From contig CAWKKR010000005.1 in the NCBI GenBank assembly GCA_963850305.1, forward strand, positions 335,641 to 399,640: a DNA stretch of 64,000 nucleotides, read 5' to 3'. The position numbers and the translations under genes were made by a program. The notes beneath the pieces are model-generated. The model worked only from the letters and a program-made list of their open reading frames with translations. It searched no databases and had not been told where the DNA came from. Numbering within the stretch: the stretch's first letter is position 1; every line of letters starts with the position of its first letter. This stretch comes from an uncultured delta proteobacterium (lineage in GTDB: Bacteria > Myxococcota_A > Polyangia > Polyangiales > Polyangiaceae). This document shows, piece after piece, positions 1 to 64,000 of this stretch.

Positions 1-228
1 AGGGCGCTCGGCGTCCCCGTGCTGCCGATCGTCCCGCAGTTCCTGATTCCCGGAGGGATGATGCCCCTGCCGACGAAATACCACGTGTACTTCGGCGAAC
101 CGATGCATTTTGACGGCGACGCGGACGACGATGACTCGATAATCGAAGAAAAGGTGTGGCTCGTGCGCCAGACGATTCAGAGCATGATCAACCGTGGGCT
201 CAAAGAGCGAAAGAGTCTCTTCTTTTGA
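1..228 (+). CDS. C-terminal part of a lysophospholipid/glycerol acyltransferase-family protein (starts before the window)
   Basis: PLPTKYHVYFGEPM...VRQTIQSMI resembles the C-terminus of PlsC-like acyltransferases; its stop overlaps the next ATG. Confidence 0.6.
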   Translation, partial: RALGVPVLPIVPQFLIPGGMMPLPTKYHVYFGEPMHFDGDADDDDSIIEEKVWLVRQTIQSMINRGLKERKSLFF

Positions 229-1277
229 TGGAAGATCAAGGCGACAACGGAGAGCCCACCGAAGGCGAGCCGCGGGCGATCGAACGGCGGCAGAGACGGT
301 CTCGACGAAGTTCCGACCTGCTCGCGCCCGAGCTGTTGGATCGTATGAGCACCGGGGCCGTCGTAGTCACGGGTATCTGCGGTCGGCTCGGCCGTCGCGT
401 CGCGCGCTTCTTGCATCGAGACCGCGCCGTCATCGGCCTCGACCGGCGTCCATTCCCCGATCGGCCGAAGGATATCGAGCACTGTCAGATCGATCTTCGA
501 CGAAAAAAGGCAAAGGAGGTCTTCAGAAACCGCAAGATTGCGGCTCTCGTTCACCTCGGCGTGATGCACGATCCCCGTGACAGCGGCGAGGACCATCACA
601 CGTGGAATGTGGTCGGGTTCCAGAAGCTGCTCGAATACGCGAGGCAGTCAGACGTGCCGAAGGTCGTCCTTCTGTCGAGCGCGAACGTTTACGGCCCGCG
701 CCCCGACAATCCACAGTTTCTGACGGAGGACGCACCCCTCCTGGCGGCGAGTGCCTTCAGCGAAATGCGCGATCTCGTCGAACTCGACATGCTGGCGCAG
801 TCCTTCTTCTGGAAGCATCCGAACACGGAGACGGTGATTCTGAGGCCGGCTCACATTCTCGGAACGGTGAGGAACGCGCCGAGCAACTACCTCCGGCTAC
901 CAGTCGTCCCCACTCTCATGGGCTTCGACCCGATGATGCAGGCGGTCCATCAGGACGACGTCGTCTCTGCGATTCGCCTCGCGCTCCGGCCTGGCGTTCG
1001 CGGAATCTTCAATGTTGCCGGACCGCCGCCGCTGCCCCTTTCGCACGCGGTTCAGATGCTCGAGCGCGGGCAACTACCAGTGCCACACTCGGTGGCGCGC
1101 GTGACGCTCGATCGACTCTGGAAGATGCGTCTTACCTCGTTTCCGGCGCCAGAGCTCGACTTCATCCGTTATGTTTGTATGGTGGACGACTCACGCGCAC
1201 GTCAGGTGCTCGGATACGTCCACGGTCATGGAATCGAAGAAACGCTGCGCGCCGTGGATCAGGAGCGATGGCTGTGA
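228..1277 (+). CDS. NAD-dependent epimerase/dehydratase (extended SDR)
   Basis: VVVTGICGRLG Rossmann motif, NVVG, LSSANVYG; ATG at 228 overlaps the upstream stop. Confidence 0.85.
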   Translation: MEDQGDNGEPTEGEPRAIERRQRRSRRSSDLLAPELLDRMSTGAVVVTGICGRLGRRVARFLHRDRAVIGLDRRPFPDRPKDIEHCQIDLRRKKAKEVFRNRKIAALVHLGVMHDPRDSGEDHHTWNVVGFQKLLEYARQSDVPKVVLLSSANVYGPRPDNPQFLTEDAPLLAASAFSEMRDLVELDMLAQSFFWKHPNTETVILRPAHILGTVRNAPSNYLRLPVVPTLMGFDPMMQAVHQDDVVSAIRLALRPGVRGIFNVAGPPPLPLSHAVQMLERGQLPVPHSVARVTLDRLWKMRLTSFPAPELDFIRYVCMVDDSRARQVLGYVHGHGIEETLRAVDQERWL

Positions 1278-1510
1278 ACCTCCGGGCGTTCGGCTCAGGA
1301 GGAGCGGTGGTGTTTGCGTGTTGCTCCCTCTATGGCTGCGCGCCTCACGCGCTCGGTCTCCCACCGGGACCATCCCCCGAATACGAGCGTCCGATGGTAC
1401 CGGTGCCGGATGGAGGGGCGCGGCAGCCGCCCCAGTCGGCCCGGGACGGCGGGAGCGCGCAGAAGCAAACACAATTCGACCATGCGCGGTTTGTCGTCGG
1501 GGTGCGTTGA
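1268..1510 (+). CDS. small putative lipoprotein
   Basis: ATG after AGGAG; hydrophobic N-terminus with lipobox-like LYGC, then a Pro-rich tail; fills the gap in the operon. Confidence 0.45.
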   Translation: MAVNLRAFGSGGAVVFACCSLYGCAPHALGLPPGPSPEYERPMVPVPDGGARQPPQSARDGGSAQKQTQFDHARFVVGVR

Positions 1511-1532
1511 GCTAGCATTCATGGGCGGAGTC

Positions 1533-2789
1533 ATGATTTCTGCGATCGACGTCAAAACGCTCGCCGAGCGCGCCAGGGCTGCCTCGAGAAGGCTGGGTCG
1601 TCTCGATCGGCGAGCGAAGGACGCCGCCTTGGCCGCGATTGCCTGCTCGTTACGCGAAAGCCGAGAACGGATCCGTGAGGCCAACGCGCGCGACATCGAG
1701 CGCGCTCGGGCAACCGGGCTACCCGCGGCGATGCTCGAGCGACTCGACATGGGACCGAAGGTGCTCGAATCCACCGCAAAGGGGGTCGAGCACGTGATCA
1801 CGCTTCCCGACCCCGTCGGGAGTCGCGCCGGGATGCAACGCCTCGAGAACGGTCTGCTGGTTGGCAAGCAACGGCTCCCACTGGGCGTCATCGCGATGGT
1901 GTACGAGTCTCGTCCAAACGTGACCGTGGACGCAGCGGCACTCTGTTTGAAGGCAGGCAACGCGGTGCTCTTGCGGGGCGGCAAGGAGGCGGTCGAAACG
2001 AACGCCGTTCTCGGGGACGTTCTTCGCGGCGCGCTCGAAGCGTCCGGCCTTCCAGCGGACGCCGTCGGCATCGTGCCGGCCGGGGATCACGGGTCCATCA
2101 AGGAGCTCATCGGTCTCTCCGGGCTCGTGGACGTCGTGATCCCTCGCGGTGGGGAAGGTCTCATCCGGTTCGTCGCGGAGAACGCACGCGTTCCCGTTCT
2201 GAACCACTTCAAAGGTGTCTGTCACCTGTTCGTCGACGATGGCTCGAGTGTCGACATGGCCGTTGCGCTAGCCCTGAACGGCAAGGCGCAGCGGCCCGGT
2301 GTGTGCAACGCGCTCGAATGCCTGCTGGTACACGAGGGCGTCGCCGCGTCGCACCTGCCGAAGGTCGCAGCGGCGCTGATCGATCGCGGCGTCGAAATTC
2401 GAGGGTGCCCGCGGACGGTCGAGCTCGTTCCTGGCGCCGTTCGCGCCTCCGAAGAAGACTGGGGCAGGGAATTCCTGGATTTGATTCTTGCCGTCCGCAT
2501 CGTCCCTGGTCTGGACGCCGCGATCGAACACATCGAGCGATACGGATCGAATCACACCGAGGCGATCTGCACCGACAGTCACTCGCGGGCGCAGCGCTTC
2601 TTGCGAGAGGTCGACGCGAGCTGTGTTCTCGTCAACGCCTCCACTCGCTTCAACGATGGTGGCCAGCTCGGGCTCGGCGCGGAAATCGGAATTTCCACCA
2701 CGAAGTTGCACGCCTACGGACCGATGGGGTTGGAGGGGCTCACTGCAGAAAAGTGGATCGTGCTGGGCGAGGGGCAGGTGAGAGGTTGA
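1533..2789 (+). CDS. proA: glutamate-5-semialdehyde dehydrogenase
   Basis: PLGVIAMVYESRPNVT, IPRGGEGLI, CNALE, NASTRFNDG, ISTTKLHAYGPMGL motifs. Confidence 0.97.
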   Translation: MISAIDVKTLAERARAASRRLGRLDRRAKDAALAAIACSLRESRERIREANARDIERARATGLPAAMLERLDMGPKVLESTAKGVEHVITLPDPVGSRAGMQRLENGLLVGKQRLPLGVIAMVYESRPNVTVDAAALCLKAGNAVLLRGGKEAVETNAVLGDVLRGALEASGLPADAVGIVPAGDHGSIKELIGLSGLVDVVIPRGGEGLIRFVAENARVPVLNHFKGVCHLFVDDGSSVDMAVALALNGKAQRPGVCNALECLLVHEGVAASHLPKVAAALIDRGVEIRGCPRTVELVPGAVRASEEDWGREFLDLILAVRIVPGLDAAIEHIERYGSNHTEAICTDSHSRAQRFLREVDASCVLVNASTRFNDGGQLGLGAEIGISTTKLHAYGPMGLEGLTAEKWIVLGEGQVRG

Positions 2790-2793
2790 GCCC

Positions 2794-3270
2794 TTGGTGA
2801 CGACCAAGAAAGCGTTGCGGAAAAGCTCCGCGTCCGTTCGACCGCGGGGGATCCCGCGCCCACCGCGGAAGGCGCGCCCGGAGTCGTCGCGTCCCGTCGG
2901 AAGTCGCGACGCGAGCGCGAAGCTTGCGCTGCTCGCCGCCGAAGCGGGACTCGACAAGAAGGCGGCGGCGATCGAGATCGTGGATGTCTGCGGCAAGGTG
3001 GACTACGCAGATTTTTTGGTGCTCATGACGGGTTCGAGCGATCGTCACGTCGCAGCCATTGCTGATGCGGTCGAGGAATTTCTCGGCAAGCACGGCGCGC
3101 AGTCCATCTCGATGGAGGGCCGCATGGCGGCGAGCTGGGTGCTCATCGATTTCGTCGACATCGTCGTGCACGTGTTTCAGCGCGAGGCGCGTGCAGTCTA
3201 CGATCTCGACGGACTCTGGATGGACGCGAGTCGATTGCCGCTTCCAGGTTTGCGCGCCGACGAAACGTGA
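2794..3270 (+). CDS. rsfS: ribosome silencing factor
   Basis: DKKA, DFLVLMTGSSDRHV, WVLIDFVDIVVHVF, YDLDGLW; lies next to rlmH. Confidence 0.95.
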   Translation: MVTTKKALRKSSASVRPRGIPRPPRKARPESSRPVGSRDASAKLALLAAEAGLDKKAAAIEIVDVCGKVDYADFLVLMTGSSDRHVAAIADAVEEFLGKHGAQSISMEGRMAASWVLIDFVDIVVHVFQREARAVYDLDGLWMDASRLPLPGLRADET

Positions 3271-3692
3271 GGATCGTCATCGTAGCCGTCGGCAAGCTGC
3301 GGGAAGCGCCGCTCCGTGCCGTGGCGGACGACTATTTCGCGCGAATTCGTCGCTACACGGCGTGCGAGGAGCGCGAGGTGAAATCGTCCGACGGCCTGGC
3401 GGCGAAGATCCCGGAGGGTTCAACCGTCGTCGCGCTCGAGATCTTCGGTGAATCCTTGACGAGCACCGCTCTGTCCAGGCGCGTGGACGAATGGTCGCGT
3501 CGCAACAAGGGAATCGTCACCTTTCTCATCGGGGGTGCCGATGGGATCCCCGCGGGCGTCTCGCGACGAGCGGATGCACAAGTCAGCCTATCGACGCTGA
3601 CGTTGCCACATCGTCTCGTCCGCGTGATACTTGCCGAGCAAATCTACCGTGCGATGACCCTGCTTCGAGGGGAACCCTACGCACGAGAATGA
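3267..3692 (+). CDS. rlmH: 23S rRNA (pseudouridine-1915-N3)-methyltransferase
   Basis: IVAVGKL, FLIGGADG, SLSTLTLPHRLVRVILAEQIYRA..L.GEPY. Confidence 0.95.
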   Translation: MRIVIVAVGKLREAPLRAVADDYFARIRRYTACEEREVKSSDGLAAKIPEGSTVVALEIFGESLTSTALSRRVDEWSRRNKGIVTFLIGGADGIPAGVSRRADAQVSLSTLTLPHRLVRVILAEQIYRAMTLLRGEPYARE

Positions 3693-4480
3693 CCCGTCGG
3701 GGCGTCGCGCCGGCCGAAGACGTAAGCGACGCCGATGGAGATGGCGTACAGCATGCACAACGGAACGGCGAGAATCAGCTGGCTCAGCGGATCTGGAGGC
3801 GTGATGATCGCCGCGATGACGAAGGCGACGACGATGAAGACGCGCGTGAACTTGATCAAATGATGATGCGTCACGAGCCCAGCGATCGAGAGGAAAAATA
3901 CTAGCACGGGCAACTCGAATACCGCTCCGAACGCGACGAGCATCCGGGAGACGAACTCGATGTACTCGTCGACCATGACCGCCGGCTCGACGACGATGTC
4001 AGGACCGATCTTTCCGCTGAAGCTCAGCAGATATTGAAATGCGACGGGAAAAGCAAAGCGCCATCCGAACCAAGCTCCGAAGGCAAACAAGCCGCAGGAG
4101 CTCACGACGAAGGGTATGGCATAACGCTTTTCTCGCTTGTAAAGGCCGGGAGAGACGAAGGCCCAGACCTGATAGAGCATGATGGGGAGCGAGACGAGCA
4201 GCCCGCCGATGACGGCCAGTTTCACGTAAGCGACGAACAACGACTGCGGCGCGGGAAAGTGAAGCTCCGCTTTGCCACCGAGTGTCGTTCCGTTCCATGC
4301 CCGGACGAACGGTCGCGTCAACCACGTGAGCATTCGCTCGCGCTCGTGCCACGCGAGCGCTGCGCCCGTCACGAAGGAGAAAGCCATGTAGATGAGTCGC
4401 TGGCGGAGTTCCTCCAGGTGCTCCCAGATCGTCATCGCGCCTTCCGCGGGCGGCGCGGCGTCTCGAGACTCTGCGCTCAC
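3677..4480 (-). CDS. tatC: twin-arginine translocase subunit TatC
   Basis: MTIWEHLEELRQRL, YQVWAFVSPGLYKREKR, FELP, AAIITPPD. Confidence 0.97.
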   Translation of the reverse strand: MSAESRDAAPPAEGAMTIWEHLEELRQRLIYMAFSFVTGAALAWHERERMLTWLTRPFVRAWNGTTLGGKAELHFPAPQSLFVAYVKLAVIGGLLVSLPIMLYQVWAFVSPGLYKREKRYAIPFVVSSCGLFAFGAWFGWRFAFPVAFQYLLSFSGKIGPDIVVEPAVMVDEYIEFVSRMLVAFGAVFELPVLVFFLSIAGLVTHHHLIKFTRVFIVVAFVIAAIITPPDPLSQLILAVPLCMLYAISIGVAYVFGRRDAPTGHSRA

Positions 4481-4974
4481 ACGGATTCTTTCACGCTGCC
4501 GACGTGTGCACTCGACGAAGACGTGCCCGTCGCCGTGTCGGGAACAGGCGCCGTGAATCGGGACGTGTCGCTTTCGTCAGCGGAGGTGGAGATCGCAACG
4601 AGGTCTTCGGGGATGGCGCCGTAGGAGTCAGGGCCTTCCACCGGGTACTCGCGGAGCCGATCGAAGGCCGTTGCCTCGCCGTAGGCGTCGAGGGCTCCGT
4701 CTGTCGGGCGTACGGCATCGGCCGCGGTGTACCGGTGCATGCCGATGACGTCGCCCTGGATCATGGCGCGGAGTTCGGAGAGACCTCCGGCAAGACCTTC
4801 GCTGCGAAGGATTTCATCGATACCCGTCTGTCGCCGGACCTCGGTCGTCATGCGCCGAAGGCGGCCCACCCATTGGCCGAGCGTAGTGAGGATCTCGGGA
4901 AGCCGCCGCGGGCCAACAACGACCAGAGCGACGACCGCGATCAGCACGACTTCACCGAGTGAGACACCGAACAC
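4477..4974 (-). CDS. tatB: twin-arginine translocase subunit TatB
   Basis: MFGVSLGEVVLIAVVALVVVGPRRLPE; directly upstream of tatC. Confidence 0.9.
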   Translation of the reverse strand: MFGVSLGEVVLIAVVALVVVGPRRLPEILTTLGQWVGRLRRMTTEVRRQTGIDEILRSEGLAGGLSELRAMIQGDVIGMHRYTAADAVRPTDGALDAYGEATAFDRLREYPVEGPDSYGAIPEDLVAISTSADESDTSRFTAPVPDTATGTSSSSAHVGSVKESV

Positions 4975-5049
4975 GCGCGAACGCTACCTCGCGACGCGCG
5001 ATGGAGCAATCTGTGACGCGACGAGCCAGATATGTCTCTCGGGGGGATT

Positions 5050-5178
5050 TCAGCGCTTTGCGCGCTTCTTCAAGCGATCGATTTCCGCGCGAACGGCGCG
5101 CGAGCCCATCGCGTAGCCAAGAATCACCCCGACCAGGAGCACGCCAGGGATGTAAACGATGTGCTCGACCGTCGGCAA
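5050..5178 (-). CDS. 42-aa single-TM membrane protein (absent from the ORF track)
   Basis: TTG..TGA ORF MPTVEHIVYIPGVLLVGVILGYAMGSRAVRAEIDRLKKRAKR; starts 3 bp after the ccmD-like stop. Confidence 0.7.
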   Translation of the reverse strand: MPTVEHIVYIPGVLLVGVILGYAMGSRAVRAEIDRLKKRAKR

Positions 5179-5181
5179 CGC

Positions 5182-5424
5182 TCAGGTCTTTTCCATTGCG
5201 TTGCGCACCGCCTTGTCCAGCGTCGCTAGTTTCTCTTCGATGCGAACCTGACGCCGCCAGGTGAGCCACAGGAACCCAATCAGAGCAGCCCACATGAGTA
5301 GGTATGCAGCCACCAGCAAGTGCGTCGCGCTCGAAGCCTCGCCCCCGCCGGCGACCGGAATGAACTGCGTGGCCCGCTCCGCCGGAGTGCCCTGCAAGGG
5401 AACGTGGGCCAGGAGATTCGTCAT
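5182..5424 (-). CDS. ccmD: CcmD-like heme exporter small subunit
   Basis: AAYLLMWAALIGFLWLTWRRQ followed by a coiled tail; overlaps the ccmC stop. Confidence 0.65.
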   Translation of the reverse strand: MTNLLAHVPLQGTPAERATQFIPVAGGGEASSATHLLVAAYLLMWAALIGFLWLTWRRQVRIEEKLATLDKAVRNAMEKT

Positions 5425-6140
5425 GCGTCTTCTTCCTCAGGGTGAAGAGTCAGTGCTTGCTCCTCGAGACGTGCGAGAAGCGTCTCGAGGCTTGCCAGTT
5501 GCGAACGCAGCCAGATGAGCAACGTGGCCAGCATCGTCATCGCCAGGAAGCCCACTCCGAGTGTCACTCGCATCATAGGGTCTCCGAGTCCACCGCCTCC
5601 ACGCCCTATGACGGTTGGGTGATTGCCGCCCCAGAGAACGACCGCATAATGGATGATTGGCAGATTCGCCGTGCCAAGAACGCCGAGGGCAGCTGCAAAC
5701 TTGCGTTCCGCATCGCCGTCGCCCGTGAACGCGCGCAAGACTACGACGGCGACGTACACCATCACGCTGAGGAGCGTGGTCGTCAGGCGGGGGTCCCAAG
5801 TCCAATAAACGCCCCAGGCCTTCTTCGCCCACAGCGGGCCACTCATCAGCACCATCGCGCCAAAGACCGTCGCGCACTCGGCTCCAGCGCGCGCCACGGA
5901 GTTACGGCGATCCGTCGGACCGGCCAGGTACGCTGCGCTTCCGAGAAAGCAAACGAAGCCCGATAGATACATCGCGTATGCGGAGGGGACGTGGAAGTAG
6001 AAAATCTTCTGAGCAATACCTCCCGCGGCCAGCTGGGCCGTCGGTGTGAGTTCGAAGATCAGAAAGATGAGGAGAGCAAACACGGCTGCCGCGGCGACGA
6101 GAAGCGTCGAAAAAAGGCGATGCGCCGAGGAGGCTTTCAT
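5421..6140 (-). CDS. ccmC: cytochrome c biogenesis protein CcmC/CcsA family
   Basis: IFYFHVP, GPLWAKKAWGVYWTWDPRLT (WWD motif), NLPIIH...HP. Confidence 0.93.
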   Translation of the reverse strand: MKASSAHRLFSTLLVAAAAVFALLIFLIFELTPTAQLAAGGIAQKIFYFHVPSAYAMYLSGFVCFLGSAAYLAGPTDRRNSVARAGAECATVFGAMVLMSGPLWAKKAWGVYWTWDPRLTTTLLSVMVYVAVVVLRAFTGDGDAERKFAAALGVLGTANLPIIHYAVVLWGGNHPTVIGRGGGGLGDPMMRVTLGVGFLAMTMLATLLIWLRSQLASLETLLARLEEQALTLHPEEEDA

Positions 6141-6184
6141 GCGGGCCGAGGCTACCATTTGAAGCGCGATACTGCTTTCCCGGC

Positions 6185-7600
6185 TCAAATCATGCAGTTC
6201 GCTCGCGCCAGGAAGGCGGTCAGTCGGGCCTGAAATACCTGAAAGTCTTTGATCAGCAGGTCGATCTCCGCCTGGCGCAGCTTGCTCGTGCTGTCGATGA
6301 GATCGAAGCTCGTGCCACTCCCGTTCACGAAGGCGAGCCGGGAGAGGCGCGCCTGTTCCTTGGCGACGTCGCGGGCCGTCCGCGCGACCGCCAGGTTGAC
6401 CTGGGCCACGGTGATGGCGCGGTCCGCCTGCGTGACTTGAAGAGTTACGTCTCGCTTCTTTTGGGTGAGCGTCTCCCGCGCGATGGTCAGCGCCGCTTCG
6501 TTACTACGCCGGAGACCGTAACGATCTCCGCCGTCGTAAAGCAACCATGTGAGCTGTCCGCCGAGCGTCCAGTTCACGTGGTTGCCGTTCGGCGATATGA
6601 GCGTCGAATTCACGTAGCTCAGACTCGACGCGAGGTCGACGCTCGGGAGATACTTGTAGTCGACCGAAGTGCGATCGCGTTCCGCGGCTGCTACCGCCAT
6701 CGAGGCAGACCGGATGTCGGCGCGGGCCTCGGTGGGGTCAACGACCTGACAGACCGAACTCGCGGTCCGCTCGAGGTCGTCGACTCCGATGCTGGTAGCC
6801 ACGCCCCATCCGACAGTGTCCCCCAGGGCGGCCCCGAGAGATTCGCGCGCCTGACGAAGCGATTCGTTGGCTGAAATGATCTGTGCGCGGCTCGAGGCGA
6901 CTTCTTGCTTCGCTCGGAGGACGTCGACCGCACTGGCGGCGCCGAGGTCGGCTCTGCGTTGCGTGAGCTCTAACGTCGAGAGTGCGGACTCGAGCGACAC
7001 CCGGCTCGACTCGGCAATGCGGCTCGCAGTGATCACTCCGACCGCTGCCTGAGCGACCGTGCCGAGCAGAATCCGCTGCGTGTCGAGTGCGTTTTCATCC
7101 GCCACGTGCTCGCGTGTTCTCGATGTCCCGACGGTGTACCAGGTGCTGAAGTCAATCACAGGAACCCGCAGATCGAGCGAGCTGGTGAGTTGCGTCGCTG
7201 GGTCCGGTAAGTTGCCGATGCCAGCTGCGTTGTTGATGGAGCTCGCTGTCGTGTCGAAGGTCAGACCATGACCCAGGAGCAGGTATCGCGTAACGCCTGC
7301 GTTCCCCGTTAGCTGCGGCAGGGCACCCGCAAGCGCGCGCCGCGTGGCTGCACGGCTCTGCTCGACCTGCGCCTGAGAGATGTGCAAGGCGGTCGATCGC
7401 GCGTGTACGAGTTCGAGCGCTTGCCGCCAGGAGGCGAGTTCGCGCGCCGGCGGCGGGACGGGCTCGAGCATCGGATCTTTCACGTCGGGCATCGTGATGC
7501 CGTCGGATGGGGTCGCGCCGGCAGGCGCTGCACCAGATTGTCCGAACCCGGAAGTCGCGAAGGCACACAGGGTGACCAGCGACGCGATCGACTTCTTCAT
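6185..7600 (-). CDS. TolC-family outer membrane efflux protein
   Basis: signal peptide, two OEP repeats, LTWLLYDGG, GSGTSFDLID. Confidence 0.85.
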   Translation of the reverse strand: MKKSIASLVTLCAFATSGFGQSGAAPAGATPSDGITMPDVKDPMLEPVPPPARELASWRQALELVHARSTALHISQAQVEQSRAATRRALAGALPQLTGNAGVTRYLLLGHGLTFDTTASSINNAAGIGNLPDPATQLTSSLDLRVPVIDFSTWYTVGTSRTREHVADENALDTQRILLGTVAQAAVGVITASRIAESSRVSLESALSTLELTQRRADLGAASAVDVLRAKQEVASSRAQIISANESLRQARESLGAALGDTVGWGVATSIGVDDLERTASSVCQVVDPTEARADIRSASMAVAAAERDRTSVDYKYLPSVDLASSLSYVNSTLISPNGNHVNWTLGGQLTWLLYDGGDRYGLRRSNEAALTIARETLTQKKRDVTLQVTQADRAITVAQVNLAVARTARDVAKEQARLSRLAFVNGSGTSFDLIDSTSKLRQAEIDLLIKDFQVFQARLTAFLARANCMI

Positions 7601-7698
7601 CCGTCCCATGAGCCGGTGAGATAGCGGTGAAGACGGACGCGGCAAAGGGCATTCGCGCGAAATCTCGCGCGCCCAGCGGCGCCCCACCAATCGTCGGA

Positions 7699-8283
7699 TC
7701 AGATGCTCGTGGACCAGCGTTCGAGAAGCGAAGCTGCCAGATCGGAGTCCGTCCCGAGTGCGCGATCCAGGACTCGACGTGCGTCCGCTTTGCGGCCCGC
7801 GCGAACGAGGGCATGGGCATAGGACGCGGCGACCTCGGCGTCTCGCGGGCGAGCACGGAACGCGCGAGCAAGCCATGGAACGGCCTCTGCCGGACGACCG
7901 AGCCCTGCGTCGAGAATGTGCCCGAGGTTGTGAGCGTACGACGCGCACGCAGGGGAGCGAGCGAGTGCCTTGGCGAAGCAGCTCTTTGCGCTCGCGTAAT
8001 GACCAAGAAGCGAGAGGGCGAGGCCCAGCACCGCCCAGGTCCGATCGGAATCCTCATGCTGGAGTACCTCTCGCGCCAGCACCGCGGAGCGCCAGGGTGA
8101 GGTTGCCAGGACGAGCTCAGCGAGCTCTCTGCCCGCAAAGCACGCAGCGGCCGAGCCTTTCGGGGCGTGGCTGTTCAGGCGCTCCAGCATCGGCACCAGA
8201 TCCCTCGGACCGAGACCTTTCTCGAGAGCCCACTCGACGTCGCTCTGGAGGCGTTGGATGTCGACGGCGCGGCCCTTCTTCAT
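7699..8283 (-). CDS. tetratricopeptide repeat protein
   Basis: WAVLGLALSLLGHY, YAHNLGHIL TPR-like helices. Confidence 0.75.
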   Translation of the reverse strand: MKKGRAVDIQRLQSDVEWALEKGLGPRDLVPMLERLNSHAPKGSAAACFAGRELAELVLATSPWRSAVLAREVLQHEDSDRTWAVLGLALSLLGHYASAKSCFAKALARSPACASYAHNLGHILDAGLGRPAEAVPWLARAFRARPRDAEVAASYAHALVRAGRKADARRVLDRALGTDSDLAASLLERWSTSI

Positions 8284-8461
8284 CGGTCTTTGTCGGATCC
8301 TTTTTTTCGACTTCTATCGCCTGCCCAGCGCTCAACTTAGCATTGTTTTTTCTTCGTTTGATGATGCGTAACTGCTAATCCGCAAAAGGCGAGCTTACGC
8401 AAGAAGCGCGCCGGTCACGCGGCACGGTTCTTGAGCATGTTCGCTTCTCGAGACCGCGCGA

Positions 8462-10396
8462 CTACGAGCGCGATCGCGAGAGTTCGGGTGCTGCGGGTCG
8501 TCCGGCGATGACCGCGCCGTTGAGGGCGTCGAGCGCGCGTTGCACCAGATTCTGACGAAGCCCGATGAACGTGTGGCGTTGCCGAACGTTGACGTACTCT
8601 GTATCGTCGATGGTTATCCCGGCAAGTTGATCGAGCGCTGCATAAAAGTCGCTGGCTCGGGCGCCATCTTTTCGGCCAATCCCCACGAACAGCTCCACGC
8701 TCTCGGGAGAGCGCCCCGGGTCATTCGAGCCCGGCGCGTCTCGCCGGTCGGCGGGCTGCGGCTTCGTGCCCCGGCCCGGGTCCCGCACTGAGCCACTCAT
8801 CTCGGCTCGGGGGGGCTCAGGTGCCTGCCGCGGTTCGGGACTGGCTCGGGTCTCGCTGCGACCGGGGGAGGGCGGTGTGGCGGCCGCAACGTCTTCGATG
8901 GGTTCGCGCGGCGTCATGCCGTTCGTGGTATTCTTCGGATGCTCTCGGTTCGGCCTCGAGGCGGCTTCTCTCCGAGCCTCGCGCCGTGGCCCTGGACCCG
9001 TCGGTTGCGGCGCGGCGCCGTCGGCGACTGGGCGAGGTACCATGGATCGACGCGCCGCTGCCGCCTGATCGGCCGCCGCAGGACGGGCACCGAGGTGATC
9101 TCGGAGCAAGCCGGCGATGATTGCCTCGGCATTTTCGTGCGTCTGGACCCGACGCGAAAGAGCCAGATCGTCCGGGTGGGCTGGCTGCTTGGCGAAGAGC
9201 TCGGCGAACATCTGCACGATGTCCGTCTCAGCACGCGTCTTCAGATCACGTGGAGTCGGTAGCTCCTTCTCGACGGGCCGAATCTTGTACGTGAGCCGGA
9301 GCATGTACAGGTTGCCGATATCCGACGCTTCGACCAGAGAGATGGCCGTACCGGTTTTGCCTGCGCGTCCGGTGCGCCCCGTGCGATGCACGTACTGCTC
9401 GCATGATTCTGGAAAATCGTAGTTGATGACGTGCGTCAGATGCGAAATATCGATCCCCCGTGCAGCAACGTCGGTGGCGACCAGGAAGCGGAGCTTCCCC
9501 TTGCGGGTGGCCTCCATGACCTTCTCGCGCTCCGCCTGCCCGAGATCGGCGTTCAGCCACTCCGCGTCGAACCCCTGCTGCTGGAGAGTCGAAGCCACAC
9601 GCTTCGTGGACTCCTTCGTATTGCAGAAGATGATCGCGCTCTCCGGATTGTCGACCTCCAGTACCTGCAGGAGGTCGTTCGTCTTGTCTCCTCGGGAGAT
9701 GTACACGCAGTGGCTGATCTCGAGCGCGCCGACGTGATCCCCGCTAAGCGTGACGAACTCCGGATTCTTGAGGCGAGTCTCCGCGAGTCGCTGGATCTCT
9801 GGAGGGAGCGTCGCGCTGAACAGGAGCGTCTGACGGGTCGCCGGTAGGAAGGCCAGGATGTCGTCAATCTGCGGCAAGAACCCCATCGACAGCATCTCGT
9901 CGCTCTCGTCCAGGACGACCGCACGCACGCCCTTGGGATCGAGCGTCCCGCGGCGCAGGTGGTCGAGAACGCGACCCGGAGTGCCGGCGACGATCTGAGC
10001 GCCAGCGTTGATCTTCTGTATCTGTGCCGGCATCGGCGCACCGCCGTAGACTGCCGCGATCTTCGTGCCGCGATATTTCGCAAGCGACTCGAGCTCCCGC
10101 GCCACTTGCAGCGCAAGTTCGCGTGTAGGGCAGAGCACGAGCACCTGTACGGCCGCGGTGTTCCTCCGAACGACGGCATCGACCACCGGTAACCCGTACG
10201 CTGCCGTTTTCCCCGTGCCGGTCCGCGCCTGCACGACGAGGTCCAGGCCGCGGCTGACCGGGTCGAAGACGGCCCGCTGTACGGGCGTGGGGTGTACGTA
10301 ACCGAGCTCGTCCACGGCCCGGCGCACCTCAGCGGACAGCTTCAGAACATCGAACGTGGGTGGCGGCGGCGGCGGGGAGGCGGGTTCGTCGGGCAT
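8462..10396 (-). CDS. DEAD-box RNA helicase (DeaD/CsdA-like, with C-terminal DbpA-type RNA-binding domain)
   Basis: PTPVQ, ARTGTGKT, PTRELA, TPGR, DESDEM, SAT, ARGID, HRTGRTGRAG. Confidence 0.95.
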   Translation of the reverse strand: MPDEPASPPPPPPTFDVLKLSAEVRRAVDELGYVHPTPVQRAVFDPVSRGLDLVVQARTGTGKTAAYGLPVVDAVVRRNTAAVQVLVLCPTRELALQVARELESLAKYRGTKIAAVYGGAPMPAQIQKINAGAQIVAGTPGRVLDHLRRGTLDPKGVRAVVLDESDEMLSMGFLPQIDDILAFLPATRQTLLFSATLPPEIQRLAETRLKNPEFVTLSGDHVGALEISHCVYISRGDKTNDLLQVLEVDNPESAIIFCNTKESTKRVASTLQQQGFDAEWLNADLGQAEREKVMEATRKGKLRFLVATDVAARGIDISHLTHVINYDFPESCEQYVHRTGRTGRAGKTGTAISLVEASDIGNLYMLRLTYKIRPVEKELPTPRDLKTRAETDIVQMFAELFAKQPAHPDDLALSRRVQTHENAEAIIAGLLRDHLGARPAAADQAAAARRSMVPRPVADGAAPQPTGPGPRREARREAASRPNREHPKNTTNGMTPREPIEDVAAATPPSPGRSETRASPEPRQAPEPPRAEMSGSVRDPGRGTKPQPADRRDAPGSNDPGRSPESVELFVGIGRKDGARASDFYAALDQLAGITIDDTEYVNVRQRHTFIGLRQNLVQRALDALNGAVIAGRPAAPELSRSRS

Positions 10397-10442
10397 TCAG
10401 CGGCGGGGCAGCTTAGCAGAGAGGCGCTCCGGCGGACTTAAA

Positions 10443-10904
10443 TCAGCGAGGTTCACCGAGTTTCTTCTCGATGTCCGCGACGATTCTCCGGCGCTCGGTC
10501 ACATCGAGCGCCTCGTACCTCACCGAGCGCTCCTCGGCATAGCGCAGCCGATCGACGTCGCTCAGGGCCCGCGTGGCGAGTTCATCTCCGGCGCAGCGGC
10601 CGGTCAGGCCTGGTCTCATCGACCATTCCGGCTGGAGGGCGGCCTGGAAGCCGCCGACCGTCTCGCGCTCGCCACCGGTCGCCGCCGTCGCTGCCCTACG
10701 GGCTCGCCGAATGGCTGTCACGAGAGCGCGGATTCCGGTTCGACACTCCGTCGAGACAGGAGGCACAGGCGGCTGCCAAGCCTGGTAGATGATCTCGACC
10801 GAGCAAACGGCGGTGAAGGTCGTAACGATCCCGGCAAACAAGGCAATACCGATCGCGCGCCCGCGCCGGTGAACCGAGACGTTTATGCTAGGACCAATGG
10901 TCAC
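10443..10904 (-). CDS. hypothetical membrane-anchored protein
   Basis: ORF with an N-terminal TM helix, co-oriented with its neighbours. Confidence 0.6.
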   Translation of the reverse strand: MTIGPSINVSVHRRGRAIGIALFAGIVTTFTAVCSVEIIYQAWQPPVPPVSTECRTGIRALVTAIRRARRAATAATGGERETVGGFQAALQPEWSMRPGLTGRCAGDELATRALSDVDRLRYAEERSVRYEALDVTERRRIVADIEKKLGEPR

Positions 10905-10934
10905 CGGGAGCGTCCGGGGCGCCTCCGCCGCAGC

Positions 10935-11930
10935 TCAGTTGAGAACCTGAGGGCGCGGCGTTTCCGGTTCGATGAAGGTTAGCCGGATTTCGCGCTCGAG
11001 AGCCGCTTTGACCTCCGCCTCGACGAGATCGACTGCGCCGGCAATGCGCTCCACGTTGCGCTGGTAAACGAAGATGCGCGCGGCGGGAAGGCCTTCGGCG
11101 ACGCCCGGTCCGATCGCGTCCAGCATCAGCAAAGCCCGAGGATCGACGCCGTCAACGACCACTTCCAGACCGGGTACGTCGCTGACGTAAATCTCGTTCG
11201 AGCGAACGTGGCGCTTCAGCTTTTCGTCCAGACCATCGACGATTCGGCGGACGGCCTGGTCGAACGCCTCGCGGGACAGGGCCCACGTCGGCGGGGGCTG
11301 CTCCGCGTCGACTTCCCGGGAACGCAGAAAGGCTTGCGTCGCCCCCGCGCTGTCCCCGCGGTCGTCGCGAACGAGTCCAAGGTAATAGAGGGCTTCCGAG
11401 TTGTGCGGATTGCTTTTCGCCGCGTCCTCGACGAGAGGCGCAGCTTCTTCCACGTTTCCAACCTCGAACAAGGCGCGCCCGACGAGAAAGGCGTGATTCG
11501 GGTTGTCGAATGGCCCCTTCGGAAATCGAGCAGATAGCGCTTTCGCTTCCTCGATCCGATTTTGACCGAGCAACGCGTCGAACTTGAGAAGCAGGGCGTC
11601 GACGACCTCGTCATCCGTCTCGGCCAGCTCGAGGGCGAGATCGCACATGAGGATCGCGTCATCGAACTCTGCGAGTGGATGAATGTAGACCTCCGCTGCG
11701 TTCAGCATCGCTTCGAGGTAGGTATCGTCGAGCGCGATGGCTTGGCGGTAGTGTTCGATGGCCTCTTCGAACTCTCCCTGAAGGGCCGCGACGTAGCCGA
11801 GCAGGTTATACGCCTCGGGCGATTGGCTATCGAGTTCGAGAGCGCGGCGGGCTGAGAGTTCGGCTCCGCGTGAGTCTCCGCGTTGCACGAGATCCCAGCC
11901 TCGGTCGAGGTGAGCGGAGAACTGATCCAT
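10935..11930 (-). CDS. TPR protein with a C-terminal zincin-like domain
   Basis: several TPRs (EAYNLLG, ALYYLG); DPRAL...RIFVYQRNVER resembles the minimal zincin family. Confidence 0.75.
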   Translation of the reverse strand: MDQFSAHLDRGWDLVQRGDSRGAELSARRALELDSQSPEAYNLLGYVAALQGEFEEAIEHYRQAIALDDTYLEAMLNAAEVYIHPLAEFDDAILMCDLALELAETDDEVVDALLLKFDALLGQNRIEEAKALSARFPKGPFDNPNHAFLVGRALFEVGNVEEAAPLVEDAAKSNPHNSEALYYLGLVRDDRGDSAGATQAFLRSREVDAEQPPPTWALSREAFDQAVRRIVDGLDEKLKRHVRSNEIYVSDVPGLEVVVDGVDPRALLMLDAIGPGVAEGLPAARIFVYQRNVERIAGAVDLVEAEVKAALEREIRLTFIEPETPRPQVLN

Positions 11931-11995
11931 GTCGCCGGAAGAACAGTTAGTGGTCCGTTTTCGCCGACGAGTCAAGGACCCGCCGCAGCGTGGGG

Positions 11996-13750
11996 TCAAT
12001 CGTGAACGACGACGCGACTACCGGGGTGCTCGGGCGTGGCCAGAACGCCGTGCCAACCTTCTGGCAGCCGCGGGTCGGTGTTCATGAACACCCACTTTGC
12101 ATCGAGCGGTGACAGGTTCACGCAACCGTGGCTCATCTCCGTCCCGTAGTTCGAGTGCCAGAACGCGCCGTGGAGCGCATACGCCTTGTGAAAGTACATC
12201 ACGTACGGCACGTCTTCGATGCTGTATGGAAGATCGCCAGCGGCGGTGCCGTCCCCGTCCATCGTGGTGGTGACGTGCTTCTCTCGGATGCGATAGTCGC
12301 CCGTGGGCGTACTGTGATCCTTGTCCTTGTCGACCTTGTTCTCCTTGCCCGATGAGATCAGCGTCGCGTAGATCGCGCGCGTTCCTTCGAAGACGATCAG
12401 CGTTTGCGTCTTGAGATTCACGTCCACCCAACGTTCGTTGGGCCCGATGTCCGTGGGCGGCGGTCCGGGCGCCGTGACGCGAAGCTGAGATGCGAGCATC
12501 CACGAGCCGTCTTTCGCTTCGAGATACTTCTTGCCCGCGATCGTGGAGTCCTTGCCCGTCAGAGGGACGAGTGCGTGGTCGGGAACGCCGCCCGATGGCT
12601 TGAGCTTCCCGTTCGCGTCGATCTGGTATTTCGTGCGACCCTTATGCCAGCCATAGGTCCACGCGAGAGGCAGGGCGACGTGATCGCCGTCGATCTCCGT
12701 GCCCTGAAAGTTCGATGGGGTCGTCGTCCAGAATCGATCCGCCGGTGCGACCAGTCCCTTCGTCGTCTTGTACCAGGGGCGTCCGTTCCAGTTGAATTCG
12801 CGGTCTACGGCGACGTAGAAACCCTTGACCATTCTCTTGGCCAGGATGGCGTCGGCGTCGGATTCGAGTTCGTCGAGCTTCAGCTCGTTCAGGCGCTTGT
12901 CGACGTCGTGTCGCTGCCACCACGGCTTCGCGGAGTCGTCGATTCCGCCGTCCGGAAGCAGCGCGGGGGTCTTCTCATCGTCCGGGTGATCCGCGGTATC
13001 GGCGGGGTGAGGCTCCAGTTCGGCTCCCGTTTTCTCGACCTTGCCTTCGCTCGCCGGGTCACGGTGGTGTTCGAGTGCTTCCTTCGAGAATGGCAGCGCG
13101 GCCTGCTCCGCCTTTGCCGTACCGTCGACCTTCGAGGCCGAGTCGTCCGCTTTCGGCACGAGATAAGGTTCGTATTGCCGCATCTGCTCCGGGGTCGGGA
13201 CGGAGCGATAGAGCGGCGTGCCGTTTTTTGCGTTTCGCGCATACGAATAGGGGAGAATCGCAGCGAGGTCGGGCGCCCGGATCGCAAACCGCGCTTCGGG
13301 AGACGACGGGTTCGTGGTTCCGGCATTGGCGCAGACGAAGCCGCCATCGCGCAACTGGTACCACCCGTGCGAGCAATCCTCTCCCGGGATCGTGTCGGGC
13401 AAGACGGGGACGCGACTACCACTTCTGAGATAGCCAATCTTCTCCCGCTTCGAAGGCGACGTCGTGGCGTAGATACCCGTCGAAGCCTCCGTGGCAACGA
13501 AGTAGGGGCCCGCGTACGGCTCTGGCGGCGCGCTCGAGGCGGCGGCGCTCGGTTCTGGGGCGGCCGAGGGAGCCTCCGCCACGGATGCCGCCGGCGTGGC
13601 TGTGCTCGAGGGCGGACGCGGCGGGGCGATCGGTGGAGGGATGGCGTTCGTTCGCTGGTCTGCGCCGGGCGGAGGCTCTTGATGACAGGCGCTTTCCGCG
13701 ACCAGAGCCGCAGCGATGAGCCAGAAAGCAGTCAATCGAGGAAATCTCAT
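11996..13750 (-). CDS. L,D-transpeptidase (YkuD domain)
   Basis: VDVNLKTQTL, ISSG, TPTG, ALHGAFWH..YG..MSHGCVNLS. Confidence 0.93.
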   Translation of the reverse strand: MRFPRLTAFWLIAAALVAESACHQEPPPGADQRTNAIPPPIAPPRPPSSTATPAASVAEAPSAAPEPSAAASSAPPEPYAGPYFVATEASTGIYATTSPSKREKIGYLRSGSRVPVLPDTIPGEDCSHGWYQLRDGGFVCANAGTTNPSSPEARFAIRAPDLAAILPYSYARNAKNGTPLYRSVPTPEQMRQYEPYLVPKADDSASKVDGTAKAEQAALPFSKEALEHHRDPASEGKVEKTGAELEPHPADTADHPDDEKTPALLPDGGIDDSAKPWWQRHDVDKRLNELKLDELESDADAILAKRMVKGFYVAVDREFNWNGRPWYKTTKGLVAPADRFWTTTPSNFQGTEIDGDHVALPLAWTYGWHKGRTKYQIDANGKLKPSGGVPDHALVPLTGKDSTIAGKKYLEAKDGSWMLASQLRVTAPGPPPTDIGPNERWVDVNLKTQTLIVFEGTRAIYATLISSGKENKVDKDKDHSTPTGDYRIREKHVTTTMDGDGTAAGDLPYSIEDVPYVMYFHKAYALHGAFWHSNYGTEMSHGCVNLSPLDAKWVFMNTDPRLPEGWHGVLATPEHPGSRVVVHD

Positions 13751-13917
13751 CGAGGACGGTCTTCTGACTACTCGCTCGGAACGCTGGGGATCCACTTCTC
13801 CGCAGGTGCGAGAGACGTGCCAGGAGTCGCTTACGGAACCAAAGTGCCCGGTTGGCGGATTTTCGAGGGGTCGCGCCGTGCATCAGTGCCGAGCTTCATC
13901 TAGAGAGGGCATACCCC

Positions 13918-15312
<1,395 letters not shown>

Positions 15313-15313
15313 C

Positions 15314-15910
15314 CTAGCCGTTCTCGGCCGTTGCCGTGGCGAGCTCTATGAGGACTCGATCCGTCGCTTCCCTTTCGAGCCCCTGGATGCACAATGCCGC
15401 GCCGCGGTACGGTTCAACGACCAGGCAGCACGTGTTCCGGATGGCGTCGGGTATGGCGTTCAATCCGAAATCCATCACGACGCCGAGCGCGATCGCCGCG
15501 AGCCCGAGTCCGAGGAGCGACGGCGAGCCCCCCGGGACGCGCACTCCATCGACGAGTAGGCCCGTCCCCACGTAAGTCCCGACCGCTAGTGCCAGGATGC
15601 CGGCAGACATCCCGAGTCGCGGGTATTTCACCTCGCGCGACACGCTCGACAGGTTGGCGAGTGGGATGACCGTCTCGGTCTCCCGGAGCACTCTTCCGAG
15701 GAGCTCCGTGCGTGACGAAATCCGGAGTCCGCGCTCGCTCAGGGTGACGTCGGCAGGTCTGCGGTACGAAAACACGAATCGGCCTATGACGCGCGCAGCA
15801 CTGCGGACGAAGGTGATTCCCGTGAGAGCCATCAGGATCGTCACGGCGAAACCGCGTCGAGACGCGCTCAGTTCTCCGGACAGTCGACTCTCCGCGCCTC
15901 CTTCGGACAT
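15314..15910 (-). CDS. hypothetical membrane protein
   Basis: ORF with three hydrophobic segments. Confidence 0.65.
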   Translation of the reverse strand: MSEGGAESRLSGELSASRRGFAVTILMALTGITFVRSAARVIGRFVFSYRRPADVTLSERGLRISSRTELLGRVLRETETVIPLANLSSVSREVKYPRLGMSAGILALAVGTYVGTGLLVDGVRVPGGSPSLLGLGLAAIALGVVMDFGLNAIPDAIRNTCCLVVEPYRGAALCIQGLEREATDRVLIELATATAENG

Positions 15911-15979
15911 CCGCGCCTTCCTACATCGAAGGGCGATTCGACGCGACCGTCTCGAGCCCGACGGTTACGAAATAGAGCC

Positions 15980-16387
15980 TCAAGAGGTGAACTGATTGAG
16001 CGAGTTCAGGATTGGTCCGGGGCGCTCGAGGCTGCGGTCATCCGTGGGGCGGTTTCGTGCGTCCACCCGGACGACGACCGGTGCGTAGTCGCGGGCCTCT
16101 TCAGGGCTCATCTCCGCGTACGTCGCGAGAATCACGAGATCCCCCGGCTTGTTGAGGTGCGCCGCCGCTCCGTTGACCGCAATGGCTCCGGACCCGCGCG
16201 GCCCTTCGAGCGCATACGTCATGAGACGGGTTCCCCGGGTGACGTTCCAGATGTGGACCGCCTCGTGAGGGAGGATGTTTGCTGCCTCGAGCAGGTTGGC
16301 GTCGATCGTGACGCTGCCTTCGTACTCGAGATCCGCGTGGGTGACCGTGGCCCGATGGATCTTGGACTTGAAAACGTTGAGTCGCAT
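15980..16387 (-). CDS. panD: aspartate 1-decarboxylase
   Basis: [29 protein letters not shown]. Confidence 0.97.
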
Positions 16388-16690
16388 GGATGCCTTGATG
16401 TGTTCACGGCATGGCGGCTACGAAAGACGAGGTCCGCCTGCCGAACCCTCGAAAATATAGCGCGGCTCTTTTTGGGGACCAAGGGGGCTTCGCGCGAGGC
16501 TGATTTGGTCGCGACGCGTCATTCTCGTTCGGAGGGGCGGTCGGGCGGAAACCCTGCGGCCTGCGCGGCGGAGGCGCCAGAAGCCCTGCCAGTCGCGAAC
16601 GCTCCGTTATTTGGCCCGGTTCACGCGTTGCCGATACCAATCGCATTCACGGCATCCCCGATGCGGGGCCGAGAAACGGAAATCTTGCCG

Positions 16691-16945
16691 ATGTCCGACC
16701 AGCTTTCGAAGAACGTGATGCTCGAGAACCTCCAGGGGATGTTGAGGGACGTCTTCAAGCTACGGAGAGAGGGTGCGACGTACGCCCGGCTGGCCCGGGC
16801 GCACGGCTACGTCGACGGGTACATGCGTGTGCTTCTGGAGTCGGGATTGGTGACGCGCAAGGAATTGCTCGCGCTGGTTTCGAGCGAGCGCGTACGCGCT
16901 GACGGCCCCGCCACGCAGGCACTGGAGTCCGAAGCGGCCGCCTGA
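16691..16945 (+). CDS. hypothetical protein
   Basis: short helical ORF, RLARAHGYVDGYMRVLLESG, typical codon usage. Confidence 0.65.
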   Translation: MSDQLSKNVMLENLQGMLRDVFKLRREGATYARLARAHGYVDGYMRVLLESGLVTRKELLALVSSERVRADGPATQALESEAAA

Positions 16946-16949
16946 CTTC

Positions 16950-17882
16950 TCAGAGCCCGACGTCCAGGAGTTGCTTCAGCTCGCGTAACCGATGCGCGAG
17001 AACCTGGGGCGTCAGTTTCGTGAGCTCGCTCGCGCCGACGCCTTCGACGCAGAACGACGCGACGGTCGCGCCGACGAGCAGCGCGTGGCACCACGTCGCG
17101 TGATCGCGCCTATCCGCGCGCGCAAGGAAGCCGAGCGCTGCGCCCGCGAAACTGTCGCCCGCGCCCGTGGGGTCGACCTCGTTTTCGAGCGGGTACGCCG
17201 GCGCGAAGAACACGCCATGCTGGTCGAAGAGCATCGCGCCGGCATCGCCTCGCTTCACGACCAGGCGCTTCGGACCCATGGACAGCACCCCGCGCGCGGC
17301 GCGTCGGATATTGTGATCGCCCGATAGTTGTCGGAGCTCTTCGTCATTCACGACGAGGGCGTCGACTTTCTTCAAGACCTCGAGGAGCGTCGGTCGCTCC
17401 CCGGTGATCCAGAAATTCATCGTGTCAGCGACGACCAGTTCCGGCGCGCGCGCCTGAGCGAGGACCTCGATCTGGAGCGACGGATGAATGTTGCCGAGGA
17501 GCACGATCTTCGAATCCCGAAACCGCTCCGGCAGCTTGGGGCGGAAGTCGGCAAACACGTTGAGCTGCGTGTCGAGCGTTTCGCGGGTTGCGAGGTTCGC
17601 CGCATAGCGGCCGGCCCAGCGAAAAGTCCTTCCCGCGGCGCGTTCGAGGCCGGCCGTGTCCACTCCGCGCTTTTCCAGCAGGGTGACGGCGTCCTCCGGA
17701 AAATCCGCACCAACCACGGCAACGATCCGGGACGCCGAATACAGGCTCGCCGCGATCGCCGAATAGTTCGCCGAGCCGCCCACGACGTTTCTTTCGGCCC
17801 CGGAGGGCAGGTCGAGATCGTCGAACGCAAGCGAACCGACGATGAGGATGGGAGTTTCCGTGAACCGCGGGTCGTCATTCAT
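16950..17882 (-). CDS. PfkB-family carbohydrate/nucleoside kinase
   Basis: VGSLAFD, GGSANY, DTMNFWI, DPTGAGDSFAG. Confidence 0.93.
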   Translation of the reverse strand: MNDDPRFTETPILIVGSLAFDDLDLPSGAERNVVGGSANYSAIAASLYSASRIVAVVGADFPEDAVTLLEKRGVDTAGLERAAGRTFRWAGRYAANLATRETLDTQLNVFADFRPKLPERFRDSKIVLLGNIHPSLQIEVLAQARAPELVVADTMNFWITGERPTLLEVLKKVDALVVNDEELRQLSGDHNIRRAARGVLSMGPKRLVVKRGDAGAMLFDQHGVFFAPAYPLENEVDPTGAGDSFAGAALGFLARADRRDHATWCHALLVGATVASFCVEGVGASELTKLTPQVLAHRLRELKQLLDVGL

Positions 17883-18766
17883 GTTCCATCTTCCTCGATG
17901 TAAGGGGCAAGCAGCCATGTGAGTCGCGCACGCACCTCGGGCGAGACCTGGCTCTTCGGGGTGATGATCGAGTGCCTCAGCGCAGACGACGCGGGGCTCC
18001 TCGAAGGGTCGGGTAGATCCTTCGAAACCTCTACGACGATCCGCATGGCGAGGTCGGCGTTTTTTCGTAGGACCGCAACGATGGTCTCGACCGACACGGC
18101 ATCCTTGTCCTCGTGCCAGCAATCGTAGTCCGTCGCAAACGCGATCGTCGCGTAGGGGAGCTCCGCTTCACGCGCGAGCTTGGCTTCGGGCATTGCGGTC
18201 ATGCCGATGACGGAGACTCCCCAGCTTCGGTAGAGCAGACTTTCCGCACGAGTCGAGAACTGTGGGCCGTCGATGCAGACGTAGGTGCCGCCCTCGTGAA
18301 CGCGTCCGCCGGCGTGCTTTGCCGCCGCTGATGCAGCTGCAGCGAGATCCGGGCACACGGGATCCGCCATGCCCACATGTGCCGCGATGCCGTCTTCGAA
18401 GAACGTCGCCGGGCGACATCGCGTGAGATCGATGTACTGGTCGACGACCACGACGTCTCCGGGAGCAATGTCCTCCCTCATCGAACCGACCGCGGACAGG
18501 CTCAAGAGCTGCGTCGCGCCGAGACGTTTCAGTGCGCAGACGTTCGCCCGGTAGTTCACTCGATGCGGCGCATGGACGTGGCCGCGGCCGTGGCGTGGGA
18601 GAAAGAGGACCTTCGTCGCGCCGAGATATCCTTCGGCCACGGCGTCGCTCGGCGCGCCGAAGGGCGTGTCCACGCGATGCGCCGTTACCCGTTCGAGGTT
18701 CAGCGCCTCGTACATGCCGCTGCCGCCGATGACGCCCAGCACCCGCGACGGCGGGGGGGCCGTCAT
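17879..18766 (-). CDS. mtnP: S-methyl-5'-thioadenosine phosphorylase
   Basis: GVIGGSG, PRHGRGH, NYRAN, GPQFSTRAES, GMT..PEAKLAREAE, TDYDCWH. Confidence 0.93.
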   Translation of the reverse strand: MTAPPPSRVLGVIGGSGMYEALNLERVTAHRVDTPFGAPSDAVAEGYLGATKVLFLPRHGRGHVHAPHRVNYRANVCALKRLGATQLLSLSAVGSMREDIAPGDVVVVDQYIDLTRCRPATFFEDGIAAHVGMADPVCPDLAAAASAAAKHAGGRVHEGGTYVCIDGPQFSTRAESLLYRSWGVSVIGMTAMPEAKLAREAELPYATIAFATDYDCWHEDKDAVSVETIVAVLRKNADLAMRIVVEVSKDLPDPSRSPASSALRHSIITPKSQVSPEVRARLTWLLAPYIEEDGT

Positions 18767-19428
18767 GGTTCGTCCTGTCCGCGCGCGGCGCCGGGCGCCT
18801 TCACGCCTCCGTAGCCGCGACCTTCGGCGATGAGGCGCTCCGCTTCTCGGGCAGCCCGTTGTCGCTTGCATTCTTCCGCACGAAAGATGCTCGTCAAGTT
18901 CTCTACCGCGTGTTCGAGAACGTCGTTGACGAGGACGTAGTCGAAGAGCCCGTAGTGCTGGATCTCTTGAATGGATACCTTGTAACGACGCTGGACGGTC
19001 GCTTCGTCTTCGCTCGCCCGGCCGCGCAGGCGCTGCTCGAGAATGCTCATGCTCGGCGGCAAGATGAAGACCGCGACGGCATCGGGGCGAGTGCTCTTGA
19101 TCTGTCGCGCCCCTTGATGATCGACGTCGAAGATGAGGCCGCGTGCGCCGGCCGCGCGCTCGATCTCGGCGCGGCTCGTGCCATAGAGGTTGCCATGTAC
19201 CTCGGCCCACTCGAGGAACGTATCGCCACGGATGAGGCGCTCGAACTCCGACCGATCGACGAAATAGTATTCGCGCCCGTGTACCTCACCGGTGCGGGGC
19301 TTCCGCGTCGTGTGGGAGACCGAGAACAGGAGTCCAGAAATGTTCGTTCGGAGCGCGTTCGTCAGGGTCGTCTTACCCGCGCCGGATGGCGATGAGACGA
19401 TGAGCAGGAGCGGCGAGTCACTCGACAT
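18763..19428 (-). CDS. gmk: guanylate kinase
   Basis: SSPSGAGKTT, SHTTRKPRTGEVHGREYYF, EWAEVHGNLYGT. Confidence 0.97.
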   Translation of the reverse strand: MSSDSPLLLIVSSPSGAGKTTLTNALRTNISGLLFSVSHTTRKPRTGEVHGREYYFVDRSEFERLIRGDTFLEWAEVHGNLYGTSRAEIERAAGARGLIFDVDHQGARQIKSTRPDAVAVFILPPSMSILEQRLRGRASEDEATVQRRYKVSIQEIQHYGLFDYVLVNDVLEHAVENLTSIFRAEECKRQRAAREAERLIAEGRGYGGVKAPGAARGQDEP

Positions 19429-20287
19429 TCTGCACTTGCTCCCTCATCCGCTCGATGTCGCTCTTCAATTCGACCACGAGATGGCTCAGCTCCGCATCCT
19501 GACTTTTAGCACCGACCGTGTTGGCCTCGCGCGCCATCTCTTGCATCAGGAAGTCGAGGCGCCTGCCGACGGGCTCGCTCGAGTCGAGCAAGGCCGCGAG
19601 CTGTGAAAAATGGCTGTCCAGGCGGACCAGTTCCTCGGTGATGTCGGTCCGATCCGCCAGCACGGCGATTTCGGCCTCCAGACGCCCAGCGTCGAGTGTC
19701 GCACCGGAGTCGCTCGAGAGCCTTGCGATCCGGGCTCGCAGGCGTGCTTCAGCGGCGCGAAGGGTTTCCGGGACGCGGTCGCGAACCGCCGAGTGCAACC
19801 GGCGGCAAGCCGAGAGCCGTGATTTCAGCTCGGCGGCGAGCGAGTCGCCTTCGCGTCGTCGCATCTCGTCGAGGCTCGGAATCGCGTCGTCGAGTGCCCG
19901 TGCGAGAGCCTCCTGGGTCGCTGCGTGACCGACACTCGCGGGCGCAGCATAGAGCTCGGGCATGCCGATGATGGCCGTCAGCGGAATGTCGGTCCCTGGC
20001 GCGAGTTCATCCCGGATGCGCTCGAGCTCGCGATAGACGGTACGCACTCGGTCGGCGTCGAGATGCGGCATCAGAGCCGGTCCGTCGTAACGCACGGTTA
20101 GCTCGAAGCGGCCGCGAGTCAGCCGCTCCCTGGCGCGCTGCTCGAGGAACAAGGACTGATCGGCCATTTCAGCCGGAACCCGCACGCGAACATCCAGGTG
20201 GCGGTTGTTGACGGAACGAATGTCGACCACGACCCGTCCGGGTCCGAGCGAAGCCTCCCCCGTTCCGAACCCGGTCATACTGTTCAT
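19418..20287 (-). CDS. yicC: YicC/YloC-family endoribonuclease
   Basis: SMTGFG, RSVNNR, DITEELVRL, GRRLDFLMQEMAREANT, EQVQNVE; upstream of gmk. Confidence 0.93.
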   Translation of the reverse strand: MNSMTGFGTGEASLGPGRVVVDIRSVNNRHLDVRVRVPAEMADQSLFLEQRARERLTRGRFELTVRYDGPALMPHLDADRVRTVYRELERIRDELAPGTDIPLTAIIGMPELYAAPASVGHAATQEALARALDDAIPSLDEMRRREGDSLAAELKSRLSACRRLHSAVRDRVPETLRAAEARLRARIARLSSDSGATLDAGRLEAEIAVLADRTDITEELVRLDSHFSQLAALLDSSEPVGRRLDFLMQEMAREANTVGAKSQDAELSHLVVELKSDIERMREQVQNVE

Positions 20288-20349
20288 CGGGTCATCGCCT
20301 GGCCGAGTGGTTGCGGACTTGCCGTGACGAGGGCCGGGCCTGGTCCCGT

Positions 20350-20859
20350 TCAGATCCCTTTGCGCCGCTTGATGTCGTCCATCATGCGCCGGTACTCGAC
20401 CTCCCACACCTGCGTGCCCTCCTGCACGTGTTTCAGGCGTCCACGCACCTCCTGCTCGAGCTGCTCTTCCGCGGCGAATTGCTTCCGGAGGGGTTCGCGC
20501 ATGCGCAGCCGCAGGACGTGATCCTGCGCGAAGACCTCATCGACATTGTTCGAGTGCATCAGGATCTCGAGGAGCTGGTCGAGGAGGTAGTCGATGGCGT
20601 CTTCGCCGATCTTCACATGTTTCTGCTCGGCGACGAGCTTTCGCATGCGACCGAGTTCCGACTGCGGCAGCCCGCGCGCGGCGACGAGGTCTTTGGCGCG
20701 ATCGGCGATCTCCTGATCGTCGTTCAGATACTGCGCCAGTACCGCCTCGATGTCCGCCTGAACCTCGCGGGGCGACTCTGTCTCGATGTCGCCGCCATCC
20801 GTCAGGGCGCGCACCATCTCCCCGGCGACTTGGGGAATTTTCGCCCGATGCAGCCACAT
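20350..20859 (-). CDS. DUF507-family protein
   Basis: SNNVDEVFA..EVRGRLK..EGTQVWEVEY..KRRKG, matching a deltaproteobacterial/myxobacterial family. Confidence 0.7.
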   Translation of the reverse strand: MWLHRAKIPQVAGEMVRALTDGGDIETESPREVQADIEAVLAQYLNDDQEIADRAKDLVAARGLPQSELGRMRKLVAEQKHVKIGEDAIDYLLDQLLEILMHSNNVDEVFAQDHVLRLRMREPLRKQFAAEEQLEQEVRGRLKHVQEGTQVWEVEYRRMMDDIKRRKGI

Positions 20860-20977
20860 GGGGCCGATCCCTACCATTGTCAGCCCGAGAATTCCCGAGA
20901 TCTCAGACGCCCCCGGGGCCGTTTTTTCGGCCTTTCGCGTCGCAGGCCTGCCTGCACCGACAAATCGGGGGCTCGAG

Positions 20978-22102
20978 CTAGAGCTTTGGCTTCCGAGGGT
21001 CCACCGGTTCGCGTGAACCGAGCCGGAGTCGCCGGAACACGGCGTCCCGTTGCCGTTCCTTGTAGGCGCTGTGACTCGCGTCGCCGGCTTCGTTGGAAGC
21101 CTCGGTTTCGGCGTCCACGAGCTGAAACTCGCAGAGCAAATACACGACCGGTCCGAGAGGCTCGGAGCCGGGCGGAGCCAGTTCCATGAACGAGGGCGGC
21201 ACTCGCACCGGAACGTCCGAGACGAAATGAATGACCCGGTATGTCGGCGCGCTGAAGCGGTTGTCTCCGGGGGTCAGTGTGTCGTCGATGTCACCCTGGA
21301 ATTTGTCGACCATCGACCGAAGGTGAGGGTGCCCCTCGCAATAGCTCCGGAAATGGAAGATCGTGTTCGTGCTCTCCTGCGGTACCACGTAGTTGAATGG
21401 GAAGAGCCGCTCGGACAGATAGAGGAGTACCGGCAGCAGATCCTCGCGCGTCCGCGTGACGATGCGGAATCGGAGCTTGTCGTAGACGGCGGCGGCCGTG
21501 GATTCGGCCTTCGACAGGAGTTTCGTGTACGTCGAATCGAGGTTTTTTCGGCCACCCACGAACTCGGTGATCGGAAACCCCTCGCTCAGCATCGTGCCGA
21601 CGATGCGGTACACCTTCTCTTCTACCAGGTGAAAGAGGTCGCGGTCGCTGACCGGTAGACGGAAGAGGAGTTCGCGGCCCGCGAGGTGATTGATGATGTG
21701 CATCACCTTCAGGATCGCGCACGCGCACTGCTGACGATGCCCGTGGCCCGATGCGATGAGCAGCAACTCCTCGAGCGGCGCCGTCTCGACAGGCTTCGGA
21801 ATCGCGAACGCGAAGTTCCGTCTGAGGTACGCGATCGCCTGGCTCTTGATGCTCTCGGTGTAGGCGCGATCGTTCGGGTCGTCGGTGTCGAACTCGTGAT
21901 CCCGGATGAACCGGCGCACGTGCTCGGCGTCGTCGAAATTCAGCCGATGCCAATCGATGACCGAGCCGCCGCGGAGGATCAACCGCACGGACTCGAGGTC
22001 GTGCAGGTTGAATTCGTAGGTCGACTTCAGTCGCAGCGCGCCGCTGAAGGACGGCGGGCGTTCTCCGGAAGGAGGCCCCTCGTTGTCGGTGCTCATTGCC
22101 AT
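20978..22102 (-). CDS. TIGR04552-family protein (RelA/SpoT-like nucleotidyltransferase fold)
   Basis: LRGGSVIDWHRL, YDKLRFRIVT, FPFNYVVP..S.N, EFQLVD, HSAYKERQ. Confidence 0.8.
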   Translation of the reverse strand: MAMSTDNEGPPSGERPPSFSGALRLKSTYEFNLHDLESVRLILRGGSVIDWHRLNFDDAEHVRRFIRDHEFDTDDPNDRAYTESIKSQAIAYLRRNFAFAIPKPVETAPLEELLLIASGHGHRQQCACAILKVMHIINHLAGRELLFRLPVSDRDLFHLVEEKVYRIVGTMLSEGFPITEFVGGRKNLDSTYTKLLSKAESTAAAVYDKLRFRIVTRTREDLLPVLLYLSERLFPFNYVVPQESTNTIFHFRSYCEGHPHLRSMVDKFQGDIDDTLTPGDNRFSAPTYRVIHFVSDVPVRVPPSFMELAPPGSEPLGPVVYLLCEFQLVDAETEASNEAGDASHSAYKERQRDAVFRRLRLGSREPVDPRKPKL

Positions 22103-22146
22103 CGTCGAGCCATCGCCGATCGCACGGGACCGCGAGGGTCAGGCAA

Positions 22147-22326
22147 TCAGCCGTGGCCGGGGTGGGTCGTCGTCGCGTCGCCCCCTGGCCGCCTCAGCGA
22201 CAGGGTGCCGAAAAAGATGCCGAAGGTAAGCCCAATCACACCCAGCTGCGCCGTGAAATGCCCTTGGGACGCGAGGAGCACGACCAGGAGGGCCGCGGGG
22301 GCCACGTACCAGGCATTCGACTTCAT
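22147..22326 (-). CDS. 59-aa two-TM small protein (absent from the ORF track)
   Basis: ATG..TGA ORF MKSNAWYVAPAALLVVLLASQGHFTAQLGVIGLTFGIFFGTLSLRR..., co-oriented with the downstream operon. Confidence 0.5.
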   Translation of the reverse strand: MKSNAWYVAPAALLVVLLASQGHFTAQLGVIGLTFGIFFGTLSLRRPGGDATTTHPGHG

Positions 22327-22724
22327 TCGGCGGAGCTCCAGGTCTGGCGGTTATTCAAGGGCGGCCTTCAGTCCCGCTCGTGGCGAGGTAGGGCCAAGTA
22401 GTCCGATGTAGGCAAGGTCCCACGGTGTGGCGAGAAGGGCCAACTGTTATCCGGAGCTCTTTCGCGGTTCAAGCTAGAGCGTCACGTGCGCGTCAAAAAA
22501 GTGGGACCTTGGTGCGCTGGGTCTTACATGAGAATTTGGCCACTGGTTTCAGAGGGTTCTCAGTGATCTTCTCGAGTTACAGCTTCGATAACTCGGTCAG
22601 TATCGTCTCATAGAGCGAACGCTTGGCGCTCCGGCCCTAGTCCGACCCGGGCCTCCCGGTCAACGGAGCTTGTCACGTCACGGGACCTACCAACATCCGG
22701 CGCGACTAATGTTAGCGTGAAAGC

Positions 22725-23183
22725 GTGTCCCTCCGGGTCGACGCGCGCTCAGCCCTGCTGGCGCTCCTGGCGTGCGCCTGCGGTACCGTGGATCCGGGGC
22801 AAGACTTCCAGTTCGCCCAGATCTCGTACGACTCTGGCTTCTTCTACTGCAAAGTCGAGCCGATGCTCTTTGCCGACAGCTGCGGCCCGGGCGATCCTCG
22901 GCACGATGGTACGGGCGGCTGTCACTACAACGTGACCACGTTCCGGCTCACTGCGCACGCCCCCGTGACGTGCACCGGGATCGTCCCGAAGAACCTGGGA
23001 ATTCCCGCCGAAGCTCAGAGCAACTACGAGGCGGCGGAGCGCGAGATGACGGCCGATCCCGACCGCGCGCCGCTGCTCGATCGTCCCACGCAGCAGGCAG
23101 CGCACCCCCGCAAGATATTCGACATCGACAGTCCCGAGGCAGACCTCATTCGCCAGTGGGCGACGGACTACACGAGCCAATGA
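22725..23183 (+). CDS. putative lipoprotein with a C-x(n)-CH motif
   Basis: lipobox ACAC; DSCGPGDPRHDGTGGCH; HP...IRQW C-terminus. Confidence 0.7.
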   Translation: MSLRVDARSALLALLACACGTVDPGQDFQFAQISYDSGFFYCKVEPMLFADSCGPGDPRHDGTGGCHYNVTTFRLTAHAPVTCTGIVPKNLGIPAEAQSNYEAAEREMTADPDRAPLLDRPTQQAAHPRKIFDIDSPEADLIRQWATDYTSQ

Positions 23184-23929
23184 AGCTCCTCGTCATCGCA
23201 GTCACGGCTGCCGTACTGTTCCGGACGGCAGTGGCGCATGCGGACGAAGACGCATTTGCCCGCGTGGCCGTCGGGGAGACGGAGCTCCGCTCGGGGCCCG
23301 ACGTGAGTTCGCGCGTCGTTTACGTCGCGCATCGCGGGGACACGTTCGGTATCGAGGGTCGTGAGGGGACGGGGTTCTGGCTTCGCGTCGTTCTGCCGGA
23401 CGGCGGCATTGCGTACGTGCTCGGCGACACGGTCGAGCCCATCGCCGTCGACTCGAACGCCCCCGACGCCCCTTCACGCCCGGGGTTCTTCGCGCCGCCG
23501 GCGCTCGAAGGGGCGCACGGCGGATTCGCGCTGACCTTGGGCCTCTTCGGCGGAAATGGTTACACGGAGCTGAAGCCGGCGATCGTCCTGGCGCCGTCCA
23601 TCGCGATCGAGCCGTACGCGGGCGTGGTCCTGTCGGCGGAGGGACGCCGCTTCCTGTACGGTGGCGGCGGGACGCTGAACTTCGCGCCCAGCTGGGCGAT
23701 CGCGCCGTACGTGCATCTCGGTGCCGGGGGCCTCACGACGGTCCCGAACCAAGACGCACGGGTGCTCCGCGGCGGAACCATGGCTCATGCGCGTGCCGGC
23801 GGAGGATTGCTCATCTCGCTCAGGTGGAGGATCCTGCTTCGTCTCGAGGTGATGCAGGTCGTCTTGTTCGAGCCGGATTTCAAGGAGACCGCGCAAAGCT
23901 ACACGGCTGGGCTCGGCACGTACTTCTAG
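23180..23929 (+). CDS. SH3-domain protein with an outer-membrane beta-barrel-like C-terminus
   Basis: ELRSGP...WLRV SH3-like motif; amphipathic strands ending in GTYF. Confidence 0.75.
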   Translation: MKLLVIAVTAAVLFRTAVAHADEDAFARVAVGETELRSGPDVSSRVVYVAHRGDTFGIEGREGTGFWLRVVLPDGGIAYVLGDTVEPIAVDSNAPDAPSRPGFFAPPALEGAHGGFALTLGLFGGNGYTELKPAIVLAPSIAIEPYAGVVLSAEGRRFLYGGGGTLNFAPSWAIAPYVHLGAGGLTTVPNQDARVLRGGTMAHARAGGGLLISLRWRILLRLEVMQVVLFEPDFKETAQSYTAGLGTYF

Positions 23930-23940
23930 GCAAGAGCGGC

Positions 23941-24156
23941 ATGAAGAGACTTCTCACCGTCGGCGGCCTCGTGAGCCTCGTCCTGGTTTCCGGGTGCGTC
24001 ACCGTGCGGCCCGAGCAGCGCGCGATCCTCGCCGATCCGAAGATGCGCTTTCAGGGAGACCCGCGGACGGCGGCGGAGCTCGATCACGTGCTCGACAATC
24101 GTGAAGGCTCCTTCGGCGGCGGTACCGTCGAAGGGGGCGGCTGCGGCTGCAACTGA
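23941..24156 (+). CDS. DUF4266-family lipoprotein
   Basis: lipobox VSGC, V.P.QR..LADP.M, terminal GGGCGCN. Confidence 0.9.
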   Translation: MKRLLTVGGLVSLVLVSGCVTVRPEQRAILADPKMRFQGDPRTAAELDHVLDNREGSFGGGTVEGGGCGCN

Positions 24157-25400
24157 TGCGTTCGCCGCGTCTCCCATCGGCGTTCGGCGCGGCTTTCGTC
24201 GTCGGGCTCGTCGCCCCGATTGCGGCCGCGCAGGTTGCGGAGCTCGACATGCGGAGCAGCCTGTTCCTCGAGCCGTCCAAGACGAGCCACATGACCGTGA
24301 TCACGCCGTCCACGTCGGTCAGCGCGTCGCCCGCCGATTTCCTCACGCTGCACGGCGGCTACTCGGCGGACATCGTTTCCGGCGCGAGCGAGTCCGTGAA
24401 GGCAGGGCGAACGTTCGCGGACACGCCGGACATCGTCTCGGCTGCCTCGGTCCACGACTTCCGGCAGGTCGCGACCGGGGGCTTCGAGCTGCACCGCGCG
24501 CACACGGACCTCGGCGCGACGTACAGCTACGGCACCGAGCACGACTACCGATCCAACGCGATCACGGCGACGGCCGGGACCGACTTCTTCGAGCGGAACA
24601 CGAAGCTCGAGTTTGCTTACTCGCACGGCTTCGACGACGTGTGCGACCTCGCCGCGAACGCGCTGCAGGCCGTCACGGCGCGCCAGGCGCTCGACCAATC
24701 GAAGGGCTGCTTCACGAGCGACAAGACGCGGCGCTCGATCGGCGTCTCGCTGGACAACTTCCAGGGCGCGTGGACCGAGAGCTGGACACCGGTGTTCGAG
24801 TCGCAGGTGGTGCTCACCGGAGCCGTTCAGCAAGGGCTCCTGTCGAATCCGTATCGCTCCGTCGTGATCGGGCCGTCTGGCGAGACCGCGCAGGAGCATC
24901 TCCCGGACAATCGTTCACGAGGGGCCGTCGCGCTGCGGCTCAAGTACTTCGTGCGCCCATGGGACGCGTCGTTCGGGGTCGGCGGCCGTGCTTACCGTGA
25001 CTCGTGGGGCATCATCAGCCAGACGTACGAGCTCGACTACGAGCAGAGCTTGAACGCCTGGCTCCGGTTCGAGGTCGACGGCCGGTATTACACGCAGACG
25101 GGGGCCGTGTTCTGGAGCGACGACTACACCGGCGGCGAGCCGCAGGACGGTCCGCGCGGGCAATATTTCTCCGGCGATCGAGAGACGTCGCCGCTCCGCA
25201 GCGTGCTCGCGGGGACGCGGTTCACGGGAGAGTGGCACGGGCATCCCGGTGCCCGCGTGCTGCACCTGTTCCTCGACTTCGATGCGTCTCTCGGCGCGAC
25301 GTTGTTGAAGACGTACCTCGAGGACTTCACGTGGGCCGGCAGGCAACCCGACGACACGATCGCGCTAGTGTTCGGCGCGAACCTCACGGGCGGGTTCTAG
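24156..25400 (+). CDS. DUF3570-family outer membrane protein
   Basis: DIVSGAS/DIVSAAS, EHDYRS, GLLSNPYR, EHLPDNR, YRDSWGI; follows the DUF4266 gene. Confidence 0.88.
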   Translation: MRSPRLPSAFGAAFVVGLVAPIAAAQVAELDMRSSLFLEPSKTSHMTVITPSTSVSASPADFLTLHGGYSADIVSGASESVKAGRTFADTPDIVSAASVHDFRQVATGGFELHRAHTDLGATYSYGTEHDYRSNAITATAGTDFFERNTKLEFAYSHGFDDVCDLAANALQAVTARQALDQSKGCFTSDKTRRSIGVSLDNFQGAWTESWTPVFESQVVLTGAVQQGLLSNPYRSVVIGPSGETAQEHLPDNRSRGAVALRLKYFVRPWDASFGVGGRAYRDSWGIISQTYELDYEQSLNAWLRFEVDGRYYTQTGAVFWSDDYTGGEPQDGPRGQYFSGDRETSPLRSVLAGTRFTGEWHGHPGARVLHLFLDFDASLGATLLKTYLEDFTWAGRQPDDTIALVFGANLTGGF

Positions 25401-25407
25401 GCTGGGG

Positions 25408-26529
25408 CTAGAGCCCGTTCTCGCCGTACGCGTAGTCCGTGGTGTCGTTGCAGAGGCCGCAGTTCGAGCCGACCATGAGGGCGCGCGCCGCCGGATCGTT
25501 GTCGAAGATGAGCTTCCAGAAGGCAACGGTCGGCTGCGTGACGCGGTCGGGGGTCAGGATGAGCACGAGGTGGCCCTTGAGGGTGTCGGCGGCCGTGCCG
25601 ACGGGGTTGTGATAGAAGAGATAAGCGGCCTTGGGCGCTGCATCGATGGCGGTCGCCATCTGGTCCGCGGTGTAGTTCGTGACGTCCATGTCGCCGGAGA
25701 CGGCGAGGTAGGGCTTCGGAGCCGTGTCGCCCGCGTTGAAGAGGATCGCTGCCGTGACGCGGCTGTCCTGGGCCGCGATGGCTGTGGACACCGAGCCCTG
25801 CGAGTGCCCCATGACGCCGACCTTCGTCAGATCGAGGTGTCCGAAGTAAGGGCTCGACTGATCGTCGTTGGCCGCCGCGGCGAAGTCGATCGCATGCGTC
25901 TGCTCGACGCCGGTGCCGACCTCGCGCGAGTTCGCGGCGACGATGAAGAAGCCCTGCGACGCGACATACCGCAGCAGGCCGCCGTAGGACTCGGGCTGCG
26001 CGCACGTCCCGTTGGCCCAGGAGAGCACCGGGATCGTCCCCGACGGCCAGATCGCGGGGCGATAGACCGTGTAGAGTTTGTAATCGAGGCAGTCGCCGGT
26101 GTTGGGCGCCGTCGCGTTGCACGGCTGCGGTCCAGTGTCGGCTAGCTGAGCAGTCTGTGTGGGATCCTCGTGGAAGACGGAATAGAGGAAGCCTGGCACC
26201 GTCTCGGTGCCGATGCACATCGCGTCGTCCATCGGGTCGGTGTTCTCGAAGCCGGCGCCGACGTTCACGTCCATGCTCGCGCCGTACTGGCCGAGCTGGA
26301 GGTGTGTACCCGGGAGCGTGGTGAACGTGCCGCACGCCTGGGTGATGGGGTGCGCGCTGGTTTCGCTGCTCTGATCGCAGTCCATGAGCTTGACTTGCGC
26401 GCCGCTGTCCTTTTCGCCGCCCGCGTCCTTGCCGTTGCCGGCGTTCTTGTTGCTGCTGCTGCTGCAGGCCGGGAGCATGAAGCCCATCGTACAGACCGTC
26501 GCGATCGAGATGCCAAGACGCGTTCTCAT
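25408..26529 (-). CDS. lipoprotein alpha/beta hydrolase (chlorophyllase/cutinase-like)
   Basis: lipobox LPAC, WANGT, ASQGFFIVA, GHSQG nucleophile elbow. Confidence 0.8.
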   Translation of the reverse strand: MRTRLGISIATVCTMGFMLPACSSSSNKNAGNGKDAGGEKDSGAQVKLMDCDQSSETSAHPITQACGTFTTLPGTHLQLGQYGASMDVNVGAGFENTDPMDDAMCIGTETVPGFLYSVFHEDPTQTAQLADTGPQPCNATAPNTGDCLDYKLYTVYRPAIWPSGTIPVLSWANGTCAQPESYGGLLRYVASQGFFIVAANSREVGTGVEQTHAIDFAAAANDDQSSPYFGHLDLTKVGVMGHSQGSVSTAIAAQDSRVTAAILFNAGDTAPKPYLAVSGDMDVTNYTADQMATAIDAAPKAAYLFYHNPVGTAADTLKGHLVLILTPDRVTQPTVAFWKLIFDNDPAARALMVGSNCGLCNDTTDYAYGENGL

Positions 26530-26781
26530 CGAGTTCCCTCTTCCGGTAAGTGCAAGCGCACAAGCGATTGCAGATCGCCGTGTGCCATTCTCGCCAGGTC
26601 TCTGTCTAGCCCGCTGTCTTCGCCGTCGACGCCAACTTTCATACCCGCGTGGTCACATTCGTGCCTTGTCGGAACTTTCCGGTATCACTTCTTCGCTCGC
26701 CGCGAAGTGACGCTCGAGGACAGGAGTCTGGCGTCCTCGGTGATTGGAGCGGCTCGCTGGCCGGACTAGGCTGGGACCATC

Positions 26782-27966
26782 ATGCAGCAGCTTTTGTGTG
26801 GCTTGGTCAGCACGCGGGCAGGTTTGATCCTGGCGGCGTTGATTCCGGCGCTTGCCGGATGTTCCGCCTCGTCCTCGACGGGGCTGGGCGGCACACCCCT
26901 CTCGGGGACGGGCGGAAGTTCCGGGATCCTGTTCGGAACCGGTGGGAACGGCTCCGGAGACGCGCCCGGCAGCGGCTCGTTCACGGGATTCGGCGGCGAG
27001 GTCACGACGATCCCGACCTCCATCGACGCGGGCTCGTGCGGGTACGGCGTCGGCGCCGAGCAGATCCCGGTCGACGTGTACATGATGATCGACCAGTCGC
27101 TCTCGATGACCGCGTCGGATCCGAGCGGAGGGACTCGCTGGAGCGGCATCGTCTCGGCCATCACGCAGTTCGTGCAATCTCCCCAGAGCGCGGGAATCGG
27201 CGTCGGAGTGCAGTACTTCGGGCTCGGCGGACTCTTCGCGTCGTGCACGCCGGCCGATTACGCGAACCCCGAGGTGGAGATTGCGCCCTTGCCGGGCAAT
27301 GCGGCCAACATCGTGACCTCCCTCGGCAATCACGGGCCCTCGTCGACCACGCCGTCCGAGCCGGCCCTTCAAGGCGCGATTAACCATGCCATTGCTTGGA
27401 AGGGGTCGCACCCAGGTCACACGGTGGTCGTGCTCCTGGTGACGGACGGAGAGCCCGACACCTGCGACACCGGAACCGTCGCGGGCGTCGCCAGCATCGC
27501 GGCCTCAGGCGTGTCCGGAACGCCGTCGATCCCGACGTACGTGCTCGGCGTCGGGCCGTCGCTGACCGACCTGAATACGGTCGCCGCCGCGGGTGGTACC
27601 GGACAGGCATACGTCGTGAGCAGCGCGAGCGGCGTTGGGGACGCCGTCGTCGCGCAGCTGAACAAGATCCGCGGCTCGGCGGTGAACCCCTGTGAATTTA
27701 CGATCCCGACGCCGGCGGCGGGACAGACCTTCAACTACAGCCAGGTCAACGTCATTTACTCGTCGGCAGACGGCCAATCCCAGTACATCTACAACACCCC
27801 CGACGTCTCCAAGTGCGACCCGACGGATCTGGCCTGGTATTACGACAATCCCACCGCGCCGACGAAGATCACTCTGTGCGACGCCACTTGCCAGACGGTG
27901 ACCCAGGGCGGCGGGAGCGTTAATTACCAGCTCGGTTGCCCGACGAAACCGGTGCCGATTCACTAG
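26782..27966 (+). CDS. von Willebrand factor A domain lipoprotein
   Basis: lipobox LAGC, MIDQSLSM MIDAS motif, TP, VTDGEP. Confidence 0.88.
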   Translation: MQQLLCGLVSTRAGLILAALIPALAGCSASSSTGLGGTPLSGTGGSSGILFGTGGNGSGDAPGSGSFTGFGGEVTTIPTSIDAGSCGYGVGAEQIPVDVYMMIDQSLSMTASDPSGGTRWSGIVSAITQFVQSPQSAGIGVGVQYFGLGGLFASCTPADYANPEVEIAPLPGNAANIVTSLGNHGPSSTTPSEPALQGAINHAIAWKGSHPGHTVVVLLVTDGEPDTCDTGTVAGVASIAASGVSGTPSIPTYVLGVGPSLTDLNTVAAAGGTGQAYVVSSASGVGDAVVAQLNKIRGSAVNPCEFTIPTPAAGQTFNYSQVNVIYSSADGQSQYIYNTPDVSKCDPTDLAWYYDNPTAPTKITLCDATCQTVTQGGGSVNYQLGCPTKPVPIH

Positions 27967-27970
27967 GGTG

Positions 27971-28437
27971 GGGGGTCTTGACCCCCGCGGCTCGCTGCGC
28001 GCCCGCTCCCCCGCCGTTTTCCAACGGGGGTCTTGACCCCCGCGGCTCGCTGCGCGCCCGCTCCCCCGCCGCCTTCGGCGGGCTCGTGTTCGCAAGGGGG
28101 TCTTGACCCCCGCGGCTCGCTGCGCGCCCGCTCCCCCGCCGCCTTCGGCGGGCTCGTGTTCGCAAGGGGGTCTTGACCCCCGCGGCTCGCTGCGCGCCCG
28201 CTCCCCCGCCGCCTTCGGCGGGCTCGTGTTCGCAAGGGGGTCTTGACCCCCGCGGCTCGCTGCGCGCCCGCTCCCCCGCCGCCTTCGGCGGGCTCGTGTT
28301 CGCAAGGGGGTCTTGACCCCCGCGGCTCGCTGCGCGCCCGCTCCCCCGCCGCCTTCGGCGGGCTCGTGTTCGCAAGGGGGTCTTGACCCCCGCGGCTCGC
28401 TGCGCGCCCGCTCCCCCGCCGCCTTCGGCGGGCTCGC
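27971..28437. repeat. tandem array of a 70-bp palindromic REP/BIME-like unit (about 6 copies plus 1 partial)
   Basis: TCTTGACCCC recurs at 28031, 28101, 28171, 28241, 28311 and 28381 (period 70) and at 27976; the unit contains GGGGGTC-TT-GACCCCC and CCGCC-TTC-GGCGG hairpins; it sits between convergent genes. Confidence 0.95.
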
Positions 28438-28552
28438 TTCGCTCGCGTAGTGCCGTTCGTTTCATCGCTTACGACGCTCGGGCCCTCGCTCCGCGCGGCG
28501 CGTTGGCGCGCTTCTGTCGAGCTCCGGCGCGCGGGCTCGCGCGTGCCCACCT

Positions 28553-30019
28553 TCACTTGTCTTCGTGGAAGTCTCCGACGCTCGGGAGGTTCGACTGGAG
28601 ACTCGCGAACTGGGCGTCGCGGTTCGCGCACATGAGGGTCTCTTCGAGGACGGCGGTGCCGACGTAATCGAGGTCGGTCACGCCGGTGTGCCAGTCGAAG
28701 CCGTTCGCGCCGCAGTCGAAGAGAGCGGGGAGACCGATGACCGCGACCGCATCCACGCCGCAGACCCCGTCGTTGTGCGCGACCTGGATCGCGTTGTTGC
28801 CCTGCGCGTTCGTCTGGCAGAGATCCGTCGGTGTGAGGTGGCCACCGTTGGTGACGCCGACGAGACGCTTCTTCATGCCGGGCGTGCCGGGCGGTCCGGC
28901 GGAGTTGTTGTACGCGTCGGTGATGCTGCCGGCGTTCGCGTTCGGGCACACCACGTCCCCCACGCCGAGGCCCGCCGAATAACCGAAAACGGTGTCGGAC
29001 ATGCCGGCAAAGTAGAGCGTGGACTTCAGCGTGGACGAGGCCGGAGTCGGCGCCGCGCTGTCGAGGGGCATGACGACCTGGACGTTCGGGTCGCTTGCGA
29101 GGCCCGCCACGGTGCACCCGCCGACGCTGTGTCCGGCGAGCGCGATGCGGTTCATGTCCACGTGCCCGGCGAGGAACGCAATGCTGCCCGACGGATTATC
29201 GAGGGCCGTGATCTGCGTCTGAATGTCTCCCGAGTAGTCCGCGCTGCCACTCGGCGTGCAGTTGCACTGGCCCGTGGAGCAGAGCTGGTCGGCGAGGAAC
29301 AAGCCCGGGTAATCCGCGGCGACCACGACGAATCCGCGGCTCGCCCAGAGCGTCATCGTCGAGCCAGAGGCGATGCGGAACGAGGCGGTGCCGTGCATGA
29401 AAATCACGACGGGGTAGGGGCCGTGCGCGGCGTCAATCGGAATGCCGCGGAACAGGTTTCCTCCGAGGGGCTGCACGGCGGGCGACTGCGAGTCGGGGAT
29501 CTTGGAGCGTTCCGCCACCGGGAGCCAATCGCGGACGTCGTAGGTGACCTCCGGCTGACCTTGTCCGCTCCCGGGGGCGCCCGGATAGAGGACTTCCACC
29601 GTCAAGCGCCCGATGGTGACGGTCTGCACGCCGACGACCCAGGGGCCACGCACCGACGGGTCGTCGGGAACGGGGAGCATGCTGTCGCCCGAGCAGCCGA
29701 TCGCCGTGCCGCCCGCGGAGCCGCCGCTCCCTGACGTGCCGCCATTGCCGGCGCCACCGTTGCTCTGTGCCGCGCCGCCGTTCCCGTCGCCGCCGTTACT
29801 CTGCGAGAAGCCGCCGTTGCCCTGCGAGGAGCCGCCCGCTCCGGGGTTCGTCTGAAAGCCGCCTGCGCCGGGGCCGCTGCCTCCCTGGGGGAAGCCGCCC
29901 GAGCCGAATGCGCTTCCCGCGCCGGGATATCCGCCGGCGCCTTGGGTTCCCGAGGGCGTCGAGCCGCCCGCACAGGCGACGAGCGAGAGACCGGCGACGG
30001 CGATGAGGAAGCGCTTCAT
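28553..30019 (-). CDS. lipoprotein alpha/beta hydrolase with a Gly-rich linker
   Basis: lipobox LVAC, PYPVVIFMHG, ASRGFVVVAAD, GHSVG. Confidence 0.82.
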   Translation of the reverse strand: MKRFLIAVAGLSLVACAGGSTPSGTQGAGGYPGAGSAFGSGGFPQGGSGPGAGGFQTNPGAGGSSQGNGGFSQSNGGDGNGGAAQSNGGAGNGGTSGSGGSAGGTAIGCSGDSMLPVPDDPSVRGPWVVGVQTVTIGRLTVEVLYPGAPGSGQGQPEVTYDVRDWLPVAERSKIPDSQSPAVQPLGGNLFRGIPIDAAHGPYPVVIFMHGTASFRIASGSTMTLWASRGFVVVAADYPGLFLADQLCSTGQCNCTPSGSADYSGDIQTQITALDNPSGSIAFLAGHVDMNRIALAGHSVGGCTVAGLASDPNVQVVMPLDSAAPTPASSTLKSTLYFAGMSDTVFGYSAGLGVGDVVCPNANAGSITDAYNNSAGPPGTPGMKKRLVGVTNGGHLTPTDLCQTNAQGNNAIQVAHNDGVCGVDAVAVIGLPALFDCGANGFDWHTGVTDLDYVGTAVLEETLMCANRDAQFASLQSNLPSVGDFHEDK

Positions 30020-30255
30020 GAACGACCCTTCGGATGCGGTGACGGTGACCTTCGAGCGATGCGGGATGCAGCGCATCGGCGTGAACTCGGATGTGGGAAA
30101 AAAGCACAGGGCCAGCGGGTCGGCTAGAGTCGGTACCGCTCAGAAGCCTGCTCGGCGCGCTCACTCTCGGAGACGGGTCCGTATTTCGTGCCAATCAGTT
30201 CCGTATCGCTCGGGATTTGTCCGGTCCTCGCGCGCCGGACTACGTCTCGAGTCGC

Positions 30256-31257
30256 ATGAGTCCCTCGAGCGCTCGCGTAGTCGAAGACCCCGGCCCCGAA
30301 TCGATCGCAGGCGATAGATTGGGGGCACGCTACCGACTCCTTTCGCCGCTCGGCCGAGGAGCGGCGGCTCGCGTATTTCTCGGCCAGGACGAGTACGAGG
30401 ACGAGCTCGTCGCGGTCAAGGTGATGCCGCGGTACGGCGCGTCGCCGCTCGTGACGCCCGAGCGGTTCGACGCGGAGGTCCGGGTCGGACGGGGTGTGCC
30501 CCATCCGAACGTCGCGCGCGTGCTCGACTCCGGGACCTCGGCGCTCGGCGAGCCCTTCGTCGTGATCGAGGCGCTCGCGGGTGAGACGCTCGGCGACCGG
30601 CTGCGCCGCGACGGCGCGCTGCCCGTGCGCGAAGCTCTGGTCCTCGGGCGCGAAGCCGCGCGCGGACTCTCGGCGATGCACCGGCGCGGGTTCGTGCACC
30701 GCGACGTGAAGCCGGACAATCTGTTCCTCTGCGACGGCCACGACGTCGCGCTCAAGGTCATCGACTTCGGCTTCTCGACGCGCGTGGACGCGCCGACGGA
30801 CGCCGAGCGACGCGTGATGGGCACGCTCGAGTACATCGCGCCCGAGCAAGCGCTGGCCGAGGTCGTGGACGGACGCGCCGACGTGTACTCGCTCGGCGTG
30901 GTCCTGTTCCGCGCGCTCACGGGGCAGCTCCCGTTCGACGCCTGCGCGCGCCGCGGCATCCTCACGCACCACCTCATGAGCCCGCTGCCGCCCGTCTCGT
31001 GGCTGCGCGACGGGGTCGACGACGAGGTCGACCGCCTGGTGCTCTCGGCGACCCGGAAACACCCGGACAATCGCTACGCTACGATGGAAGCCTTCCTGTG
31101 GGATATCGACGCCTGGCTCGACGGCGCGGCCGTGTTCGGCGCCGCGCCGAGCGTCTCGCCGGACGCCTATAGGCCGAGCACGAGCCGGGGTCACCGTGTG
31201 CTCTCGACGCTCGTGGAGGAGTGGGACTTAACAGGTGACGAATGCGCGCTAGAGTAG
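30256..31257 (+). CDS. serine/threonine protein kinase
   Basis: LGRGAAARV, VAVK, HRDVKPDN, DFG, GTLEYIAPE, DVYSLG. Confidence 0.92.
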   Translation: MSPSSARVVEDPGPESIAGDRLGARYRLLSPLGRGAAARVFLGQDEYEDELVAVKVMPRYGASPLVTPERFDAEVRVGRGVPHPNVARVLDSGTSALGEPFVVIEALAGETLGDRLRRDGALPVREALVLGREAARGLSAMHRRGFVHRDVKPDNLFLCDGHDVALKVIDFGFSTRVDAPTDAERRVMGTLEYIAPEQALAEVVDGRADVYSLGVVLFRALTGQLPFDACARRGILTHHLMSPLPPVSWLRDGVDDEVDRLVLSATRKHPDNRYATMEAFLWDIDAWLDGAAVFGAAPSVSPDAYRPSTSRGHRVLSTLVEEWDLTGDECALE

Positions 31258-31262
31258 GCGGG

Positions 31263-31853
31263 ATGAGGCTTCTCTTTTTGCCGCCACTGGTGGCGGCGCT
31301 CGCGTGCTCGAGCACGCCGGAGCACAGCCCGTACGCGGCCAACGACTGCACGGGTGCGTGCCAGACGGAGGTCGGCGCCGGGGGGCCGAGCGGGGATGGG
31401 GGTAGCGGGAGCGTCTTCACGGATGGCGGCACCTTCGTGCCCGAAGACGCGGGTACATTTTCGCAGTGCACGACGGACCCCACCACGGGCGGGACGACGT
31501 GTCTCGCTTCCCTGCTCTGCCCTTCCGTCACCATCGATGCGGTCGCGTACGCGGGCTGCGGCTACCTCCCGGGCGCGACGCTCGACGTCGAATGCGTCTG
31601 CGGGAACTTCCTCTGCCCCATCACCGTCGGGACGAGCTGTACTCAGCTCACCGAAGCTCTGACGAACAACGTATCGTCCCAGGACTTCTGCGACCAGGCC
31701 GCTCAGGTGTCCGGCAGTGCGTGCCGCACGGCCGTCGCGACCGGCGCGGGCGGCGGAGGCTCGACCACATGCGATCAGACGTGCCTCGCGGCCTGCGGCA
31801 CGGGACCCAACTGCGACAATCTCTGCGGGTGCACCGCGACGCCCACGCCGTGA
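31263..31853 (+). CDS. Cys-rich lipoprotein
   Basis: lipobox ALAC and many cysteines. Confidence 0.7.
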   Translation: MRLLFLPPLVAALACSSTPEHSPYAANDCTGACQTEVGAGGPSGDGGSGSVFTDGGTFVPEDAGTFSQCTTDPTTGGTTCLASLLCPSVTIDAVAYAGCGYLPGATLDVECVCGNFLCPITVGTSCTQLTEALTNNVSSQDFCDQAAQVSGSACRTAVATGAGGGGSTTCDQTCLAACGTGPNCDNLCGCTATPTP

Positions 31854-31992
31854 GCGTCGCGAGCAGCGCACGCGCGGGGTGAGCTGGGTCCACGGCGTGC
31901 CGCGTGCGGCGTGCTGGCGTGCCGGGTACCGCGTCGCGGTAAAGCCTTGCCGAAGTCCGCCCGATCGAGTTAGACCCGCTCTCCCTCAACTC

Positions 31993-32076
<84 letters not shown>

Positions 32077-32149
32077 CCGAACAGCGAGGAGACACGGCGC
32101 GGCACGCGCCGTCGGCGGTCGGAGTAGGGGTGCGCGAGCGGGATTCTTG

Positions 32150-32280
32150 GTAGTTCCGCATCGACGAGCAGCGTGGTCCCCGAGGGATCAAAGAGGTGCG
32201 GAACTACGCGAGCGGAGCGAGCACGCCGAAGGCGGCGGGGGAGCGGTCGCGGAGCGAGCCGCGGGGGCAAGGCCCCCTTT
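32150..32280. repeat. 58-bp GTAG-terminated inverted-repeat element plus one inverted copy of the 70-bp REP-like unit
   Basis: GTAGTTCCGCA...TGCGGAACTAC (32150-32207) is the near-exact reverse complement of 47988-48045. Confidence 0.85.
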
Positions 32281-32297
32281 CCTGGTAGAACGGATCG

Positions 32298-32543
32298 ATG
32301 GCCGAGGGACGCACGCCCGGGCGCGAAGTGGACGCGGACACCGCACCGCCCCGTTACGGCGATCGCGTGGAGCACTTCGTGTTCGGGTTATGCGACGTGA
32401 TGGTCGTCCGCGAAGGGCGCATGAAGATCAAGGAGGCCACGGGGGATGGCAAGCTCCGCGAGATTCATCTGGGGGCCGTCACCGTCGGGCGGCCCGCGCT
32501 TCAGGACGGACGTCGCGTGTTCAAGCTCGAGCGGCGCGGCTGA
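32298..32543 (+). CDS. hypothetical protein
   Basis: 81-aa ORF, GDRVEHFVFGLCDV, typical codon usage. Confidence 0.6.
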   Translation: MAEGRTPGREVDADTAPPRYGDRVEHFVFGLCDVMVVREGRMKIKEATGDGKLREIHLGAVTVGRPALQDGRRVFKLERRG

Positions 32544-32781
32544 GCGCGGACCGTCGGAGCGGTCGACGGTGCGCGGCGCATCGCAGCGGGTGCGCTCGCG
32601 GGGCGTTGCAAAACCAAGATGCGTCGGTTCCGTCGCTCTTCCGCGAAGTTTCGGCAAACGACGCGCTGCGTGGCGGCGCGAGCAATAGGTTGAACCAGTA
32701 AATCCAGGAGCTTCCACCCGCGAGACCCGGACGGGGGATGTTGACGCGCCCGTCATTTTTCCTTAATTACACAACGACGCC

Positions 32782-34620
32782 ATGTCGCAGCCCATCAATC
32801 GTTACAAGGCCGATCTCCGCGAGTACCGCTTCACCCTCTTCGAGCAGCTCAAGCTCGGCGAGCTGCTCGGCAAGGAGCCGTACGCGGACTGGGGCGAAGA
32901 AGAGATCAACATGGTGCTCGACCAGGCTTACCGTTTCGCGACGGAGGTCACCGGTCCGCTGAACGCCGTCGGGGACAAGGGTTGCAAGCTCGAGAACGGG
33001 CAGGTCACGACGCCGCCCGGGTTCAAGGAAGCGTGGAAGGGGCTTTACGAACAGGGCTTCAAGACGCTCTCCGTCGAGCCGGAGCACGGCGGGCAGGGCG
33101 CACCCCGCGTCGTCTCGGCGGTCGTCAGCGAGATGCTCTCGGGCTCGAACCCGGCGTTCGAGATGTATCCGGCGCTCACGCTCGGCGCCGCGGAGGTCAT
33201 CGCCGCGTTCGGTACGGACGAGCAGAAGCACCGCTTCCTCGAGAAGATGTTCGACGGCACCTATGCCGGAACGATGTGCCTGACGGAGTCGCAAGCCGGC
33301 AGTGACGTCGGGCTGTCGTCGACCAGCGCGAAGAAGAACGCGGATGGGACGTACAGCATCAAGGGCACGAAGATCTTCATCAGCGGCGGCGACCACGACA
33401 TGACGGAGAACGTCGTGCACCTGGTGCTCGCGCGCATCGAAGGGGCGCAGAAAGGCACGAAGGGGCTCTCACTCTTCATCGTGCCCAAGCTCCGCGTCGG
33501 CGCCGACGGCAAGGTCGCGGGTCCGAACGACGTGAAGATCCCGTCCATCGAGCACAAGATGGGCATCAACGGCTCCGCGACCTGCGTCATCAACTTCGGC
33601 GAAGATGACGGCTGTGTCGGCCACCTCGTCGGAGGCCAGGAGCATCAGGGTATCAAGCAGATGTTCGTGCTCATGAACTTCGCGCGCATCGGCGTCGGCG
33701 TTCAGGGGCTCTCGGTCGCCAGCACGGCGTATCTCAACGCGCTCGAGTACGCGCGTGATCGCAAGCAAGGAACGAGCATCGTCAACTTCAAGGATCCCGA
33801 AGCGCCGCGTGTCTCGATCATCGAGCACGCGGACGTTCGGCGGATGCTGCTCGACATGAAGGCGCGCGTGGAGGGCGTTCGTGCGCTCATCCTCAAGACG
33901 GCGCAGCACTACGACCGCGCCGACGCCAAGAAGGGCAAGGACGATGACGGTGCCCTGTATGATCTCGGGCAGGTGGAGCTCCTCACGCCGCTCGTGAAGG
34001 CGTACTCGTCGGATCAGGCGTTCCGCGTCTGCGAAACGGCGATCCAGGTCTACGGCGGCGTCGGGTACACGAAGGACTTCCCCGTCGAGCAGTACTGTCG
34101 CGATGCGAAGATCTTCTCGATCTACGAGGGGACGAACCACATCCAGTCGCTCGACCTCGTCGCGCGAAAGCTCGGCCAGCGCGGCGGGGCGAACATGCAG
34201 GCGTTCCTCGGCGACGTGCAGGCATTCATCGAGCAGAACAGGAAGCACGAAGCGCTCGGCGCGGCCGTCCAGCAGCTCGCCAGGGCGCACGAAGCCATCG
34301 GGAGCTGCGCGATGCAGTTCCTCGGCTGGTTCCAGGGCGGCGAGATCGAGAAAGTGCCCCTGACTTCGACGCGGTTCTTGCAGATCATGAGCGAGCTGAC
34401 GGTCGGCTGGCTCCTGCTGGATGCGGCGGTGATTGCTCTGGCAAAGCAGAAAACCCTCGACAAGGGTCACCCGGACTTCGCGTTCTACGAGGGCAAGAAG
34501 CACGTCGCGGTCTACTGGGCGCACAACGTGCTCGCTGGCGTCCCCGCGCTCGCGGACATCGTTCGCGCGGCGGACACGAGCTGCATCGAGATCCCGGCCG
34601 AGTCCTTCGCGACGGTCTGA
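32782..34620 (+). CDS. acyl-CoA dehydrogenase
   Basis: MCLTESQAGSDVG, GTKIFISGG, EHKMGI.GSAT, QVYGGVGY, IYEGTN. Confidence 0.96.
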   Translation: MSQPINRYKADLREYRFTLFEQLKLGELLGKEPYADWGEEEINMVLDQAYRFATEVTGPLNAVGDKGCKLENGQVTTPPGFKEAWKGLYEQGFKTLSVEPEHGGQGAPRVVSAVVSEMLSGSNPAFEMYPALTLGAAEVIAAFGTDEQKHRFLEKMFDGTYAGTMCLTESQAGSDVGLSSTSAKKNADGTYSIKGTKIFISGGDHDMTENVVHLVLARIEGAQKGTKGLSLFIVPKLRVGADGKVAGPNDVKIPSIEHKMGINGSATCVINFGEDDGCVGHLVGGQEHQGIKQMFVLMNFARIGVGVQGLSVASTAYLNALEYARDRKQGTSIVNFKDPEAPRVSIIEHADVRRMLLDMKARVEGVRALILKTAQHYDRADAKKGKDDDGALYDLGQVELLTPLVKAYSSDQAFRVCETAIQVYGGVGYTKDFPVEQYCRDAKIFSIYEGTNHIQSLDLVARKLGQRGGANMQAFLGDVQAFIEQNRKHEALGAAVQQLARAHEAIGSCAMQFLGWFQGGEIEKVPLTSTRFLQIMSELTVGWLLLDAAVIALAKQKTLDKGHPDFAFYEGKKHVAVYWAHNVLAGVPALADIVRAADTSCIEIPAESFATV

Positions 34621-34652
34621 GCCCCGGGGCCCCGGGAGCCCCGGGCCCGCGG
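34621..34652 (+). terminator. GC-rich hairpin after the acyl-CoA dehydrogenase gene
   Basis: GGGCCCGGG-AGC-CCCGGGCCC inverted repeat immediately after the stop; no U-tract. Confidence 0.4.
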
Positions 34653-34695
34653 GAAGCGAGACAAGGCGAGCCGACTTCGGCTAGCTTGGAGCGTC

Positions 34696-35580
34696 ATGGC
34701 GACCGCCAAGCGGACCAAGAAGGGTCCCGAAGGACCCCGCTCGCTCGCGAGCATCCAGGTCGATGTCACGACGCGGCTCGGCGCCGTGGCGCCGACGACC
34801 ACCACGGGCCTTACCGCGTTCGATGAGCTGCTCGGCGGCGGACTCCGTAGCGGGACGCACGTGCTCGTCTCCGGAGCACCGGGAGTCGGCAAGACCGCCC
34901 TGGTCCTGATGCTCGCGTACATGGCGGCCCGCGCGCGCGCGGCGGTACTCTTCACGAGCGTGGGTCTCGACGAGACGGAGATCGTCGCGCGTCTGGCGGC
35001 TCGCGCTCTGCACCGCGAGTATCAGAACGTCGGCGCGACCTACGGGACCATCTGGTCCGGGCTTTCGATGCAGGAGCCCGCGCTTCGCGGTCCGCTCTCG
35101 AGCTGCCTGAACACGGTCGCCAAGAAGGTCGGCGAGTACCTGCATCTCCATTCCGCAGAGCCGATGCTCGACGTCGCGAGCCTCGCCGACCACGCCGCGT
35201 TCCTCTGGGCCCGGAATGACCGAGTGCTCGTCGTGGTCGACGGCGCGGAGGCGTATTCGGCACCCAACGCGGGAGCCTCCAGCTACGACGGCAGGATGTC
35301 GCTCGTCGGTTACGAGCTGTCTCGTCTCGCGAGCCAGGGATGCGCCGTCGTGACGACGTGCCAGGCGGCTTCCGCGACGTTTCTCTCCCCCGCGGTTACG
35401 CTCGCGGCGGAGCTGCGTTCGATTCGAGAACCGCTGCCGAAGGGCGGGGCAAAGAGGAAGATGCAGCTCGGGGCTCGTCCGATGGATCTGGCCATCTACA
35501 AGAACCGGCTCGGTCCGACGCCGACGCTGCCGCTCGTCCACCTTGCGGCGGCGAGCGTCTTCGAAGAACGCCAGCCGTGA
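34696..35580 (+). CDS. stand-alone RecA-fold ATPase (DnaB C-terminal/RadA/KaiC-like)
   Basis: TGLTAFDELLGGGL, GAPGVGKT Walker A, VVVDG Walker B, KNRLGPT like DnaB. Confidence 0.75.
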   Translation: MATAKRTKKGPEGPRSLASIQVDVTTRLGAVAPTTTTGLTAFDELLGGGLRSGTHVLVSGAPGVGKTALVLMLAYMAARARAAVLFTSVGLDETEIVARLAARALHREYQNVGATYGTIWSGLSMQEPALRGPLSSCLNTVAKKVGEYLHLHSAEPMLDVASLADHAAFLWARNDRVLVVVDGAEAYSAPNAGASSYDGRMSLVGYELSRLASQGCAVVTTCQAASATFLSPAVTLAAELRSIREPLPKGGAKRKMQLGARPMDLAIYKNRLGPTPTLPLVHLAAASVFEERQP

Positions 35581-35590
35581 GGGGTTTGGC

Positions 35591-36835
35591 ATGAAGAACG
35601 GGCGCATCGTTCTTCACGCCGACATGGATGCCTTCTATGCGTCCATCGAACAGCGCGACGATCCGAGGCTGCGCGGAAAGCCGGTCATCGTCGGGGCGAC
35701 GTCGTCGCGCGGCGTCGTCGCGGCGGCCTCGTACGAGGCACGGAAGTTCGGCATTCGGTCGGCCATGCCGGGCTTTCGTGCGAAGGAGCTGTGCCCGGAC
35801 GGCGTCTACTTACCGTCGAACATGGAGAAGTACTCGCGCGTCTCGGATCAGGTTCACGAAATCCTGCTCGGCTTCTCTCCGTCGCTCGAGCCCATCGCGC
35901 TCGACGAAGCGTTCCTCGACATCACCGGGTCGGCGCACCTGTTCGGTGGACCGATCGAGATGGGCCGGCGTCTCAAGCGCGAAGTGCGCGACCGGCTAGA
36001 GCTCCCGATCTCCGTCGGCATCGCGCCCTCGAAGCTCGTCGCCAAGCTGGCGTGCACTCTGTCGAAGGCCGACGGCTTTCTGTTCGTCCCGGAGGATGCC
36101 GTGACGTGGCTGCTGGCGCCGCTCCCCGTGCGGCGGCTCTGGGGCGTGGGTCCGGTTCTCGAGAAGACGCTCGTCGATCTCGGGATTCACACCATCGGCC
36201 ACCTTGCAGCGTACGACGCGGACGCTCTCGAGCGGGTCCTCGGCGACCGCGCGGCGCAGCTCCAGCAGCTCGCTCGCGGGGAGGACGATCGAGAGGTCGA
36301 AGGGTCGCTCGTCCCGAAGTCTTATGGCGAGGAAAATACCTTCGAGCGCGACGTGGGGGACCGCGATATCGTCACGGGAGCGCTCACCGCTCACGCGGAA
36401 GCCGTTGCTCGACGCCTGCGTCACGACGGGTTCAGGGGCCGCACCGTGACCCTGAAGATGAAGCTCGGCGCGCATCGAGGATACCGCGTGTCGCGAACCG
36501 ACCCGGGCGTTCGCGAACCGATCTATCCGTTACTGACCCGATCGAAGACGCTGGCGGCTCCGACCGCGGACGGTTCCGTCCTTCGCGACACCGCCGTCGC
36601 GCTGTGGGACGCGGCGGCGCTCGACGTCAGGGTCCGCTTGCTCGGCATTTCCGTGACGAATCTCGAACGCGGCGAGGCGGAGCAACTCGACCTGTTCGCC
36701 GCTCGCCCGCGGAGTGATCGCCTCGGCCCGACCCTCGACGCCATCACGTCCCGGTTCGGGCGGAGCGCGATCCGCCGGGCCGTGGACACGCCGGAGAAGG
36801 CGACCGCGTCCGACCGAAAGAAGCGGGGCGAGTGA
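35591..36835 (+). CDS. dinB: DNA polymerase IV
   Basis: HADMDAFYASIEQRD, AASYEAR, ALDEAFLD, LWGVG, RLLGI. Confidence 0.96.
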   Translation: MKNGRIVLHADMDAFYASIEQRDDPRLRGKPVIVGATSSRGVVAAASYEARKFGIRSAMPGFRAKELCPDGVYLPSNMEKYSRVSDQVHEILLGFSPSLEPIALDEAFLDITGSAHLFGGPIEMGRRLKREVRDRLELPISVGIAPSKLVAKLACTLSKADGFLFVPEDAVTWLLAPLPVRRLWGVGPVLEKTLVDLGIHTIGHLAAYDADALERVLGDRAAQLQQLARGEDDREVEGSLVPKSYGEENTFERDVGDRDIVTGALTAHAEAVARRLRHDGFRGRTVTLKMKLGAHRGYRVSRTDPGVREPIYPLLTRSKTLAAPTADGSVLRDTAVALWDAAALDVRVRLLGISVTNLERGEAEQLDLFAARPRSDRLGPTLDAITSRFGRSAIRRAVDTPEKATASDRKKRGE

Positions 36836-36876
36836 GTATCCGGGAGGCGAGCGAACGTGGTCGCTCCGGGACGGCG

Positions 36877-37563
36877 TCAGCCGTTCTCGGCCGGCGCCCG
36901 GCGCGTCGCCCGCGCTGGAATGGGGCGTCCGCTCGTGACGCGGGCGCGAACGATGCTCGGCGTCGGTTCGTCGCTGAGCTCGCGAATGATCTTTGCGAGC
37001 ACCCGCTGCGGCGTGGGGCAGCCGGTCTTGGCGCAGATACGCCGCCACCGCTTTCGCAGCCCCTCGCGGGTCACGCCGAGGGCCTGCGCCGCCTCGTCCT
37101 TGAAGAGCCCGTTCGCGGCCATCAGCAGCGCGTCGCGCTCCAGTGACGTGAGTCCGTTAGCTTCCACGAACGCCCCGATGGGGTCTCGCTTTCTCCGCAC
37201 GGCTTCGAGGAGGGTCGAAGCGCCGACCGGCTTGGGCAAGTACAGACACCGGCCCGCGAGGTCGAGGGCGCGGCGCGCATCGATGTTTCCGGAGAGAACG
37301 ATGACGTTTGGCCTTGGCGACAGGGACTCGCACGCGCGCACGACGTCCTCCCCGTCGCCGTCCGTGAGGATGAGATCGACGACCGCGTGCTGATAGGGCT
37401 GGTTCGACCGGGCAGACGCCATCAACTCGTCGAGCGCCGCGACGACCGTGCCGACCTCGGTCACCTCGAAGCCGGCCCGCCGCAGGAAGCGACTGAGCGC
37501 GTCTCGCATGACCGGCTCGTCATCGACGATCAGGATCCGTTCGGAGGCCGTGGGCAGAGTCAT
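36877..37563 (-). CDS. response regulator (REC plus LuxR-like HTH)
   Basis: ILIVDDE, VVDL.L.DGDG, LPKP, LTSLERDAL..AANG. Confidence 0.88.
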   Translation of the reverse strand: MTLPTASERILIVDDEPVMRDALSRFLRRAGFEVTEVGTVVAALDELMASARSNQPYQHAVVDLILTDGDGEDVVRACESLSPRPNVIVLSGNIDARRALDLAGRCLYLPKPVGASTLLEAVRRKRDPIGAFVEANGLTSLERDALLMAANGLFKDEAAQALGVTREGLRKRWRRICAKTGCPTPQRVLAKIIRELSDEPTPSIVRARVTSGRPIPARATRRAPAENG

Positions 37564-37640
37564 GGGATCAAACCTTTCCCTCTAGAACAGCGAGACATTA
37601 CCACGAGGTGGCCGTTCTGGTTCGAAGTACCAAGCGGAGG

Positions 37641-38519
37641 CTACTTTGGCGCGTCGGTCGGCGGCTTCAGCTGGACGCCACTCTCGACAATCGTCGCGTA
37701 AGTCCGGTCCGGGGTGATGCCTGCAGCGACCCCCTTCCTGGCACGCCCGAGCTCCTCGTCCACCACCGCCTTCAGCCTTTCGTACGGCTGCGCACCCACG
37801 ATTTTCCGGCCGTTGACGAACGTGGTCGGCGTCGCGGGGACGTCCACGCGGTCGCTCAGCGCGACATCGGCTTGAATCACGCTTCCAAACCGGGCAGCGC
37901 GCACCGAGGCCCGCACCGACGGCCAGGAAAGCCCGAAGCTCTCGACGATCTTCCGGTAAGCTGCTTCCCCGAGGGATGCCTGGACTGCGTACAGGCGGTC
38001 GTGGGCTTGCCAGAACCCCGCGTCGCCCTTCGCGGCGCGAACGGCACGCGCCACCTCCGCCGCCGGCTCGGCCTGGTCGTGGGCCGGCAAGGGCAGGTCC
38101 TTCCAGACGAAGCGCACGTCCATCGGATATTCCACGCGGAGCCGGTCGAACGTGGCCGTCGCTTGCTTGCAAAATGGGCACTCGAAGTCGGAAAAGACGA
38201 CGACGGTCACCAGCGCGTCGTTCGGGCCCTGAACGGGATCGTCGGGGCCGACCGGCACGCTCCAGACCGTCTTCTCGTCGCCGATGGCGGCGCTCGTCGC
38301 ACTCGATGGCTTCGGGGCGCCCGCCGCACACCCGCCGCCGCCGTCGGGGGCGTCCTTCGCGCACGGCTTGAGCCCCTCAGGCCACGCGGGTTGCGCGCGC
38401 TGCGCAGGCGCCGTTTGTGGGGGCGCCGGAGCTTCGGGCGCCGCTGCCGGTCTTCCGCACGCAGCGACCAGCACCGCGGCTGCCAGGCACGATGAAAAGG
38501 AGAGGCGCGCCGGGGACAT
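37641..38519 (-). CDS. DsbA-family thioredoxin-fold lipoprotein
   Basis: lipobox VAAC, FSDFECPFC, TPTTFVNG, GAQP. Confidence 0.92.
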   Translation of the reverse strand: MSPARLSFSSCLAAAVLVAACGRPAAAPEAPAPPQTAPAQRAQPAWPEGLKPCAKDAPDGGGGCAAGAPKPSSATSAAIGDEKTVWSVPVGPDDPVQGPNDALVTVVVFSDFECPFCKQATATFDRLRVEYPMDVRFVWKDLPLPAHDQAEPAAEVARAVRAAKGDAGFWQAHDRLYAVQASLGEAAYRKIVESFGLSWPSVRASVRAARFGSVIQADVALSDRVDVPATPTTFVNGRKIVGAQPYERLKAVVDEELGRARKGVAAGITPDRTYATIVESGVQLKPPTDAPK

Positions 38520-38694
38520 CGGCTGGCCACCGATACCACGCTCCGGACCGTGACGGGCCGTTCTCACCCGTCCGAGGACGCACGGTCACGGTTCTCGTGG
38601 AGGAAGAGCGGTTTCACGCCGAACCGCGCGCGGTCGGGTGCTGGCGCACGTGTTGCAAGGGCGTATGCTCGACTCTTACTTGGAGGCTTCCTCG

Positions 38695-39831
38695 ATGCGG
38701 GCAATGAGCGGTGCGTGTGCGGCTCTGGTCTTGGCGGTAGCTTGCGGAGGGCAGTCGTCCTCTGGAAACTTCACCAACAACGGGAAGGATGCCGGCACTG
38801 GCGCGGCTGGCGGAGTCGGAGGTGCCGGCTCCGGCGCCGGCGGTTCCGACCTGATGGCAGGTGGCTCGGCGGGCTTCGCCGCGGGCGGCACCGGGGTGGG
38901 TGCGACCGGAGGCGCGGCAGGCTCGGCGAACGACGGCGGCGAAGTCGATGCGGCAGGTTGCGCCGGGCCGATCGCCGGCGAGACCGCTCTCTGCGTGAGC
39001 GTATTGCCGGAGCGCATCGTCGCCCAGGACGACCCGACCCTGGACAAGAAGGGAAAATACTACCTCCAGATCTTCGACACGCCGACTCCACCCGACGGAG
39101 CCACTCCACTCGCGTCGCGAACACTGCCGCTCCTCGCGGCGAACGAGATCGCGGTCGACGCAATCCCGACGGTTCGACTCGCCGCCGTCCTGCCCGCGAC
39201 CGTCTACGTTCGCGCCTTCTTCGTGGACAACGCTGCCGCCCTCAATCAGAAGCCAGGCTCGTCGCTGGTCTACGGCACGTGGCTCGGCGGCATGGATCTC
39301 ACCAACGGGATTCAGACGAACCAGCCGCTGCTCCCGGTGCCGCTGCAGTTGGGCGCAGGGAACAGCGTCACCATTCCGCTGACCGCACTTCGTAAGTTGA
39401 CGGCGACGATTCACGCAAGCGTCACCCCCATCGGCGACGGCCAGGGGCCGCTCGCGTTTCTCGCAGTCGAAGATCCGAATCCAGGCAACAAGCCGCCGCT
39501 GTTCGGCTATGGCGCCGTCACGTGTGGCGATGTCTCCGCGTCTCGGAGCGCCGTCGTGACGGGGTTCATCCTGGCAGGCGGTCCGCACTGGGTCACGGCG
39601 AGCCTGAAAGATGTCGGTGGCAAGGGGGACTTTCCCCCGGGAAGTCTCGCGTCACTCACCGTGACTGCCGGAAAAGCGATGATCCCGAAGGAGCTCGTCG
39701 TCGGAGCGACGGACTACGCGCCCAGCGTGAACATCAATCTCGACTATGCCGTCCCTTGGCCCGCCGACGGCGGCGCGATTCCCCCGAATTCCTGCGCGGA
39801 TCTCGCGGCCCTGGCGGACGGCGGTCCGTGA
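38695..39831 (+). CDS. hypothetical lipoprotein
   Basis: lipobox AVAC, Gly-rich linker, beta-rich domain. Confidence 0.7.
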   Translation: MRAMSGACAALVLAVACGGQSSSGNFTNNGKDAGTGAAGGVGGAGSGAGGSDLMAGGSAGFAAGGTGVGATGGAAGSANDGGEVDAAGCAGPIAGETALCVSVLPERIVAQDDPTLDKKGKYYLQIFDTPTPPDGATPLASRTLPLLAANEIAVDAIPTVRLAAVLPATVYVRAFFVDNAAALNQKPGSSLVYGTWLGGMDLTNGIQTNQPLLPVPLQLGAGNSVTIPLTALRKLTATIHASVTPIGDGQGPLAFLAVEDPNPGNKPPLFGYGAVTCGDVSASRSAVVTGFILAGGPHWVTASLKDVGGKGDFPPGSLASLTVTAGKAMIPKELVVGATDYAPSVNINLDYAVPWPADGGAIPPNSCADLAALADGGP

Positions 39832-39834
39832 CGC

Positions 39835-40245
39835 TCACCAGCGGAAATCGACCGGCACTTCGATCGCGTCGAGCAGGCTGAGACGCACGGGGCATGTGTT
39901 CGCGGCGTGCTCCAGCTCTCCGCGTTCCTCCTCCGAGAGCGCGGCGCCGCCCGCCATATCGGCGCGTACGACGAGCCGCGCCACGCGCCGGGGCAGGGTG
40001 GACGTCATGTGTTTCTCGACGTGAACCCGCATGCCGTCGATCGACCAGCCCCGCTTTTGCGCGAGGATGCCCATGACCGTCGTCATGCACGTGCCGAGCG
40101 CGGCCGCGAGCAAATCCGTCGGTGAAAACGACTCGCCGCGGCCGTGATTGTCCAGAGGAGCGTCCGTCGACAGCGTCGTCGCCGACGGACCGTGCTTCGC
40201 GGTGCAACGAAGTTGACCTTCGTACAGGATGTCGATTTCGACCAT
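39835..40245 (-). CDS. OsmC-family protein
   Basis: TDAPLDNHGRGESFSPTDL...LGTC, CPV. Confidence 0.92.
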   Translation of the reverse strand: MVEIDILYEGQLRCTAKHGPSATTLSTDAPLDNHGRGESFSPTDLLAAALGTCMTTVMGILAQKRGWSIDGMRVHVEKHMTSTLPRRVARLVVRADMAGGAALSEEERGELEHAANTCPVRLSLLDAIEVPVDFRW

Positions 40246-40334
40246 GGGGGATGAGCCTCGGTTCGCCTTCAACGTACCGGAGTCTGACCGAGACGCAACG
40301 CGCTTCTCGATGCTAGAAGCGGTCGCGAAGCTTC

Positions 40335-41000
40335 ATGGAAATTCTTCTCGTCCGCCACGGGGAGAGCGAAGGCAACCTCGCCGGGCGTCTCCAGGGTCAC
40401 GTGGATTCACCGCTGTCCGCGCTCGGCCGCGCCCAGGCGACGCGCCTGGGCGGCTGGCTCGCCGCGCGCGGGCTTCGCTGGACGTCCGCATACGCCTCGC
40501 CGCTCGCGCGGGCCCGGGACACGGCGGCGCTCATCGCCGAGCGCACCGGGTTTCCCGCGGCGACTCTCGACGAAGATCTGCGCGAGATCGGCGCGGGCGC
40601 GCTCGAGGGGCTCACGCGCGACGAGATGATCCGCAAGTTTCCGCGCTTCATCGATCGCGGTATCGCGGATCTCGGAGACTTCGCCGAGTTCGGCGGCGAG
40701 GGCTACGACACGGTCCAGATGCGCGTCGCGCGGATGCTCGAGAAGCTCAAGGCGCGCCACCGCGGCCCGTCGGAGCTCGCGCTCGTCGTGGCCCACGGGG
40801 GCATCAACTTCCAGATGGTGAAAGCCGCCGTCTGCGTTCCAGTGCCGCGTGTCTGCATCCTGCACTGGGGGAACTGCACCGCGTGCCTGCTCCGCTTCAG
40901 AGAGCGGCGCGGCACGTACATGGCCGAGGTCGCGTGGCACGTCCCCGTCGAGCTGATGGGTGGCGACGCGGGCGCGGAATCCACCGGAGTGTTCCGGTAG
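40335..41000 (+). CDS. histidine phosphatase (phosphoglycerate mutase family)
   Basis: LVRHGES, SPLARARDT, LRE, VAHGG. Confidence 0.92.
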   Translation: MEILLVRHGESEGNLAGRLQGHVDSPLSALGRAQATRLGGWLAARGLRWTSAYASPLARARDTAALIAERTGFPAATLDEDLREIGAGALEGLTRDEMIRKFPRFIDRGIADLGDFAEFGGEGYDTVQMRVARMLEKLKARHRGPSELALVVAHGGINFQMVKAAVCVPVPRVCILHWGNCTACLLRFRERRGTYMAEVAWHVPVELMGGDAGAESTGVFR

Positions 41001-41019
41001 AGGCTGGTAGATTCGCGCG

Positions 41020-42387
41020 GTGACGATCGAGCTGACGTTCGCTTCGGGCACCGTGGAAGTGCGCGGCCTCGACGACGCGAGCGCGGCCTCGCTGCCGTCC
41101 CTCGTTCGCGACGGGCGGACGAAGTCGCATCGCGTGCCGGCCGTGGCCTACGCAGACCTGGTTCGCGCGCTCGTCCGCGCCGGGCTCGAGTACGAAGACG
41201 CGGCTCGTCGGTACGACGACGTGCCGCTCGAGATTCGCGCCGCCAAGGTGTCGCGGCCCTATCAAACGGAGGCGTGCGATGCGTGGCGCAAGGCGCGAGG
41301 GCGCGGGGTCGTCGTCTTGCCGACGGGTGCGGGCAAGACGTACGTCGCCGTCCTCGCCGCTGCGGACAAGCAACGGAGCACGCTGGTCGTCACGCCCACG
41401 CTCGATCTCGTGCGCCAGTGGTACGACGTGTTCCGCACCTCGTTCGGAATGGACGTCGGTGTGATCGGCGGCGGCGAGCACGTGGTGCGACCGCTCACCG
41501 TGACGACCTACGACTCCGCGTATCTTCACATGGAGACGCTCGGGGCGCGGTTCGGTCTCGTCGTATTCGACGAGTGTCATCATTTGCCCGGGGAAGCTTA
41601 CACACTTGCCGCACGCCACTGCCTCGCGCCCTTCCGGCTCGGACTCACGGCTACCCCCGAGCGCGCGGACGGGCGCGACGCGCTCCTCACGGAGCTCGTC
41701 GGTCCGGTCGTCTATCGCAAGGACATCGTCGAGCTCTCCGGAAATTATCTCGCCGAGTACGATGTCGAGCGCATCACGGTCTCGCTCGGCCCGGCCGAGC
41801 GCGCCGAGTACGCGGCGGAGCGCGCCGTCTACATCGACTTCCTGCGCTCCCAGGGGATTCGCATGTCGAGCACCTCCGGCTGGGGTGAGTTCATCATGCG
41901 CTCGACCATGAGCGAGAGCGGTCGTCGCGCGATGCAGGCATACAGGCGTCAGCGCGAGCTCGCGTTCGCGGCCCCGGCAAAGCTCGATTATCTGGAGACC
42001 CTGCTGCACGACCATCGCACCGACCGCGTCCTCGTCTTCACCGACGACAACGCAACCGCGTACGCCGTGTCGCGGCGGTTCCTCGTGCCCGCGATCACGC
42101 ACCAGACGAAAGTCACGGAGCGCAGCGAGCTCCTGGCGCGCTTCGGCGACGGCCGTTACGGCGTGGTGGTCACGTCGAAGGTATTGAACGAAGGTGTCGA
42201 CGTTCCCGACGCCAATGTCGCGGTCGTCCTTTCCGGCAGTGGCTCCGTCCGCGAGCACGTTCAGCGCCTGGGACGCATCCTGCGGCCCAAGGCCGGGAAG
42301 CGCGCGACGCTGTACGAGATCGTCTCCGCGGACACCGCCGAGGCGTACACCAGCGAGCGGCGGCGGGAGCACGATGCTTACCGCTGA
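41020..42387 (+). CDS. XPB/Rad25-like superfamily 2 DNA helicase
   Basis: RPYQ, LPTGAGKT, DECHH, LGLTATPER, LNEGVDVP, QRLGRILR. Confidence 0.92.
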   Translation: MTIELTFASGTVEVRGLDDASAASLPSLVRDGRTKSHRVPAVAYADLVRALVRAGLEYEDAARRYDDVPLEIRAAKVSRPYQTEACDAWRKARGRGVVVLPTGAGKTYVAVLAAADKQRSTLVVTPTLDLVRQWYDVFRTSFGMDVGVIGGGEHVVRPLTVTTYDSAYLHMETLGARFGLVVFDECHHLPGEAYTLAARHCLAPFRLGLTATPERADGRDALLTELVGPVVYRKDIVELSGNYLAEYDVERITVSLGPAERAEYAAERAVYIDFLRSQGIRMSSTSGWGEFIMRSTMSESGRRAMQAYRRQRELAFAAPAKLDYLETLLHDHRTDRVLVFTDDNATAYAVSRRFLVPAITHQTKVTERSELLARFGDGRYGVVVTSKVLNEGVDVPDANVAVVLSGSGSVREHVQRLGRILRPKAGKRATLYEIVSADTAEAYTSERRREHDAYR

Positions 42388-43594
42388 GCACGTTCGCGTC
42401 AGGAAAAAGAACGGCGAGCTCGTCATTCGTCCGCTCGATGGTCGCGACGCGGAGCGGGCGCTCGAGCTTGCCGCGGCTCATCTGGACGTGGCCCGCGAGT
42501 TCGTGGGGCGCACCCGCGACGAGCTCGAGGAGGCCTGGTCTGCCGTACCCGTGGCGGTTCGCGATCGAAAGCTCGCCGACGGACTCCGCAAGCTCATCGA
42601 AGACGCGAGTGAATTCTCGGCGGACGAGAGCGTGGACCCGATCGCCCTGCGGGGGGACCTCTTTCTCGCCGCGAGCGCCGCGCGCGGGGCGCTCGCGCCC
42701 GAGGAGCGATTTGCGCGTGGCCCGCTCGTGCAAGCCGCAGCCGCGCGCCACGGCATATCGCCCGACGCGCTCGAGCGTGCGCTATATGCGGACCTGCGCG
42801 GCGAACAGCTCCTGCTCGCGGCGCTTCCGGCGCGCCCGGAGACTCTCGTCGAGCATTACGACCGCGGGCAGGTCCAGGCCGTCTTGCTCCGCGCGGTGCG
42901 GCTGACCGTCGACGTCGCGTGTGCCACGCCGGCCGCGTATCGAGCCCTGTTTCGCGAGCTGAAGTTCCGGCGCTTGATCCACCGCATCGAGCGGCTCACC
43001 GAAGGATACCGCATCGAGATCGACGGACCTTACAGCCTCTTCGAGTCGGTGACGAAGTACGGACTTCAGCTCGCGCTCGTGCTCCCTGCGCTCGAAGCAT
43101 GCGACGCGCTGTCGCTTCGGGCGGAGATCCGCTGGGGCAAGCAGCGCGAAGCCCTTTCTTTCCATCATCGAAGCACCCGCTCGAACCGTACGGAGCAGGG
43201 CGCGTCGGCGCCGCGACTGCGCGAGGACATCGCGGCGCTCGCGGACGCGTTCAGGAACCTTGCCGGACCGTGGTCCGTGTCGGAGAGCGACGTCGTGCTC
43301 GATTTGCCGGGCATCGGCGTCTGCATTCCCGATCTCGTTTTCGAACGGCGCAAAAAGCCGCGGGTGTACTTCGAGGCGCTCGGCTTCTGGAACCGTGACG
43401 CGGTCTGGAAGCGTGTCGAGCTGGTGGAGCGCGGGCTCCCGTCGCCGATTCTCTTCGCGGCGAGCAGTCGCTTGCGCGTGAGCGAGTCCATCCTGGACGA
43501 CGCGGAGGCCGCCGCGCTCTACGTCTACAAGGGCGTCATGAGCGCCCGCGCCGTCGAACGGAAGCTGGACGAGCTCGTCGGGAAAGCCCGGTGA
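42374..43594 (+). CDS. DUF790-family (Bax1-like) endonuclease
   Basis: MLT N-terminus, LYADL, IDGPYSLF..TKYG, IPDLVF...YFEALGFW; overlaps the helicase gene. Confidence 0.88.
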   Translation: MLTAEHVRVRKKNGELVIRPLDGRDAERALELAAAHLDVAREFVGRTRDELEEAWSAVPVAVRDRKLADGLRKLIEDASEFSADESVDPIALRGDLFLAASAARGALAPEERFARGPLVQAAAARHGISPDALERALYADLRGEQLLLAALPARPETLVEHYDRGQVQAVLLRAVRLTVDVACATPAAYRALFRELKFRRLIHRIERLTEGYRIEIDGPYSLFESVTKYGLQLALVLPALEACDALSLRAEIRWGKQREALSFHHRSTRSNRTEQGASAPRLREDIAALADAFRNLAGPWSVSESDVVLDLPGIGVCIPDLVFERRKKPRVYFEALGFWNRDAVWKRVELVERGLPSPILFAASSRLRVSESILDDAEAAALYVYKGVMSARAVERKLDELVGKAR

Positions 43595-44345
43595 CGCGCC
43601 GGCCGGCGTGGAGCGTCAGGGTGCGCGCGAAGACGGGCTCGCTCGAGAGCGCGCGCAGCCGCGTCCGGAGCGACGTGAATCGCTCGGCGTTCATGGCCGG
43701 CCCGATGAAGGACAGCGAGCGCAGTATTCGTTCCAGGCCGTCGTGGTCGACGCGCGTCTCGTCGTGAATCGTCGTGACGAGGGTCAGAGGAATCCGTGTG
43801 ATGGCCGCGAGTTGCTTCAGCGCGGGAGCTCCCGTGCGTGCGCGTCGTTGAGAGGCATTCTCGACGAGCTGGCGCAGGTCGCGCATGAACTCCGTGTCCG
43901 CGAGCGCCACCATGACGACCGCCAGCGCGCCGTCTGGCGCCAGAATGCGCGCCACCTCCCGCGACGCGAGCTCCGCGTTCATGAAGTGGAGCGCGTCGCT
44001 GATGACCACGAGATCGATCGAGGCGTCCGCGAATGGCAGCGCTTCGGCAGCGGCGTGAAGCGCACGAAGCCGGACGCCGCGGAGGTGGGCCGCGGCACGG
44101 AGTTCCGCGAGCATCGCGTCCGCGGGCTCGACCGCGGTCACATCGATACCGCGCTCCGCCAGCGGAATGGCAACGTGCCCGATGCCCGCGCCGAGGTCCG
44201 CGACGCGAGCGCCCTCCGTCGCGAACTCCGCGATGCGGTCGATCAGCGCCGCGGGGTAGGGTGGTCGCGCCGCGTAGCCGGCCGCCACGCGATTGAACAC
44301 CCAGCGCGAGGCGTCTTCGACGCGAACGTCACGGCGGCCTTTCAC
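43536..44345 (-). CDS. class I SAM-dependent methyltransferase
   Basis: YAARPPYP, ADLGAGIG, AVEP..AM, AEALP, ALHF; only the 3' part of the 1009-aa track ORF is real. Confidence 0.85.
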   Translation of the reverse strand: MKGRRDVRVEDASRWVFNRVAAGYAARPPYPAALIDRIAEFATEGARVADLGAGIGHVAIPLAERGIDVTAVEPADAMLAELRAAAHLRGVRLRALHAAAEALPFADASIDLVVISDALHFMNAELASREVARILAPDGALAVVMVALADTEFMRDLRQLVENASQRRARTGAPALKQLAAITRIPLTLVTTIHDETRVDHDGLERILRSLSFIGPAMNAERFTSLRTRLRALSSEPVFARTLTLHAGRRVTGLSRRARPASVRRRGRS

Positions 44346-44675
44346 GGTGAAACGCTCGTTTCGAAATCCGCAGCGACCAAACTTCAGGAGGCCGGGGCTG
44401 ACGAGCACCTGGCACGGCGCGAATCTTCGGAGAAGTGCCGCGCGGCCGTCAAGGTACCGCGACGCTGACCGGGCTCCCAGACCGCTCGAGCGAGGCTCCG
44501 GTTGGCGATGCCGGGGTCGGTTTCGGGCGCGCCCGTCCCCGCAACCGGCCCGGCTTCCAATCGAGGCTGCCGCCGGGTCCCCTTTTGTCCCCGGAAGGTG
44601 CATGCTGCGGTGACCGGGCTGCGTGAGGGTGGTTCGAGTCGCGTCGATGCCTGGATGAACGACGAGGTCAGAGTC

Positions 44676-46532
44676 ATGCGGAAAGTTCTCGGTCTTGGTT
44701 TTTTGGTGCTCGGTGCGAGCGTGGCGGCGTGCACCTCGTCGCACGGCGGGGGCACGGGCGATGGCGGAGCCGGAAGTGCAAGTGCGGGCGGTGCGAATCA
44801 GAGCGCGGGCGGCGTCGCGAACGGCAGCTCCGGCGGCTCGAGCGCGGGCGGCGTCGCGAACGGCAGCTCCGGCGGCTCGAGCGCGGGCGGCGTCGCGAAC
44901 GGCAGCTCCGGCGGCTCGAGCGCGGGCGGCGCGGCGGCTGGAAGCTCGGGGGGCACGGCGAATCAAGGCGCCGGCGGCACTCCCGTCACGGGTACCGTCA
45001 TACCGCCGGGCGATCCGGGCACCGCGGACGTGAAGTTCACCATCAACACAACCCAGAACGCGCACCCGATCTCGCCGTACATCTACGGGACCAACGGCGG
45101 CGATCTCACGAAGGAAGCGAAGGGCGAGACGATGACGCGCATGGGCGGCAATCGGCTCACTGCGTACAACTGGGAAACGAACGCCTCGAATGCGGGCTCG
45201 GACTACCAGTACGAGAACGACAATTACATGAGCGCGAGCACGACCGCCGGCGCGCCGATGAAGGCCGCAGTTCAGACGGCGAACGCGTCCGCGGCGAGCA
45301 TCATCATGACCGTTCCGATGGCGGGCTGGGTCTCCGCGGACGAGAGCGGGCCCTGTAACGCGCATCCCCCGGACACGGCGACCATCGAACAGCACTTCTT
45401 TCCGATCATCGCCGCGAAGGGCTCGGCGTTTGTGTATCCGCCCGACACGACCGACGGCAAAGTGTACGCGGACGAGTTCGTGTCGTGGCTCGAGTCGCAG
45501 TTCCCGAACGCGCAGACGGACGCGACGCGGCGCATCTTCTACATGCTCGACAACGAACCCGATCTCTGGTCGAGCACGCACAGCGAGATCCATCCCGACG
45601 CCGTGACGTACGCGGAGCTCGTGCAGAAGAGCACGGCCACCGCGACGGCGATCAAAGCCGTGGCCCCGAACGCGCTCGTCTTCGGCCCGGTGAGCTACGG
45701 ATGGGAGGGTTACACGACCTTGCAGAACGCGCCCGACGCGAACAACCGTGATTTTCTCGAATTTTATCTCGACTCGATGAAGACCGCGGCGACCACCGCC
45801 GGCAAGCGCTTGCTCGACGTGCTCGACGTGCACTGGTATCCGGAAGCGACGGGCGGCGGCACGCGCATCACCGATCAGGGCACCTCCGCCGCCGAGGTGA
45901 CGGCGAGGATCCAGGCTCCGCGCTCCCTCTGGGACCCGACTTACACGGAGACGAGCTGGATCACGCAGGACAGCACCAACGGCCCCATCGAGCTCATCCC
46001 GCTCCTGACGAAAAAGATCGCCGATCACTACCCCGGCACGAAGCTCTCCATCAGCGAATACAACTACGGAGGGAGCACCGACATTTCGGGCGGCATCGCG
46101 GAAGCGGACGTGCTCGGCATCTTCGGTTACCAGGGGCTCTTTGCCGCCGCCATGTGGCCGCTCGCGGCCACGAGTCCGTACATCTTCGGCGGTTTCGCCA
46201 TGTACCGGAATTACGACGGCAATGGCGCGACCTTCGGCGACACGTCCGTGGATTCGACCACGTCGGCGGTCGACACGAGCTCCGTTTATGCGAGCGTGTC
46301 GTCGACCGCGCCGACGAACGTCGTCGTCGTCGCCATCAACAAGAACACGACGGCGATGACCGCCGGCATCACGCTGACCCACGACGTCCACTTGCCCCAC
46401 GCGGACGTCTACACGCTCACGAGTGCCGGCTCGTCCCCCGTCAAGGGCACCGTCATCGACGAGGTCGCGACGAACGCCTATCACTACGCGATGCCCCCGA
46501 TGAGCGTCACCACGCTCGTGTTTCACCCCTGA
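44676..46532 (+). CDS. glycoside hydrolase family 44 (endoglucanase/xyloglucanase) lipoprotein
   Basis: ISPYIYG.N, GGNRLTAYNWETNASNAG, LDNEP, DVHWYPE, ISEYNYG; the linker carries three 39-bp tandem repeats. Confidence 0.93.
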   Translation: MRKVLGLGFLVLGASVAACTSSHGGGTGDGGAGSASAGGANQSAGGVANGSSGGSSAGGVANGSSGGSSAGGVANGSSGGSSAGGAAAGSSGGTANQGAGGTPVTGTVIPPGDPGTADVKFTINTTQNAHPISPYIYGTNGGDLTKEAKGETMTRMGGNRLTAYNWETNASNAGSDYQYENDNYMSASTTAGAPMKAAVQTANASAASIIMTVPMAGWVSADESGPCNAHPPDTATIEQHFFPIIAAKGSAFVYPPDTTDGKVYADEFVSWLESQFPNAQTDATRRIFYMLDNEPDLWSSTHSEIHPDAVTYAELVQKSTATATAIKAVAPNALVFGPVSYGWEGYTTLQNAPDANNRDFLEFYLDSMKTAATTAGKRLLDVLDVHWYPEATGGGTRITDQGTSAAEVTARIQAPRSLWDPTYTETSWITQDSTNGPIELIPLLTKKIADHYPGTKLSISEYNYGGSTDISGGIAEADVLGIFGYQGLFAAAMWPLAATSPYIFGGFAMYRNYDGNGATFGDTSVDSTTSAVDTSSVYASVSSTAPTNVVVVAINKNTTAMTAGITLTHDVHLPHADVYTLTSAGSSPVKGTVIDEVATNAYHYAMPPMSVTTLVFHP

Positions 46533-46573
46533 GGGCTCGGGTACACTCGGGACGGCTCCACTCACGCTGGAAA

Positions 46574-46669
46574 GAGCTCATCCGAGCCCGCTTTCGCTCG
46601 AAGTGAGCCGCGGAGAGCTCATCCGAGCCCGCTTTCGCTCGAAGTGAGCCGCGGAGAGCTCATCCGAGC
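46574..46669. repeat. 41-bp tandem repeat (about 2.3 copies)
   Basis: GAGCTCATCCGAGC at 46574, 46615 and 46656. Confidence 0.85.
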
Positions 46670-46759
46670 TTCTGGGCGCTCGAAACGAGCGGCGCGGAGC
46701 TCAACCGAGCGTTCAGCGCCTCGAGGTGAGCAAATTTTTGCTCGGCCAAGCGAGCGCCC

Positions 46760-46880
46760 GGCTCGAATCGAGCCGTCGGGAGCTCCCGTGAGCCCGTGCA
46801 AGGCTCGAATCGAGCCGTCGGGAGCTCCCGTGAGCCCGTGCAAGGCTCGAATCGAGCCGTCGGGAGCTCCCGTGAGCCCT
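46760..46880. repeat. 42-bp palindromic tandem repeat (about 3 copies)
   Basis: GGCTCGAATCGAGCC-GT-CGGGAGCTCCCG units at 46760, 46802 and 46844. Confidence 0.9.
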
Positions 46881-46919
46881 GAACGGCTCAACTCGACCCA
46901 TCGGAGCTAACGTGAGCGA

Positions 46920-47534
46920 ATGTCCGAGCGCGGTCGATGGTTTGCGCATCCGACGGCGGTCATCGACGAGCCTGTCGAGATCGGCGACGGCACGGAGATC
47001 TGGCACTTCGGCCACGTCAGCGCGAACTGTACGATCGGTGAGCGCTGCAAGTTCGGCCAGAACCTGTTCGTCGCGTCCGGTGTGCGCATCGGCAACGGCG
47101 TCAAGGTCCAGAACAACGTTTCCATCTATGCCGGCACCGTCATCGAGGACGACGTGTTCCTCGGGCCGTCCTCGGTGCTCACCAACATTTCGAACCCGCG
47201 CGCCGAGCTCGATCGACGGACGGCATACGAACCCACGCTCATCCGCCGCGGCGCGACCGTCGGCGCCAACGCGACGATCGTGTGCGGAGTGACGCTCGGA
47301 CGCCATGCGTTCGTTGCGGCCGGTGCGGTGGTCACACACAGCGCGCCGGACTACGCGTTGCTGGCCGGCGTCCCGGCGCGCCACGTCGGCTGGATTAGCC
47401 GCCACGGCCATCGTCTCGAGTTCGCGGAGGATGGAACGGCCCGTTGCCTCGAGAGCGAATACCGCTACACGCTGCACGCCGGCGTCGTGCAATGCCTGGA
47501 CCTCGACGAAGACGCGCCGTTGCCACGACGCTAG
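46920..47534 (+). CDS. hexapeptide-repeat N-acetyltransferase (WbpD/WlbB-like)
   Basis: HPTAVID, IWHF, GQN, KVQNNVSIY, GANATIVCG, GVPAR. Confidence 0.9.
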   Translation: MSERGRWFAHPTAVIDEPVEIGDGTEIWHFGHVSANCTIGERCKFGQNLFVASGVRIGNGVKVQNNVSIYAGTVIEDDVFLGPSSVLTNISNPRAELDRRTAYEPTLIRRGATVGANATIVCGVTLGRHAFVAAGAVVTHSAPDYALLAGVPARHVGWISRHGHRLEFAEDGTARCLESEYRYTLHAGVVQCLDLDEDAPLPRR

Positions 47535-47544
47535 GTGCTACTAG

Positions 47545-48045
47545 CAAAGGGGGGCCTTTGCCCCCCGCGGCTTGCTTCGCAACCGCTCCCCCCGCCGCCT
47601 TCGGCGGGCTCGTGCTCGCAAGGGGGTCTTGACCCCCGCGGCTCGCTCCGCGCCCGCTCCCCCCGCCGCCTTCGGCGGGCTCGTGCTCGCAAGGGGGTCT
47701 TGACCCCCGCGGCTCGCTCCGCGCCCGCTCCCCCCGCCGCCTTCGGCGGGCTCGTGCTCGCAAGGGGGTCTTGACCCCCGCGGCTCGCTCCGCGCCCGCT
47801 CCCCCCGCCGCCTTCGGCGGGCTCGCTTTGCTCGCAAGGGGGGCCTTTGCCCCCCGCGGCTTGCTCCGCGACCGCTCCCCCCGCCGCCTTCGGCGGGCTC
47901 GCTATGCTCGCAAGGGGGGCCTTTGCCCCCCGCGGCTTGCTCCGCAACCGCTCCCCCCGCCGCCTTCGGCGGGCTCGCTTTGCTCGCGTAGTTCCGCAGC
48001 TCTTTGATCCCTCGGGGACGACGCGGCTCGTCGATGCGGAACTAC
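47545..48045. repeat. second array of about 71-bp REP-like units (6 copies, two variants), ending in the 58-bp GTAG element
   Basis: GGGGGTCTTGACCCCC and GGGGGCCTTTGCCCCC variants with CCGCCTTCGGCGG; between convergent genes. Confidence 0.93.
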
Positions 48046-48621
48046 TCAGTGCCGCACGACGCGCTCGATCCGTCTGTCGGGGACGAGCCACACCAGCGCG
48101 ACGAAGACGTAAAGAGCGCACGAGATCACCGGGTGTACGAAGGCTGCCGGAATCGCCACCCCGTAGGCCACCAGGGACACCTTGCCCTTCTTGTCGTCTT
48201 TGACCGCGGCCTTGAGCCGCGATGCCGGCCCCTGGTGGTGGACGATCGCGGCTTGCAGCACGGTGTACGCGACCGCGGACATGAGCAACACGACGCCGTA
48301 CGTGGCGGTCGGGACGGGCGCAAAGTGATTCTGTCCCATCCAGCCGGTGACGAACGGCGTGAGCGACAGCCAGAACAGAAGGTGCAAGTTCGCCCACAAG
48401 ATGGCGCCGTTCACGTGCTCCGTCAGCTGGAGCATGTGATGGTGGTTGTTCCAGTAAATCCCCACGAAAACGAAGCTCAGGACATACGTCAGAAATACCG
48501 GGAGGATCTGCTCGAGCGCCGCGAGATCCGTCCGGTGCGGGACCTGCAGCTCGAGCACCATGATGGTGATGATGATCGCGAGGACGCCATCGCTGAACGC
48601 TTCGAGGCGGGCCGTCTTCAT
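48046..48621 (-). CDS. TMEM175-family potassium channel
   Basis: RLEAFSDGVLAIIITIMVLEL, YVLSF, WNNHH. Confidence 0.93.
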   Translation of the reverse strand: MKTARLEAFSDGVLAIIITIMVLELQVPHRTDLAALEQILPVFLTYVLSFVFVGIYWNNHHHMLQLTEHVNGAILWANLHLLFWLSLTPFVTGWMGQNHFAPVPTATYGVVLLMSAVAYTVLQAAIVHHQGPASRLKAAVKDDKKGKVSLVAYGVAIPAAFVHPVISCALYVFVALVWLVPDRRIERVVRH

Positions 48622-48732
48622 CGGGGTCCCCGCGGAGTTTATCGATTGAGCGAAGCCAGGAGCGGGAAAACCGGGCGCGAGCGACCCGCGGCTCCAGTCG
48701 GATTCGTACACCGGCCAAGGCCCGCGATTTGC

Positions 48733-48777
48733 GGTGTCCGGGGCCGGAATTGAACCGCCGACACGTGGATTTTCAAT
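48733..48777 (-). mobile_element. 3' fragment of tRNA-Phe (att-like site 1)
   Basis: reverse complement is ATTGAAAATCCACGTGTCGGCGGTTCAATTCCGGCCCCGGACACC; no D-arm or 5' half. Confidence 0.85.
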
Positions 48778-49233
48778 GCCGGAACCGAAGGCCGCAAGAG
48801 GGCGGAAGGTTACGGAAAAACCGAAGCTGCGGAGGGTCGTGTAACGGATTTGCGGCGGCGCTCACCTGTTCACGTCGTACCGGCACAGCCGCAGTCTCTT
48901 CTCCGTGTGCCCGGCTGTCCCGTCCTTCAGGGCCAAGAGGCAACGCGATCGGCAAGGAGGAGGTGCTCGTAGAGTGCGAAGAGACGGTGCTTGCCGTCGT
49001 GCACCTGCCTACCCGCCCCCAAGAATGACCGGAGGCGCGTAGAAGGGTTGTGCGCAAAGCCGAGGCGGAGGCTGAGAGGCACTCAGTGGAGGACTCGTGG
49101 CGCATCAAGGCCCATTACGGCGACGGCGATCTCGTCTGCCCATGGGACCGTTCTCCGCGAGATCGGCGTACCGCCGCTCGAGAGTGCGGACCTCGCGCCG
49201 CTGCACGCGGCTTGAGGGGGAGCGTGGGTTGCG

Positions 49234-49421
49234 TTCTCCGAAGCGTCGAGGGGCCGCCCGACACGCGCGACGACGAGGCATGGCTCGTGGAGCTTCGCGC
49301 GAGAGCCGAGCGCGTGCTTCGCGGCGAAGCGAAGGGGCGCCCGTGGCACGAGGTCCGCGACGCGCTCCTCGCTGACCTCCGACGTTGATGCGCGCTGTTC
49401 GTCGAGTCAGAAGCGGAGACC
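49234..49421 (+). repeat. 188-bp direct repeat, copy 1 (3' part of the addiction-module gene)
   Basis: nearly identical to 50120-50307 (one mismatch seen). Confidence 0.92.
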
Positions 49422-49427
49422 GAAATG

Positions 49428-49661
49428 TCAGGCGGCTCCCTTCTCCCGCGAAACAGCCCATTCGAGATGTAGCCGCTTCTTGGTCGCAGCGCACTCGCGC
49501 AAGTACAGATTGATGAGCGTCTGATATGGGATCGACGTCGCCTCGGACAACGACTTGAAGTACCGCAAGGTTTCCTGATCGACTCGAATCGTGACCTGTT
49601 TCTTCAACCTCTTCGCGTAAGGGTTCGGTCGAGCCTTGGAAAAGTCGTAATGTTTTCTCAT
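49428..49661 (-). CDS. brnA: BrnA-family antitoxin
   Basis: MRKHYDFSKARPNPYAKRLKKQVTIRVD...YFK...PYQTLINLYL. Confidence 0.9.
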   Translation of the reverse strand: MRKHYDFSKARPNPYAKRLKKQVTIRVDQETLRYFKSLSEATSIPYQTLINLYLRECAATKKRLHLEWAVSREKGAA

Positions 49662-49954
49662 CGTCTTGCCTCTTCTCTGTAGGTCGCTTGCTCGCCGCGG
49701 TCGGCTTTTCGCGCGGAGATGATCCGGATCACGTCACCCGATCGCCGGTAACAGTGACATACGACGAGGACGCGCAGAGTCGCACTCAGGCCCAGCAGAA
49801 CGAAGCGCTCTTCATCGTCCGAATGCTCGGGGTCGTCGAGCAGCAAAGCGTCATCGTCGGAGAACGCGGTCTCGGCCTCCTCGAACGAAACGCCGTGCTT
49901 GCGTCGATTCGAGGTGCTCTTGCGGGGGTCCCATTCGAACCGCAGTTCGGCCAC
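49658..49954 (-). CDS. brnT: BrnT-family toxin
   Basis: FEWDPRK...NRRKHGVSFEEA, HSDDEERF, IRIISARKA. Confidence 0.93.
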   Translation of the reverse strand: MAELRFEWDPRKSTSNRRKHGVSFEEAETAFSDDDALLLDDPEHSDDEERFVLLGLSATLRVLVVCHCYRRSGDVIRIISARKADRGEQATYREEARR

Positions 49955-49961
49955 GCACGAC

Positions 49962-49989
49962 ATTGTACATACAAAGTAAGTACACGCAA
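49962..49989 (-). promoter_or_regulatory. putative sigma70 promoter of brnTA with an overlapping operator palindrome
   Basis: TTGCGT-N16-TACAAT on the minus strand; TTGTA-CA-TACAA inverted repeat at 49963-49974. Confidence 0.55.
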
Positions 49990-50025
49990 GTTGCGAACTG
50001 CGCCTGCGCGCGCGAAGCTTCGTCG

Positions 50026-50274
50026 ATGAGCACCGGACATCAGGCTCGCGCGAGTGCGGACATGCTCGCGGAAGCGCTGAGCCTGCCCGAGGACCAACGC
50101 GTCTGCCTCGCCGCCGACCTTCTCCGAAGCGTCGAGGGGCCGCCCGACACGCCCGACGACGAGGCATGGCTCGTGGAGCTTCGCGCGAGAGCCGAGCGCG
50201 TGCTTCGCGGCGAAGCGAAGGGGCGCCCGTGGCACGAGGTCCGCGACGCGCTCCTCGCTGACCTCCGACGTTGA
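50026..50274 (+). CDS. putative addiction-module antitoxin (TIGR02574-like)
   Basis: ALSLPEDQR..LA..LL.S, AW..EL..R, PW.EVR. Confidence 0.85.
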   Translation: MSTGHQARASADMLAEALSLPEDQRVCLAADLLRSVEGPPDTPDDEAWLVELRARAERVLRGEAKGRPWHEVRDALLADLRR

Positions 50275-50307
50275 TGCGCGCTGTTCGTCGAGTCAGAAGC
50301 GGAGACC
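50120..50307 (+). repeat. 188-bp direct repeat, copy 2
   Basis: matches 49234-49421. Confidence 0.92.
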
Positions 50308-50318
50308 CCCTGAATTTC

Positions 50319-50366
50319 TGGTGTCCGGGGACGGAATTGAACCGCCGACACGTGGATTTTCAATCC
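50319..50366 (-). mobile_element. 3' fragment of tRNA-Phe (att-like site 2, boundary of the integrase island)
   Basis: reverse complement is GGATTGAAAATCCACGTGTCGGCGGTTCAATTCCGTCCCCGGACACCA; about 95 bp from the integrase stop. Confidence 0.88.
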
Positions 50367-50461
50367 TAGTATTCAAGCCATTGTACCGCTTGTTTTCAGC
50401 TCGATCTCGTAAAGCGCGCGAGACGCTGGGATGCCGGTGGGATAGTTCCTCGCTAAAAAAA

Positions 50462-51664
50462 TCATGCGAGTCGGCGTCCACGGCCCCCCGGGATGAGCCG
50501 AAGAGCCACCTTCCGCTCCGCCGCAGCGTCCTCGAAGCGTTGGAAGAGTTCGTCCCCTTTGGTCGCCCGACCGTAGACTTGGTCGAGCATCCTGGTCGAC
50601 GTGTGTCCCATAGCGACCGCAAGGTCCTCTTGGCGGACACCTTCATCTTTGCACCAATGGGCGAAGGTCCGTCGGAGATTGGTCAAAGTACAGTGCTCGA
50701 TCTTCGCGCGCTTGCAGGCTTCGTTCATCGCGCGCCGAGCGTTCGACCAGGCTGAGAACAACAGGCCGTCCTCACCATCGGCGTGGGTACGCACGAGCTT
50801 TAGCAGCTCGTGCTGCCAATCGAAGAGCAAGGGCACAAGGCGCTCGCGTGTACGTCGCTTCGTTCCGTGGATCGGAATCATCCGCGCTTTGGAGTCGGCG
50901 ACGTCCGTTCTCAGGGCACGCTGGACGGCACGCAGTTCGGCTCCGGTCGCGAGCACGTAAGCGGCGATCGCGGCCCGCGCCTCGTCGAGAAAACCCCCGA
51001 GCAGCGCCTTGGCCTCTTCGTGCGTGAGGTGGTGTTCACCGGGCTCGTAGTTCGTCTCGAAGCCGGGAGGGACAACGACATCTAGATCGCCCGTCCACAG
51101 ACCCTGCCGTTTCGCAAGCCGCAGCGCCGGCCGCAATGTCGTGCGCTCTTTGCTGATCGTGTAGTCGTCCACGTTCCCGCGGCGCCATGTGACGAATCGG
51201 TCCACGAAACCGGCGTCGACGCCCGCAAGCGAGAACGATTGGCCCGCCTCGATTAGCCCCGCACTCTCTTCCTTTGTGAGCTGGCGCGGAGGTCTTCGAT
51301 CTTCGCTCTTCGTCTCGGCTGCCTCGTACGCCGCGAAGAGATACCAGCTCTTCGCCTTCTTTTCGTAGAAGATCACGGTGTCGTCGCTCTTCGGGTTTTT
51401 CGCCCGCTTCGTTTGGGATCGTCGGTCCTCGACGAGTAGATCGATCGCTTGTTTCAGCGTCGCACCCTGCTCTCGACGCTTCTGGGCCGCCGCGGTCGGA
51501 TCGGCTGCTTCTAACTCCCATTGAGTGAGCTGCTTGCGGGCAGCTTCCTTCCTCGTCTGGCGCGTCGATCGTTTCTCTTGCTTATACTTCCCATTGGGGC
51601 CTCGCGTGTTGACCCAGGCGTACCAAACGCCGCCTGGGCGTCGGCGAAACAGGTGCTCGCTCAT
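50462..51664 (-). CDS. tyrosine recombinase/integrase
   Basis: N-terminal arm-binding-like WYA..KRSTR; HGTK, NLRRTFA, MGHTSTRML..VY; adjacent to the att site. Confidence 0.88.
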   Translation of the reverse strand: MSEHLFRRRPGGVWYAWVNTRGPNGKYKQEKRSTRQTRKEAARKQLTQWELEAADPTAAAQKRREQGATLKQAIDLLVEDRRSQTKRAKNPKSDDTVIFYEKKAKSWYLFAAYEAAETKSEDRRPPRQLTKEESAGLIEAGQSFSLAGVDAGFVDRFVTWRRGNVDDYTISKERTTLRPALRLAKRQGLWTGDLDVVVPPGFETNYEPGEHHLTHEEAKALLGGFLDEARAAIAAYVLATGAELRAVQRALRTDVADSKARMIPIHGTKRRTRERLVPLLFDWQHELLKLVRTHADGEDGLLFSAWSNARRAMNEACKRAKIEHCTLTNLRRTFAHWCKDEGVRQEDLAVAMGHTSTRMLDQVYGRATKGDELFQRFEDAAAERKVALRLIPGGRGRRLA

Positions 51665-52290
51665 TGGTCGAACGTCCTTTTCGCGTAACGCTCCCAAACC
51701 TCGACGAGTACGCGGAGGCTCTTGCCTGTCCCGTTCACCCGACCCGATGCCTCGCGGAGATGACGGTATGCGGTCGACTTGGAGCAATCGAGTGCGTCCA
51801 TGACGTCTTTCATGCCCACGTAATGCGAGAGACGCGGTGTTCTCTCTGAGCGCTTCGGCTGCTGTCCACCGTCGGCCTTACGCTCGCGCGATCTCGTTGG
51901 TCGTGCAGTAGGGGCGGTCGGCAACGCATCGGTAACGAACGTCGGCAACTCTCGCGACGCTGCGCCCGTGAACACGTCGTTCGGGTCCTTCGTGCTCTTC
52001 ACGCCTTCGAGCTTCGCCGCGAGCGCCGTGGCTAGGTCATCACGACCAGTCAATATCGCCTCGTGAACTCTCGCCTCCTCCTCGTGCTCGAGTTCGCGAA
52101 TATGCTGGTCGACGAATTCCCCCACGAAATCGATCGCGTCGAAGACAGCGATGACCGTGTCTGCTCCCGCAGCCAGGAACATGCCGCCGTCGCCCTCGTC
52201 GGCGATCGCGGCGTGCGCCGGAAGGGGCGCGAGATCGATCCCCGCCCAATCGGTCGCAGCGGCGGGGTTCTCTGCTAAGTTGTGATCCAT
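51661..52290 (-). CDS. excisionase/AlpA-like HTH protein
   Basis: C-terminal VGMKDVMDALDCSKSTAYRHL; its stop overlaps the integrase start. Confidence 0.6.
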   Translation of the reverse strand: MDHNLAENPAAATDWAGIDLAPLPAHAAIADEGDGGMFLAAGADTVIAVFDAIDFVGEFVDQHIRELEHEEEARVHEAILTGRDDLATALAAKLEGVKSTKDPNDVFTGAASRELPTFVTDALPTAPTARPTRSRERKADGGQQPKRSERTPRLSHYVGMKDVMDALDCSKSTAYRHLREASGRVNGTGKSLRVLVEVWERYAKRTFDQ

Positions 52291-52357
52291 CGGCGAGGTC
52301 CTTTCGTCGGTCATGCCCCCGGCGTTTCGAGCGCGCGGGGGCTTCTTTTTACCATGG

Positions 52358-52934
52358 CTAGGCGGCAACGGCCCGTGACGCTCCGAGGCGCAAATCGCCG
52401 CCAAGCAGCCGCGCCAGCACGACAACGAGCGCGCCCGCGGCGAAGCCTCCGATGTGATCCCCGAACGAAACGCCCTCAGCGCCCGAGACCCCGAAGGCGT
52501 GCAGGATGTTGCTCGCGACGAGCACCGCGACGAACGCGAGCATCGCCGGCCCGTAGAGCGTCGCGGCGACCGCGAGGACCGCGAATAGAGCGCCACTGCA
52601 CCCGACCAGAGGCACCGTCGAACTCCGGGTCGACGACCACATGCAGCGCCGCCCCGGCGAGCCCCCCGGCAAGGAAGAGCATCGCGAACCGCGTCGAGCC
52701 GATCGCCCGCTCGACAAGCGAGCCGACGAAGAGCAGGACGGCGACGTTGCCGCCGACGTGGAGAACGCCGCTCGGGTCGTGAACGAACAAGCTCGAAAGC
52801 GCCGTGCCGAGGCTCGGGTGCGCCCGGATCATGAGGCCGCTGCTTCCGGTGCCGCAGATGTACGTGCCGTCCTTCGGGGCTTGCTCACCGCATCTCCGAC
52901 ACGCTTCTGCGAAGGAAGCTGACTGCGATCGCAA
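52358..52934 (-). pseudogene. rhomboid intramembrane serine protease, frameshifted
   Basis: SLFVH...HVGGN...ER in one frame; VGCSG and DHIGG in another; shift near 52622. Confidence 0.8.
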
Positions 52935-53274
52935 TGAGAGCTGCCGGTAACAGCCATGATGCGAGCGCGGGGATGGCGTACGAGGCCGCGAGCGCCACGA
53001 TGGCGCTCAGTACGAACCATCCTTTCCGTGTGCCGACATGGATTGACCCACCCACCGTGCCCTTGTCGGCGTTCACGGCGACGTTCCAGGTAAAGAAGCT
53101 TCCAAGCGAAAGCCTGAATTTCTCACCGCCAGTGCCCTGCTCGGCGCTTACGAATTTGCCGATGCTTCTGGTTTGACCGACGCGCTTCAAGAACCAAGTG
53201 GTGAAGCGGTAGAGCAGATACGTTCCGTAGACCGTGACGGCGAGCTCGACGAACTTCCCGAGCAAATCGTCCAT
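52885..53274 (-). CDS. hypothetical membrane protein (possibly the N-terminus of the rhomboid gene)
   Basis: hydrophobic ORF overlapping the start of the rhomboid segment. Confidence 0.5.
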   Translation of the reverse strand: MDDLLGKFVELAVTVYGTYLLYRFTTWFLKRVGQTRSIGKFVSAEQGTGGEKFRLSLGSFFTWNVAVNADKGTVGGSIHVGTRKGWFVLSAIVALAASYAIPALASWLLPAALIAIAVSFLRRSVSEMR

Positions 53275-53469
53275 TAAGCCAAGTTCTCCCGGCCGTGCAA
53301 ATGCGGCTCGTTTGTTGATTGGACGGGGAACTCGATCGATCGATGCAATCGATCGAAGCAGTAGAGAGAACCGGCGGGATTCTACGGTATCCCTCGGGGA
53401 GCTGGGCCGGCGATCAGTCCGTTCGCCGCATGATTGTCACAACGTGAACGGGTCGAACTTGCTGAGGGA

Positions 53470-53862
53470 TCACGGTTTGGTCGCGCGTCGCTTACGTTGA
53501 CGCTGTTTTCGCGGCGGCTCGGCGACGACAAGGACGCGCTCGCGGTGCGCTGGCTTCGCTTCCGTATCTCCGGGGGGTCGGCCGAGCCGCATGACGTAGC
53601 TTGACGGACGCGGCGGGACGAGTAGCGCTTCGAGGTCGATGTCCAGAGCGTTGGCCACGCGAGCGAGCGAGTGAACGGTTAAGTTGGCGCCGTACTCGAT
53701 CTGCTGCACCCACTGCATCGTCGCCCGGAGCTTGCTGGCGAGGGCTTGCTGGGTGAGGCCCCGCTCGCGGCGAATCTCCGCGACGCGGCGCCCGATGTCG
53801 CGGACAAGGCGGTCGGGGGCGTAACGAGCCACGGGACCGGACGGTTCCAGCCCGCAACCCAA
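53470..53862 (-). CDS. XRE-family HTH transcriptional regulator
   Basis: IGRRVAEIRRERGLTQQALA..QQIE.G.NLTV.SL.RVANAL. Confidence 0.88.
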   Translation of the reverse strand: MGCGLEPSGPVARYAPDRLVRDIGRRVAEIRRERGLTQQALASKLRATMQWVQQIEYGANLTVHSLARVANALDIDLEALLVPPRPSSYVMRLGRPPGDTEAKPAHRERVLVVAEPPRKQRQRKRRATKP

Positions 53863-53952
53863 GAGAATACATAGCGAAGGCTTGTGTTATCCTTGTGTTA
53901 TCCTCCCGTGTCTGCTGGGTACCCGGAACTCAAGGGCGCCCGAAGGTAGTTG

Positions 53953-55443
53953 ATGACCCGGGCGGACCACGACGACAACACGACCGAGCTGCTCGACCCC
54001 CTCGTCGCGCGGGCCCGCCAGCGCGTCGGCAGCGTGCTCAAAGAGAAGTGGCGCCTCGACGTCCTTCTCGGTGTCGGCGGCATGGCGGCCGTCTATGCAG
54101 CCACGCATCGCAACGGCAGTCGCGTGGCGATCAAGATCCTTCACCCGGAGCTGAGCGTCAGCGCCGACGTGCGCACGCGCTTCATGCGCGAGGGCTACGC
54201 GGCCAACGCCGTCGGTCACGACGGAGTCGTCCGCGTCTCCGACGACGATGTCTCCGACGACGGGTCCGCGTTCCTTGTGATGGAACTCCTCGATGGCGAA
54301 ACGCTCGAGGACCGCCGCCAACGTAACGGAGGCCGCCTCAGCGAAGACGAAGTGCTATCCGTCGCCGACCAACTCCTCGATGTGCTCGTGGCCGCGCACG
54401 CCAAGGGGATCATCCACCGAGACCTCAAGCCCGAGAACGTCTTCATTGCCCGCGATGGCCGCGTGAGGGTTCTCGATTTCGGCATCGCGCGCCTCCGGGA
54501 GATGTCCGGCGCGAGCCACGCGACGCGCACCGGCTTCTCGATGGGCACGCCCGCATACATGGCGCCCGAGCAAGCGCGTGCGCTATGGAACGAAGTCGAT
54601 GGGAGAACCGATCTCTGGTCGCTCGGTGCGACGCTGTTCTCGCTTCTTTCAGGCAGAGAAGTTCATTCCGGGCGCACCGCCAACGAGGTCCTCATCATGG
54701 CAGCGACGCAGCCCGCGCCGCCGCTCGCGTCGGTCTTGCCGGAAGTGAGCCCCGCAGTTGCGCGGGTCGTGGACAAGGCCGTGGCATTCGAGCGCGATCA
54801 TAGGTGGCGGGACGCCGCGACGATGCAGGAGGCCGTGCGGTCCGCGTACCACGATCGGCACGGCACGCCGTTCCCCACGGCTTCGCAGCTCACGGTTCCC
54901 CCGACGGTCGTGAATCGGACGTTGGCTTCGGCGGCGGTGAGCGCCGTCTCACCCGGGGCACCGACAACGAACCGCGCGGTCGCGACTTCTCATATCGGTG
55001 CGTCGCTCGCGTCTCTTGCTGCGCGCTTCCCGAGCCTGAGCCCAATCGCCCTTGGCGTCGGTGGCGCTGTGATCGTCGCCGCGATCATCGTTGGCGTGGT
55101 TCTCGTGTCAAGCGGAAGCAAAGCCCCGGCGCCACCGGCGGCGGCGACAACGACGGTTGCCGCTAGACCCGAGCCATCGGCCCCGAGAATCGCCTCGAGC
55201 TCGCCCGCGACGGCAGCGGCTCCCGAACCGAATGCCGCGCCGACAATCGCAGTGACCGATCTGCCGACGGAGACCGCTCCGGCGGTCACAATCGTGAAGC
55301 CGGCACCAAAGCCTCGAGTCCTGGCCCCGACGCCTGCGGCTCCGACAGCGACAACGGCGAAGACGGCAAAACCCGACTGTAGCCCGCCGTACGTGCTCGA
55401 CCCCGTGACTGGGACGAAAAAATGGAAGCCAGCATGTTTCTAG
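53953..55443 (+). CDS. membrane serine/threonine protein kinase
   Basis: [36 protein letters not shown] helix, Pro-rich linker, C-terminal C.PPY...K.WKPAC. Confidence 0.95.
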
Positions 55444-55445
55444 CG

Positions 55446-56304
55446 GTGCGAACCCGAACGGCGCTTCTCGCCGCGGCAGCGGTGGCCGTGGCCAGATCCG
55501 CGGTCGCGACCGAACCAGCGCCGACGAAGGCGGAATGCATCGCTGCGAGCGAGTCTGGCCAGGACCTTCGCCACGCGGGGAAGCTCAACGATGCCCGCAC
55601 GCAGTTCGCGGTCTGCGTGGCGGCGAGCTGCCCGGGGCCGATCCGCGACGACTGCGCGCAGCGCCTGAACGAGATCGGAAAGGCGACGCCCTCGGTCGTG
55701 TTCGAGGTGAAGGACGCGACCGGCAACGACGTGCCGGGCGTGGCGATCACGATGGACGGGCAATCCGTTGCGGGCGTCGGCACGGCTATCGAGCTCGACC
55801 CTGGCGAGCACACGTTCAGCTTCGAAGTAGCGGGGCTCCCGAAGATCGAGAAGCGACTCGTCATCGCCGAGGGAGTGAAGCAACGGCGCGAGGTCGTCAT
55901 CATGGATCCCGCGCTGAAGCGGCGCAGACCGCGAACACGGAATCACCAACGACGGGCGAGGAGCCCGCGCGATCAGCGGGTCTGCCGACTCTCGCTTGGG
56001 TGGCGTTCGGGGTCGGTGGTGCGGGGTTGCTGCTCGGCATGACTGCCGGTCTCGTCGCCGGAGCGAAGCACTCATCGCTTTCGAACGTCTGCAACGACAC
56101 CGCCGGCACCTGCCCACCGACGTACAGCGACGACCTCGACTCCTTCCACACGTGGCGAACGGTTTCGACCGTCGGCTACGTCGTCGGTGTGCTCGGTGTC
56201 GCGGGCGGTACAGTCCTGTGGCTGACAGCGCCGAAGGCGTCGAGCACGATGACGGCGCGTGTGTGGCTCGGGTCGGGTCGGCGGGGATTGCGGGGAGGTT
56301 CTGA
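55446..56304 (+). pseudogene. PEGA-like exported protein, frameshifted
   Basis: signal peptide, Cys motif, IELDPGEH; the frame changes near 55905 and 56272 to give hydrophobic segments and the GIAGRF end. Confidence 0.7.
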
Positions 56305-57024
56305 ATGCGCCTGTGGTTGCCGATCGTGCTCGCTTTGCCTTTGGTGGTGACGGCGTGTCCGGCGCTGCTTAGCGACTGGAAGGTCAGCGGGAGAGGCGCG
56401 GGCGATGCCTCCGTTGACGCCACCGGTCCCGGGGCCGGCGGCTCATCGGGATCGAATGGCGGCTCGTCGTCGGGCGGATCATCCAGCTCGGGCGGCGTAG
56501 ATGGGGGTTTGTTGCACAGCGAGAATGGTCTTGACGGAGAGGCGAATGGTGCTGGCGGTTCTATCAATGCGTGCGCGACGGGTACAGTTCGTTGCTTGGA
56601 GGCGCAACCGCAGACGTGCGTGAGCGGCGTTTGGCTCGCGAACGGGGCGGCGTGCTCGGGATCAACGCCCGTGTGTTTGAATTCGAATGGAGGCTGCGTG
56701 ACGTGCAATCCAGGCAGTCGGTCATGTGCAAGTCAGACCCAGCCCGAGACGTGCGATGCATCCGGTTCGTGGGCGGCGGGCACCGATTGTCCGACGGCGA
56801 CTCCGTTGTGCTCCGAGGGGGCGTGCGCGGCCATTTGCTGTAAGTCTACGACCGACACGACAGTTCTGTCGTGTGATCTCGCCAACTCCAGCACCCAATG
56901 GGACTGTCTAAGCGGTAGTGCATGGGGTCTGTGCGGAGAACCCGGTCACTGCACTAGCACTGGCCTCACGTGTGGCGTGGTGGGACAGCTGACGGCTACC
57001 GGAACTGTCGAAGCCTGTCCGTGA
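56305..57024 (+). CDS. Cys-rich lipoprotein
   Basis: lipobox VTAC-PALLSDWK, Gly/Ser linker, Cys repeats. Confidence 0.78.
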   Translation: MRLWLPIVLALPLVVTACPALLSDWKVSGRGAGDASVDATGPGAGGSSGSNGGSSSGGSSSSGGVDGGLLHSENGLDGEANGAGGSINACATGTVRCLEAQPQTCVSGVWLANGAACSGSTPVCLNSNGGCVTCNPGSRSCASQTQPETCDASGSWAAGTDCPTATPLCSEGACAAICCKSTTDTTVLSCDLANSSTQWDCLSGSAWGLCGEPGHCTSTGLTCGVVGQLTATGTVEACP

Positions 57025-57048
57025 TTCGCGAAAGAAGACTGAAAACCA

Positions 57049-57324
57049 ATGCGCTACGCCGACCTCAAAAAAGAACGCGACGAAGCCATCGCCCGCGCCA
57101 TCGAAGCCGAGCGACTCTCGATGAAGAGCGAGTTTGACAAGCTCGCGGCCGAGCACGAGCAAGAGCGCTTCAGGTCGCTTGCGTTGGTCGAATCCGGAAC
57201 ACGCGAGCGCGCGCTCGACGTCGCGGGCGGCGCAGTCCTCTGGCTGACGACGCCGACGGCACGCGACGCGACAGCGACGGGCAGGCTCGGACTCGCGTCC
57301 GCGGGGCGCGCGGGGAGGTTCTGA
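57049..57324 (+). pseudogene. chimeric ORF ending in a remnant of a PEGA-gene paralog
   Basis: VAGGAVLWLT...AGRF* is paralogous to the 3' end of the 55446-56304 gene. Confidence 0.55.
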
Positions 57325-59129
57325 TGCGCGCCTCGCTCGTGATCGCGCTCGCACTCCCGCTCGCGCTCACCGGATGCCCGGCGTTGCTCTCTGATTGGAA
57401 GATCAGCGGCGGCGGCGCGGGCGATGCCTCGGTTGACACCACCACGGGTGGGGTGTCCGGCAACGGTGGAGTCGGCGGCGCGACGAGCACCGGTGGCGCG
57501 ACGAGCACCGGTGGCGCGACCGCTACGGGGGGAGCCGGCGGAACCGCGGGAAGCGGAGGCGCGGTCAGCACCGGTGGAACGGATGGCGGCCCGGGAGACG
57601 GCACGGCGGTTGGGAATCTTGGAGACGCGTGTCCAGAGAACGCCGCCACCGCGTGCAATGGCCAGGCGCAGCAGCAGCAGCTCGTCTGCGTGAACCACGT
57701 CTGGGGCGGCAACGGGAAGTGCACCGGCAACAACAACTGCGACAGCGCGCCGGGAGCGACTGCCGGGACTTGTCAGCCCGTCGTGGCCGAGTGCATCGGT
57801 AAGCAACCGGGAAACGTGCTGTGCCAGGGCATGAACCGCGTCGCGTGCGGCCCGGACCTCGTGACGACAACTCCGGTGGACACATGCGCTGCGGACACTC
57901 AGACGTGCGTGAACGGTGTCTGCGTGACGTGCGGCGCCGGGACGGCGAACTGCGACGGGAACGCGACGGACTGCGAGACGAACCTGAACTCGACGGCGAC
58001 GTGCGGGACGACGTGCGTGAACAAGGTGGCTTGCTCGACGGCGAACGGGACGGCTTCGTGTAGCACGGGAGCGTGCGTGGTCGCGAGCTGCAACAGTGGG
58101 TACGTCGACTGCGACGGACTAACCGGCAACGGGTGCGAGACGAACCTGAACGACCCCGCGACGTGCGGGACGACGTGCTTGACCAACGTGGCCTGCGCGG
58201 CCCCCACTCCCGCGTGCAGCGCCGGCACCTGCGTCGCGCCTCCGAGCTGCCAGGGCCTGCCCGCCACGTGCGGCCCTTCCGGGAATGAGTCGTGCTGCAC
58301 GAGCCCGCTGGTGACGGGTGGGACGTTCTACCGGAGCTACGACGGCGTGACATCCGGCTACACGAGCGAGGCGTACCCGGCGACGGTGAACAATTTCCTG
58401 CTCGACAAGTACGAGATCACGGTGGGGCGGTTCCGGAAGTTCGTGGCGGCGTATTCGCAGAGCATGATCGCGGCGGGTGCCGGCAAGAACCCGAACAACG
58501 CGAGCGACCCGGGCTGGGACACGGCGTGGAACGCAAGCCTGCCCGCTGACGCGGCGGCGCTTCAGACCGCCATCGCGTGCAACGCGACGTACCAGACGTG
58601 GACCCCGAGGGGGGAACGACAACCGGCCGATGAACTGCATCGACTGGTACGAGGCGAACGCCTTCTGCATCTGGGACGGCGGACGTCTGCCGACGGAAGC
58701 AGAGTGGAACTACGCGGCGGCAGGAGGGACCGACCAGCGGGTGTACCCGTGGGGCGCGACGGCACCGGGAGCGAACGCGGCTCTGGCCGTGTACAGCTGC
58801 TACTACAACGGAGCTGGGAGCTGCTCGGGAGTCACAACGTCGCTCCCGTGGGCTCCGTGAGCGCCGGCAACGGCAAGTATGGGCAGGCGGACCTTGCCGG
58901 CAACGTCTCGGAGTGGACGCTGGACTGGTATGCGAGCCCCTACTCGCAGACGTCGTGCACAAACTGTGCCGATACAACAGCAGCCGCGTACCGGGTCATC
59001 CGCGGCGGGGGCTTCGACGACATTGCGTCGTACCTGCTCTCGTCGTTCCGCAGCTACAACGGCCCGACGGGCCACAGCTTCAACTTCGGTTCCCGGTGCG
59101 CCAGGACACCCGTAGCAGATCGGGCATGA
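57324..59129 (+). CDS. DGR target: Cys-rich lipoprotein with a C-terminal FGE-sulfatase/C-type lectin-fold domain (two compensating frameshifts)
   Basis: lipobox LTGC; LDKYEITVGRF; PMNCIDWYEA.AFC.WDGGRLPTEAEW..AA in the alternative frame (about 58610-58835); DLAGNVSEW, RVIRGG, GSRCAR. Confidence 0.88.
   Translation: MRASLVIALALPLALTGCPALLSDWKISGGGAGDASVDTTTGGVSGNGGVGGATSTGGATSTGGATATGGAGGTAGSGGAVSTGGTDGGPGDGTAVGNLGDACPENAATACNGQAQQQQLVCVNHVWGGNGKCTGNNNCDSAPGATAGTCQPVVAECIGKQPGNVLCQGMNRVACGPDLVTTTPVDTCAADTQTCVNGVCVTCGAGTANCDGNATDCETNLNSTATCGTTCVNKVACSTANGTASCSTGACVVASCNSGYVDCDGLTGNGCETNLNDPATCGTTCLTNVACAAPTPACSAGTCVAPPSCQGLPATCGPSGNESCCTSPLVTGGTFYRSYDGVTSGYTSEAYPATVNNFLLDKYEITVGRFRKFVAAYSQSMIAAGAGKNPNNASDPGWDTAWNASLPADAAALQTAIACNATYQTWTPRGERQPADELHRLVRGERLLHLGRRTSADGSRVELRGGRRDRPAGVPVGRDGTGSERGSGRVQLLLQRSWELLGSHNVAPVGSVSAGNGKYGQADLAGNVSEWTLDWYASPYSQTSCTNCADTTAAAYRVIRGGGFDDIASYLLSSFRSYNGPTGHSFNFGSRCARTPVADRA
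58978..59106 (+). repeat. DGR variable repeat (VR)
   Basis: 129-bp ungapped match to 59760-59888 with 20 mismatches, all at codon positions 1-2. Confidence 0.9.
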
Positions 59130-59204
59130 ATGTTGCTTGTTCGCGCGGATCGTCACCAACCCCTGATCCCTTGAATCCTGAACCCCTGAAAATTCCGAGG
59201 AAGC

Positions 59205-59717
59205 GTGAGCCACGAGCCGGATGCGAAGCAAGGGTCGGATGACGTCGCCGCAGGCAAGGAGCCGGGCGGGTCTTCGTCCGGGAGCCGAGCGAGCGGAGCG
59301 AGCGAGGCTCGCCCTGCGCGGGGCCGTGGCGGCTCCGCGCCCGCCGTTGCGGCGCTCCGGATGGAAAGCGTTTCGCTCTGGGTCGTGCAGCGGGTGGAGG
59401 CTTTCCCGCGCAGTCACCGGTTCACCATCGGCGACCGCTGGATAGAGACCTGCCTCGACGCGCAGACGAGCCTCGTCGAGGCGAGCTACGTCCGCGACAA
59501 GCGCGGGCTCCTGCTCGGCGCTTCGCGGGCGCTCGTGCGCGGCCGCGTGCTCGCTCGGATGGCCGCCGCGCTCCGCGCCATCTCGCTCGATCAGGAGGCG
59601 CACTTCGCTCGCGAGTCGGGCGAGATTGGCCGCATGATAGGCGGCTGGCTGCGCGCCCTCCGGGGAAGCGATGCGCGCGCGGCATCTAAGAACGTCGGGG
59701 TCGCCGGTACTCCATGA
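59205..59717 (+). CDS. avd: DGR accessory protein Avd (four-helix bundle)
   Basis: FPRSHRFTIGDR and EIGRMIGGW motifs; lies between the VR and the TR-like copy; start could be 59361. Confidence 0.9.
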   Translation: MSHEPDAKQGSDDVAAGKEPGGSSSGSRASGASEARPARGRGGSAPAVAALRMESVSLWVVQRVEAFPRSHRFTIGDRWIETCLDAQTSLVEASYVRDKRGLLLGASRALVRGRVLARMAAALRAISLDQEAHFARESGEIGRMIGGWLRALRGSDARAASKNVGVAGTP

Positions 59718-59734
59718 TGATCTCATGGAGTACC
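59706..59734. other. perfect 12-bp hairpin at the avd stop, 5' of the TR
   Basis: GGTACTCCATGA-TGATC-TCATGGAGTACC. Confidence 0.85.
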
Positions 59735-59759
59735 TTCGGTCCCGCGGGGGCGGGGCGGG

Positions 59760-59888
59760 CAGCAGCCACGAACCGGGTCATCCGCGGCGGGAGCTTCAGC
59801 AACCATGCGTCGTACCTGCTCTCGTCGAACCGCATCTACAGCGGCCCGACGAGCCGCAGCAGCGGCAACGGTTCCCGGTGCGCCAGGA
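59760..59888 (+). repeat. DGR template-repeat-like copy (TR)
   Basis: intergenic, directly after avd; carries A at 12 of the 20 mismatches with the VR. Confidence 0.85.
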
Positions 59889-60138
59889 GTGCGCCGTGAG
59901 CGCGTCCAGGTGGTCCGGAGCGAGCGATGACGCCGCAGAACCTGGGGGGCGCGAATCCCCTCCGACCAGGCCGAGCCGGGTCACCGCGGCTCCGTGCGTC
60001 CGAGCGCAGGAAGCGCCGTAGAGCCTGCCGTTCCCTCGCGGGTGCTGTCTCGGCCTCCTCGCGGCCCTGGCCTCCGAGGTTTCCGTTGACCATGGCGCTC
60101 GGCGGGCGTGTACTTCCGGATCAACGCAGGGGTTTTCC

Positions 60139-61140
60139 GTGCAGATGATTGTCCGGCGCATCGTCGTGCCAGGAGTTCTCCTGGCCGCTCTCTCGTTCAC
60201 CGGCAACGTTGCCGCCCAGGCCGCAACGAGCAGCGCGGAGGCCGAGGCCCTCTTCGATGCGGGCCGTGCTGCCCTCGATCGGAAAGATTATGCCACCGCC
60301 TGCGAGCGGTTCGCCGGGTCGAACAAGCTGGAGCCCGCGGTCGGGACCGTGTTGAACCTCGCCTACTGCAATGAAATGCAGGGCAAGCTCGCCACGGCGT
60401 GGGCGAACTATCGTGAGGCGCTCTACAAGCTGCCCCCGGGAGACTCGCGGGCCGCCACGGCCCAGACCCGGCTCGATGCGCTCCAGCCGAGGCTCGCCTA
60501 CCTGACACTGCGGGCAGTCGGGCTGACGAAGGAGTCCACCGTGCTGCTCGATGGCGTGACGATCCCGGTCGAGGCCCTCGGTGTCCCGGTGCCGATCGAT
60601 CCGGGTCCGCACGAGGTGATCGTTCGCTCCCCAGGTCGGCAGACGGAGACCTTCGACACGACCGTGAAGGACGCCGAGAAGGCCGAGCTTGCCGTATCAC
60701 CCGGGGACTCGAACCAAGCCGCATCCTCGGCACCGATTCCGCAAGCTCCTGCTGCGACGCTCCCAAAGCCACTGGAGCAGCCAACGCCGCCGCCCGTCGA
60801 ACACGATCAAGGCAGCTCGTCCACCCTTGGCTACGTCCTCGGAGGCGTCGGCCTCGCTTCTCTGGCCACGAGCTTGGTCACAGGGCTCATGGCCCTCGGC
60901 AAGAACTCGAGCGTGAATGACCACTGCCAGGCTGCCCCCTCTGGCCCAGCACGGCTCTGCGATTCGGAGGGATTCTCCGCGGCTGCCTCGGGCAAGACGC
61001 TGGCCCTCGTGTCCGACGTCACGCTGGGCGTCGGAGTCGTGGGACTCGGGCTCGGGACGTACCTCGTTCTCACCGCGGGGGGCAGCACGAGCCGTGAAGG
61101 GCCGGCGCAGGGCTCCGTGAGCTTCACGGGGACGTTCTGA
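60139..61140 (+). CDS. TPR plus PEGA-like exported protein
   Basis: AEALFDAGR..AC.RF..S..LEP..GT.LNLA.C; PIDPGPH; hydrophobic segments, terminal GTF. Confidence 0.85.
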   Translation: MQMIVRRIVVPGVLLAALSFTGNVAAQAATSSAEAEALFDAGRAALDRKDYATACERFAGSNKLEPAVGTVLNLAYCNEMQGKLATAWANYREALYKLPPGDSRAATAQTRLDALQPRLAYLTLRAVGLTKESTVLLDGVTIPVEALGVPVPIDPGPHEVIVRSPGRQTETFDTTVKDAEKAELAVSPGDSNQAASSAPIPQAPAATLPKPLEQPTPPPVEHDQGSSSTLGYVLGGVGLASLATSLVTGLMALGKNSSVNDHCQAAPSGPARLCDSEGFSAAASGKTLALVSDVTLGVGVVGLGLGTYLVLTAGGSTSREGPAQGSVSFTGTF

Positions 61141-62584
61141 TGTTCAAGCTCGCGGTAACGACGTGGATCGCCGCCGTCGCGTTCACGACGGCCTGCACGG
61201 CGTTCGTGGACTTCAGCAACCTGGAAGCGAGGGGCTCGGACGCTGGAACCGGGGGAACACGTGCTGCGGATGCCGGCTCGGGCGGCGGAGTGTCGAGCGG
61301 GAGCGGCGGGTCGGGGGGGTTGGGCGGAGGCACCGGCGCGGGCGGCTCGTCGGGATTGGGTGGCGTGATTGGGGCCGGCGGGACGATCGGTTCGGGAGGC
61401 GCCGAGGGCAGCTCCGGCTCTGGCTCTGGCGGAACGAGTGGCGCGACGGCAACCGGTGGCGCGGCGGGGTGCGCGACTCACACCCTGCCTCCATCGGTCA
61501 ACGTCGATGCATCGCAGTGGACGGCGGAGTTCCTCACGGCGCCCACGTGGAATTGCAACGCGAGCGGGACGACGACGATCGACTCCAATGCGGGCACGAT
61601 AACGAGCACGAGCTGCGCCCTCGGCACGGTCGATTTACGAACGGCGTTACTCAACTCGACGCGAGCGGGCCGAGCGTCATGGTCGTTCGTCTACAAGGAC
61701 TCACCGTGACGAACGGCCACGTGATCCAGCTGACGGGCGACAAGCCAATCGTCTTCCTCGTAGCGGGTGATGTCGTCGTCGACACGGGCGGCAGGATCGA
61801 CGCGAGCGCGAATGGCACCGCAGCGGGGCCCGGAGGTAGCGACTCGACACGATGCACCGGCTCGACCGGCACGCCCTCTTCAGAGACGGGCATTGGCGGC
61901 GGCGGTGGAGGTTTCGGTACCGCGGGGGGGTACGGCGCCGATCTCACTGGCAGGAGCGGCAGCGCGGGAGGAGCCGTTAGCTCGATAACCAACCTTCAGC
62001 CTCTCCGTGGTGGATGTTCCGGAGGGACCGGGGGAGGGTCCCAAAACTTCACGGGCGGAGGCGGCGGTGGGGCGTTCGAGATCAGCGCGTCTGGAACGAT
62101 CACCATCGGACACTCGGGCGACACCTCGACAACGAGCGGCACGCTGAGTGCCGCTGGCGGTTACTCCCTGGGCGCGCCCAAATATACGCCCAATAGTGGC
62201 AGTGCCGGCGCGGGGAGTGGCGGTGGGATTCTCATCGTGTCACCCGCAACCGCCACGTTCGGCACCAACGGTGCGGCTCGCGCCCACGGCGGGGGGTCCG
62301 GGTCCGGATATGGCACGGACGCGGACCCAGGCGGCAACAACGGGACGAACGGGCATACCGCGGACAACACGGCGGCGGCGGGGGGTGCAGCGCCGAACAG
62401 CTACGGGGCCCCCGGCGTCAAGGGCGGGCTCTGCGCCGGCAACAACTGCTCGATCGCTTCCGCGCCGGGATCAAACGGCGCTGGCGCGGGTGATTCCGGC
62501 ATCGATCACGACGGGTCCGGCGGTGGCGGCGGTGGCGGGCGCGTCGTGGTGATGACCAGCGCGGTCACGGTCGCGTGCGACTGA
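61140..62584 (+). pseudogene. Gly-rich lipoprotein, frameshifted
   Basis: lipobox TTAC in the 61140 frame; continues in the 61163 frame after about 61636 (GGGGGGFGT.GG, LRGGCSGG, GGGGGGRV). Confidence 0.72.
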
Positions 62585-62771
62585 GGAGCAGCGCCCCGAA
62601 CGCGACGCCTCAATTGCCCGGAGCTGCGCAACGACGTGCAGCGCGACGCGACTCGTCGAACAGTCAGGCCCGGGCAGACCTGCCACCTCGACGCCCGCGT
62701 CTCGAGCATCAACGCCTACAGAGCAATCTAGCCCACGGGGTGGCGGCCCGCGTGACTCGTGCACGAGCGCC

Positions 62772-62880
62772 TCAGCGAGGCCCGGCGAGCGTCGTGCTCT
62801 TTCCCAATCCGGACGGAGCGAAGAGGACGGTGACGTAGATGGGACCGTCGAACGTGACGTCGATCGGAGGGAGACGACGG
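62772..62880 (-). pseudogene. fragment resembling an ABC ATPase (ModC-like) N-terminus
   Basis: IDVTF...[16 protein letters not shown]alker A-like motif followed by a stop. Confidence 0.4.
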
Positions 62881-62974
62881 TGACGCGCGAGTCTCCGGAG
62901 GCGGGGCCGTCTTTCGGCAACCGGCCGACAACGCCGCAGAGCGAAACGTCCCGCTCGAGCGGAGGCGTCGTACG

Positions 62975-63250
62975 CGCCCGCGGATTCCGGAAGCTCGACG
63001 TCGTCTCGCAAGCTCGCGCCGAGAGCGAGCCGGGCCACGCCTGGGATCGCCAGGGCCCGCGTGAGCCCGTCGCGCAACGAGAGGCCGAGGCGCGTTTCGG
63101 CGCGAACGATTCCGCGAAGCGGACCGCGGAGTCTTGCTTTTTTCATGAAGGGCTGGAGGCGCGACTCGTACCGGGCGAACGCGACTGTATGTGTCGGACC
63201 GGCCGCGAGCTCGTCGGCGAGGACATAAGCGGCGATGATCGCGAGCGTTC
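62975..63250 (-). pseudogene. C-terminal fragment of an FAD-dependent monooxygenase
   Basis: [13 protein letters not shown]...[12 protein letters not shown]...[16 protein letters not shown]-terminus missing. Confidence 0.6.
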
Positions 63251-63448
63251 TTTTAAATCTGCTACTCCGGTCAGCGTGACCAGAGTCGAGACATCGAGCG
63301 CCCGGAGGCGTCCGGGGATGGGCGTGAAGCCGCGCCACCGTGTCGGAGGCCAGGAGAAGCAAAGCCGTCCCCTTCGTCGACCCGCCGCTCCCCCGCCGTC
63401 CACGACGGCCCCGGGCCGTCAAGGACGGGGATTTTCGGTACATTTTGA

Positions 63449-64000
63449 GAAGAGCGGCACGTCACCGGCTGGGACGATCCCCGCATGCCGACCCTCGCCG
63501 GACTCCGCCGCCGCGGCTTTACGGCTGAAGCCATCCGCTCGTTCTGTGACCGCATCGGTGTCGCCCGGAAGGACGGGGTCGTGGACGTGGCGCTCCTCGA
63601 GTTCGAGCTCCGCGAGGACCTCAACAGGCGTTCGCCACGAGCGATGGCCGTGCTCAGGCCGCTCCGGCTGGTCATCGAAAACTTTCCCGAGGGAGAGGTC
63701 GAGTGGTTCGAGGCGTCGAATCATCCGGAGTTTCCAGATCGAGGTTCGAGGAAGATCCCGTTTTCCAGGGTCGTCTATGTCGAGGAAGACGATTTTCCGA
63801 GAGGCGCCGCCGAAGGGGTGGTTTCGCCTCGCCCCGGGTGCCGAGGTCAGGCTGCGGTCCGCGTGCCTCGTGCGGTGCCGCGAAGTCGTGAAGGATGAAG
63901 CTGGCCACGTCGTCGAGCTCCGGTGCACCTGGGACCCCGACTCGCGCGGAGGCATGCCGAAGGATGGACGCAAGGTAAAGGGGACGATTCACTGGGTCTC
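63449..64000 (+). pseudogene. glnS: 5'-truncated glutaminyl-tRNA synthetase (runs off the window)
   Basis: [49 protein letters not shown]; in-frame TGA at 63446, no HIGH half, frameshift near 63796. Confidence 0.85.

Follow-up and report, generated by a model that had tools for sequence, protein, structure and literature searches.

The kinase locus in the window (the whole 64,000-nucleotide stretch of DNA that was analysed) is likely a frozen relic that past diversification left on an integrative island rather than a working hypervariable receptor, because a generic envelope operon and a now-dead DGR are layered together here. The initial annotation had proposed a working receptor of this kind at the locus, but what the DGR has left is an adenine-specific fossil pattern; RT, spacer and true template are gone from the assembly, and as assembled the genes contain frame breaks. 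The features of the locus and its upstream neighbourhood are as follows.

48727-48777: second copy of the tRNA-Phe 3' fragment
50311..50366, minus strand: tRNA-Phe 3' fragment (att-like), 93% identity over 58 nt to the tRNA-Phe of contig C6
50462..51787, minus strand: tyrosine integrase (Pfam Phage_integrase, E 3.8e-7)
53470..53862, minus strand: HTH protein of the XRE type, in divergent orientation to the kinase (Pfam HTH_31, E 1.8e-7)
53953..55443, plus strand: predicted membrane Ser/Thr kinase, 496 aa (Pkinase, E 4.7e-39; motifs, hydropathy)
55434..56304, plus strand: partner protein P1, Cys-type (intact paralogues on contigs C9 and C6; AlphaFold2 model; fold searches)
56305..57024, plus strand: lipoprotein 1, with the shared signal and mature head, a Gly/Ser linker and a Cys-rich domain
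57213..57324, plus strand: duplicated partner-gene tail (within ORF 57049-57324), not a PEGA gene
57324..59129, plus strand: lipoprotein 2, with head, Gly linker, Cys-rich repeats and a TvpA-like FGE/CLec domain (Pfam FGE-sulfatase)
58978..59106, plus strand: variable repeat (fossil), 3' end of the CLec gene
59205..59717, plus strand: avd accessory gene, intact (Pfam bAvd 41.7 bits, cut-off 40)
59760..59899, plus strand: template-position repeat, which reads as a variable repeat; adenine-poor, no spacer or RT after it
60139..61140, plus strand: intact partner protein P2, of the classical TPR type (contig C6 has a copy with 97% identity)
61140..62584, plus strand: lipoprotein 3, whose C-terminal domain is glycine-rich

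The gene at 53953-55443 had been called a membrane Ser/Thr kinase with a C-terminal C.PPY motif, and both calls hold: every catalytic motif checked is present, a single hydrophobic helix starts at residue 367, and the tail has Cys-Pro-Pro-Tyr. The predicted layout is a cytoplasmic kinase domain, one TM helix, a Pro/Ala linker and a 21-residue C-terminal tail with two cysteines, in which C, P, K and C are invariant across 25 aligned kinases. The single helix and the cysteine pair suggest a membrane kinase whose C-terminus is periplasmic.

The partner protein P1 comprises, in order, TPR-like helices, a PEGA-like sandwich, a glycine-rich helical hairpin and a terminal beta-hairpin ending in GxF; its C9 copy was modelled by AlphaFold2 with a mean pLDDT of 80. 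Neither P1 nor P2 matches Pfam PEGA, and the PEGA label rests on the predicted transthyretin/PEGA-like sandwich and on PEGA matches in homologues; the neighbours of P2 in the ESM Atlas bear TPR and PEGA families. A partner profile searched against PDB sequences reached a best E of only 0.27, and the partner C-terminal domain, modelled alone (pLDDT 71), gave uninformative matches to generic helical hairpins only (best Z 8.9). In most of the aligned partners the last residue of the terminal beta-hairpin is F or W, and the partner's compartment was judged solely by hydropathy (hairpin helices 1.75-1.83) and by this terminal aromatic residue.

The kinase and its TPR/PEGA partner form a conserved pair that co-varies. 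Among the Cys-type partners, a set gathered by similarity to the query, 29 of 32 have the kinase tail motif upstream, versus 0 of 48 others; as a sign of direct contact between partner and kinase this covariation is indirect. These counts, and those given below for the slot behind the partner, are not independent, because related genomes and paralogues are included. A comparable arrangement is described for PpkA, a membrane Ser/Thr kinase that is controlled via its periplasmic C-terminus by an exported partner, RtkS in Serratia and TagR in Pseudomonas (PMC6082577). The window has a membrane Ser/Thr kinase and a predicted exported partner in a like arrangement, and by analogy the partner could control the kinase here, as RtkS or TagR do for PpkA: its TPR-like domain would grip the periplasmic tail. 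More speculatively, its C-terminal hairpin might hold the head of a lipoprotein, such that ligand binding by the lipoprotein could reach the kinase and a lectin would be coupled to it. The partner sandwich resembles a 76-residue chain (RtkS or PpkA) of the RtkS-PpkA crystal 9k1u, with a Foldseek E of 3e-3 and middling values of a sort common to many sandwiches (Z 7.8, rmsd 2.7, 71 aligned); no sequence match was found between the partner and 9k1u. The system differs from PpkA in that its periplasmic part is a 21-residue tail on a linker and in that there are many paralogous pairs per genome. Complex models of the mature partner (residues 26-289) with the kinase tail (residues 14-45 of its alignment), run with no control folds, gave scores of 0.22, 0.37 and 0.23 where the mark was 0.32, and count neither for nor against binding.

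The module of kinase, TPR/PEGA protein and lipoprotein is not special to this locus; it is a common envelope operon of myxobacteria, in which the one or more lipoproteins have a head in common and interchangeable end domains. It occurs about 24 times in the window's genome (G000), in which, judged by eye, 12 of the 24 partner genes lie directly after a kinase and 11 directly before a lipoprotein. Relatives of the partner are present in 53 of 60 family genomes and in 67 of 120 phylum genomes. The locus thereby draws attention to a very large, unnamed family of myxobacterial proteins (18,422 clusters at E<=1e-10). Its members pair specifically with membrane kinases, which makes the family a likely input route for the many Ser/Thr kinases of myxobacteria. 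By pattern match, a lipoprotein lies directly behind 34 of 80 partners, and about half are without one. In the open-access literature, judged largely from listings, no paper on the module or on a myxobacterial DGR was found, and survey tables could list such elements.

The three lipoproteins do differ at their C-termini, as had been noted, and the second carries the terminal FGE-sulfatase/CLec domain. Lipoprotein 1 matches no Pfam family. Lipoprotein 2 has a signal peptide and a lipobox cysteine, as read from the sequence, with a C-terminal CLec domain that matches FGE-sulfatase and TvpA; its intact C9 paralogue matches TvpA (2y3c) with E 9.5e-15. The glycine-rich domain of lipoprotein 3, for which no named family was found, has six paralogues elsewhere in the genome.

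CLec lipoproteins are one recurring slot cargo among many. The CLec gene comes after a partner in 7 of the 25 top homologues and in 5 of 16 genes from DGR-bearing genomes, that is, in 12 of 41 relatives' genes versus about 0.5% expected by position. A head motif, defined post hoc after inspection of the same sequences, is found in 9 of the 12 partner-linked CLec genes versus 6 of the 29 others. We also find one DGR with an RT, in G102, that is probably intact and has its adjacent target in the slot behind a partner gene, with no kinase directly upstream; at the G102 locus L270 a kinase lies on the opposite strand, past a PIN-type pair. The proposed receptor thus survives lineage-wide in a weaker form, as co-varying kinase and partner, CLec genes in the slot and probably this one DGR. 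The conserved linkage of DGR targets to kinase and PEGA genes on which the proposal hung is likewise upheld only in part: the linkage recurs, but among close-clade intact DGRs whose adjacent target is readable just 1 of 7 displays it, and the module is mostly DGR-free. In the other 6 of these 7 DGRs with a readable adjacent target, the target is a kinase-CLec fusion or a stand-alone lipoprotein.

A broader reading, which we offer tentatively and think rather unlikely to hold in full, is that across Polyangia TPR/PEGA adaptors join swappable surface lipoproteins to cognate Ser/Thr kinases via two codes, one matching the kinase tail with the TPR and the other the lipoprotein head with the C-terminal hairpin, and that DGRs periodically rewrite the lectin. 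This would be a three-part, somatically diversified receptor-kinase system for prey, kin or phage, of which G102 would hold a live adaptor-lectin part and the window a frozen one. DGR-diversified CLec domains with Ser/Thr kinases, and dispersed CLec paralogues, are described for cyanobacterial kinase-CLec targets and the clade 5 'antigen sensors' from multicellular bacteria (PMC7517822, PMC10907252, PMC7159879), and the clade of the window's Avd also has direct kinase-CLec fusions (L038, L040, L045, L049). Those cyanobacterial and clade 5 systems are single-chain fusions or cytoplasmic conflict systems, whereas the CLec protein of the window stands apart as an exported lipoprotein of its own and would require a trans-envelope adaptor. 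Should DGR-diversified lectins indeed feed the partner route, that route would amount to a split form, spanning the envelope, of the cyanobacterial kinase-lectin fusions, and to a testable model of anticipatory recognition in predatory, multicellular bacteria.

The same proteins could instead serve display. On this account, which we judge improbable, the partner is an outer-membrane display device or anchor. Its terminal beta-hairpins would form oligomers and would hold or export the lipoproteins co-expressed with it; the protein diversified by the DGR would be an adhesin, as for LdtA or TvpA, and the kinase would just monitor the partner. The terminal hairpin with its final F or W would suit such a role, as would lipoproteins whose conserved head is short and whose Gly/Ser linker is long, and many partner-lipoprotein pairs have no upstream kinase (12 of the 24 G000 partners; L270 and L257 of G102). 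Moreover, characterised cellular DGR targets are described as surface lipoproteins (PMC10907252, PMC5758913). However, the strict covariation of kinase tail and partner N-domain indicates a specific kinase link, and the many partners with no lipoprotein directly behind them also argue against an anchor. In the DGRs of TvpA (Treponema denticola) and LdtA (Legionella), as here, a lipoprotein has a C-terminal CLec variable repeat, and avd and several paralogous targets are present; the Legionella DGR is described as sitting on an integrative element (PMC5758913). In contrast to these, the window locus is without RT, spacer and true template, its targets lie within kinase/TPR-PEGA operons, and the intact relatives of its DGR have the RT on the opposite strand.

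The junctions between genes bear on whether the neighbours are linked at all. Three junctions that follow a terminal GxF had been reported, and we see all three: at 56304/56305 stop and start abut, and at 57324 and 61140 they overlap. However, the ORF ahead of 57324 had been taken for a PEGA gene, and just its last ~37 codons resemble a partner tail. It belongs to a duplicated junction of 235 nt (57213-57443 versus 56191-56424, 73% identity), and partner-tail remnants of a similar kind are also found on contigs C6 and C7. The tyrosine integrase at 50462..51787 marks the kinase locus as integrative-island cargo; the paralogous loci on C9 and C7 are, judged by eye, also flanked by integrase-like ORFs, and the island may extend to C6. 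It is accordingly conceivable, though highly improbable in our estimation, that the genes are incidental neighbours, the duplicated junction being a recombination hot-spot on mobile islands and the CLec target being functionally unlinked to the kinase pair. Besides the duplicated junctions themselves, integrase-like genes adjoin 3 of 4 close paralogous loci, in 29 of the 41 CLec genes the upstream partner is lacking, and the fusions and stand-alone lipoproteins among the intact DGRs speak for this account. Against it, the partner-CLec order is seen again in several genera and a second family, start and stop codons overlap or lie a few bases apart, and within one CLec family the head motif switches with partner linkage.

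For the frozen relic that we prefer, the repeats are the main witness, and past adenine mutagenesis of the CLec variable repeat is clear. The repeat pair of 129 nt (58978-59106 and 59760-59888, 84% identity) is not a clean TR/VR pair, for differences fall not only at 12 of 23 template adenines but also at 8 of 98 other positions. Six RT-linked pairs, by comparison, have 10-22 A differences and no non-A difference, and a seventh has 9 A and 1 non-A. The template-position repeat contains 4 AAC/AAT versus 9-14 in the seven RT-linked templates, retains 21 of the 35 template adenines of the closest relative, and shares its terminal codons and stop with the C6 and C9 target genes. When the two window repeats are taken with the C9 repeat, adenine stands at 26 of the 29 variable positions in the templates of two relatives, in which A accounts for 37 of 121 sites overall. 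Random drift of the template was discarded because the changes fall on ancestral adenines. A clade DGR would formerly have mutagenised the CLec lipoprotein in the slot, along with the paralogues on C9 and C6. The spacer and RT may then have been lost when the template recombined with a second variable repeat, an event that would have left variable-repeat-like sequence at the template site. Self-targeting of the template, followed by deletion, is an alternative route to an adenine-poor template and would look similar.

The order in DGRs of this clade is target, avd, template, spacer and then the RT on the opposite strand. The spacer scores 19-92 bits across 11 of 11 relatives (leave-one-out), as against -5 bits in the window, and genome-wide the best E is 0.08. 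No DGR reverse transcriptase, as the proposed system would include, was found in the assembly, which is 94.8% complete: a Pfam RVT_1 search gave 0 matches, a search with 17 relatives' RT sequences gave a best E of 0.18-0.22, and the clade RT is missing from G000 and six same-genus genomes, where the sole matches are 25-34% identical. The avd gene matches NCBIfam Avd at 65 bits, under the cut-off of 80. With a protein query its relatives are found in 20 of 400 order genomes; the Pfam bAvd search is less sensitive, recovering 0 of 40 relatives. Avd searches found none in genome contigs, 2 loci in metagenome contigs and distant relatives only (23-45% identity) in viral contigs. Similar remains occur elsewhere: at L257 of G102 the target, an avd stub, the spacer and an RT stub persist, G410 retains target and avd beside a template that has eroded, without the clade RT, and a relic in G549 has 7 A versus 14 non-A differences and no clean pair. 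In G220, one template is matched by five repeats.

The genes of the initial annotation are not continuous as assembled, with six frame breaks across the first partner gene (near 55905 and 56274), the CLec gene (near 58603, 58835 and 59109) and the third lipoprotein (near 61636). These may be sequencing errors; a different contig end has 7 indels in 3.2 kb, although kinase domains show a background of 2 in 69.8 kb. A gap could hold an intact template and RT, because the assembly is incomplete and the window stops at a contig end. That an active DGR still diversifies lectin signalling via PEGA/TPR to the kinase, with RT and template in such a gap and the frame breaks as errors, has very little chance of being right: despite the intact avd, an assembly that is incomplete and noisy at contig ends, variable-repeat-like ends on two intact paralogous operons, DGRs' capacity for acting on remote targets described in PMC5758913 and the five G220 repeats that match a single template, the position directly behind avd that holds template, spacer and RT in the examined close relatives is assembled and empty here, the spacer is missing genome-wide, the clade RT is found in 0 of 6 same-genus genomes, and the C6 repeat differs by a 3-nt insertion and by many changes other than at A. 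The CLec genes that run off contigs C2 and C5 were weighed as possible hidden DGR targets and put aside, as the two copies are alike through the repeat and have no BLAST match to the window's repeats.

The relic in the window illustrates how DGR death leaves pre-diversified lectin families behind: the CLec family is present in 122 of 250 family genomes, versus just 15 of 382 for the clade RT.

The variable repeat of the window lies in a run of kinase, partner and lipoprotein genes.

Features of the locus (window coordinates)
53953-55443, kinase
55434-56304, P1, first copy of the TPR/PEGA partner protein P
56305-57024, lipoprotein 1
57049-57324, short ORF
57324 (start), lipoprotein carrying a domain of C-type-lectin (CLec) type
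59205-59717, avd
59760-59888, repeat at the template position
60139-61140, P2, second copy of P
61140-62584, lipoprotein 3

The initial annotation proposed that a DGR (target gene with variable repeat, avd, template, spacer and reverse transcriptase, RT) diversifies the lipoprotein slot behind P in a kinase, PEGA-TPR and lipoprotein module. The gene order is as it described, and the PEGA-gene/lipoprotein junctions agree in position and form, but the middle ‘PEGA gene’ (57049-57324) is merely a duplicated P tail, copied with the lipoprotein start (73% identity over 235 nt). The assembled sequence of P1 shows two frame breaks, that of the CLec gene three and that of lipoprotein 3 one, a density of about 0.8 per kb; kinase domains show 2 in 69.8 kb. 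Since a duplicated contig end elsewhere in the genome (C2:1-3252 and C5:6-3259, 99.4% identical) has 7 indels in 3.2 kb, these breaks may reflect either decay or sequencing error. This duplicated end bears a CLec gene cut off at the contig edge. In lipoprotein 3, positions 61676-62581 encode a glycine-rich domain of unnamed Myxococcota clusters, with six paralogues in the genome.

The window DGR is a relic. A Pfam profile search found no RVT_1 match anywhere in the genome, and 17 RT sequences from relatives gave best E values of 0.22 (tblastn) and 0.18 (profile) against it; the clade RT is present in 15 of 382 family genomes and in none of the six same-genus genomes. In relatives with a close Avd, the target is followed by avd, template, spacer and then RT on the opposite strand. 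In six of the relatives' adjacent repeat pairs the differences are confined to adenines (10-22 per pair), and a seventh has 9 adenine differences and 1 at another base. The window pair is not a clean one: 12 of its 23 adenines differ, and so do 8 of the 98 remaining bases. The window's template-position repeat has 4 AAC/AAT, compared to 9-14 in the relatives' templates, keeps 21 of the 35 adenines of the closest relative's template, has a target-type AGG near its end, and terminates in the same codons as the target genes on contigs C6 and C9. Spacer scores (leave-one-out) were 19-92 bits in 11 of 11 relatives but -5 bits in the window, and a genome-wide search found no credible spacer match elsewhere. 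Lacking the RT, clean template and spacer of a functional DGR, the locus does not qualify as one, yet is clearly derived from one. Loci L041, L052, L042, L054, L259 and others form a myxobacterial DGR clade in which RT converges on the template and a spacer of ~200 nt is conserved.

Past adenine mutagenesis at this locus was real: when the C9 repeat is compared with both window repeats, 29 positions are variable, and 26 of these are adenine in the templates of two relatives, in which adenine occupies 37 of 121 sites. The simplest history would be that the template recombined with a second variable repeat; G218 (L036) is an example of a layout with two targets. Other internal deletions are found in G102 (L257) and in G410, a complete genome without the clade RT.

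The kinase-P-lipoprotein module is generic, not peculiar to the window. Contigs C9 (93% over 2.5 kb) and C6 (85%) each carry an intact near copy of kinase, P, lipoprotein and CLec gene, without avd, and a fourth, without CLec, is on C7. Of 25 P hits in the genome one is a remnant, which leaves 24 P genes, 12 directly behind a kinase and 11 directly ahead of a lipoprotein, as read by eye. Relatives of P are present in 53 of 60 genomes of the family and 67 of 120 of the phylum, and comprise 18,422 clusters at E<=1e-10. In the structural model, P is made up of TPR-like helices, three in number, a sandwich of transthyretin/PEGA-like type (Z about 10, rmsd 2.0, 75 aligned), a helical hairpin that is rich in glycine and bears a cysteine pair, and a beta-hairpin at the terminus. 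In P0165, P0172, P0187 and P0188, two or more helical hairpins stand in tandem, and the terminal beta-hairpin is always single.

Covariation marks the kinase and its P as a matched pair. A two-cysteine tail ends the upstream kinase in 24 of 29 relative loci; such a tail lies upstream of 29 of the 32 P with a Cys-type N-domain and none of the 48 of other type, several of which follow kinases with different endings (80 P, kin and paralogues included; of an initial 83, the broken copy in the window, a remnant and a duplicate were dropped). TPR domains bind peptides. The covariation of the periplasmic tail with the TPR-like domain suggests that the kinase tail may bind this domain of P. The nearest characterised case is RtkS, which binds the periplasmic domain of PpkA (PMC6082577).

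The reading that fits best, and we think probably the correct one, is a dead DGR within a kinase-adaptor-lipoprotein operon that is generic and uncharacterised. That DGRs periodically rewrite a plug-in receptor system throughout the lineage seems rather unlikely. The annotation's observation is confirmed in part, and its interpretation is supported in part: a DGR working here is not supported, but the linkage of CLec genes to the slot does recur in relatives (12 of 41 CLec genes). We surveyed 20 of the top-scoring CLec loci and the CLec genes of six genomes bearing clade DGR genes, setting aside 1 and 5 edge genes, respectively, and counting those whose context could be seen. In the first set 7 of 25 genes, and in the second 5 of 16, have P on the same strand at most 2.7 kb upstream, where position alone predicts about 0.5%. 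A kinase is also there for 9 of these 12, one in scrambled order, and kinase-P-CLec is kept in two same-genus genomes without Avd or RT. A head motif, defined post hoc, is present in 9 of the 12 P-linked and 6 of the 29 other CLec genes.

In G102, from another family, an RT-bearing DGR probably has its adjacent target behind P. There, a P-CLec gene with no kinase directly upstream runs off contig C308 within its repeat (6 adenine and 0 other differences in 39 nt), and C391 opens with a repeat tail (5 and 0 in 46 nt), behind which come avd, template and RT; we infer that the two contigs join, with 37 nt unseen between them. Compared to their own templates, slot genes differ at 22 adenines and 7 other bases in G220, 18 and 11 in G306, and 20 and 10 in G102, as old or lapsed targets would. 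Among close-clade RT-bearing DGRs with a readable adjacent target (L036, cut 115 nt upstream; L038, L039, L040, L282 and L041; L052, via candidate contigs), P precedes the target in G102 only; the remaining targets are kinase-CLec fusions or stand-alone lipoproteins, and most RT contigs end before reaching the target. There is no P upstream of 29 of the 41 CLec genes, and behind most P genes lies other cargo or nothing. In genus g85, CLec lipoprotein arrays surround a kinase-partner pair at loci L160, L164, L166 and L037; two of the genomes hold relics of avd and template, and the repeat sequences differ between species.

The window target is of the same type as TvpA and LdtA (PMC5758913, PMC10907252), and DGR-diversified CLec domains are joined to kinases in conflict systems (PMC7159879) and, as fusions, in cyanobacteria (PMC7517822). 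Unlike the cyanobacterial fusions, the window arrangement comprises three genes and would be trans-envelope; we did not find such an arrangement in the literature searched, whose supplements could list such DGRs.

The assembly (6.26 Mb, 11 contigs, 94.8% complete) places the window, C5:335641-399640, at a contig end, and homologues of window proteins carry the source labels Polyangiaceae or Myxococcota. The kinase/DGR locus is probably cargo of an island, since upstream of the kinase operon there are an integrase and two 3' fragments of tRNA-Phe. Between both fragments, amid small toxin-antitoxin-like ORFs (by eye), is a 188-bp direct repeat (49234-49421 and 50120-50307, 99.5%). A rhomboid protease gene (52358-52934) is split over two frames; a copy at the C8 end is 98% identical, and relatives of it adjoin the C9 and C7 islands. 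A REP-like tandem tract (47540-48050, ~70-bp unit) has very many copies on most contigs, and another dispersed repeat occupies about 63340-63450. A frame-broken fragment at 63485-64000 resembles glutaminyl-tRNA synthetase (by eye) and has a 90% match on C7, and the 676-aa lipoprotein encoded at 44502-46532 combines a Gly/Ser linker with a glycoside hydrolase-like domain (by eye).

Follow-up and report, generated by a model that had tools for sequence, protein, structure and literature searches.

Probable remains of a diversity-generating retroelement with an adenine-depleted template-position repeat in an uncultured Polyangiaceae bacterium

A diversity-generating retroelement (DGR) that is probably dead lies near a contig end of an uncultured delta proteobacterium of the Polyangiaceae, in the 64,000-nucleotide stretch of DNA that was analysed here (the window). 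The account that we favour is that recombination between its template repeat (TR) and a variable repeat (VR) deleted the spacer and the reverse transcriptase (RT) and left a chimera of the two repeats. The locus is likely incapable of diversifying anything now, since neither an RT nor the spacer RNA that flanks the template was found. Judged from its sequence, the identification as a DGR holds, as a target with a C-terminal VR, an avd gene and a repeat in the TR position follow one another in this order. The features, in window positions, are:

57324..59129, plus strand: target gene 1, an FGE/CLec-fold lipoprotein (FGE-sulfatase PF03781, lipobox)
58978-59106, plus strand: VR1, the variable repeat at the 3' end of target gene 1
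59205..59717, plus strand: avd, an intact bAvd-like accessory gene (PF22296, 41.7 bits)
59760-59888, plus strand: TR-position repeat, adenine-depleted
59889..59902, plus strand: target-type 3' flank, …RSAP-stop in frame with the repeat
59903..60058, no strand assigned: unique non-coding sequence; in relatives this place is taken by the spacer RNA, followed by the RT
60059..61255, plus strand: paralogous block, 97.2% identical to C6:118558-119754 and outside the retroelement
60139-61140, plus strand: TPR-like gene within that block (TPR_MalT, weak, E 0.0062)

Results

The target gene was earlier described as coding for an FGE/CLec lipoprotein, which agrees with the FGE-sulfatase match of its product in Pfam (PF03781; E 4.5e-18, 66.3 bits) and with a lipobox (…LALTGC) at the start of the ORF. 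VR1 is at the C-terminus of this CLec/FGE-type domain, as placed by Pfam matches, and the genome has numerous FGE lipoprotein paralogs (8 matches). The paralog on contig C9 scores 143.1 bits for FGE-sulfatase versus 66.3 bits for target 1, and as assembled target gene 1 has about 76 codons (roughly 58607-58836) out of frame. FGE-sulfatase profile positions 72-139 are instead encoded in another frame, by the ORF 58477-58860 (68.3 bits), and the alignment to the paralog has a 5-nt gap near 58606 and a 1-nt shift near 58835. These frameshifts may be assembly errors, since the window end is also the contig end and the ends of contigs C5 and C2 disagree by indels; the extra bases are also present in contigs of relatives.

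Between the two repeat copies, the product of 59205-59717 matched Pfam bAvd with 41.7 bits (cut-off 40), so the Avd-like gene proposed in the preliminary description passed the profile test and the accessory variability determinant of a DGR is in place. The gene is single-copy in the genome, and its product is 50-87% identical to Avd of RT-bearing relatives; individual values were 62% to L012, 59% to L013 and 87% (partial) to L014. The metagenome scan gave no Avd more than 68% identical, and Avd was absent from the 6 genomes of the same genus. The intact ORF suggests either recent loss or continuing use of the system.

The TR-position repeat starts about 40 nt past avd and is identical to VR1 at 109/129 bases in an ungapped alignment. 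Re-computation confirmed the pair and its codon pattern: the 20 mismatches fall in 14 codons and exclusively at codon positions 1-2, with a chance of (2/3)^20, about 3e-4, if they were placed at random, and the last variable site is followed by 20 GC-rich, invariant nucleotides. The mismatches are not confined to TR adenines: the downstream copy has the adenine at 12 of them, the upstream copy at 6 and neither copy at 2. A check of the genome for further VR/TR copies yielded a third one on contig C9, at the 3' end of the paralogous lipoprotein gene, and here 14/25 mismatches were at adenines of the TR-position copy. In a DGR nearly all TR/VR differences should be at TR adenines, as in ten related loci (162/166), while the share in this locus was 56-60%.

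The copies might instead be ordinary 3' ends of paralogs under diversifying positive selection, with no retroelement involved, a reading that has in its favour the large number of FGE lipoprotein paralogs in this genome. We consider this explanation next to negligible, because a bAvd gene sits between the copies, the TR-position copy keeps the pattern outside any credible gene, relatives of the same layout have RTs and 24/30 variable columns coincide with the 34 columns that carry A in the TRs of relatives. The two VRs also differ from each other in only 5/95 non-A columns, and their differences fall where the templates of relatives have AAC codons. Upstream of the VR, target 1 and its C9 paralog are 82.9% identical (126 mismatches in 735). 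This agreement at non-adenine sites, far above that of the surrounding gene sequence, shows that VR1 and the C9 VR were once written from one adenine-rich template.

The repeat now in the template position has 25 A, compared with 32-39 A in the TRs of four relatives. It is non-A in 13/34 ancestral-A columns and has no private change in the 95 others (Fisher 3.9e-9), and VR1 is non-A in 18 of the same 34 columns with three private changes in the 95 others. Changes private to the TR-position copy were, on the plus strand, A to G (five), A to C (one) and A to T (one). In a relative with about 93% identity, positions 59799, 59804, 59813, 59835, 59837, 59841, 59844 and 59853 are all A, so that in all eight of the listed in-repeat differences the base is A there and non-A here. 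The alignments show a TR-position copy that has itself lost adenines at VR-variable positions and is unchanged elsewhere. As the VRs disagree with it at non-adenine sites, the present copy cannot have been their last template, and we infer that it is a TR/VR chimera.

The 3' side of the repeat is that of a target. At 59889-59902 the flank agrees with the 3' termini of the C9 and C6 FGE paralog genes, and the TR of the closest relative has the canonical spacer start (GAAGACC…) instead of …RSAP-stop, with loose ends at 59883. The TR-position copy and the C9 VR are identical over 32 nt past the last variable site. On C6, the block homologous to 60059-61255 comes 15 nt after an FGE paralog. Under the favoured deletion, homologous recombination would have joined the TR with the VR of another target further downstream, taking out spacer and RT together with the body of this second target, and the chimera would then have adjoined the second target's downstream neighbour, the TPR-like gene. 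The sole Pfam match of this gene (60139-61140) is the weak one to TPR_MalT. The arrangement that this model implies, in which the RT is followed by a second target, was seen in no relative.

An alternative is self-homing, in which adenine-mutagenised cDNA overwrote its own template, with RT and spacer lost separately later. It is consistent with the restriction of the private changes to ancestral-A columns on the plus strand, and homing of mutagenised cDNA into the TR could occur because the donor and recipient ends are identical for at least 32 nt, so that the two may have been poorly distinguished. The TR of a Bordetella phage reportedly turns mutable when IMH replaces IMH* (work of Doulatov and colleagues in 2004). 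According to Wu et al. (2018, PMC5758913), some DGRs have an IMH* that does not differ from IMH. We find this explanation unlikely, as cDNA copied from the TR would not yield the target-type …RSAP-stop flank and two events would be required where the deletion model requires one. The locus would then be a natural DGR 'template suicide', a doubtful case of an element whose own chemistry eroded the adenines on which the system depends. Full-text literature searches found no report of TR mutagenesis, self-targeting or adenine loss in DGRs.

In relatives, the TR is followed by a structured spacer RNA of about 190 nt, with compensatory changes at 15/30 predicted pairs. A covariance model of it (R1) scored 90.7-151.2 bits in 11 relatives, which include L093 and L101, both left out of model building. 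After the TR-position repeat R1 had no match; its best score in 57000-62000 was 14.9 bits, elsewhere in that interval, and across the genome it reached at most 21.3 bits. An nhmmer profile of TR plus spacer stopped at node 182 of 408, at about 59920 and some 30 nt past the repeat, so the clade-conserved flanking spacer of a DGR was not recovered here. By blastn and tblastx, 59889-60075 gave noise only against the genome and the fetched loci of relatives, and the 156 nt of 59903-60058 had no other copy in either. For the 121 nt 3' of VR1, the TR-position copy and the C9 VR, DNA folding gave no improvement over shuffled sequence (z 0.93, -0.82 and -0.76), and the L011 and L012 loci matched no Rfam family at the gathering score.

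The preliminary description saw no RT in the window, and this observation can now be extended to the whole assembly: RVT_1 (PF00078) had no match at E<=0.1 anywhere in the 6.26 Mb, the window included, tblastn with the RTs of three relatives reached a best E of 0.38 and the G027 RT had no match in the genome. These searches cover an assembly of 11 contigs that is 94.84% complete. Among relatives, an RT was present at 81/85 Avd loci having at least 2.5 kb downstream, and L012 and L013 have RVT_1 genes with the same target-avd-TR order. Six-frame translation of 59880-60160 revealed no RT remnant with the …RLRAWLAHARHGHTR… motif that L014 retains.

It had also been proposed that the cassette is either a recently disabled DGR or a non-autonomous one served in trans. 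The former option fits our results. The latter would place the RT, and perhaps a master TR, in unassembled sequence and make the TR-position copy a recipient. An RT may lie in unassembled sequence, since the first bases of contigs C5 and C2 alike fall precisely at the 3' terminus of another FGE paralog, a place at which a DGR cassette might come next. The assembly also lacks about 5% of marker genes, the avd ORF is intact, and Doré et al. (2024, PMC10907252) describe degenerate loci in Thiohalocapsa that accompany a complete one of the same class. However, the 6.26 Mb contain no RT, second avd, second TR or spacer, and the VR-like sequence of the FGE paralog at those contig starts is so different that the repeat search did not pick it up. 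The local copy could not itself be a template, having no spacer RNA of the kind kept in all relatives examined, and the VRs disagree with it. Service in trans is therefore improbable in our view.

The cassette is within 4.2 kb of the contig end, and the contig ends of this assembly bear near-duplicates and inverted copies that contain indels; those of C5 and C2 are near-identical, with 8 gap positions in 3257 nt. Had the assembler wrongly fused the genuine TR with a downstream target's VR, and so dropped the spacer, RT and target body, the join would sit inside the repeat. We regard such an artefact as a slim prospect, because repeat copies that are about 81-84% alike with short exact runs are a poor substrate for false joining and no orphan contig of the assembly has an RT or spacer. 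The search for the organism's own reads returned none: four freshwater metagenome runs of one study held 5-7% of the sampled words, and the contigs of relatives in them were about 93% alike, none of them 99% alike or better. One contig of the relative with about 93% identity has a length of 1798 nt and extends 1298 nt beyond the TR.

Carriage on an integrative element, also part of the earlier proposal, was not borne out. There is no shift in base composition at the cassette, the closest tRNA gene is far off (31993), the single integrase-family ORF is 5.5 kb upstream of the cassette and the gene block around the cassette has paralogous copies on C6 and C9.

Discussion

The locus shares most of its layout with canonical target-avd-TR-RT DGRs, which Wu et al. 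(2018, PMC5758913) surveyed and which L012, L013, L011 and L100 represent here. These have an FGE/CLec C-terminal VR, a bAvd gene, a TR-position repeat about 40 nt after avd, a second remote target, variable sites at codon positions 1-2 of AAC-type codons and the GC-rich invariant 20 nt. Unlike them, the locus studied here has neither RT nor structured spacer, its TR-position copy is adenine-depleted with a target-type 3' end, and its mismatches are at TR adenines in 56-60% of cases as opposed to 162/166.

Degenerate DGR loci as such are already described. Those of Thiohalocapsa PB-PSB1 (Doré et al. 2024, PMC10907252) lack key machinery or have it as pseudogenes but still possess target, VR and accessory parts, and each class there retains one complete locus able to serve the degenerate ones. 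In contrast, no complete locus or RT was found in the present assembly, and the template is corrupted. Little has been written on how DGRs die, and RT-less relics escape surveys, since these start from the RT. The present locus offers one concrete end state, in which both VRs are frozen, avd is intact, and the template-position copy has VR-type adenine losses and the 3' end of a target. If the reading of a deletion between TR and VR is true, the direct repeats that a DGR needs are also its weak point. VR1 and the C9 VR would have been frozen after that deletion, and their genes would now behave as ordinary lipoprotein genes, target 1 being possibly frameshifted already. For annotation, target-avd-repeat synteny alone does not imply an active or trans-served DGR, and this can be checked quickly from the fraction of mismatches that fall on TR adenines and from whether the spacer RNA is present.

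The closest deposited relative is L014, on a contig of a Myxococcales metagenome-assembled genome, with the partial Avd that is 87% identical. Its RT is also destroyed, with about 45 C-terminal residues left on the minus strand beside a YhgA-like transposase gene. Unlike the locus described here, L014 has an AAC-rich TR (36 A) and a spacer that scores 151.2 bits, L014 having been used in building R1; the RT was therefore lost there without corruption of the template.

Components of the cassette and related loci

The window runs up to a contig end, and the cassette in it comprises the following features.

Features of the cassette (window coordinates)
57324-59129, target 1, FGE/CLec-fold lipoprotein gene; Pfam FGE-sulfatase E 4.5e-18, lipobox at the start, 3' end formed by VR1
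58978-59106, VR1, first copy of the repeat
59205-59717, avd, bAvd-like accessory gene between the copies; bAvd (PF22296) 41.7 bits, cut-off 40, ORF intact
59760-59888, copy 2, repeat at the TR position
60139-61140, TPR-like gene after copy 2; weak TPR_MalT match only

Alignment bore out the preliminary description of a gapless 129-nt repeat with 109/129 bases identical, in which all 20 mismatches, spread over 14 codons, lie at codon positions 1-2 and none at wobble positions; by our own arithmetic, the chance of this is ~(2/3)^20, or ~3e-4. The profile matches likewise support the earlier reading of an FGE lipoprotein ending in the first copy and of an Avd-like gene between the copies. Of the gene at the RT position, described as TPR/PEGA, only the TPR part has a domain match, and that a weak one.

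Avd homologs were gathered from genome contigs, metagenome contigs and the same-family genome G027, and the nearest belong to Polyangiaceae or Myxococcales MAGs. The related loci L012, L013 and L011 read target-avd-TR and then an RVT_1 gene (E 3e-23, 4.7e-24 and 3.9e-20), respectively as listed. Avd matches were present at 158 loci, 85 of which extend at least 2.5 kb downstream, and 81 of these 85 include an RT. Across ten related loci, 162/166 TR-VR mismatches are at TR adenines, and the relatives' TRs hold 32-39 A within the aligned 127-130 nt. The relatives also have in common a spacer of ~190 nt directly after the TR (L011:992-1183, L012:6652-6840, L013:4310-4505 and L093:764-961, among others), with a conserved fold of 30 predicted pairs, 15 of them with compensatory changes. 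This structured spacer RNA is a feature of this Myxococcota-type DGR clade; R1, a covariance model built from it, recognises 11 relatives at 90.7-151.2 bits, among them L093 and L101, neither of which went into its construction, and scans of L011 and L012 returned no Rfam family for it.

Absence of the RT and spacer from the assembly

No RT-like ORF had been seen in the window, and our searches extend this to the whole assembly (94.84% complete, 11 contigs), where RVT_1 has no matches; tblastn of the genome with three relatives' RTs gave a best E of 0.38, and the G027 RT as query gave no match. There is no second avd in the genome, the gene being single-copy. The spacer is absent from the assembly as well: R1 has no match after copy 2 and a genome-wide maximum of 21.3 bits, and a TR+spacer profile from 12 relatives matches the genome only at the three known copies, stopping at copy 2 at node 182 of 408, ~30 nt beyond the repeat. 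The stretch 59903-60058 is unique, with no likeness to any related locus compared. Reads of the organism itself were looked for and not found, the metagenome runs giving relatives only.

The absence of the RT is qualified by two contig breaks: C5 and C2 each begin exactly with the 3' terminus (…GSRCAR) of a further FGE paralog, a point at which a cassette could come next. The VR-like sequence of this paralog is quite different and had no match in the repeat search. Outside the window, G000:C5:1-3259 and G000:C2:1-3252 of the studied genome share 99.4% identity across 3257 nt (8 gap positions), the paralog copy at the C2 start being frameshifted; either this stretch was recently duplicated or an assembly end was doubled.

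Past activity on two targets

A whole-assembly search with copy 2 for further VR/TR copies, as the preliminary description had suggested, found one at C9:81694-81831, 82% identical to copy 2. This third copy forms the 3' terminus of the gene for an intact FGE lipoprotein paralog of 429 aa (143.1 bits). When the three are aligned, 29/129 columns are variable; 16 of these are first and 13 second codon positions, with no third position among them, and 24 of 30 variable columns (here with 130 columns counted, boundary column included) coincide with the 34 columns having A in at least 3/4 of the relatives' TRs. In the sequence preceding the VR, target 1 shares 82.9% identity with the C9 paralog (126 mismatches in 735), whereas inside the repeat their VRs differ at only 5/95 non-adenine columns, which shows that one adenine-rich template rewrote both gene ends after the genes had diverged. 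Both VRs were therefore written in the past, and rewriting of both ends is the signature of a DGR, acting on one local and one remote target.

Copy 2 as a corrupted template

DGRs copy non-adenine template positions faithfully. Mismatches are at copy 2 adenines in 12/20 cases against VR1 and in 14/25 against the C9 VR, the others being at VR adenines (6 and 5, respectively) or at neither (2 and 6). Because the VRs differ from it at non-adenines, copy 2 in its present state cannot be their last template. Copy 2 has 25 A. Of the 34 ancestral-A columns, 13 have another base in copy 2; at four of these none of the three copies has A, which probably reflects a lineage state. Seven changes at ancestral-A columns are clearly private to copy 2 (A->G 5, A->C 1, A->T 1), and the 95 other columns have none (Fisher 3.9e-9).

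A relative ~93% identical across avd and TR, represented by contigs out of four metagenome runs of one study, confirms the loss of adenines in copy 2, since all eight listed differences within the repeat (59799, 59804, 59813, 59835, 59837, 59841, 59844 and 59853) are A there and non-A in copy 2; the remaining two listed differences are upstream of the repeat. Beyond 59883 this relative reads GAAGACC…CTCGCGAGGAGGTC, the canonical TR flank of the clade, whereas copy 2 reads …AGGAGTGCGCCGTGA, in frame RSAP-stop, the ending of the paralog genes on C9 and C6. Together, these comparisons show that copy 2 combines a VR-like state with a target-type end. The sequence from 60059 on matches C6:118558-119754 at 97.2% identity, and on C6 the TPR-like gene comes 15 nt after another FGE paralog.

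We infer that the TR recombined once, by homology, with the VR of a second target lying downstream of the RT, this TR and VR being direct repeats of ~130 nt. Spacer, RT and the body of the second target would be lost in such an event, and what stayed would be a TR/VR chimera with the second target's stop codon, flank and neighbouring TPR-like gene behind it, as on C6; one event would thus explain four observations. The main alternative, that a mutagenised cDNA homed into the TR itself and the RT was lost separately, fits the identity of copy 2 and the C9 VR over the 32 nt that follow the last variable site, and some of the DGRs treated by Wu et al. 2018 (PMC5758913) have identical IMH and IMH*, but it leaves the target-type flank of copy 2 unexplained and requires that separate RT loss, and we consider it unlikely. 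The chimera expected from recombination is one detail possibly instructive to DGR specialists; a limited full-text literature search turned up no account of a natural TR that was corrupted or self-mutagenised.

The locus is a DGR by descent, but three of the tests that define a working DGR came out negative: no RT, no restriction of mismatches to adenines and no spacer. Doré et al. 2024 (PMC10907252) have already described 'degenerate' DGR loci whose machinery is missing or pseudogenised; there, each class keeps one complete locus.

State of target 1 and neighbouring sequence

As assembled, target 1 has ~76 codons out of frame; relative to the paralog, its frame is disturbed near 58606 (gap of 5 nt) and near 58835 (shift of 1 nt), and its FGE profile core (positions 72-139) is in a different frame. 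The extra bases are also in relatives' contigs, and the locus is <5 kb from the contig end; the frame breaks could be decay or assembly error, and gaps also separate the near-identical C5 and C2 starts. At 62880-63998, a class I Glu/Gln tRNA synthetase anticodon-binding domain (PF03950) is split across two frames near 63890, ~110 nt from the contig end, either by a frameshift or by an assembly error.

The block of a kinase 3' end, small lipoproteins, FGE lipoprotein and TPR-like gene has three paralogous copies (C5, C6 and C9; 80-97% identity), the window segments matching C6 and C9 being 55000-56453, 58236-59106, 60059-61255 and 62972-63338; the 97.2% identity of the C5 and C6 TPR-like part suggests recent duplication or conversion. 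A repeat of ~85 nt at 63365-63449 recurs at least eight more times on C5, C7 and C9, at 89-98% identity. Within 50462-52821, a phage-integrase family ORF (50462-51787, minus strand; PF00589, 30.5 bits) lies in a stretch of lower G+C (57-63%), and the adjoining 51968-52821 recurs at 98.2% identity where contig C8 ends.

Among the relatives, the closest deposited one (L014:448-1811, Avd 87% identical) has its RT destroyed too, the remnant of ~45 C-terminal residues (…RLRAWLAHARHGHTRRLVQRELQRLTF-stop; minus strand, 675-794) adjoining a YhgA-like transposase gene (PF04754, E 2e-40); the TR there remains AAC-rich and the spacer intact. In a metagenome relative whose Avd is 68% identical (L095:1261-1394), the TR contains only 26 A, 13/15 mismatches are at TR adenines and the 1.5 kb of downstream sequence available contains no RT; this may be another decaying copy.

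Follow-up and report, generated by a model that had tools for sequence, protein, structure and literature searches.

Among the described systems closest to the locus reported here is the DGR carried by Bordetella phage BPP-1, in which target, avd, TR, spacer and RT follow one another in that order. The template of a DGR is regarded as unchanging, and where TR and VR differ at non-A sites, RT infidelity is usually blamed. In the sections of Wu et al. 2018 covered here (PMC5758913), non-A differences were reported in 86 of 372 DGRs (23%), with up to 11 per target, and were attributed to RT infidelity, integration errors and independent mutation. In the portions of other sources that we covered, adenine loss is modelled as the outcome of point mutation (10.64898/2026.02.18.706561), Treponema shows natural variants of its TR (PMC4891356), and in the engineered DGRec system of E. 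coli TR adenines are erased and RT-independent recombination between TR and VR also takes place (10.1101/2025.03.24.644984; 10.64898/2026.07.21.739853). Full-text literature searches, judged by titles, abstract openings and the passages covered, found no natural TR-VR fusion or self-homing; the TR-VR alignments of Wu et al. 2018 could hold similar cases. The locus analysed in this work behaves as the remains of a BPP-1-type DGR, falling short of a functional one in its RT, its spacer and its IMH*.

Layout of the locus and its genomic surroundings

The window, that is, the whole 64-kb stretch of DNA that was analysed, is the terminal part of contig C5 of assembly G000 (6.26 Mb, 11 contigs, 94.84% complete), and the DGR locus lies 4 kb from the end of that contig. 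An FGE-sulfatase target with VR1 is followed by avd, the TR-position copy, a 159-nt spacer and a TPR-type gene, as listed below.

57324..59129, + strand: target gene 1, encoding a predicted lipoprotein whose C-terminal domain is of the FGE-sulfatase (CLec-type) family (PF03781, E 4.5e-18)
58978..59106, + strand: VR1, the variable repeat at the 3' end of target gene 1, a 129-nt direct repeat (84%)
59160..59189, + strand: pyrimidine-rich repeated motif upstream of avd, a by-eye reading, unscored
59205..59717, + strand: avd accessory gene, open frame, sole copy in the assembly (PF22296, 41.7 bits, cut-off 40)
59706..59734, no strand: perfect 12-bp inverted repeat spanning the avd stop codon (fold z -4.9, 0/200 shuffles)
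59760..59888, + strand: TR-position copy, with template-type 5' flank and adenine-eroded body from 59799 on
59876..59899, + strand: 3' end of target-gene type, RCARSAP-stop, where the templates of relatives have AAG-AC
59900..60058, + strand: 159-nt spacer without an intact DGR spacer (Sp), with faint Sp-like boxes at 59905-59922 and 59959-59998
60059..61255, + strand: upstream region and TPR-containing gene 60139-61140, identical at 97.2%, gapless, to C6:118558-119754

The product of target gene 1 would be a lipoprotein, as its N-terminus suggests. In the assembly its frame shifts near 58610 and near 58835, judging by the frames and by gaps against the intact paralogue on contig C9, whose own frame is open. 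The C9 paralogue carries the second variable repeat, VR2 (C9, 81694-81831), and matches the Treponema protein TvpA (2y3c, E 7e-15), so that, as in functional DGRs, the variable repeat lies in a CLec/FGE-type C-terminus (PF03781; PDB 2y3c match); a single-sequence structure model of the C9 target was uninformative (pLDDT 30). The avd gene, likewise a component of functional DGRs, exceeds the cut-off of PF22296, and it scores 65 bits against NF033474, below the cut-off of 80. The pyrimidine-rich motif 5' of avd was seen by eye in L010 and L012-L014 too, and the 12-bp inverted repeat at the avd stop was not seen in aligned relatives. A putative open frame of 61 codons (59714-59899), whose ATG overlaps the avd stop, contains the TR-position copy. 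The gene at 60139-61140 has a weak TPR match (E 0.006) and is presumably PEGA-type. Kinase-to-FGE islands related to the window locus are present on C6 and C9, and the same 3.26 kb (99.4%) was found at C2:1-3252 and C5:6-3259, both broken at the end of an FGE paralogue.

Several repeats were observed elsewhere in the window. Within 63345-64000 lies a 105-nt element that recurs on C1, C5, C7 and C9; behind it comes a frameshifted fragment, with 90% identity to C7:352847-353397, which we take to be related to glutaminyl-tRNA synthetase; element and fragment are possibly the boundary of the island. A 51-nt direct repeat (94%) at 48727-48777 and 50314-50364 adjoins a phage integrase gene (50462-51787), and repeats and integrase gene together are likely the integration site of the island. 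We assume that this repeat resembles the 3' half of a tRNA; ARAGORN called no tRNA at either copy. Arrays of a 70-76-nt GC-rich repeat, presumably REP-like, occupy 27945-28504 and 47551-47991, with an inverted copy near 32150-32280.

The three repeats and their ancestral template

In an ungapped comparison, the TR-position copy (59760-59888) and VR1 (58978-59106) differed at 20 of the 129 nt; A stands in the copy at 12 of these mismatches, in VR1 at six and in neither at two. These counts, the codons listed for them and the identity of the GC-rich 3' end in both copies were all reproduced exactly as the original prediction had given them. By codon position, 11 mismatches are first and nine are second, and the 42 third positions are free of differences in all three pairs among the copy, VR1 and VR2; an even spread of differences that takes in third positions, the pattern named beforehand as speaking against a mutagenised template, is absent. 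Between VR2 and the copy there are 25 differing repeat sites, and 11 of these are non-A. Directly upstream of the repeats, targets 1 and C9 differ at 7 of 81 nt; since silent sites are identical while these flanks differ, the repeats must have been homogenised recently, and such homogenisation of silent sites among TR copy and VRs beside diverged flanks is what marks a degenerate DGR locus. The differences do not lie almost only at adenines of the copy, as they do in a functional TR-VR pair (12 of 20 for VR1, 14 of 25 for VR2), unless the adenines of the related templates L011 and L031 are taken as ancestral.

Relatives of this avd were found in 34 of 382 family genomes and at a few metagenome loci, and the close homologues come from Polyangiaceae or Myxococcales according to their source records. 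Neither avd nor the avd-TR part had a match in six same-genus genomes, and viral contigs and plasmids yielded no match either. Twenty relative templates were taken, chosen by their AAG-AC end or spacer motif, the closest being L011 (avd 87% over 70 aa). All eight non-A mismatches between copy and VR1 fall on L011 adenines, against a background of 14 of 95 non-A sites (p = 1.8e-6, with codon positions 1-2 only as background); the corresponding figures were 8/8 for L031 (p = 1.5e-5) and 7/8 for L016. The non-A mismatches between copy and VR2 behave alike (9/11 on adenines of L011, 10/11 of L031 and 9/11 of L016), and p values overall range from 2e-6 to 5e-5 against the background of positions 1-2. 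Per 113 nt, the copy has 20 adenines, VR1 16 and VR2 13, against 28-36 across 18 relative templates and 6-24 across 12 VRs, with L028 and L039, both decayed, kept out of the ranges; the copy thus lies within the VR range. The divergence is adenine-specific, unlike even drift, and the copy, VR1 and VR2 descend from an A-richer template absent from the assembly. The proposal that both copies come from a more AAC-rich template, with every non-A difference between copy and VR1 mapping to its adenines, was therefore borne out, a single site in L016 excepted. As to the third master template that it envisaged, blastn, avd, RT and spacer searches of the assembly returned none.

The copy kept every adenine up to 59798, and loss begins at 59799. 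Seven of its alleles occur in neither VR1 nor VR2. VR1 retains A at six sites and VR2 at five sites where the copy has lost it, which indicates that neither VR was rewritten after the erosion. In a hand count that drops 59777 and the columns identical in all three repeats, the same non-A allele was shared by copy and VR1 in 3 of 5 columns, by copy and VR2 in 1 of 7 and by VR1 and VR2 in 7 of 13, with no nested series. Among the 14 AAC/AAT codons of the copy, which we assigned from relatives, the first A is kept in nine, compared with 37 of 127 in natural VRs (p 0.007), and AGC is found in five, compared with 15 of 127 (p 0.02), as if the copy's codon spectrum were that of an unselected sequence. 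An Asn preceding the final Gly, as in the copy, occurs in 1 of 24 gene ends. The peptide score of the copy falls among these 24 gene ends and below all 13 TRs; peptide scoring failed to separate selected from unselected VRs. The two TAC codons of the copy were rejected as proof of protein selection: in the part of the source covered (PMC12875486), no unselected AAC product of the BPP-1 RT is commoner than Tyr.

Flanks of the copy, spacer and RT

The 5' flank of the copy aligns with the TR flanks of relatives and not with VR flanks, and its 3' end (RCARSAP-stop) is that of VR2 through the stop codon but for one stop-codon base, with a nearly identical end in the C6 paralogue; an IMH* distinct from the IMH of the target is thus missing. 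Since relative templates had been selected by AAG-AC end or spacer motif, the end was re-checked on 14 pairs found by self-BLAST only, of which 13 TRs end in AAG-AC and one in AGC-AC. The copy is, as these alignments show, chimeric, with a template-type 5' flank and a target-gene 3' end. The RCARSAP-ending pattern has 25 matches in 18 of 383 family genomes: 17 close a long FGE-like frame, one is the copy and seven are not FGE-like in our reading, and only the window copy has avd adjacent. From 60059 on, the window is 97.2% identical to DNA beginning 17 nt past the stop of the C6 FGE gene. The 159-nt spacer in between matched neither C6 nor the element behind other RCARSAP genes, and the search for its origin in 383 genomes gave only short scattered matches, in unrelated contexts in the 11 inspected. 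No hairpin beyond shuffles was detected after VR1, VR2, the C6 gene or the copy, and Rfam returned no match at E 1 for window positions 57000-64000.

Stand-alone RCARSAP FGE genes of several genera are followed by a conserved element, non-coding and about 80 nt long, which sits just past the FGE stop in L105, L108, L112, L114, L115, L123, L125 and L128. The VR2 flank matches it weakly (10.2 bits), and its likeness to the DGR spacer is not significant. The idea that RCARSAP genes are followed by a decayed spacer, and hence are TR-derived, was found unsupported (z -1.3 to 1.5, 18 loci).

The cassette is dead as assembled, without RT and without intact spacer. PF00078 had no match in the assembly and the best tblastn hit of the L010 RT reached E 2.7, so that the RT of a functional DGR is missing from a genome that is 94.84% complete; most loci of the clade have an antisense RT, whereas that of L031 and L048 is sense. 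The post-TR spacer of relatives is conserved and covarying (21 of 27 pairs with compensatory changes). At the window, this structured spacer is absent, save for a possible faint remnant: the spacer profile HMM gave -2.1 bits, compared with 62-78 for three held-out spacers, and the covariance model found nothing below E 0.13 in 54000-64000 (genome best E 0.068), with a positive control of 35-137 bits in 8 of 15 held-out loci. Tests for spacer traces, made only after a likeness had been spotted by eye, gave a 5' box at offset 15 with 10.4 bits (true spacers 5.1-24.6, offsets 11-22), a score that three shuffles in 1000 and three genomic windows in 1500 attained, and an ordered spacer chain of 29.7 bits (true 62-95), reached by 9 of 1000 shuffles and 1 of 1500 genomic windows. 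The spacer-like stretch of the window ranks first among 54 gene-end-like sequences, and a 7-bit covariance-model fragment lies at 59970-59998 (E 0.23).

Observations on the relatives themselves accompany these results. In the clade (L010-L065), the TR is followed by a conserved structured RNA, the spacer, which is some 200 nt long and covaries strongly. The RT is truncated or absent beside avd in L011, L017/L132, L018/L133, L047, L130 and L131 (remnants of 40-100 aa), L133 has lost TR and spacer too, and DGR death by deletion seems frequent in this clade. The cassettes L028:1833-2110 and L039:1885-2170 (genomes G377 and G389; wider regions L130 and L131) are RT-less and carry GAC-rich templates, with seven and five A-to-G changes relative to the L017 template plus differences at non-A sites; their VRs fit the L017 template better than their own, which looks like drift plus allele replacement.

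Possible histories of the locus and comparison with known DGRs

We tentatively favor, with a little less than even confidence, a TR x VR crossover that deleted the spacer, the RT and a downstream target and left a hybrid at the TR position. The starting point would be a DGR of the usual myxobacterial layout, with target 1, avd, an AAC-rich TR, a spacer and an RT in this order; it would have diversified target 1 and, in trans, the C9 paralogue, with another target of the same template, ending in RCARSAP-stop, downstream in the same orientation. A single crossover of TR with the downstream VR would give the window layout in one step, and the hybrid would join the TR 5' flank to VR3, a retrohoming product of the ordinary kind, together with the gene end of VR3. 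As adenines are all kept to 59798 and lost from 59799 on, the crossover may be placed in the constant stretch before 59799; had it taken place within the GC-rich 3' end, the erosion would lack an explanation. A target now lost, a crossover and the site of that crossover are what we infer from this pattern. Given the absence of RT and spacer and the target-type 3' end, a single crossover would suffice without self-homing, and the avd frame remains open, in line with what one recent event would predict. A substrate for such a deletion exists, since L130, L132 and L133 (three of the seven long relative regions, all from one genus and so not independent) have, past the cassette and on its strand, a kinase, a 60139-gene homologue and another FGE gene; in L132 and L133 such a homologue follows that second FGE gene. 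Moreover, VR2, with its 42 unchanged third positions, shows that RCARSAP-ended genes were targets of this template. Against the crossover, the lost target is unobserved, spacer traces are present where a clean deletion predicts none, and the 159-nt spacer is unlike C6 or the RCARSAP-gene element; in addition, VR3 would have to be fresh or unselected, because the copy is unlike selected VRs in first-A retention, AGC codons and Asn before Gly.

The spacer traces and the unselected-looking codons favor instead the overwriting of a resident template, and the two models that invoke overwriting by cDNA, self-homing and a missing master, are doubtful yet possible when taken together. The broader account, in which a natural template captured the homing end of its target, took up its own or a master's mutagenic cDNA and burned its adenines, a self-destruction by loss of directionality, is somewhat unlikely in our judgment. 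Self-homing in cis would have the TR gain a target-type 3' end (IMH) by short recombination and receive its own cDNA, a course we regard as improbable, as we do its sequel, in which adenines were lost without protein selection and later deletion removed the RT along with most of the spacer. The faint spacer boxes at the right offset and the unselected look of the codons agree with it. A self-retrohomed template would be an eroded TR that still has template flanks on either side; at the locus the 5' flank is template-type, the 3' end is gene-type and the spacer traces are faint. Swapping the IMH into the BPP-1 TR reportedly makes the TR a recipient, in work by Doulatov in 2004. In the parts of the sources covered, direction in BPP-1 is set by a 3' 21-bp segment (PMC3240598), and the TR mutagenises itself in systems engineered in E. 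coli (10.1101/2025.03.24.644984; 10.64898/2026.07.21.739853). On the other hand, self-homing requires at least two additional events, the spacer trace (a chain of 30 bits against 62-95) is too decayed for repeats of zero silent divergence if the cassette was recently functional, neither VR was rewritten after the erosion, and the shared alleles give no nested signal. A single dead locus from an unverified assembly is not yet a demonstration of natural self-homing. The original prediction that the template locus looks mutagenised thus holds for the adenine-specific loss, and its overwriting by the TR's own cDNA was not established, with RT and intact spacer missing and a target-type 3' end that includes the stop.

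If the local template was long dead, gained a target-type end and was synchronised in trans with VR1 and VR2 by an intact cassette elsewhere, unassembled or recently lost, old spacer traces would be squared with zero silent divergence; this second overwriting model is, in both its parts, a shade less probable than self-homing in cis. An incomplete genome (94.84%, in 11 contigs), C2 and C5 beginning at an FGE paralogue end and the degenerate DGR loci of Thiohalocapsa, diversified in trans according to the parts of that report covered (PMC10907252), speak for it; the 6.26 Mb hold no second avd, RT, spacer or AAC-rich copy, and the sole avd sits at the window locus. A misjoin or collapsed consensus of a true TR and the VR of an unassembled paralogue is less probable again. 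The locus is 4 kb from the C5 end, about six frameshifts fall in the last 10 kb, with 2 of 92 kinase loci as the figure for the whole genome, and where the starts of C2 and C5 overlap, over 3257 nt, there are 12 mismatches and 8 gap columns. Base error, however, is ruled out, as AAC was read as AGC at 0 of 61 sites in flanking paralogue alignments; the seven alleles private to the copy also argue against an artefact, and, as contigs reach 2 Mb, a repeat of 130 nt and 84% was probably spanned. That a dead template, its RT gone, underwent ordinary AT-to-GC drift is very improbable: although most lost adenines became G and the RT-less L028 and L039 carry GAC-rich templates, third positions show no difference and none of the 16 T sites changed to C relative to either VR, whereas L028 and L039 differ from their own VRs at eight and five third positions and retain AAG-AC and spacer.

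These results offer a testable alternative to RT infidelity, namely that, once an outgroup template is at hand, non-A differences map to lost adenines and the supposed TR is a damaged or hybrid copy. They also outline a concrete route of DGR death, through TR x VR fusion or once directionality is lost, in a family in which losing the RT seems to be common. If loss of directionality were the true cause, it would represent self-destruction of a DGR in nature, which in the literature covered is known only from engineered systems; in DGRec, self-mutagenesis is driven by added recombineering proteins, whereas the window holds a natural locus.

The locus resembles the intact DGRs of the family (L010, L016, L031, L048 and others) in its VR-avd-TR order, codon register and avd (50-87% identical), and differs from them in that they have 28-36 adenines, an AAG-AC end, a conserved structured spacer and an adjacent RT. 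As far as the parts of the sources covered describe it, the BPP-1 DGR (PMC3240598, PMC5758913, PMC12875486) shares with the window the CLec/FGE-type C-terminus of the target, avd, the GC-rich 3' end and a repeat pair that differs only at codon positions 1-2; unlike BPP-1, the window locus has no RT and no intact spacer, its template is adenine-poor and ends as a target gene, and its copy is eroded while the BPP-1 TR stays unchanged. Thiohalocapsa PB-PSB1, in the parts of its report covered (PMC10907252), likewise has a multi-target chromosomal DGR, with loci lacking RT or TR and remote targets served in trans. Loss proceeds there via transposons and MITEs and a complete locus remains, which is not so at the window, and those parts describe no adenine-eroded or TR-VR fused template. 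Finally, unlike the view taken in the covered sections of Wu et al. 2018 (PMC5758913), an outgroup maps the non-A differences of the window to ancestral adenines.
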